A DNA stretch of 64,000 bases from an uncultured Chlamydiales bacterium (GCA_963700985.1 OY969554.1:992001-1056000); one strand, 5' to 3'. Positions 1 through 64,000 are shown, numbered from the stretch's first letter. Notes: a model not told the origin generated them from the sequence alone. Made by a program: numbers and translations.

Positions 1-111
1 GATGAGGATGTAACAAGAATGATTTTTTGCTAAGACTTTTTTAACATCTTGAGGAACTTTTCTTTTTGTTAGCTGAGTGCGTTGTAAAATATTATTGATG
101 AGTTTGCGCAT
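1..111 (-). CDS. Possible 5' end of a gene running off the left edge (MRKLINNILQRTQLTKRK...)
   Basis: ATG at 111 followed by 37 codons with no stop to the window edge; divergent from htpX. Confidence 0.35.
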   Translation of the reverse strand, partial: MRKLINNILQRTQLTKRKVPQDVKKVLAKNHSCYILI

Positions 112-240
112 AGACTTTTAAGAAAAGCTCCTAATCCAAATAGCTATTTAAAAAGTTCTGATGACATAAACAAGAATTTATGTGCAAACAAAAACATTTT
201 TCTATGTAGCAAATCATATTTATAAAGGCACTCTATCGAG

Positions 241-269
241 TTGACAAATGAGCCTAAAAGCTATTTAAT
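241..269 (+). promoter_or_regulatory. Sigma66/sigma70-type promoter of htpX
   Basis: TTGACA-17 nt-TTTAAT; GGAG Shine-Dalgarno before ATG 294. Confidence 0.7.
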
Positions 270-293
270 TAATGGGAAAAGCGGAGCATTAAA

Positions 294-1202
294 ATGTCTG
301 TTGTAAAGCGTATTTTTTTATTTCTGGTGATCAACGCGCTTGTACTGGTCACACTCTCATTAGTTCTAAATCTCTTAAATGTTCGCCCCTATCTCACGGC
401 TTACGGCATCGACTACAAATCTCTCATGATTTTCTGTCTAGTTTGGGGAATGGGAGGCGCATTTATCTCCTTTGCACTCTCGCGCATCATGGCCAAATGG
501 CTCATGGGTGTGAAAATCATCGATCCTAATACGCATGACACGCAGCTGCGCTCTCTTGTCACACTGGTGCATCGCCTTGCAAGACAAGCGAACCTATCTG
601 CTTTGCCAGAAGTAGGCATCTATGACGCCAAAGAAGTAAATGCCTTTGCCACGGGCCCTTCACAACGCCGAGCGCTGGTAGCTGTCTCGCGCGGACTACT
701 TGAAAGAATGTCTGAATCGGAAATTGAAGGCGTGCTGGCGCATGAAATCACGCATATCGCCAATGGCGATATGGTCACCATGACACTTCTACAAGGCATT
801 GTTAACGCCTTTGTTATGTTCTTGGCACGCATCCTTGCCTCCATCTTCTCAGGCATGGGACGCGGCCGAGACCAATCAAGCGGAGCCTCTTATGGCTCTT
901 ACATGATCATGGTGTTTGTCTTTGAAGTGCTGTTTATGGTGCTCGGCTCGCTTGTGATTGCAGCCTATTCGCGTTTTAGAGAGTTTCGGGCTGATGCAGG
1001 CGGAGCGCGCCTTGCCGGCAAAGAGAAGATGATTGCAGCTTTAGTATCGCTGCAGGGAACTCAAAAAATCATGAGCCCACAAGCCGAGAAAGCCGCCTTC
1101 CAGGCATTTAAAATCTCGACACGCAACAAGTCAGGCTTCCTAGCGCTTTTTGCCACACACCCTCCGCTTGAAACCAGAATTGAAAGATTAAAGCAGCTTT
1201 AG
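294..1202 (+). CDS. htpX: Membrane zinc protease HtpX (M48)
   Basis: NAFATG, HEITH, REFRADAGGA and FATHPP motifs. Confidence 0.95.
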   Translation: MSVVKRIFLFLVINALVLVTLSLVLNLLNVRPYLTAYGIDYKSLMIFCLVWGMGGAFISFALSRIMAKWLMGVKIIDPNTHDTQLRSLVTLVHRLARQANLSALPEVGIYDAKEVNAFATGPSQRRALVAVSRGLLERMSESEIEGVLAHEITHIANGDMVTMTLLQGIVNAFVMFLARILASIFSGMGRGRDQSSGASYGSYMIMVFVFEVLFMVLGSLVIAAYSRFREFRADAGGARLAGKEKMIAALVSLQGTQKIMSPQAEKAAFQAFKISTRNKSGFLALFATHPPLETRIERLKQL

Positions 1203-1254
1203 CTAGTTTCATGAGCCGTCCTTAATGTCCTTTGTCCATTAAGCTCAAAAAGAA

Positions 1255-2601
1255 TTAAGCAAGCGTGCTTTTTTCTGCAGGAAGAAGAGCAAAGTGATGG
1301 TCTAATGGGGTGAGCAGGCCTTTTTCAATGCTGTAGACAGCGTCTGGCTGCATGATCTCGCAGAGGTTTCTTAAGCTTTCGCATTTGAGGACAATAAAGT
1401 CGACCTCAGCCAATGACGAGAGAAGAGAGACGAATTCTTCATCTGGCTCATTATCGCGCACATAGACGATGAGCTTTTTCTCATCTTCTTTGCCAGAAAG
1501 TTTGCGGATACTTCGGAAAAGGACAGTTGACATGCCGTAGTTACTTTCAAGACCGAGAACGATAAAGCGTTTGCCTTTGAGCGCTTGCTGCAATGCAAAG
1601 AGATGTTCTTCATCAAAGATCTTATTCTCGACATCGTATTCGAGCAGGCGTTTGGCCATATCAGCTAGGTGGATGCAAGCACAGCCGAGGCGCTCGATTG
1701 CCATACCAGCTGCAATATTGGCCAGTTGCGCCGCATGCTTAATATCGAGACCATTAGCGAGTGCAATGCTAATCATCGCCAGCACCGTGTCACCTGCACC
1801 CGTTACATCTTTGACTTCTTTGGAGCGCACGGGAAAGTCGAATCTCTCGCCTTGGCGATCGAACAGAGACATGCCCTGCTCTGAACGCGTAATGAGAAGC
1901 ATGTCGACATTGCAAGAGTGCAAAATCTTAGCTGAAACCTGATCTAAGTGAACATCATTTGTCATTTTAGCAGCGGCATAGGCTTCAGTCTGATTAGGCT
2001 TAAGCACCGTGGCGCCTTGATATTTGGAAAAATCATCGCCCTTTGGATCTACAATGACTGGAATGTTGCGCGCTTTGGCCATCTCAAAAAGAGCCATGAG
2101 CAGTGAGCGAGAGAGAAAGCCTTTGCCATAATCTGACACAGCGATGATCTGGATATTTTCTAAAAGTGTAGGCAGCTGATCGACAACTGTTTGTTCTAAG
2201 TCTTCAGCGATGGTTGAATAGGTTTCAAAGTCGACGCGGAGCACTTGCTGTGCATCGGCGATCAGGCGGTTTTTAACCGGAGTTTTAAAGCCTTTTTCAA
2301 TAAAAAGTCCGCTGACATCTACGCCCATCTTCTCTAATTCAGAACGAATCGTTCCACCCGCATCATCACGGCCGATACGGCCAATGGCTTTAACCTTCGC
2401 TCCCAAAGAAATTAAGTTAAGCACGACGTTACCGGCGCCACCTGGGAGACTCTCTTCACGCTGCACAAGCAGAACTGGTACGGGAGCTTCGGGAGAGATG
2501 CGTTTGACTTTGCCCGTGATATAGGTATCTAGCATAAAGTCCCCGATCACGAGGATATTGGCTGGACAGAAGCGGCTGAGCATTCCGACTAATTTTACCA
2601 T
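1255..2601 (-). CDS. hldE: Heptose 7-phosphate kinase (RfaE/HldE domain I) with a divergent C-terminal domain
   Basis: RISPEAPVPV, GGAGNV, SDYGKG and DVTGAGDT motifs; adjacent to hldD. Confidence 0.88.
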   Translation of the reverse strand: MVKLVGMLSRFCPANILVIGDFMLDTYITGKVKRISPEAPVPVLLVQREESLPGGAGNVVLNLISLGAKVKAIGRIGRDDAGGTIRSELEKMGVDVSGLFIEKGFKTPVKNRLIADAQQVLRVDFETYSTIAEDLEQTVVDQLPTLLENIQIIAVSDYGKGFLSRSLLMALFEMAKARNIPVIVDPKGDDFSKYQGATVLKPNQTEAYAAAKMTNDVHLDQVSAKILHSCNVDMLLITRSEQGMSLFDRQGERFDFPVRSKEVKDVTGAGDTVLAMISIALANGLDIKHAAQLANIAAGMAIERLGCACIHLADMAKRLLEYDVENKIFDEEHLFALQQALKGKRFIVLGLESNYGMSTVLFRSIRKLSGKEDEKKLIVYVRDNEPDEEFVSLLSSLAEVDFIVLKCESLRNLCEIMQPDAVYSIEKGLLTPLDHHFALLPAEKSTLA

Positions 2602-2605
2602 CGCT

Positions 2606-3610
2606 TTACCATCGATTGTCCACTAAAAGATAATTGCGCACGTAATCGCCTACGGCTTCTTTAACATTAAACTGAAAGGGCTTTTTTGTAGAGTTATAGC
2701 CATGCTTAGTGAAGTATTTGGTCATGTCAGCACAGGTGTAATTCTGATACTGCTTCACAAGATCTGTCGGCATATCGACATATTCGATTACTGGAGGGCG
2801 GCTAGCTGCATGAAAAAGCGCATTCGAAAGATGATTCCATGTTGTCGCCTCACCCATGCCAATATTGAAGATCCCACCCAGTGAATTATCCAAGAAATCA
2901 CAGGTCATTTTGACCGCGTCTTTGACATAGATGAAATCGCGCATCTGATCGCCATGCCCAAATTTTTGTGGCTCTGAGGATTTAAACAGGCGAATTTTGC
3001 CATCGCTAAGCACAGCCGGAAGCATTTTGTAAACCATCGAGGCCATGCGTCCTTTGTGGTTTTCGTTCGGGCCATAAACATTAAAATATTTCAAGCCAAC
3101 CAGGCGATCGAGCACACCTTGGCGTTTAGCCCACTGATCGAAAAGATGTTTCGAAAAGCCATATAAGTTGAGAGGCTTTAATTCGTCGATTAAGTCATGA
3201 TCATCAGAAAAGCCGAGTTGGCCGTCGCCATAAGTAGCTGCAGAGGAAGCGTAGATAAAACGCTGGCCATGTTTAAGCGCATATTCTGCCAGGAGCACCG
3301 TAAAACGGTAGTTATTCTCCATGAGATAGTCGCCATCAGCTTCGAGGGTATCAGAGCAGGCGCCTAGATGGATAAATGCCCTAACTTCCTTTTCTCTTCC
3401 TTTCAGCCACTCAAAAAGCACATGACGTGAAATGAAGTCCGTGAATTTTTTCCCCAGAAGGTTCTTCCACTTCTCAGTTTTTTTGATGTCATCAACCAGA
3501 ACGAGGTTTTCAAACCCTAGGTCATTAAGATGGCGCACAAGACACGAGCCAATAAAACCAGCCGCGCCAGTGACTACAATCAGGGGGTTTTCTTCTTTAG
3601 CAAATTCCAT
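2606..3610 (-). CDS. hldD: ADP-L-glycero-D-manno-heptose 6-epimerase (start refined to MEFAKEE)
   Basis: TGAAGFIG, HLGACSDT, YASSAATYG, YGFSK and YFNVYGPNE motifs. Confidence 0.93.
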   Translation of the reverse strand: MEFAKEENPLIVVTGAAGFIGSCLVRHLNDLGFENLVLVDDIKKTEKWKNLLGKKFTDFISRHVLFEWLKGREKEVRAFIHLGACSDTLEADGDYLMENNYRFTVLLAEYALKHGQRFIYASSAATYGDGQLGFSDDHDLIDELKPLNLYGFSKHLFDQWAKRQGVLDRLVGLKYFNVYGPNENHKGRMASMVYKMLPAVLSDGKIRLFKSSEPQKFGHGDQMRDFIYVKDAVKMTCDFLDNSLGGIFNIGMGEATTWNHLSNALFHAASRPPVIEYVDMPTDLVKQYQNYTCADMTKYFTKHGYNSTKKPFQFNVKEAVGDYVRNYLLVDNRW

Positions 3611-3621
3611 ATGCACGCAGT

Positions 3622-4488
3622 TTAGCAAAAGGTGGGAAATTCATACCACTTTTCCTCGCTTCTTCGCACAAAATCCACCGGATAAAAATCTACTTTGGCA
3701 ATATTTGGCGCAACTTCTTTGCCTAAACAGAAAAAAGCTGTGCCACTACCAGTCATAACGACATCTTCAAAATTCTGATTCAACTCATGTTTGAGCGTAA
3801 GCAACTCAGGGGCGAGTTTAAAAGAAGCAGGCTCGAGATCATTGAAAAAGTGAGGCTTTCCATCAAAGAAACTGGCAAGCGCTTGTTTTGGATCACGAGC
3901 CTCAAGTGTTGCCACTTGGGTATTCTGATAAACCAGAGGGGTACTGAGTCCGCTTTTCGGCTTAGCAATCCATCCTTTCTGAATAGATAAAGGCGCGAGG
4001 TTAGAGAGTATCTCCCCGCGTCCTTCACAATAAGCAGTTCCATTAGAAAAAAAGAAGCTCACATCACTGCCGATTTCTGCAGACCAGAGTTTCAACTCAG
4101 AAAGAGAAGCCGGGCTGCCCGCAAGTGTATTCAAAGCCCATAAGGTTGTGGCCGCATTGCTGCTACCGCCGCCGAGGCCCGCTTGAATAGGAATACGTTT
4201 TAAGAGATGAAAGTGCGCATGAATAGCAAGACCGGTTTTTTTGCGAAAAAGGTCTGCGGCACGCAGAACTAAATTTGAACGATCGCAAGCCAGAGTGGGA
4301 TCATCACAAGTTAAACGATCTTCATCTGCGCATTTAACTTCTAACTGATCGCCTAAGCTTAGGCTTTGATACAAAGAGGCTATCTCGTGATAGCCATCTA
4401 AGCGTTTTTTTATGACACGAAAAAAAAGATTAACTTTCGCAGGTGAGAAGAGGACAAGATGACCTCCAAAATGATTTGGAGGTATCAC
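3622..4488 (-). CDS. ispE: 4-diphosphocytidyl-2-C-methyl-D-erythritol kinase
   Basis: SPAKVNL, IPIQAGLGGGSSNAA and MTGSGT motifs. Confidence 0.95.
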   Translation of the reverse strand: MIPPNHFGGHLVLFSPAKVNLFFRVIKKRLDGYHEIASLYQSLSLGDQLEVKCADEDRLTCDDPTLACDRSNLVLRAADLFRKKTGLAIHAHFHLLKRIPIQAGLGGGSSNAATTLWALNTLAGSPASLSELKLWSAEIGSDVSFFFSNGTAYCEGRGEILSNLAPLSIQKGWIAKPKSGLSTPLVYQNTQVATLEARDPKQALASFFDGKPHFFNDLEPASFKLAPELLTLKHELNQNFEDVVMTGSGTAFFCLGKEVAPNIAKVDFYPVDFVRRSEEKWYEFPTFC

Positions 4489-4977
4489 TTAAGCCTGCTG
4501 AACAGGTTTCTCAGGCAGCGCTGTTTCACTTTCAATTTTGAGTGTGAAAGCTGCAGGAACGCCTTCTTTTAAACGTAGGTTGAAAGGATGCACACCCAGC
4601 ACCTTAATCGGATGCACGAGCAGCAAATTGCGTCTTTCTAGCGTTACGCCTTCGTTTTCAAAAAGTTGTAGGATGTCGGTTGCGCCAACAGAACCATACA
4701 TATGGCCTTCTGGATCAACTTTCACTTTAATTATGAGCTCCATGCCGTTGATACGCGCAGAGAGTGCATCCGCTTCTTTTTTGTCCACTTCAGCACGTAG
4801 TGCACGTTCTTCTTTCAAACGAGCTTGCATGCGCAAAGCGTTTTTATCAGCAACAACTCCTCTCTTCTTAGGAAGGAGAAAATTGCGTGCATATCCTGGC
4901 TTCACTTTCACGATCTCGCCGCTGCGTCCAAGATCATCCACGTCGTCGATGAGTAGTAATTGGTATTGTCTTACCAT
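4489..4977 (-). CDS. rplI: 50S ribosomal protein L9
   Basis: VKPGYARNFLLP motif; rpsF-rpsR-rplI order. Confidence 0.97.
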   Translation of the reverse strand: MVRQYQLLLIDDVDDLGRSGEIVKVKPGYARNFLLPKKRGVVADKNALRMQARLKEERALRAEVDKKEADALSARINGMELIIKVKVDPEGHMYGSVGATDILQLFENEGVTLERRNLLLVHPIKVLGVHPFNLRLKEGVPAAFTLKIESETALPEKPVQQA

Positions 4978-4990
4978 TGTCGTTCTCCTA

Positions 4991-5269
4991 TTAATCTTGG
5001 GCTACAAAAGGCAGTAAGGCCATGTGCCTTGCTCTTTTGATCGCCTGTGCGAGTTGTCTTTGGTGATAAGAAGAAACCCCAGTGATACGGCGAGGAATAA
5101 TTTTTCCACGCTCTGTAACAAACTGTACGAGGGTATCAATATCTTTATAATCAATATGTCGAACTCCAGCTGCCGTAAAAGGACACTGTTTGCGCCTTCT
5201 GACAAATGGTCCTTCGGGTATGTTGCTCTTTTTTGGAGGGACGCCCTTTTTAAAATTGCTAGTCGTCAT
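4991..5269 (-). CDS. rpsR: 30S ribosomal protein S18
   Basis: [17 protein letters not shown] and AIKRAR motifs. Confidence 0.97.
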
Positions 5270-5279
5270 TTCCCTGTCC

Positions 5280-5621
5280 TCACTCTTGAACTATCTGTTT
5301 AAATTCCAATGTTTCCATCACTTTTTCTGTTCTCAGTGTGAGGAAACGAATGAGATCCTCATTGAGGTGATATTCTTTCCACATCTCTTTGATCGACGGA
5401 GTTGGCACAGAAAAATAAATTAAATAATAGTACCCTTCACGCCGTCCATTAATCTCATAAGCTAACTTGTGTCGGCCTTGATCGTGGATTTTATGGATCT
5501 CCCCTTCTTTTCCTAAGATCGAAGAGGTGATCTTATCGAGAGCTTTTTGACGCGCTTCCTCGCTTAGAGTAGCACTGAGGATATACATCCCTTCATAAAG
5601 CTGCTTCGTCTGCTTTGCCAT
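5280..5621 (-). CDS. rpsF: 30S ribosomal protein S6
   Basis: YEGMYIL, KLAYEI and EGYYYL motifs. Confidence 0.96.
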
Positions 5622-5684
5622 ATCGTTTCATTCTCCAATTTTGCGTAAGCGATCTTTTGGTCTATTATCGATCGCTTACATTCA

Positions 5685-6269
5685 TCAATCTTTTCCGTTG
5701 AAAGCGCGCATTGCGCCTTCAATTCCCAAAGAGAGCCAACTCTCTACTGCCTCGGTTGCATTTTCGATGACCTGAGGTAAGTTCTGCTTCTCTTCAGAAG
5801 TAAATTTCCCAAGCACATGCTCGGTGAGCGCTTCACCGATCTGTTCTCCGATCCCGACTCGCAGGCGCGGATACTCAGATGTTCCAAGGTGCTGCTCTAT
5901 GCTTTTAAGACCATTATGGCCTCCACTACTTCCTTTGGCTCTAAAGCGCAGCCTGCCAAAAGGAAGAGCGATGTCGTCACAAACTACCAGCAAATTTTCG
6001 TGCGCAATTTCAAAATATTGCTGGCACACACGCACTGCTTCACCACTGCTGTTCATGTAAGTCAAGGGCAGCAGCAGCACTATCTTTTTCCCTTCAAAAT
6101 TCCCCTGAGCTAGCTCTGCCGCAAAACCAGAGGTTTGGCGAAAAGCCAACCCTTTTTTCTGCGCGTATGCTCTTAGCACACGAAAGCCGATATTATGCCG
6201 CGTTTCGTCATAAGCCTTGCCAGGGTTGCCAAGTCCTACAATCAGATACTTTTGCACCCCTTCGGCCAT
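5685..6269 (-). CDS. pth: Peptidyl-tRNA hydrolase
   Basis: GLGNPG, TRHNIG, TYMNSSG and GGHNGLKSI motifs. Confidence 0.97.
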   Translation of the reverse strand: MAEGVQKYLIVGLGNPGKAYDETRHNIGFRVLRAYAQKKGLAFRQTSGFAAELAQGNFEGKKIVLLLPLTYMNSSGEAVRVCQQYFEIAHENLLVVCDDIALPFGRLRFRAKGSSGGHNGLKSIEQHLGTSEYPRLRVGIGEQIGEALTEHVLGKFTSEEKQNLPQVIENATEAVESWLSLGIEGAMRAFNGKD

Positions 6270-6279
6270 AGCTCAATCA

Positions 6280-6849
6280 TTAACGTTTAGCAATCACTAC
6301 CACTACTTCATCCAAGCCCGCTAATGGACGAACGCCTTTTGGAAGCACGATGTCCGAAAGACGCTTAGATTGGGCAATGCCCAACTCACGCACATCGATC
6401 ATAAATTCAGTGGGGATATGTTTTGGCAGACATTCTACTTTTACAAAGCGAATGACTTGTCTTAAAAACCCACCCAATTTAACACCTGCGCAATCAACGC
6501 CGCCTGTGATATTAATTGGCACTTTCACTTGAACAAGCACATCATCATTTAGCTCTTCAAAATCGAGGTGCGAAACTTGATAGTTCGTAATTTCATATTG
6601 CACTTCTTTCAGAATCGCTTTGCGTTGCTTGTTGCCCAAAACCAGTGTAAACACTGTTGTAGGAAGCTGTCCGCTTTTAATACTTCTCATTGCGGTAGCA
6701 TATTCTGTGCCATTCACAACGATCATTTCCGGTTCTTTCCCTGGAGCATAAATAATGCCTGGGATATTGCCTTCGCGCCTTAGCTGCTTCGTATCGCTCT
6801 TTTTCTGGCTGGCACGGGCCGTCACTGTAAATTTCATGGTCTTCTCCAT
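6280..6849 (-). CDS. rplY: 50S ribosomal protein L25/Ctc
   Basis: LRREGNIPGIIY, HLDF and GVKLGG motifs; prs-rplY-pth order. Confidence 0.95.
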   Translation of the reverse strand: MEKTMKFTVTARASQKKSDTKQLRREGNIPGIIYAPGKEPEMIVVNGTEYATAMRSIKSGQLPTTVFTLVLGNKQRKAILKEVQYEITNYQVSHLDFEELNDDVLVQVKVPINITGGVDCAGVKLGGFLRQVIRFVKVECLPKHIPTEFMIDVRELGIAQSKRLSDIVLPKGVRPLAGLDEVVVVIAKR

Positions 6850-6921
6850 TCGTCTTCTTCTAAATAAATTGTATACGCATGTCCGTGAAGCTAGAAAAAA
6901 TCGGCTTCTTCAGACCACAAG

Positions 6922-7869
6922 TCAAGGCGATGATGTACTAAACAGGGAAGAGATTGACTTCGCACCGACGATAGAATCTATCGCCTTAGCAAAAAGAGGG
7001 GCTACGGACACGATCTCGAGTCTCTCTTGATTGATCTCGGGAGTCAATGGCACCGTATTACTAACCAGCATCTTCTCAATCGCACTTTCTTCGAACGCCT
7101 TTCCAACAAAGAGGCCATGTGTAACTGCACCGCAAACTCGCTCTGCGCCTGCATCTTTACATACCATAGCCGCCGTCTTCAGCGTCTCTCCTGTCGAGCA
7201 GATGTCATCGACGATCAGGACATCTTTGCCCTTCACGTCCCCTATAAGGGCATTCATCTCTACTCGCTTTGCACTAACTCGACGCTTGTCCACAATTGCA
7301 TATTCGCATTTAAGCGCTTCTGCAAAGGAACGCGCTAACTTAACACTCCCAACGTCTGGAGCCACCACCACACACTTGTTCAACTTTAAACGCTGCACGC
7401 CTTCTAAGAGCACGGGCCGAGCGTAAAGGTTGTCCACTGGGATGTTGAAAAACCCCTGAATCTGCTCTGTATGCAGATCCATTGAGAGCACTCTAGTTAC
7501 TCCAGCTCGCTCAAGAAGATCAGCGACGAGTTTAGCCGTAATCGGCTCTCTTGCTGTTCCCTTGCGATCTTGGCGCGCATACCCAAAATAGGGCAGCATA
7601 GCCACGATCGATCGAGCGGAGGCGCGCTTCATAGCGTCGACCAAAATCAACAATTCCATGAGATAGAGATTGGGATGTCGTGCGACAGACTGCAAAAGGA
7701 AGACATCCCTACCACGGACGTTGTCTAAAACATGAACGCCTATCTCACCATCTGGAAAAGTCTCAATTGTCACCTTACCAAGTTGCACTCCGACACAGTT
7801 TGCAATTTGCTCGGCCAGCTCCGGGTGGGAGGTGCCTGCAAAGAGCATATATCCATTATCATTGTGCAT
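6922..7869 (-). CDS. prs: Ribose-phosphate pyrophosphokinase (start refined to ATG 7869; the longer ORF reads through the tRNA)
   Basis: FPDGEI, PYFGYARQDRK, DLHTEQIQGFF and VDDICSTGET motifs. Confidence 0.95.
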   Translation of the reverse strand: MHNDNGYMLFAGTSHPELAEQIANCVGVQLGKVTIETFPDGEIGVHVLDNVRGRDVFLLQSVARHPNLYLMELLILVDAMKRASARSIVAMLPYFGYARQDRKGTAREPITAKLVADLLERAGVTRVLSMDLHTEQIQGFFNIPVDNLYARPVLLEGVQRLKLNKCVVVAPDVGSVKLARSFAEALKCEYAIVDKRRVSAKRVEMNALIGDVKGKDVLIVDDICSTGETLKTAAMVCKDAGAERVCGAVTHGLFVGKAFEESAIEKMLVSNTVPLTPEINQERLEIVSVAPLFAKAIDSIVGAKSISSLFSTSSP

Positions 7870-7882
7870 CTTGTTTACTACT

Positions 7883-7954
<72 letters not shown>

Positions 7955-8091
7955 TCAAATGGCAAATATTAAAAATTCAAAGAACCATGCTACTAAAGCA
8001 GCAGATTTTAAAGCAATATATGAAGACAACCTTCCCTCTTGCGCGATATTTCCAGTATTTTTGAAATTTTTTTTAATGATACCGACTATAG

Positions 8092-8315
8092 ACATGTCGG
8101 ATGGTGCGTCCGTTGGCGCCCCTCCTGCGACCACCTTGCGCCTCACCTCGACTTGCCAAATCGCGTGCTCGGAAGCGGTCCGTGCACAGCACTGTCCCGC
8201 CCGCCTTTTGGCTTTCCTGCGCTGCAATTTTGCTTCGCGATCTGAGTCGTTGGGCTGCTCAACGCGTTCCCTCCCCATTAGCTTCGCTTGGGGCCCCTTC
8301 CACGTCATCTCGCAG
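8092..8315 (-). ncRNA. Structured element copy 1 (putative ncRNA or palindromic repeat element, family unassigned)
   Basis: GC-rich; its reverse complement aligns with copy 2 from CTGCGAGA to CCGACATGT; nested helices. Confidence 0.55.
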
Positions 8316-8355
8316 AACCTGCATAAAATGAAAAAGCAACCTTCTTAGAATAGCA

Positions 8356-8596
8356 CTGCGAGACGACGCGAGAAGGACCCGCACCGCAAGGTGTGGGAAG
8401 CGAGCGCTCGAGCAGCCCGCGGCCTCGGATCGCAAAGCAAAATCGCACCCGCAGGAGAGCCGTAAGGCGTACGGGGTTGTACTGCGTACACCCCGTCTAC
8501 GAGGATGCGATTTGGCAAAGCGAGGCGAGGCTCAAGGGGGCCAGCGGGGTGGTTCCGAGAGGGACACGTAAGTGCCCTCCAGAACCCCCGACATGT
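8356..8596 (+). ncRNA. Structured element copy 2 (putative ncRNA or palindromic repeat element, family unassigned)
   Basis: Three GNRA-capped hairpins (GCAA, GUAA, GUAA), long-range helices, compensatory changes relative to copy 1. Confidence 0.55.
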
Positions 8597-8647
8597 GAGA
8601 AAGAGGCTAAGAAAAAACCAAACATTCCCAAAAAAATAAATTACTTA

Positions 8648-9277
8648 TTATTGGGGGTGGGTGTTGATGATGTGTTTGAAGCGGCGGGAGGCTTGGTAGT
8701 GCTCGATGATGGGGTCGTCTATGGCTTTTTCATCGCCTGGGTGTCCGGCAACTTTGTACCAAGCGAGCGGCAGATTGCGCAGATCGATGCCCATCGCCTT
8801 GAACTCTTTGCTTAAAAGCACATCTCTAAGACCAGCCTGATCCCAGAACTCTTCCGTACGGTTCTCGCGCATCATCTCTTTAACACACGTTTGCGCCCAT
8901 TTGCGCAAAAGCTCCTGCGACTTTTCCGTGTAATTAGCAAAAACAGTCCCAGACATCACTTTGGAGAGATTTGTATCTGGCAGCTCAGGATTGATCCGCA
9001 CAGCAAAGTCTGCAGAGAAAACATCCAGTAAAGGAGGCTGCTTTACAAACACCGCATCCGCATCCACCCATAACACCTTTTTTTTGAGCTCTTGCAGCTT
9101 CTGATAGAGAAAAAAAGGTTTAAAGGCGCAATTGAGCTCCCAGCTTCCAAATGAGTCGATCCCATCAATTGAGGTTTCCAAACCAAATTTCTTGCAAGAA
9201 GCAATTAAGTTTTTGACTTCATCTTGATAAGGGGTGTTCTTTGTAAAAAAAGAAACGATGACAGGAAAATTTGCCAT
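8648..9277 (-). CDS. Putative nucleotide-diphospho-sugar transferase (GT-A fold)
   Basis: KP..., WVDADA DxD motif, MSGTVF, WDQ and HYQASR motifs. Confidence 0.75.
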   Translation of the reverse strand: MANFPVIVSFFTKNTPYQDEVKNLIASCKKFGLETSIDGIDSFGSWELNCAFKPFFLYQKLQELKKKVLWVDADAVFVKQPPLLDVFSADFAVRINPELPDTNLSKVMSGTVFANYTEKSQELLRKWAQTCVKEMMRENRTEEFWDQAGLRDVLLSKEFKAMGIDLRNLPLAWYKVAGHPGDEKAIDDPIIEHYQASRRFKHIINTHPQ

Positions 9278-9334
9278 ATAACTCTCCGTGAGTTAAAAAA
9301 TAATTATAAGAAATCTTGTAACCCGGGCCTTTCC

Positions 9335-10840
9335 ATGCACATTATTCATGTTGCCACAGAACTTGCCCCGATTGCCAAAGTCGGCGGATTGGGCGACGTG
9401 CTCTATGGGCTTTCAAAGGCACTCGTCAAGAAACAAAAAAATGTTGAGATCATTATTCCAAAGTATGACTGTATCGATTACAGCCAATTAAAACATCTAA
9501 AAGTTGAGCTGCCGGAACTGCTTTGCACCGAAGGATCTACGCAGATCAACAACACCATCTGGTCGTGTGAGTTAGAAAATTTAAAGGTGCTATTTCTCGA
9601 AGCACATCACCCGTTAGATTACTTCAATCGAGAAAAGATCTATGGCTGCCCTGATGACATCGAACGCTTCACCTATTTTTGCAGAGCCACCCTCGAGTTT
9701 CTGCTGCAATCTAAACGCGGGCCGGAAATCATCCACCTCCACGACTGGCCCACAGCGCTCATCGCACCGCTATATAAAGAGGTCTATCAGCCACTCGGCT
9801 TAAAAACACAGGGCATCGTACTCACCCTGCATAATTTAGAATATCAAGGAAAGTGCCTTCCCAGACAGGTTACACGCGTAGGACTTAATCTAGAAAAGCC
9901 AGAGGTCCGCGAAAAGATGCAAGACCCAGCTATTCCAGCCAGCATTAACCTGCTCAAAGGCGGAATCGAATATGCCGATCAGATCACAGCAGTCTCCCCT
10001 ACCTATCTGAAAGAGATCCTTACGCACAAAGATGGATTTGGCTTACATAGCGTGCTCGTCAAGCATGAGAAAAAGCTTACCGGCATCTTAAATGGCATCG
10101 ATGAAGAGTATTGGGATCCAGCTAAAGATCCGCTTCTGCTTAAACGCTATAATACCAAAGAAATTACCCGTCCTGAAAGCTTCCAAGCTGTGCTCGAAGC
10201 AAAAGCTGAGAATCGCCGTCATCTACGCCGCCATTTCAATTTGCGAGAAGGTGATTACGCGCTAGTGGGTTCGATCACGCGTCTTGTGCCGCAAAAAGGC
10301 CCCGAGCTTCTTCTTTACGCCTTAAAGCGCACGCTACTAAAAGGCGCAGAGTTTGTGCTTCTGGGCTCCGATCACGGTTCTGCAATTGAAAAGGCCTTTC
10401 TTCCTTGGAATGGAAGAGAACAGAAAGTGGGGATCTCCATCGATTATAATGAGGCGCTCTCTCATCTGATCTTTGCCGGAGCAGACATGCTGCTTATCCC
10501 CTCGCGCTTTGAGCCCTGCGGGCTTACCCAACTCATCTCACTACGCTATGGCACCGTACCCATCGTACGTCGCACCGGTGGCCTGGCAGACACGGTTTTC
10601 GATATCGATACTTCAGATCGCCCAGAAAACGAGCGGAATGGTTTTACTTTTGATTATTTCGATGCAGGCGGCATCGACTGGGCGCTAGATCGCGCACTAA
10701 ATTGTTGGGCAAACGATCGCCCAAAGTGGGAAAAGATCATGCAGAATGGCATGCGAAAAGATTTCAGCTGGGCAAAATCCGCCGACACTTATCTCGCACT
10801 TTACCAAGCCCTACTCACCAAAAAGGAAAAAGCTGCTTAG
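9335..10840 (+). CDS. glgA: Glycogen synthase (start refined to MHIIHVATE)
   Basis: KVGGLGDV, HDW, TLHNLEYQG and PSRFEPCGLTQ motifs. Confidence 0.96.
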   Translation: MHIIHVATELAPIAKVGGLGDVLYGLSKALVKKQKNVEIIIPKYDCIDYSQLKHLKVELPELLCTEGSTQINNTIWSCELENLKVLFLEAHHPLDYFNREKIYGCPDDIERFTYFCRATLEFLLQSKRGPEIIHLHDWPTALIAPLYKEVYQPLGLKTQGIVLTLHNLEYQGKCLPRQVTRVGLNLEKPEVREKMQDPAIPASINLLKGGIEYADQITAVSPTYLKEILTHKDGFGLHSVLVKHEKKLTGILNGIDEEYWDPAKDPLLLKRYNTKEITRPESFQAVLEAKAENRRHLRRHFNLREGDYALVGSITRLVPQKGPELLLYALKRTLLKGAEFVLLGSDHGSAIEKAFLPWNGREQKVGISIDYNEALSHLIFAGADMLLIPSRFEPCGLTQLISLRYGTVPIVRRTGGLADTVFDIDTSDRPENERNGFTFDYFDAGGIDWALDRALNCWANDRPKWEKIMQNGMRKDFSWAKSADTYLALYQALLTKKEKAA

Positions 10841-10845
10841 TTTTC

Positions 10846-12060
10846 TTAGACCCAGAGTCTGTGCAAGAAGCGGCCCAAGCCTTGCCAGATCCAAGAAAGA
10901 GCAAACCCAATCCCTGCCAGCATCTGCTCCCAGCAGGAAAGCGGAAGGGGGTTCCCGTCAAGTTTAAGATCGTTTATGCCAGGCGGCAAGCGCTCATGAA
11001 TTTCTTCCTGTGTCAGATCAATCAGGTTGTGCGAGATGTAAAGTAATCTAAGTGCCGCACACTGCCTAAGATCTGGGTGAATGGCGGTGATCTCGTTTGA
11101 TGAAATATCAAAAACTTCTAGCGCAGTACATTGCCCAATCCCTGCAGGAAAGGCCGTAAGCCGGTTTCCATTCAGGAAAAGAGCCTTTAGCCTATTAAGC
11201 TGCCCAATGTTAGGGAAATCTGTAAGCTGATTTTCAGCGAGATCGAGTCGTGTAAGTTGCTCACACTGCATTAGCTCAGCTGGAAGGCTAGTTAGCTGGT
11301 TTCCTGCAAGAGTAAGATGTTCTAACGCTGTAAGACGTCCAATTCCGCGCGGCATGCTTGTAAGCCTGTTGCCTCCGAGATCGAGAATCTTTAACTTTGT
11401 ACATTTTTCAATTTCAGCAGAAAGTGTAACAAGATACTGATCTGGAAGAAATTCACGTGATTCTGCCGGAAGAAAAAGTTGTGTCAGACCTGTAAATAAC
11501 CCGATTTGCGGAGGAAGATACTTTAGACCACAGCTGTAAAAATTAAGGGCGGTGATTGCACTAAGCTCAACTCTATGCTGCTCCATCCAAGTTTCAATAG
11601 CAGCGATCTTTTGCACCAGTCTTCCCTCTAGCCCGTCATATAGCTCGTCATAAAACTGCTGAGCTTGTGGAAGTGCAGCTCCTATTCGCGTAGCAAAAAT
11701 ACAAAAAAAATCACAGAGAATTTCAGCTGATTGTTTTGAAAGTGCGGCTAATCGGTCGGGATCGAGAATGGAGGCAGTAGCCACAGGAACCGTCATATCC
11801 GCCGCATGAGCTATTATTCGTTCATAAACAGCTTTAACGCGCGCAGCATAGGTGGGAAACTGAAGCTGCGTGACTTTGTGCACATCTCGCGCAAGCTGAG
11901 GCTTTTGCAGATATGCGTTCCAAAGCTGTGTATAAGTATGCTCAGAAACCTCTTGTCGAAACCGTTTTGCAACAGGTTCCAAAACAGCAGGATTTCCGAC
12001 AAACTCCGCGATGCAATTTAACGGATCTCGGTTCAGAGTTCCTAATCTAGAAACCACCAT
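10846..12060 (-). CDS. Leucine-rich-repeat protein with F-box-like N-terminus; candidate effector
   Basis: Repeated LxxLxLxxNxLxxLPxxIG units; N-terminal LNRDPLNCIAEFV; hydrophobic C-terminal tail. Confidence 0.85.
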   Translation of the reverse strand: MVVSRLGTLNRDPLNCIAEFVGNPAVLEPVAKRFRQEVSEHTYTQLWNAYLQKPQLARDVHKVTQLQFPTYAARVKAVYERIIAHAADMTVPVATASILDPDRLAALSKQSAEILCDFFCIFATRIGAALPQAQQFYDELYDGLEGRLVQKIAAIETWMEQHRVELSAITALNFYSCGLKYLPPQIGLFTGLTQLFLPAESREFLPDQYLVTLSAEIEKCTKLKILDLGGNRLTSMPRGIGRLTALEHLTLAGNQLTSLPAELMQCEQLTRLDLAENQLTDFPNIGQLNRLKALFLNGNRLTAFPAGIGQCTALEVFDISSNEITAIHPDLRQCAALRLLYISHNLIDLTQEEIHERLPPGINDLKLDGNPLPLSCWEQMLAGIGFALSWIWQGLGRFLHRLWV

Positions 12061-12089
12061 ATTTTTTTCTTGCCTATCAACAGGGAGTT

Positions 12090-12542
12090 TTAAGCTTCTT
12101 CAATAGTCGCTTGGCTACTATTAGCTTGGTCACTAACAGACGAAGATACAGACGAAGATTCCGGCGCTGGAATGGGCGGAACAGGCACAGGCGGATTGGT
12201 CGCTTCAAATATTTTACTAAAAGAATTTACCAGATCGTTAAACCCAAGGATTCCACGAACCAAGGCTTCAATGACCGCAACAATGATCAATGCCGAGCAG
12301 CATAGCTCGCCAATTGCCTTTCGAACAAGTCTTTCACCCTCTCCCATTATACGATCACTAGGCCCTTTCTGAAATTCTCTGATTGAGGGAATCAAACTAA
12401 GACATACAGAAGAAAATTGACAGTTAGTTTGTTGCCCTATTGGATTATTCGGTCTTACTTCATTATCTCTGAGTGGAGGAATTAAATTAAAGCTTACAGA
12501 AGGAAATTGATAGCTATTTTGCCGTACTATTGGACCACTCAT
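12090..12542 (-). CDS. Small hypothetical membrane protein related to the 39-42 kb paralog family
   Basis: RKAIGELCCSALIIVAVIEALVRGILG resembles RKFVGGLGCAAIALLAVIETVVRGVLS; GAGG SD. Confidence 0.65.
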   Translation of the reverse strand: MSGPIVRQNSYQFPSVSFNLIPPLRDNEVRPNNPIGQQTNCQFSSVCLSLIPSIREFQKGPSDRIMGEGERLVRKAIGELCCSALIIVAVIEALVRGILGFNDLVNSFSKIFEATNPPVPVPPIPAPESSSVSSSVSDQANSSQATIEEA

Positions 12543-12640
12543 AATTACCTCTTTATTTTATTTAGTAATCAATACATAAACATTACATTGATGCACAGAT
12601 TATACAACTAAATTAATTAAGTAGGAATACGAATGATTCT

Positions 12641-13231
12641 TTAATTTCTTATTAAAGCTTTTCTTATATAAATTCTATTTGCATAAATGTATTCTACACC
12701 AGAATAAAGCGTGTAAATACATGCAATTAAAACACTAATTAAACTAATTTTTTGTAACGAGTGAAGTTCAAGATGGCCTAAAGAATAAGGTATCATTAAA
12801 ATTATAATTAAAAATGCCACTACCGCTTGGATGACAGCTTTAATTTTACCGCTTAAACGCGCTCCTAAAGCCACGCCTCGCAGCGCACAGAGAGTGCGTA
12901 GAGTGCTGATGATCGTATCGCGATAGAAGAAGAATAGGACGAGCAGAAGTGGAAGTTGAATAAATCCTTGAGTGAACGTCAAAAAAACAGTTAAACGAAA
13001 GATGCTATCTGCCATCGGGTCGAGTAGCTTACCCAGTTCTGTCACCTGATTCTTCTTACGCGCAAAAAAGCCATCAAAAAGGTCGGATAGCTCAGAAATG
13101 CCAAGTAAAATAATCAGTATATAAGGAAGCAGCGTTAGGCTGATCCCGATTTGCAAATGATAGAGATAGATAATGAGGAAGAGAGGGCTTAAGAGAATAC
13201 GAACCAGCGTAAAGGAGAGAGCGATGCTCAC
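12641..13231 (-). CDS. pgsA: CDP-diacylglycerol--glycerol-3-phosphate 3-phosphatidyltransferase
   Basis: DLFDGFFARKKNQVTELGKLLDPMAD CDP-alcohol phosphotransferase motif. Confidence 0.9.
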   Translation of the reverse strand: MSIALSFTLVRILLSPLFLIIYLYHLQIGISLTLLPYILIILLGISELSDLFDGFFARKKNQVTELGKLLDPMADSIFRLTVFLTFTQGFIQLPLLLVLFFFYRDTIISTLRTLCALRGVALGARLSGKIKAVIQAVVAFLIIILMIPYSLGHLELHSLQKISLISVLIACIYTLYSGVEYIYANRIYIRKALIRN

Positions 13232-13295
13232 AGCTAAGACCTCGTTTTAAGAGGAATAGTAGCCGTTTAGTAAAAATTCTTGCATCAGCTTTCTT

Positions 13296-14327
13296 TCAAC
13301 TTTCTCTTAAAGCGAGCTGTCCGCACGCGGCAGCGATGTCTTTTCCCTTGGTAAAACGCCATGTGACGTTCAATCCGCGGTCGGTTAAAACACCTTTAAA
13401 AGCTTCGATTCCTTCTTTACTTGGACGGCTAAGATGCAGGCCTTCAACCGGATTATAAGGAATTAAATTGACGGTACACTGCTCGCCTTGCAGCAAATGT
13501 GCGAGTTCTTTTGCTTCCTCAAGACCATCATTAATCCCTGCCATGAGCGTATATTCGTAGGTGATATCGCGACGGGTCTTTTCAGCATAAAAACGCATGG
13601 CCTTAAGAATATCTTCCAATGCATACTTACGTGCGTAGGGGATAATTTTTTGGCGAATACGCTGATTGGGTGCATGCAGAGAAAGCACGAGATTAACTTT
13701 GAGTTCTTCATAGGCAAACTGCGTAATTCTATCAATCACACCCACGGTTGAAACCGTAATGCGGCGCTGTGAAAGCCCAAGCCTTGTAGTGTCGCAGAGC
13801 AGCGCAATGGATTTTACCACCTCGTCATAATTTTCCAAGGGTTCGCCCATGCCCATGTAAACCACGTGCGAAACGCGCTCGCCGATTTTGGTGAGCTGGC
13901 GATGGATTTCAAACACCTGTTCGAAGATCTCAGCAGCAGTTAAGTTGCGAATAAGCCCTTTTTTGCCTGAAGCGCAGAAAGCACAACGCGCAGGACAACC
14001 AACTTGAGAAGAGACGCAAACCGTCCGCCTATCAAAAGAACGAATCAAAACAGATTCGACGAGCTTGCCATCGGCTAATTCCCACAAATACTTAGTGGTC
14101 TCATTATCAGAAGATTCAACTGTTTCACGGAGTTTAAGTGTGTTTAGCTGAAAGCCGCCGGATAGTTTTTGGCGCGCAACTGCGTTCAGATTGGTCATCT
14201 GAGCCCAGTCTGTCACTCCTTTTTGGTAGATCCAATCTAGGATTTGACCTGCGCGAAATGGTTTTTCGTCGTTGGCAAGCAGCCACTCTTTGAGTTCTGC
14301 TTCTGTCGTGCTGTGAAGTGATTTCAT
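13296..14327 (-). CDS. rlmN: Dual-specificity RNA methyltransferase RlmN
   Basis: CVSSQVGCPARCAFCASG, MGMGEPL, SLHAP and AACGQL motifs. Confidence 0.96.
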   Translation of the reverse strand: MKSLHSTTEAELKEWLLANDEKPFRAGQILDWIYQKGVTDWAQMTNLNAVARQKLSGGFQLNTLKLRETVESSDNETTKYLWELADGKLVESVLIRSFDRRTVCVSSQVGCPARCAFCASGKKGLIRNLTAAEIFEQVFEIHRQLTKIGERVSHVVYMGMGEPLENYDEVVKSIALLCDTTRLGLSQRRITVSTVGVIDRITQFAYEELKVNLVLSLHAPNQRIRQKIIPYARKYALEDILKAMRFYAEKTRRDITYEYTLMAGINDGLEEAKELAHLLQGEQCTVNLIPYNPVEGLHLSRPSKEGIEAFKGVLTDRGLNVTWRFTKGKDIAAACGQLALRES

Positions 14328-14578
14328 TAAATAGTTTTCTGGTGGCGAGCGTGCAGGATCTGGTAATTATTTGTACGTCTTTCTCTTTGAGCAAGCATGC
14401 GATTAGCTTCTTTTGCTTCTTCGAGCAGTTTGCGCACATTTGCAATGCTGCGATTGATAACGCTCGACGCGCTGCGGTAGATCAATTGCTGCAAATCGCA
14501 TGGCGTAATCTTTGCATTCAAAGAAAGCAGATTAACTGATCCTTTTCTAGCTGAGCTCAAAGCCGATAATGCTGCCAT
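14327..14578 (-). CDS. Small hypothetical protein (start probably ATG 14578)
   Basis: GGGAG SD before ATG 14578; stop overlaps the rlmN start (TAATG). Confidence 0.5.
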   Translation of the reverse strand: MAALSALSSARKGSVNLLSLNAKITPCDLQQLIYRSASSVINRSIANVRKLLEEAKEANRMLAQRERRTNNYQILHARHQKTI

Positions 14579-14660
14579 AAAGATTCTCCCTAATGTGAAT
14601 GGAATAATTCTACTCCATACAATAGAAAAGTTCAAGGGAAGCGGACGTGAAGTAAAAATT

Positions 14661-15467
14661 TTAATTAGCCGGACTTCTTTTCCAGAAGGCGCCCTTTACA
14701 TTCTTCCATCCCCAGCTGAGCAGGCGCAGGTTGCTGCGCGCCATCCAAGCGACTAAAGCAGGGCTAAGACCAAAATAGATGATGATAATGGCTAACGTCT
14801 CCAGAAAATTACGTATAATTTTTTTAAGTGGAGAAAAACGATATTCGTAATCTGTGAGCACACGTCGGAAAAACATTTTTTCAAAATTAGGCGCAAGATA
14901 GAGACGACAGATCAGATCAAAGCCACTTTGTAGAGCAAAGAAAGTGCGGAAGCCGCCAACGCTTTCAATGGCAGTTTTGCGGAACCAGTAAGCTTGCAAC
15001 GAAGGTGAGATTTTCCCGCCTTTCAGCGCCAGGCGGCTCAGTGGCTCCATGAGCACCTGTGAAGGCGACATGCTATGCCGCTGCATACAGCCGCATGCGA
15101 TTAAATCTGAGGATGGATTGGTTTCGATAAATTTCGCTTGGAAAGTAAGCGCATGTCTTGAGAGATAGTATTCTCCAGGCAACAGAAAGTGCACATACTC
15201 GCCTTTTACTAGCGTCAAAGCTTGATTCATCATTGCAAAGACATTCGAGCTCTTGGCGAAAATCACCTGATGGATTTTAGATTGATATGAGGCGATGGTG
15301 GTATTTTCGCTCGTCTGGCCATCGACCAAGATGATCTCAAACCGCGCAAAATCCTGAGAAAGAATGCTATCTAACGTGAACGGGAGCAGATGTGCGCTGC
15401 CCTCAGGTACGGCCACCACAATCGAAAATAGTGGGTGTTCAGACATGCCCCTACTATAACCCATCAC
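14661..15467 (-). CDS. Glycosyltransferase family 2-like protein
   Basis: FSIVV...LDSILSQDF..FEIILVDGQ; AMMNQAL..VKGEYVHFL. Confidence 0.85.
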   Translation of the reverse strand: MMGYSRGMSEHPLFSIVVAVPEGSAHLLPFTLDSILSQDFARFEIILVDGQTSENTTIASYQSKIHQVIFAKSSNVFAMMNQALTLVKGEYVHFLLPGEYYLSRHALTFQAKFIETNPSSDLIACGCMQRHSMSPSQVLMEPLSRLALKGGKISPSLQAYWFRKTAIESVGGFRTFFALQSGFDLICRLYLAPNFEKMFFRRVLTDYEYRFSPLKKIIRNFLETLAIIIIYFGLSPALVAWMARSNLRLLSWGWKNVKGAFWKRSPAN

Positions 15468-15476
15468 CCATTCAAA

Positions 15477-16493
15477 TTACAAGGCGCTCTTCTCCTTTTC
15501 ATCCCGTAAAATTTTAAAAGACTTAGTGATCCGAAAATTATGCACAGCCGAATCTAATTTGCAGGTCAATCCACGAATATCGATAATCCGTGTAAAAGGA
15601 GCTGGATCCATAATGTAAGCCTTCAGTTTCTTCAAACTCTTGATATTTCGCACATCAACTACATGCAACCTAGGTCCACACTGAACAGATAGACATTCTA
15701 ATTGTGGCAATTTTAAGGCTGAAAATTCAAAAGCTGGTTTAGTGAGTTCTCTATCAATGAACTGACGCTCATCTTCCGGAAGATGTTCCCGATATTCCTT
15801 TGAAGCACTGTTTTGCAAATGATCAAGATCTAAAAAAAGCACAGTTAAATTAACTAAGCGATTAATCGCTTGAGCAGTAAATATTTGCTTACAATAGTTG
15901 AGCGTGAGACAGGTAACTTCTCTGCTTTGGTCGAATAGATCTTTTAATCCTTCTTCATTAAGCGCTGAATGATAAAACTCAAGCATCTGCCGATTTTTCC
16001 ATTGAGAGACCGCCATTGCCGTTGGAACAGTTATTCCTGTTTCGTTCGCACTAAATAGCTGAAAAGAAGATCGATGCGGACCATCTCTCATTCCTATTTT
16101 CAGTGTTGGATTTTGTGCTTGACGTAGACAGGATATACTTATTAAGTGCCTTGTCCATGCCATACCTGTTTTACGACAAAGCATCTCAGCATCAAAAGAA
16201 TCTTCTGGATGAGCCCACATGTCACGTTCGAAAGGCAAAAAGGATAAGACAATATCTTGTAGATCTCCAATAAGAAGAATATCTAAAGGCAGTGGATAGC
16301 GCGGCTCGCCGCGTCTTTCATTTCTGTCGCCTCGAAGACGCTCAGCTGCCAGCTGAGTAATGAGTTTTCGGCATGTCGTTTGTTCAGCAGCGCTTGGTTT
16401 TTTATGAAGAAATCCAGCTATGCGATCACCGATCCCATTATTAATCCTCGGAAAACGTTCTAATACTGGATTTGCTCTAACTAACAAAGACAT
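15477..16493 (-). CDS. Hypothetical F-box-like/degenerate LRR protein, paralog A
   Basis: LPLDILLIGDLQDIVLSFLP; clear similarity to the adjacent ORF. Confidence 0.7.
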   Translation of the reverse strand: MSLLVRANPVLERFPRINNGIGDRIAGFLHKKPSAAEQTTCRKLITQLAAERLRGDRNERRGEPRYPLPLDILLIGDLQDIVLSFLPFERDMWAHPEDSFDAEMLCRKTGMAWTRHLISISCLRQAQNPTLKIGMRDGPHRSSFQLFSANETGITVPTAMAVSQWKNRQMLEFYHSALNEEGLKDLFDQSREVTCLTLNYCKQIFTAQAINRLVNLTVLFLDLDHLQNSASKEYREHLPEDERQFIDRELTKPAFEFSALKLPQLECLSVQCGPRLHVVDVRNIKSLKKLKAYIMDPAPFTRIIDIRGLTCKLDSAVHNFRITKSFKILRDEKEKSAL

Positions 16494-16533
16494 AGAAACC
16501 TCAATTTATTAAATAATTAACACGGAATAGCAT

Positions 16534-17397
16534 CTATATGCTTACTTCACGCAAAACTTTAAAACGCGGATCATTTACATAGTCACTCACTTTGCAGGCC
16601 GTTCCACGTACATCGATAACCCTTGTAAAGCGAGCAGAACCAAAAATCGTAATATCCAAGGTCTTCAAACTTTTGAGGTTTCTGACATCGACCACATGCA
16701 AATCAGGTCCCCAGTTCAGGGTTAGTCTGATTAAATTTGGTAATTTTAATGCTGAAAAATCAAACGCTGGTTTGTCGAGCTTTCTATCAATGAGCTGACG
16801 CTCATTTTCTGGAAGATGTGGACTGTACTCTTTAGAGGCAGCATTTTGAAATTGACTACTCTGCAATACAAGAACGTTCAGATTAACTAAGTGATTGATT
16901 GATTGCGCAGCAAATATTTGCCTGCAACCTGCAATTTTGAAGTATGAAACCCCGATGCACTTTTGCAGTAGTTCGTCTAAATTATCGTCGTTAATATCTG
17001 AGTCCGTAATCTCAAGATATTTCTGGTTTTTCCAATGAGTGCTTGCTTTTTCATACGGAGAGACTGCTCTCTCATCATCTGCACCGTTTAACTGATATGA
17101 AGCCGGTTGTCCATATATTTTCAGCCTGGGATATTCGGCTTGGCGCACCCAGGCTATATTCCTTAGGTGCTCTGAGCACGCTTTACCGGTTTTAAGACAA
17201 AGCATCTCAATGTCAAAAAAATCGGCTGTATGTTCAAGAAATCCGTTTCTTTCGTATTTAAACGGCAGAAAAGACAGGACAATATCTTGTAGGTCTTTAA
17301 TAAGAGGAATATCTAAAGGCAAAGGTTCGCCAGGCATCTCATCTCTCTCACTCGGAAAACGTTCTAATGCTGGACTTGCCCTAATTACCAAAGACAT
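16534..17397 (-). CDS. Hypothetical F-box-like/degenerate LRR protein, paralog B
   Basis: LPLDIPLIKDLQDIVLSFLP; shares ASKEY..HLPE.ERQ.IDR.L.KPAF.FSALKLP with paralog A. Confidence 0.7.
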   Translation of the reverse strand: MSLVIRASPALERFPSERDEMPGEPLPLDIPLIKDLQDIVLSFLPFKYERNGFLEHTADFFDIEMLCLKTGKACSEHLRNIAWVRQAEYPRLKIYGQPASYQLNGADDERAVSPYEKASTHWKNQKYLEITDSDINDDNLDELLQKCIGVSYFKIAGCRQIFAAQSINHLVNLNVLVLQSSQFQNAASKEYSPHLPENERQLIDRKLDKPAFDFSALKLPNLIRLTLNWGPDLHVVDVRNLKSLKTLDITIFGSARFTRVIDVRGTACKVSDYVNDPRFKVLREVSI

Positions 17398-17430
17398 AAA
17401 AACCTCAATTTATTAAATAATTAATAAAGT

Positions 17431-17459
17431 ATTATAATATAAATATTATTAAAAATCAA
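17431..17459 (-). promoter_or_regulatory. Sigma66-type promoter for the 17397 gene
   Basis: TTGATT-17 nt-TATAAT on the minus strand. Confidence 0.6.
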
Positions 17460-17547
17460 ATAAAATCACTAAGAGTAACAACAGATTAGTTTAACCTAAA
17501 CAACTTAAAATAAGTGTTTTACGGCATTTTAGAGCTAAAATATTTTA

Positions 17548-17574
17548 TATCCTGCAAATCCTGTAAATGATTTA
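17548..17574. repeat. Dispersed intergenic repeat (CAGGAT-type)
   Basis: Reverse complement matches 49429-49455 at 25 of 27 nt. Confidence 0.6.
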
Positions 17575-17684
17575 TCAAAAAGAGCTTGGCTGGCTATGAA
17601 ACTTACTTTTCATACCCTAGTGCTCCCACAAAGATGTAAAGCTGCGGCTTGAAAAATTCGCAAGCAGCTTCTAAGATGGTCTTC

Positions 17685-20600
17685 ATGCTTACATTTCAAC
17701 AACTTATCGCACGGCTGAACGAGTTTTGGGAAAAGAAGGGCTGCGCCATCCACCAAGGTCATGACCTTGAAGTGGGTGCCGGAACCTTCAACCCCGTGAC
17801 ATTTTTACGTTGCCTCGGCCCAGAACCTTATAGCACAGCTTATGTTGAGCCTTCGCGCCGTCCGCAAGATGCGCGCTATGGAGAAAACCCAAACCGCGTG
17901 CAGCTCTTTCACCAGTATCAAGTGGTGTTAAAACCATCGCCTCCAGAGGTGCAGCGCTGGTATCTCGAATCTCTGGAAGCAATTGGTCTGGATCTCAAAA
18001 AGCATGATATTCGCTTTGTGCATAGCGATTGGGAATCGCCTACTTTGGGCGCTTGGGGTCTCGGTTGGGAAGTCTGGTGTGACGGGATGGAAATCTCGCA
18101 ATTCACCTATTTTCAAGCTATCGCGAGCCTGCCACTCAACCCTGTTTCAGCCGAGATCACTTACGGACTGGAAAGGCTAGCGATGTATGTGCAAAATGTC
18201 AGCAGCATCTTCGACTTGAAATGGAACGACACATTGACTTTCCGCGATATTTCGCACCAAAACGAGATCGAGTGGAGCACGTATAATTTCACTGAAGCTA
18301 CCACTGAGATGTGGCTGACCCATTTCAACGATTACGAGCGCGAAGCCAAAATGCTCATCGCGCGCAACCTTCCGATCCCTGCTTACGACTTTGTTATCAA
18401 AGCATCCCATGCCTTTAACATCCTCGATGCGCGCGGTGTGATCTCCTCCACCGAACGCAACGGCTATATCGGCCGCATCCGCGATCTTTCTCGTCTTGTG
18501 GGCTTAGAATATATCGCATCGCGTGAAAAGCTAGGATTTCCTCTGCTTAAAAAAGCAAAAGCGGCTCGTCCAAAAACTGCTATCCTACCCAAAGCTCCGA
18601 AAGCCTTTAATCCGCAAAAGCGCCAAGATTTTCTGCTTGAAATCGGCTCTGAAGAGCTTCCCGACAGCTTTGTGCCAATCGGTTGCAAAAACCTTGAAAA
18701 AGGAATCGAACGCCTACTCACCGATCATGCGCTCTCATTCGAAACACTTAAAGTGTTTGGCACACCTAGACGCTTAGCAATTCTAGTTAAAGGTCTGGTG
18801 GAGGGCACTGAAGATAAGAAGATCGAAAAACGCGGCCCACCTATTTCAACTGCATTTGATGCACAGGGTAAACTCACAGCTCAAGGCGAAGGTTTTTTTA
18901 AAGCAGCGCAGCTACCTGCTTGCACGCTTGCCGATATCCAAAAAGGCAAAATTAAGAATCTTGAATTGCGCCAGATCAAAGAACATGATTATCTTTTCGC
19001 ATCTATCGCTGAAAAGGGTCAATCTACCATGCAAATTTTAGCAGATGAACTACCCAAGTTAATCAGCGCGCTCGATTTTCCGAAAAAGATGCGCTGGGGA
19101 AGTTTGGATTTTAGCTATGCACGCCCATTGCTCTGGATAGTAGCGCTTTTTGGCAAGCACGTTATCCCCTTCCAAGTGGCAAAGATCCTCACAAACCGCT
19201 TCAGCTTTGGCCATGCGCAGCTAAAACCGCAAAAGCTAACCTTGAAAGAACCTAAAGCATACGTCTCTACTCTGAAAAAAGCCTATGTAATGGCAGATAT
19301 TGATGAGCGCAGAGAGAGTATCCTCAAACAGCTAAAAGCCATTGAGAAAAAGGTCAAAGGTGAAGCGCTGATGCAAAGCCGCGTGCTCTCCGAAGTGCTA
19401 CATCTCACCGAGTGGCCACGCCTGACTTCAGCAACTTTCTCCCCTAATTTCTTGCGCGCCCCGCAAGAGGTGCTAATTTTAGAGATGGTGCACCATCAGA
19501 AATACTTCCCACTCGCTGATCTCAAAGGAAAGCTAAAGAATCAGTTTGTGATCACAGCCGACACTACACCTACGGAGCTCATCCGCAAAGGGAATCAGAA
19601 AGTTTTATCCGCACGTCTTACTGATGGGGTTTTCCTCTACGAGCAAGATCTCCAGCAACCGCTTGAAAAATTCAATGAGAAGCTCAAATTAATGACCTTC
19701 CAAAAAGAGTTAGGCTCAATGCTGGATAAGGTCATGCGTCTTACAAAGCACGTCGTAACACTTAACCGCGCACTTTCGATTGCTGACGAAAAAAAGGTGC
19801 TGCGCGCAGCTTTTTTGAGCAAAGCTGATCTCTCCTCTGCTCTCGTTGGAGAATTCCCAGAACTGCAAGGCACTGCCGGACGCTATTATGCACTCGCGCA
19901 GAAAGAAGAGCGCGAGGTAGCTGAAGCCATCGCCGAACAGTGGATGCCACGCTCTGAAGATACTCCTCTTCCAAGCTCACCTAGCGGAATCATTTTAAGT
20001 TTGGCAGACAAGTTTGACAATCTTCTCGGTTATTTTAGTGTCGGCTTAAAGCCCACCTCTTCAAGCGATCCTTTTGCACTCAGACGCCAGACGTTTGCAC
20101 TAATCAAGATCATGATCGAAGAAGAGAAGAGCGTAAACTTGGAAAAACTTTTAGAAGCATGCGCACTTGAATTTGCACCGCTGAAAAATGATCCCAAGAT
20201 GCGTTTAAAAGTGATCGAAGAGATTTTACATTTCATCACTAGTCGCGCTAAAACCGTGTTTGAAGATTATGATTTTAATAAAGATGAGATTGAAGCTGCT
20301 CTGCGCGGTATTTGCCTCGATCCATTCGATCAATTCCGAAAAATCAAAGCACTCCATGCTTTCCGCAAAAATGCCGTTTTCCCCAAGCTTTTAGAAGTAT
20401 ATAAGCGCGCTAAGGGTCAATTAGAAAAGCCTGCGGAAGCTGTGTTTGAACCAGAGCTACTGCGCGAACCCGCTGAGAAAGCACTCTGGAGTCATGTGCA
20501 GAATATTCACCACAATTTAGAATATTCGATAAAAGAGAGAAATTACATCGGCGCCTTCGAGCATCTGGCTACATTGCAGCCCTACATTGCACGCTTGTTT

Positions 20601-20726
20601 GACACCGTAAAGATTATGGCGGACAACTTAGAGCTGCGCAATAATCGTGTTGCTCTGCTGCAAAAAGTCTTTGCTTATTTTGAAAACTTGCTCGACTTCA
20701 GCAAGATTCAAGAGATGAAAACTTGA
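17685..20726 (+). CDS. glyQS: Fused glycine--tRNA ligase alpha/beta (start refined to MLTFQ)
   Basis: Alpha motifs [15 protein letters not shown] and EITYGLERL followed in frame by beta motifs EIGSEELP and EFPELQG. Confidence 0.96.
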
Positions 20727-20747
20727 AAGGCTTGAAAAGGTAAATTC

Positions 20748-21749
20748 ATGGGTCACATTCCCGTAATCGATCTCCACTGCGATCTTCTCAGCTTTTTACA
20801 AATGAAAGGCGAAAGAACGCCCTTCGATCCCCTCTCGCGCGCTTCTTTCTCACAGATGAAAGAAGGTGGTGTGCGCCTGCAGACACTAGCTATTTTTACT
20901 TACACCGAAGTTGGTTCAACCAAATCTGGGCAAGAGCAGGTAGAGATCTTCTCGCAACTTCCGCACCGCTATGATGAACACTACGCTTTTTTCACCGGGC
21001 CAGAATGTTTTGCGCAGCCAAACGATAAAGTTTATGTGACGCCGGCTTTTGAAAATGCCTCCGGCTTCTGCGAAGAAGATGAACCTTTGGAAAGAGGGCT
21101 TTCACGTCTGCAGCATCTTTATAAAAAGCTGAAACGCATTCTTTACATCAGCATGACCTGGAATAGCGAAAACCGTTTCGGTGGCGGCAACGCCTCTAAT
21201 GTGGGCTTAAAAGAAGATGGCAAGCAGCTACTGCGTTGGATGGATGGCAAAAAAATCGCCATCGATTTCAGCCACACCTCGGATGCGCTTGCTTTCGATA
21301 TTTTAACATTCATCGACCAGAATAAACTTAAGATACCAGTAATCGCTAGCCACTCTAACTTCCGTGCGATCACTGACGTGACGCGTAATTTACCAGACGA
21401 GCTCGCCCAAGAGATCATCCGCCGCCGCGGCATCATCGGCTTTAATCTCTTCAGCCCCTTTATTGGCACACAGGATCCGCACAATCTGCTCAAACATATC
21501 GAACATGGCTTGAAACTAAACGGCGAAAACGCCCTCTGCTTCGGCGCAGACTTCTTTAATGATGAGGATTTCCCTGATCTCAAAACTAAATATAAGGGCA
21601 AACTTTCCTTCTTTGAAGAGTATGGCAACGCTTCCTCTTATCCACGCATGCTTCAGCTCTTCGAGCACAAGCTCGGCCTCTCCACCCCCCTCGTGCACGC
21701 CCTCGCCTCACAAAACTCACTCAACTTCCTCAAAAACACCTGGAGTTGA
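20748..21749 (+). CDS. Membrane dipeptidase family (M19)
   Basis: IDLHCD, IDFSH, ASHSN, RNLPD and FGADF motifs. Confidence 0.9.
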   Translation: MGHIPVIDLHCDLLSFLQMKGERTPFDPLSRASFSQMKEGGVRLQTLAIFTYTEVGSTKSGQEQVEIFSQLPHRYDEHYAFFTGPECFAQPNDKVYVTPAFENASGFCEEDEPLERGLSRLQHLYKKLKRILYISMTWNSENRFGGGNASNVGLKEDGKQLLRWMDGKKIAIDFSHTSDALAFDILTFIDQNKLKIPVIASHSNFRAITDVTRNLPDELAQEIIRRRGIIGFNLFSPFIGTQDPHNLLKHIEHGLKLNGENALCFGADFFNDEDFPDLKTKYKGKLSFFEEYGNASSYPRMLQLFEHKLGLSTPLVHALASQNSLNFLKNTWS

Positions 21750-21873
21750 ACTGAGTAAAGCGAGTTTCGAAAAGTCTATTTTTGACTCCGCATATGATAG
21801 AAATGTCTGCACTTTCTTGTTTCTGCATGCATTATTATCGTTAAAACCTGTCGCCTAAAAACCGATATGAGAA

Positions 21874-23076
21874 TCACTTTTGCCAGAGCTGTTGAAATTG
21901 GTAGAGCCTTTCATAGACAAATCCTAAGTTAGCGGTGTTAGGATTAAATGGAGCTCCTTTTTGGATCAAAAGCTTTGCATTTTCATACTGCCCATGATTG
22001 ATAGCAGCTTGTAAGGGCGTCTGCCCACTACGATCGCGGTAATTCACATCAGCGCCATGTTCGATCAGCAATTTAGCAACTTCTTTATGCCCTTTAGTTA
22101 AGGCCAGTTGTAACGGGCGATGACCATTGCGAGCGTCATCATTAACCAAGGCTCCAGCTTCCAATGCTTTTTTGACCTGTTCAATGAGCTGTTTTCCTTT
22201 GCCGTCTGCAATCAAAGCGGCAAGAGAAACTGGCACGGGCTTTAGATACTCTAAGCCATCCACATAACCTAGAAAGAGAGTCTCATTCCATAAATCGAGC
22301 GCTGCTTGATCTTCAAAAGAAATAAAACGGCGCACATCATCTCTTAAAGCCTTCCAATCTCTTGATTCAACGACCTTAGCCAACTCTTGCTGTAGCCACG
22401 AAAGTGTTACTTCTTGTGGTGATTTCTTAAGACAGCTAGCTAATAGAGGTAGATTGATTGGCCACTGTTGAAAAATATACCAGGTAAAATCGTACCAATG
22501 TCGTCCCTTCTCTTTTTTCAGATCGAATAGAGCCGCAACTTTGCTTGCAAATAAACTGGATCGATCTAGCGCAGTGATAGGAAATGAATAGGGAAAGTCC
22601 ATATTTTTTGATTCAAAATGCGATCCGGAAGGAGGATGGGTATCGATCTCAAACTTAATCGACAACTTCTTATTGGGTTCAAACGAGCGTGCGTGAGTTA
22701 AGATTAACACTTTTCCAATTGAGTCATTTTTTAGAAAAGCTCGTTTCCTTTTGGCATCAGCCTTTGTTCGATCCTCAATAATCATATCGAAAGCATAAGC
22801 CTTGAATTCTTCTTGGACGACCCGAAGATATGACTCCCATGCAAAATCAGGATGGGGCTGAAGCGTCCAAAAATCCAGATCTTCTGAAAAGCGCGTGAGA
22901 CCGTAGGCCATTCGCAGACAAGAACCACCAATAAATGAAGCGTGCTTGAAAAAATCTGTTCGAGCTAAACCACAAAGAGCTATTGCCTGAGCGATTTCGC
23001 GGAGCGCATTTTCCTCTTCTTGTTTCGTCCGAGGTTTATATTGCTTTAACTTATCTTCAATGATTTTTATATCCAT
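21874..23076 (-). CDS. AbiEii/AbiGii-type nucleotidyltransferase toxin fused to C-terminal ankyrin repeats
   Basis: FIGGSCLRMAYGLTRFSEDLDF; ankyrin units GHRPLQLALTKGHKEVAKLLIEHGADVN and GQTPLQAAINHGQYENAKLLIQKGA. Confidence 0.88.
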   Translation of the reverse strand: MDIKIIEDKLKQYKPRTKQEEENALREIAQAIALCGLARTDFFKHASFIGGSCLRMAYGLTRFSEDLDFWTLQPHPDFAWESYLRVVQEEFKAYAFDMIIEDRTKADAKRKRAFLKNDSIGKVLILTHARSFEPNKKLSIKFEIDTHPPSGSHFESKNMDFPYSFPITALDRSSLFASKVAALFDLKKEKGRHWYDFTWYIFQQWPINLPLLASCLKKSPQEVTLSWLQQELAKVVESRDWKALRDDVRRFISFEDQAALDLWNETLFLGYVDGLEYLKPVPVSLAALIADGKGKQLIEQVKKALEAGALVNDDARNGHRPLQLALTKGHKEVAKLLIEHGADVNYRDRSGQTPLQAAINHGQYENAKLLIQKGAPFNPNTANLGFVYERLYQFQQLWQK

Positions 23077-23681
23077 TTGTTTTCCTTAAGAATCATTCGA
23101 GCAAAGCGACGTACTCGAGGGCTGTGATAATAGCGAGCAATTTCCTCAAGCATTTCTTTATTGGCTGCTTCAACTAAGGACTCATCCAATCGCAAATCTC
23201 TTATAACTTCAGCAAAAGTCTTCCATTTTTTGCGACGAGCATACATGTAGTCTGCCAAAGCTTTCCAGGGATGCGCGATAAGACAAACACCATCTTTGGT
23301 TTCTTTGCGCTCGACAGCCATATAAAATTGATCTCCAGGAGTGTGTTCATAACTGAACATGCCGATTGAAGTTCGAACAGAAAGACTCTTTTTAGCGCTG
23401 GCACTCGTTGTCGTGTATACAGCTTCAGGAATCCATCCGTGATAAGATAGAGCAGACTCAAAGCTGATATAAGAAGGACCGTAAAGGTGTTGAGCAATTT
23501 CAAAGGTGTCGATTAGAGAAGAATTGTTTTTTTCGATTAGATATAGACCTCTTCTCAAACGAGTAAGGCGCCCATCCCCCAAGGCACGTTTTACCCAGGA
23601 ATAGCGACGGTCTTCACTACCCCCAAGCATAATTGCCAGGGCTGTATCGTGAATGTAAGGCTTGGCACATTCTAAGATCAT
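23067..23681 (-). CDS. AbiEi-type type IV TA antitoxin / transcriptional regulator
   Basis: RLRRGLY, PSYISFESALSYHGWIPE and KALADY motifs; overlaps the toxin start by 10 nt. Confidence 0.85.
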   Translation of the reverse strand: MILECAKPYIHDTALAIMLGGSEDRRYSWVKRALGDGRLTRLRRGLYLIEKNNSSLIDTFEIAQHLYGPSYISFESALSYHGWIPEAVYTTTSASAKKSLSVRTSIGMFSYEHTPGDQFYMAVERKETKDGVCLIAHPWKALADYMYARRKKWKTFAEVIRDLRLDESLVEAANKEMLEEIARYYHSPRVRRFARMILKENKWI

Positions 23682-23692
23682 AATTTCTCACC

Positions 23693-23791
23693 AGAAACTG
23701 GCGTTTTGTGACAGTTTCTATCTTAAAAATAACATTTATGCCAATTTCATGCAAGAAACTGTCACAAAATGACAGTTTCTTGCATGAAATT
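23693..23791. promoter_or_regulatory. Palindromic operators and promoter of the AbiE operon
   Basis: Perfect IR aatttcatgcaagaaactgtca-caaaa-tgacagtttcttgcatgaaatt (23743-23791), a degenerate core copy at 23693-23719, and TTGCAT-17-TATTTT on the minus strand. Confidence 0.75.
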
Positions 23792-23843
23792 TAAACCAAA
23801 ACATCGCAAATTATTAATTATTAGCTGCTTAGGACTTTCAGCT

Positions 23844-24233
23844 TTAAGGTAGAAAGCGTAAGCCTTCGAAAGGGGTGATTTTTGCAGAAGAAAGATGGTG
23901 ACGGTGATGCGCAATGATGCGATAGAAGAGATCAGGCCCGATGGGCAGATAGCAGAGCACACCTAAAAACTTCCACTTGCCCCCGAGTAGCCAAAATAGG
24001 CGCATAGCGCCTCTGCCATAAACCCATACTCGCTGCTTTTCAGTTTGGTAGTTCTCGAAGAGAATCAATGTGTTTTTCTTACGTAATTCTGCATAGCGTC
24101 CAGTGAGCTGCTGCTCAGCGGTTTTGCCCGAGAGAGGTGCGAAGAGAAAAATCTCATTACGATCGATCTGCAAAAGCATTCTGACAGCTTTTTGACAGAG
24201 AGGACAAGTCTCATCAAAGAAGAGCAGGTGCAT
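23844..24233 (-). CDS. DCC1-like thiol-disulfide oxidoreductase (DUF393)
   Basis: FFDETCPLC DxxCxxC motif, FAPL, YRIIAHHRH. Confidence 0.85.
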   Translation of the reverse strand: MHLLFFDETCPLCQKAVRMLLQIDRNEIFLFAPLSGKTAEQQLTGRYAELRKKNTLILFENYQTEKQRVWVYGRGAMRLFWLLGGKWKFLGVLCYLPIGPDLFYRIIAHHRHHLSSAKITPFEGLRFLP

Positions 24234-26022
24234 CTTTCACATCTTGGATTTGCGGAGGATTTTTTCTAATCTCATCGAACTGCTTGGCTAATTCCAGCAC
24301 TTCCGATTCATCGCATTTGCCGCTGTGAATCTTAACGCGGATCTCTTCGCGCTTTTGCAGCCATCTACGCGTGAGGATTTGACGGATAGTTTCGACAATC
24401 CCTTCCTTAGCGCGTTGCAGATTGATCTTCTTCTGCATGATCTCGGATAAGAAGAGCTGATCTTGGGCATTTTCTAAGCTAGCACCCAGTGCTAGAAGAT
24501 CGCGCGGTTTATTCTCAGCAAAGCATTGCATGTAGAGTGCAAAGAGCTGCTTGCAAATAGGCACACGAAAATGCGTCTCTTCGAGATTGTTACGGATGAG
24601 CTCGACTAGTGTTGGTTGACTTTCGCCGATGAAAAAGAGCCAGCGCATTAGATCTGTCTCTAAAATACGATCGGGGTCAACTTTTTGTGGAGCTGAAACA
24701 ATTTTATCAACTTCGGCCCTTGGCGTAGGCAAAAGTTCTCTTGGAGCTTGAACCATCTCTTCAGGCACGCGCGCCATTTCAGCTAAGCGGCGCAGGCTTT
24801 CATGCACCATAATCGGATGTTCCCACTGCCGGATTTGTGCAGCAATGGTGCGCACAATCTCATTTTTCTGCGCCGGTGAATCGAGATTATGTCCACGGCC
24901 GAGATATGCAAAAAGAAACTGTAAATAGTGCACGCACTTATCGAGAAGCTTCGAAAAGGATTCTTTGCCTCTCTCTCTTAAAAAAGCATCGGGATCTGTG
25001 CCCACAGGCAGAGGCACAATCGAAACCTCTATGCCTTTTTTCTGGAAGAGATTACCGATTTTAGCAGTGGCCTTGAGACCCGCCTCATCGCCATCCATGG
25101 CCAAAAGCACATGGCTTACACCTAAATGCACGAGTTCTTTGACATGATCTTCCCCGAAGGCTGTGCCCTGGCCGGCCACTGTAAAATCAAAGCCTTCATC
25201 GATGAGGCGCAGAGCATCGATCTGTCCTTCTACGATTAGCGCTTTGCGCTCTTTGGCGATGCGCTGGCGACTATAACTTAACCCAAAAAGCACTGAAGAT
25301 TTTTTAAAAAGCGGTGTTTCGGGTGTGTTAATATATTTACCACCGAAAGTCTCCTCTTTGAACTTACGTGCCGAAAACCCAATCACCATGCCGCTGGCAT
25401 CGCAAATCGGGAAGGTGATGCGATCGCCGAAAAAATCTCTTCGACGGCCCGATTCTGCTACATGCATTAAACCAGCTTGTTCGAGCAGCAGGGCATCATT
25501 ATTGTCTTCGATCAGAACCTTTTGAATGAATTCGGCATGCGGCGGCGCAAAGCCGATGCGAAATTTCTGCACAAAGTCGAGGTCGATGCCTCTCTCGTAT
25601 AAATAACGCAATGCATGATGGCCAATGGGCGTATGTAGCAGCATGAAGTGGTAGAGTTGGCAGGCGCGCTCGAGCATATTTTTAAGCGCAGGCTTATTTG
25701 GGCCTTTACCTTCTTGAGCTTCATCGCTCTTTTCTAGAACAACTTGAAAACGCTCAGCTAAGTGCTCAATGGCTTCCACAAAGCTCATTTTGAGGTAGCC
25801 CATCAGAAAGGCGATGGCATCTCCATGCGCGCCACATCCATAACAGTGATAGTGGGTATCTCCGCGCTGAATTGTAAAAGAAGGAGTCTTCTCGTCGTGA
25901 AACGGACAGCAAGCTTTATGCGCAGAGCCGCTTCGCTGCAAACGCAGATGCGACGAAACGACCTCGACAAGATCGATCCGTGCACGCAACCCATCTAAAC
26001 TCTCTTTCTTATACAGACCCAT
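24214..26022 (-). CDS. dnaG: DNA primase
   Basis: CPFHDEKTPSF zinc finger, KYINTPET, VEGQID and DGDEAG TOPRIM motifs. Confidence 0.97.
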   Translation of the reverse strand: MGLYKKESLDGLRARIDLVEVVSSHLRLQRSGSAHKACCPFHDEKTPSFTIQRGDTHYHCYGCGAHGDAIAFLMGYLKMSFVEAIEHLAERFQVVLEKSDEAQEGKGPNKPALKNMLERACQLYHFMLLHTPIGHHALRYLYERGIDLDFVQKFRIGFAPPHAEFIQKVLIEDNNDALLLEQAGLMHVAESGRRRDFFGDRITFPICDASGMVIGFSARKFKEETFGGKYINTPETPLFKKSSVLFGLSYSRQRIAKERKALIVEGQIDALRLIDEGFDFTVAGQGTAFGEDHVKELVHLGVSHVLLAMDGDEAGLKATAKIGNLFQKKGIEVSIVPLPVGTDPDAFLRERGKESFSKLLDKCVHYLQFLFAYLGRGHNLDSPAQKNEIVRTIAAQIRQWEHPIMVHESLRRLAEMARVPEEMVQAPRELLPTPRAEVDKIVSAPQKVDPDRILETDLMRWLFFIGESQPTLVELIRNNLEETHFRVPICKQLFALYMQCFAENKPRDLLALGASLENAQDQLFLSEIMQKKINLQRAKEGIVETIRQILTRRWLQKREEIRVKIHSGKCDESEVLELAKQFDEIRKNPPQIQDVKDAPALL

Positions 26023-26154
26023 ACTTCCCTATAATAAGGCAAGGTTGGGTATATACCAAGATCACTCTACTTTCAACCACTTCAAAGATAATTTGACCAA
26101 AGTTTTGCAAGAAGCTCTTAATTAAAAATCGGAAAAAGTTTAAGTTGTTGGGTT

Positions 26155-26676
26155 ATGCACAATAATGTTGAACCCGCTTCATCCTCAACCAGCCCTCGTC
26201 CGGTTGCTCAATTTAGAGCCACCCAAGAGAATGCTCCTGCACCTCATTACACAGCGCATCTCGCATCTTCTGTCACGGAAAGCCAGATTCCTCCTCCGCC
26301 CGCACCAGAAGTTACAGATTCTCCTCTAACTAGTGTGCAAGAGCAGATCAAAAATGCCATGATCCCGCTTCTACTTGATATTTTTGCGCTTAAAGACGCA
26401 GCAATTCAAGCCTGCAATCCATCTACCCGCCTGCAAAAGCAGCCTGAACTTTCTGCGGAAGCAGTTAAAGAAAAACTCGTGGAACTCAAAAAAAATCTCC
26501 AAGCATCTATGTTATGGAATGAGACCTGTTTAAAACAGGTTTGCAAAGCGCTTGAAGAGGTCGATGAGTTTTCTAAAAGCTCTACAAAATCTTTTTCCGC
26601 AAGCGAAACACCCGTGGATCACAAAAACTGGCGTTCTTTTTCCGCCGACCTGGCTAAAAAACTCTTTAGATCATGA
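26155..26676 (+). CDS. Hypothetical protein (S/P-rich N-terminus, coiled coil)
   Basis: 173-aa ORF translationally coupled to mutS (ATGA overlap). Confidence 0.65.
   Translation: MHNNVEPASSSTSPRPVAQFRATQENAPAPHYTAHLASSVTESQIPPPPAPEVTDSPLTSVQEQIKNAMIPLLLDIFALKDAAIQACNPSTRLQKQPELSAEAVKEKLVELKKNLQASMLWNETCLKQVCKALEEVDEFSKSSTKSFSASETPVDHKNWRSFSADLAKKLFRS

Positions 26677-64000: not shown

Follow-up and report, generated by a model that had tools for sequence, protein, structure and literature searches.

A gene-less foldback element of environmental chlamydiae with long arms that keep a strand-specific fold

Background

Among small mobile repeats, the Correia elements are the textbook example of an orphan MITE flanked by TA, and the Tourist-like MITEs of eukaryotes represent those derived from IS5-related elements. 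The Rickettsia palindromic elements (RPEs) are 100 to 150 bp long and often lie in frame inside genes. RNA-OUT of IS10 is a single stem-loop of approximately 70 nt at one end of its IS. The parts usually conserved in small palindromic mobile repeats are short ends that bind proteins; in the element described here, conservation covers approximately 240 nt in each arm and takes the form of a multi-helix fold.

We have analysed a stretch of 64,000 nucleotides, called the window below, from the genome of an uncultured Chlamydiales bacterium (G000). A first-pass annotation of the window had described two structured elements of approximately 230 nt, placed head to head in an AT-rich intergenic region and differing mostly by changes that preserve base pairing. 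Our preferred reading, which we hold on balance, is that positions 8091-8597 are a decayed copy of a gene-less, MITE-like foldback transposon of approximately 0.5 kb, whose arms are selected as folded single strands and which is widespread in the chlamydial order.

The copy in the window

The inverted pair is located between a tRNA-Gln gene (7883-7954, minus strand) and a glycosyltransferase-like ORF (8648-9277, minus strand). It occupies 507 bp (8091-8597) and its arms are approximately 73% alike. The head-to-head arrangement was confirmed both by a repeat search, which pairs 8131-8221 with 8450-8540 (91 nt, 74% complementary) and 8223-8260 with 8410-8447 (38 nt, 82% complementary), and by BLAST, which gives 72.7% identity between the arms over 187 nt. 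Read from the sequence, the left arm begins at 8315 and extends down to 8091 on the minus strand, and the right arm covers 8356 to 8597 on the plus strand. Since homologous arms recur in the same genome and in many others, the pair is far beyond chance. The shared blocks, the four compensated helices and the TAGAAT box quoted in the first-pass annotation are all present. What has to be replaced is the view that these are two separate paralogous elements: the arms are the two ends of one unit, which is copied whole.

The left arm (8091-8315, minus strand; CTGCGAGATGACG ... CCGACATGTC) is of type 1, as in copies B and C of the same genome, and is matched by our covariance model at G000:C1:1000080-1000328(-) with 231 bits. 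Its terminal block, GACATGTC (8091-8098), is an 8-bp palindrome and is adjoined by a TA (8089-8090), which may belong to the end itself, as its first two bases, or be a duplicated target. The arms are separated by an AT-rich central spacer of 40 nt (8316-8355), the site occupied by cargo genes in relatives. The TAGAAT box (8346-8351, plus strand) lies 4 nt upstream of the right arm, within a conserved motif, W-A-A-A-W-T-G-G-Y-Y, that precedes CTGCG.

The right arm (8356-8597, plus strand) is of type 2 and scores 215.8 bits with the covariance model. In the minimum free energy (MFE) structure its first domain (8357-8414, plus) includes a CUGC/GCAG closing helix, an ACGCG/CGCG helix and a variable hairpin (CCCGCACC-GCAA-GGUGUGGG); consensus helices 1 and 2, both in this domain, covary. 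Domain 2 (8415-8541, plus), the most conserved core, is a long irregular helix (CUCG.. GAUCGC AAAGC AAAAUCGC / GCGAUUUGGCAAAGCGAGG ..CGAG) with an A-rich internal loop, and it closes two hairpins. Domain 3 (8544-8592, plus) is a terminal GC-rich hairpin with a GUAA loop in the MFE structure, and its helix, number 11, covaries. The right terminal block, GACATGTG (8590-8597), is altered in its last base with respect to GACATGTC and is followed by AG, not TA. Judged by these bases, the right end is degenerate and the window copy, with its right tip lost, is probably dead and immobile.

Copies, ends and mobility

The genome (2,067,302 bp in one contig, 44.8% G+C) contains 17 nhmmer matches, including three further two-armed copies, a 1045-bp copy with cargo (802716-803760) and minis of 68 to 80 bp. 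Two-armed copies lie at 1193911-1194425 and 320124-320599; the copy at 1580595-1580897 is rearranged and the one at 812347-812572 has a single arm. Several element fragments are also present. Two of the minis (H and L) consist of the domain 3 hairpin alone between two termini.

In two other copies, the plus-side arms are 84 to 90% identical to the left arm of the window copy. The right arm of the window copy matches the minus-side arm of copy B at 86% identity and part of the minus-side arm of copy C at 83%. This matching of arm types across copies shows that the unit is asymmetric and is copied whole, in either orientation, to unrelated intergenic sites. It is composed of two heterotypic arms of approximately 230 to 250 nt around a short AT-rich centre. 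In 38 two-armed elements taken from many genomes, the identity between the arms of one element ranges from 47 to 100% with a median of 0.72. It is below 0.8 in 29 of them, and in 27 the closer relative of each arm is found in another element. With arms this heterotypic (median 72%), pairing of one arm with the other is not the conserved feature. Some copies include an optional module, a structured insert of approximately 85 nt in domain 2. Arm lengths do not vary in multiples of three. A coding reading of the arms was dropped because their length changes without regard to frame and the differences go with base pairs. The numerous copies, inserted at unrelated loci and devoid of coding capacity, correspond to those of a MITE.

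The ends correspond to the terminal inverted repeats of a MITE. In the genus of the window, the element ends at GACATGTC next to TA: exact GACATGTC forms the end of 39 of 46 arms and TA follows in 38 of the 46. A terminal 12-mer, CCGACATGTCTA, is present in 47 copies in G001, 53 in G004 and 8 in G003 (the reversed control gives 0), and also occurs in six of nine further genomes of the family. Paired 12-mers are mostly 447 to 723 bp apart, with shorter derivatives of 46 to 321 bp and one copy of 1335 bp that carries cargo. The element yields internally deleted and miniature derivatives, the minis being 46 to 170 bp long.

Two copies in G001 provide the clearest boundary. They are 97.2% identical over 542 bp and inverted with respect to each other, and their flanks are unrelated; identity ceases between ATA and GACATGTC on one side and directly after GACATGTCT on the other. 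At the tRNA-Gln locus, the element is present in G000, G001 and G002 and absent in G003, G004 and G005. Elsewhere copies occupy unrelated loci in both orientations. Of the possibilities raised in the first-pass annotation, the copies, their terminal blocks and the near-identical inverted pair in G001 favour a non-autonomous mobile palindromic element.

The bases beyond the TA are loosely alike and mirrored (T-A-T-W-G, CC, an A-rich stretch), which we take to mean that small palindromic targets centred on TA are preferred. From the same junctions we infer that the TA would be a target duplication. The dinucleotide is its own reverse complement. One element (L021) shows TC at each end, and this TC mirrors as a piece of the repeat would, not as a duplication would. 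No empty site was recovered from the tRNA-Gln intergenic regions of five species, which are too diverged to align, or at a second locus in G001 (L019), where other species have coding sequence. In four lineages the inverted repeat extends 45 to 62 nt past GACATGTC, so this block is not always the tip.

These observations bear directly on the idea that the spacer drives a divergent pair of immobile host ncRNA genes, of which the other copies would be duplicates. We consider this very unlikely. The strand specificity of the fold (described below), the -10-like box with its conserved upstream motif and the direction of the left arm toward tRNA-Gln, on the same strand, would all suit such a pair. 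Host genes of this kind are difficult to reconcile with tens of copies per genome, at loci that are unrelated and in either orientation, with truncated, rearranged and miniature copies in which the end blocks are conserved, with a presence at the same locus that varies among species of the genus, or with a left arm in the window that is barely stabler than shuffled sequence.

Conservation of the fold

The consensus obtained with RNAalifold from 46 arms has three domains. The closing helix of domain 1 is CUGC/GCAG; domain 2 consists of the long irregular helix with its A-rich internal loop and the two hairpins that it closes; domain 3, a terminal hairpin, immediately precedes GACAUGUC. In these 46 distinct arms, 96.0% of pair cells are standard compared with 83.0% in shuffles, and 31 of the 42 pairs show two-sided changes (281 cells); no shuffle out of 500 attains these values. 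Sliding the partners by one to three columns leaves 31 to 50% pairing. Columns 132/204, for example, are GC in 21 arms and CG in 20, and columns 106/246 are CG in 26 and UA in 19. With 108 distinct arms, including some from other families and from metagenome contigs, pairing is 96.6% and 39 of the 42 pairs show two-sided changes (621 cells); this larger alignment was fitted to the covariance model and is somewhat favoured by it, and related copies inflate the cell counts, so that the number of pairs and of pair types is the sturdier measure. The three-domain fold, on the strand that reads 5' to 3' toward the element end, is thus kept by compensatory change across genera and families. Covariation of this strength is that used for defining new RNA families.

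The individual arms of the window differ in this respect. The right arm has an MFE of -118.9 kcal/mol with a z-score of -5.15, and none of 200 shuffles is as good. The left arm, folded from 8312 (three bases short), has a z-score of -1.3, and 19 of 200 shuffles are as good. The first-pass annotation is to be corrected on this point: in the window, the right arm alone is clearly stabler than shuffles, and the left barely beats its own.

The asymmetry between strands that had been noted by eye is real. G-U or U-G occupies 56 cells against 14 for A-C or C-A, and the outward strand is stabler than its complement in 39 of the 46 arms with RNA parameters and in 46 of 46 with DNA parameters. It is also purine-rich (G 35%, A 24%, C 27%, T 14%). 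Together with the covariation in both alignments, and with arms that are 72% alike and have nevertheless kept the fold, the G-U excess supports the earlier proposal that selection acts on a single-stranded fold and that the pair is not simply a decaying inverted repeat.

The same data can be set against a simpler view, in which this is an ordinary palindromic MITE with no selected fold, its helices being relics of nested insertions and the compensation being due to template switching that corrects quasi-palindromes. Nested palindromic elements are indeed common in these genomes. In addition, domain 3 is the hairpin of a mini-element with a 5' strand that resembles a worn inner terminus, and the variable hairpins differ by whole replacement and not by point changes. 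We nevertheless find this view rather improbable. In domain 2, the long-range helices show single compensated substitutions in a context that remains constant, 'correction' is never seen at the conserved internal loops or at an A.G mismatch, an excess of 56 G-U over 14 A-C cells is not predicted from strand-symmetric DNA repair, and both the core sequence and the fold persist over at least 10 families.

RNA or DNA strand

The acting form of the fold is likelier to be a putative RNA, read outward from the centre, than a DNA strand. Its composition fits that of a structured RNA. The A/T motif upstream of the arm is fixed in position: in arms that start with CTG, A is found at -9 in 54 of 84, T at -5 in 55 of 84 and G at -3 in 74 of 84. 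A variant in G200, which consists of the domain-2 core alone, has a near-consensus box (TTGCAA-N15-TATAAT) 11 nt upstream of each core. The promoter searches speak against RNA. A strict scan of 7900-8800 gave no sigma-70-type site in the window, and a looser test found 11 of 103 upstream regions compared with 9.3 +/- 2.5 in shuffles, which is no enrichment across arms. The TAGAAT box picked out in the first-pass annotation as -10-like is therefore present but does not form part of a conserved sigma-70-type promoter.

The fold could instead act in single-stranded DNA, as the 3'-ending (transferred) strand of each end of an excised or replicating element. Folded 3' overhangs of Streptomyces linear replicons, parvoviral terminal repeats and integron attC sites are comparable. 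In favour of this, no conserved promoter was found and, as the arms read outward, the 3' end of the folded strand lies at each tip. The sense strand is the stabler one in all 46 arms with DNA parameters but only in 39 with RNA parameters. Three-base loops are common and several are closed by covarying C-G or U-A pairs; hairpins of the GCGAAGC type, which like other 3-nt-loop hairpins are specially stable in DNA, also occur. We regard this reading as unlikely. The purine richness of the sense strand and its A-rich unpaired segments resemble those of structured RNAs, an A/T motif stands at a fixed distance upstream of the arm start, and the G200 core variant carries its TTGCAA-N15-TATAAT box. 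In addition, we know of no requirement for long single-stranded ends among IS5-family DDE transposases, the candidate enzymes discussed below.

Returning to the outward RNA as the favoured form, the consequences would differ between the two cases. In the first, this would be a large structured RNA, new and linked to transposition, from a phylum of obligate intracellular bacteria in which genetic work is difficult; a DNA strand would imply a single-stranded step in a type of transposon thought to move as duplex DNA. More broadly, it is possible, and we propose it tentatively, that each arm is or encodes a new class of large structured nucleic acid of approximately 240 nt, with three domains and an optional fourth module, carried by foldback transposons through the order of environmental chlamydiae and kept because it is needed in single-stranded form for spread or control. 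This might involve an outward antisense RNA that pairs via the self-complementary 3' block GACAUGUC, or even, in genomes with no recognisable transposase, mobility that the arms would drive with the help of host enzymes alone.

Distribution and known catalogues

A BLAST search with the 521-bp unit found it in 13 of 41 related genomes: all five others of the genus, 12 of 24 in the family and none of 16 from other families. The covariance model, built from the 46 arms, extends this to at least 15 of 150 genomes of the order, spread over at least 11 of 110 genera and at least 10 families; strict filters were applied and these counts are lower bounds. In some families the domain-2 core (model positions 83-188) occurs without the rest of the arm, and in one family, represented by G109, there is a solo unit of approximately 390 bp with at least 12 near-identical copies. 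The model would serve to annotate these repeats in chlamydial genomes.

Public records with several matches are labelled as Chlamydiae and Rhabdochlamydiaceae MAGs, with a few 'Verrucomicrobia(e)' MAGs. The plasmid and phage collections searched gave no match, and viral contigs gave two matches to an 18-mer, neither with an arm. Metagenome contigs contain 69 loci, approximately 35 of them with arms; these are all solo units or dimers with at most approximately 230 nt between arm matches, and none carries cargo. Many termini lie at contig ends, an indication that the repeats break chlamydial metagenome assemblies. A 15-mer scan of genome contigs gave mostly single chance matches in unrelated phyla.

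Within the window, no Rfam 15 family other than tRNA-Gln reaches its gathering score. Besides tRNA-Gln, a search of 7000-10000 at E up to 10 gave just weak miRNA-type matches to the long hairpin. When ten loci drawn from seven genomes, namely G000 and six relatives, were searched at E up to 1, the arms had no match. The arm fold is thus absent from this RNA catalogue, in keeping with the first-pass annotation, which had assigned the pair to no known family. No description of the element appears in the portions available to us of the literature on repeats and MITEs of Rhabdochlamydiaceae, Chlamydiales and environmental chlamydiae, PMC9723776 included.

Search for a transposase

Genes are tolerated in the centre of the element. 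These include a DUF2442 gene in element E of G000 (6e-24), an HNH-like gene in G003 and, in G006, a decayed IS5-family transposase gene (DDE_Tnp_4, 3e-6; DDE_Tnp_1, 2e-5). The last lies directly against both arms and lacks inverted repeats of its own; another small palindromic element interrupts it in turn. Its intact relatives belong to the IS5 family (NF033581, 1e-28 and 1e-21; HTH_Tnp_4, DDE_Tnp_4). In G022, 8 of 12 termini are bordered by an extra outer segment of 49 to 50 nt with 98 to 100% identity (seven at 100%), the last approximately 31 nt of which are 90% identical to the ends of a resident IS; the outer ends in G006 resemble the other end of that IS. The ends of the IS and of the elements, including the window copy, all start with TAGAC. 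Ends shared with an autonomous element were thus seen in the G022 and G006 subfamilies, while window-type ends share just TAGAC with those of the IS.

From these sequence matches, the IS5 family is the sole lead for a partner and, we infer, the best candidate. Arms were found at none of 59 other loci with IS5-type transposases (0/29 and 0/30). NF033581 matches occur in 54 of 151 genomes of the order, with 7 of the 15 arm-positive genomes and 47 of the 136 others, and show no clear association with the arms. As a derivative of this family the element would be accompanied by a cognate transposase in the carrier genome, and none was matched in G000 or G004. These two genomes gave no match to TnpB, DDE_3, Y1, DDE_Tnp_4, DDE_Tnp_1, IS110, DDE_Tnp_1_2, rve, NF033581 or the piece of transposase from G006. 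G001, which was outside the NF033581 sample, has Y1 matches alone.

Other partners were tried. An IS630/Tc1-mariner (Stowaway-like) enzyme was rejected: DDE_3 is found in 74 of 251 genomes of the order, but termini or arms accompany it at none of 30 loci, and it is missing from G000, G001 and G004. A REPIN/RAYT system was also set aside, as Y1 (PF01797) is present in G001 and G022 but absent in G000, G004 and G015. Searches with DDE_Tnp_1_2 and rve gave nothing linked to the arms, and a scan of G000 for multi-copy ORFs gave large paralogous proteins only and no insertion sequence.

We also considered whether the ends could be guide-RNA scaffolds, of the TnpB/IscB omega RNA or IS110 bridge RNA type, which read outward into the flanks and whose enzyme is encoded elsewhere. 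The geometry fits, with a structured scaffold of approximately 240 nt that ends at the boundary and reads outward. The enzymes do not: the TnpB zinc ribbon (PF07282) was not found in G000, G001 or G004, nor IS110 (PF02371) in G000, G001, G004, G015 or G109. Models for HEARO and related RNAs in Rfam have no match, and no homologue of the HNH cargo has arms beside it (0 of 7 loci). We give this explanation very little credence.

In the mechanism that we favour, a DDE transposase supplied in trans would move the element at TA in small palindromic targets. The best candidate for this enzyme would be a member of the IS5 family (NCBIfam NF033581, Pfam HTH_Tnp_4 and DDE_Tnp_4), which the genus of the window would now lack. 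The fold would be needed in the single-stranded state, preferably as outward RNAs from the centre, for example antisense or control RNAs like RNA-OUT of IS10, or, as a second choice, as the folded 3'-ending (transferred) DNA strand. Minis in which most of an arm is missing occur at different loci (2-3 in G000 and more in relatives); if these moved on their own, the fold would not be needed for movement.

Comparison with known systems

As they are generally described, the Correia/NEMIS MITEs of Neisseria are, like the chlamydial element, gene-less, palindromic, present in many copies, intergenic, flanked by TA and accompanied by derivatives of differing length. A further likeness is that no transposase was found in the carrier genomes of the window's genus. 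The elements persist, with near-identical copies in at least G001, in genomes where no transposase family searched could be linked to them, which is the same puzzle as that posed by the Correia elements. On the same general description of the Correia elements, the chlamydial element is three to five times longer and its arms are approximately 72% alike. Each arm has its own three-domain, covarying and strand-specific fold, and the element is spread over an order of Chlamydiota. No sequence relation to the Correia elements is apparent.

Members of the IS5 family and the MITEs derived from them resemble the element in their ends, which start with TA followed by GAC, in the transposase gene located between arms in G006 and in the approximately 31 nt with 90% identity in G022. 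Normal members of the family, in contrast, have inverted repeats of approximately 17 bp and no structured arms (none at 59 loci), and the genus of the window has no matching transposase.

The likeness to RNA-OUT of IS10 is that of a structured RNA, putative here, which reads outward from inside the element end and would be antisense to any transcript that enters there. The chlamydial fold, known at present from sequence, differs in its length of approximately 240 nt and in being found at both ends. REPIN doublets (RAYT/Y1) likewise occur head to head and as single units, with folds kept by compensatory change; they are, however, simple hairpins of approximately 100 nt, and Y1 is lacking in three of the genomes searched (G000, G004 and G015). 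The Rickettsia palindromic elements, a likeness raised in the first-pass annotation, are alike by description as palindromic selfish repeats of an obligate intracellular bacterium; they differ in being 100 to 150 bp long and often within genes. Among these systems, the chlamydial element behaves as an orphan TA-flanked MITE; it differs in its long heterotypic arms, their conserved, covarying and strand-specific three-domain fold and its spread throughout the order.

Genes carried between the arms

Some copies of the foldback element carry a gene between their arms. One such copy, of 1045 bp, lies elsewhere on the contig of the genome under study (G000:C1:802716-803760; extracted locus L008, 720-1775) and has a DUF2442 gene in its centre. 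This gene encodes 89 amino acids, matches PF10387 at 6e-24 and is bracketed by a duplicated segment comprising the centre and the start of an arm. In G003, another genome of the same genus, a 239-amino-acid HNH-like ORF (L022, 624-1343) is located between the arms of one element. Its match to HNH_2 (4.5e-4) is below the cut-off, and for none of its seven homologues elsewhere in the order were arms found nearby.

Three large paralogous ORFs of 737-945 amino acids are also present in the genome under study (G000:C1:1576890-1579100, 2059796-2062597 and 2062788-2065622). None of the three shows transposase features. Fragments of the element lie within approximately 1.5 kb of two of these paralogues: D at 1580595-1580897 and J at 2058470-2058546.

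Genomic context at the tRNA-Gln locus

In the window, a tRNA-Gln (UUG) gene (7883-7954, minus strand) lies 136 nt past the left end of the element, on the strand towards which the left arm reads. A putative outward transcript from this arm would enter the tRNA gene in the sense orientation. The other neighbouring genes, for a ribose-phosphate pyrophosphokinase (6922-7872, minus) and a starch/glycogen synthase (9224-10840, plus), are ordinary. Within the genus, the element also occupies this locus in G001 and G002 and is absent from it in G003, G004 and G005. In G003 (L163) and G004 (L165), the intergenic region beside the tRNA gene contains other long palindromes instead, which in G003 include GTGGAC-rich hairpins.

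Other palindromic repeats and variant forms

G003 and G004 contain several palindromic repeat families. Solo arm units in a more distant relative, G109, are surrounded by 170-bp palindromic repeats (L226, 1195-1365 and 1767-1937; also L235), which contain CTGTTACAGAGTACTAG and constitute a repeat family distinct from the arms. A second palindromic mini-element of about 210 bp, unrelated to the arms and with the ends CCCAACTTGTCCCCTATC ... GATAGGGGACAAGTTGGG, splits the transposase remnant in G006, a further relative (L027, approximately 988-1197).

A variant form and a possible further one occur in two other relatives. In G200, a foldback consists only of two copies of the domain 2 core, the most conserved part of each arm, around an AT-rich centre of 270 nt (L219, 1137-1594). 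The motif TTGCAA-N15-TATAAT lies 11 nt upstream of the core on the plus side; because the centre is mirrored, the other core is preceded by it as well. In G022, a hairpin tipped by the palindrome TCGACATGTCGA and followed by an IS-like outer end (L358, approximately 1452-1503) may represent the element after collapse or excision.
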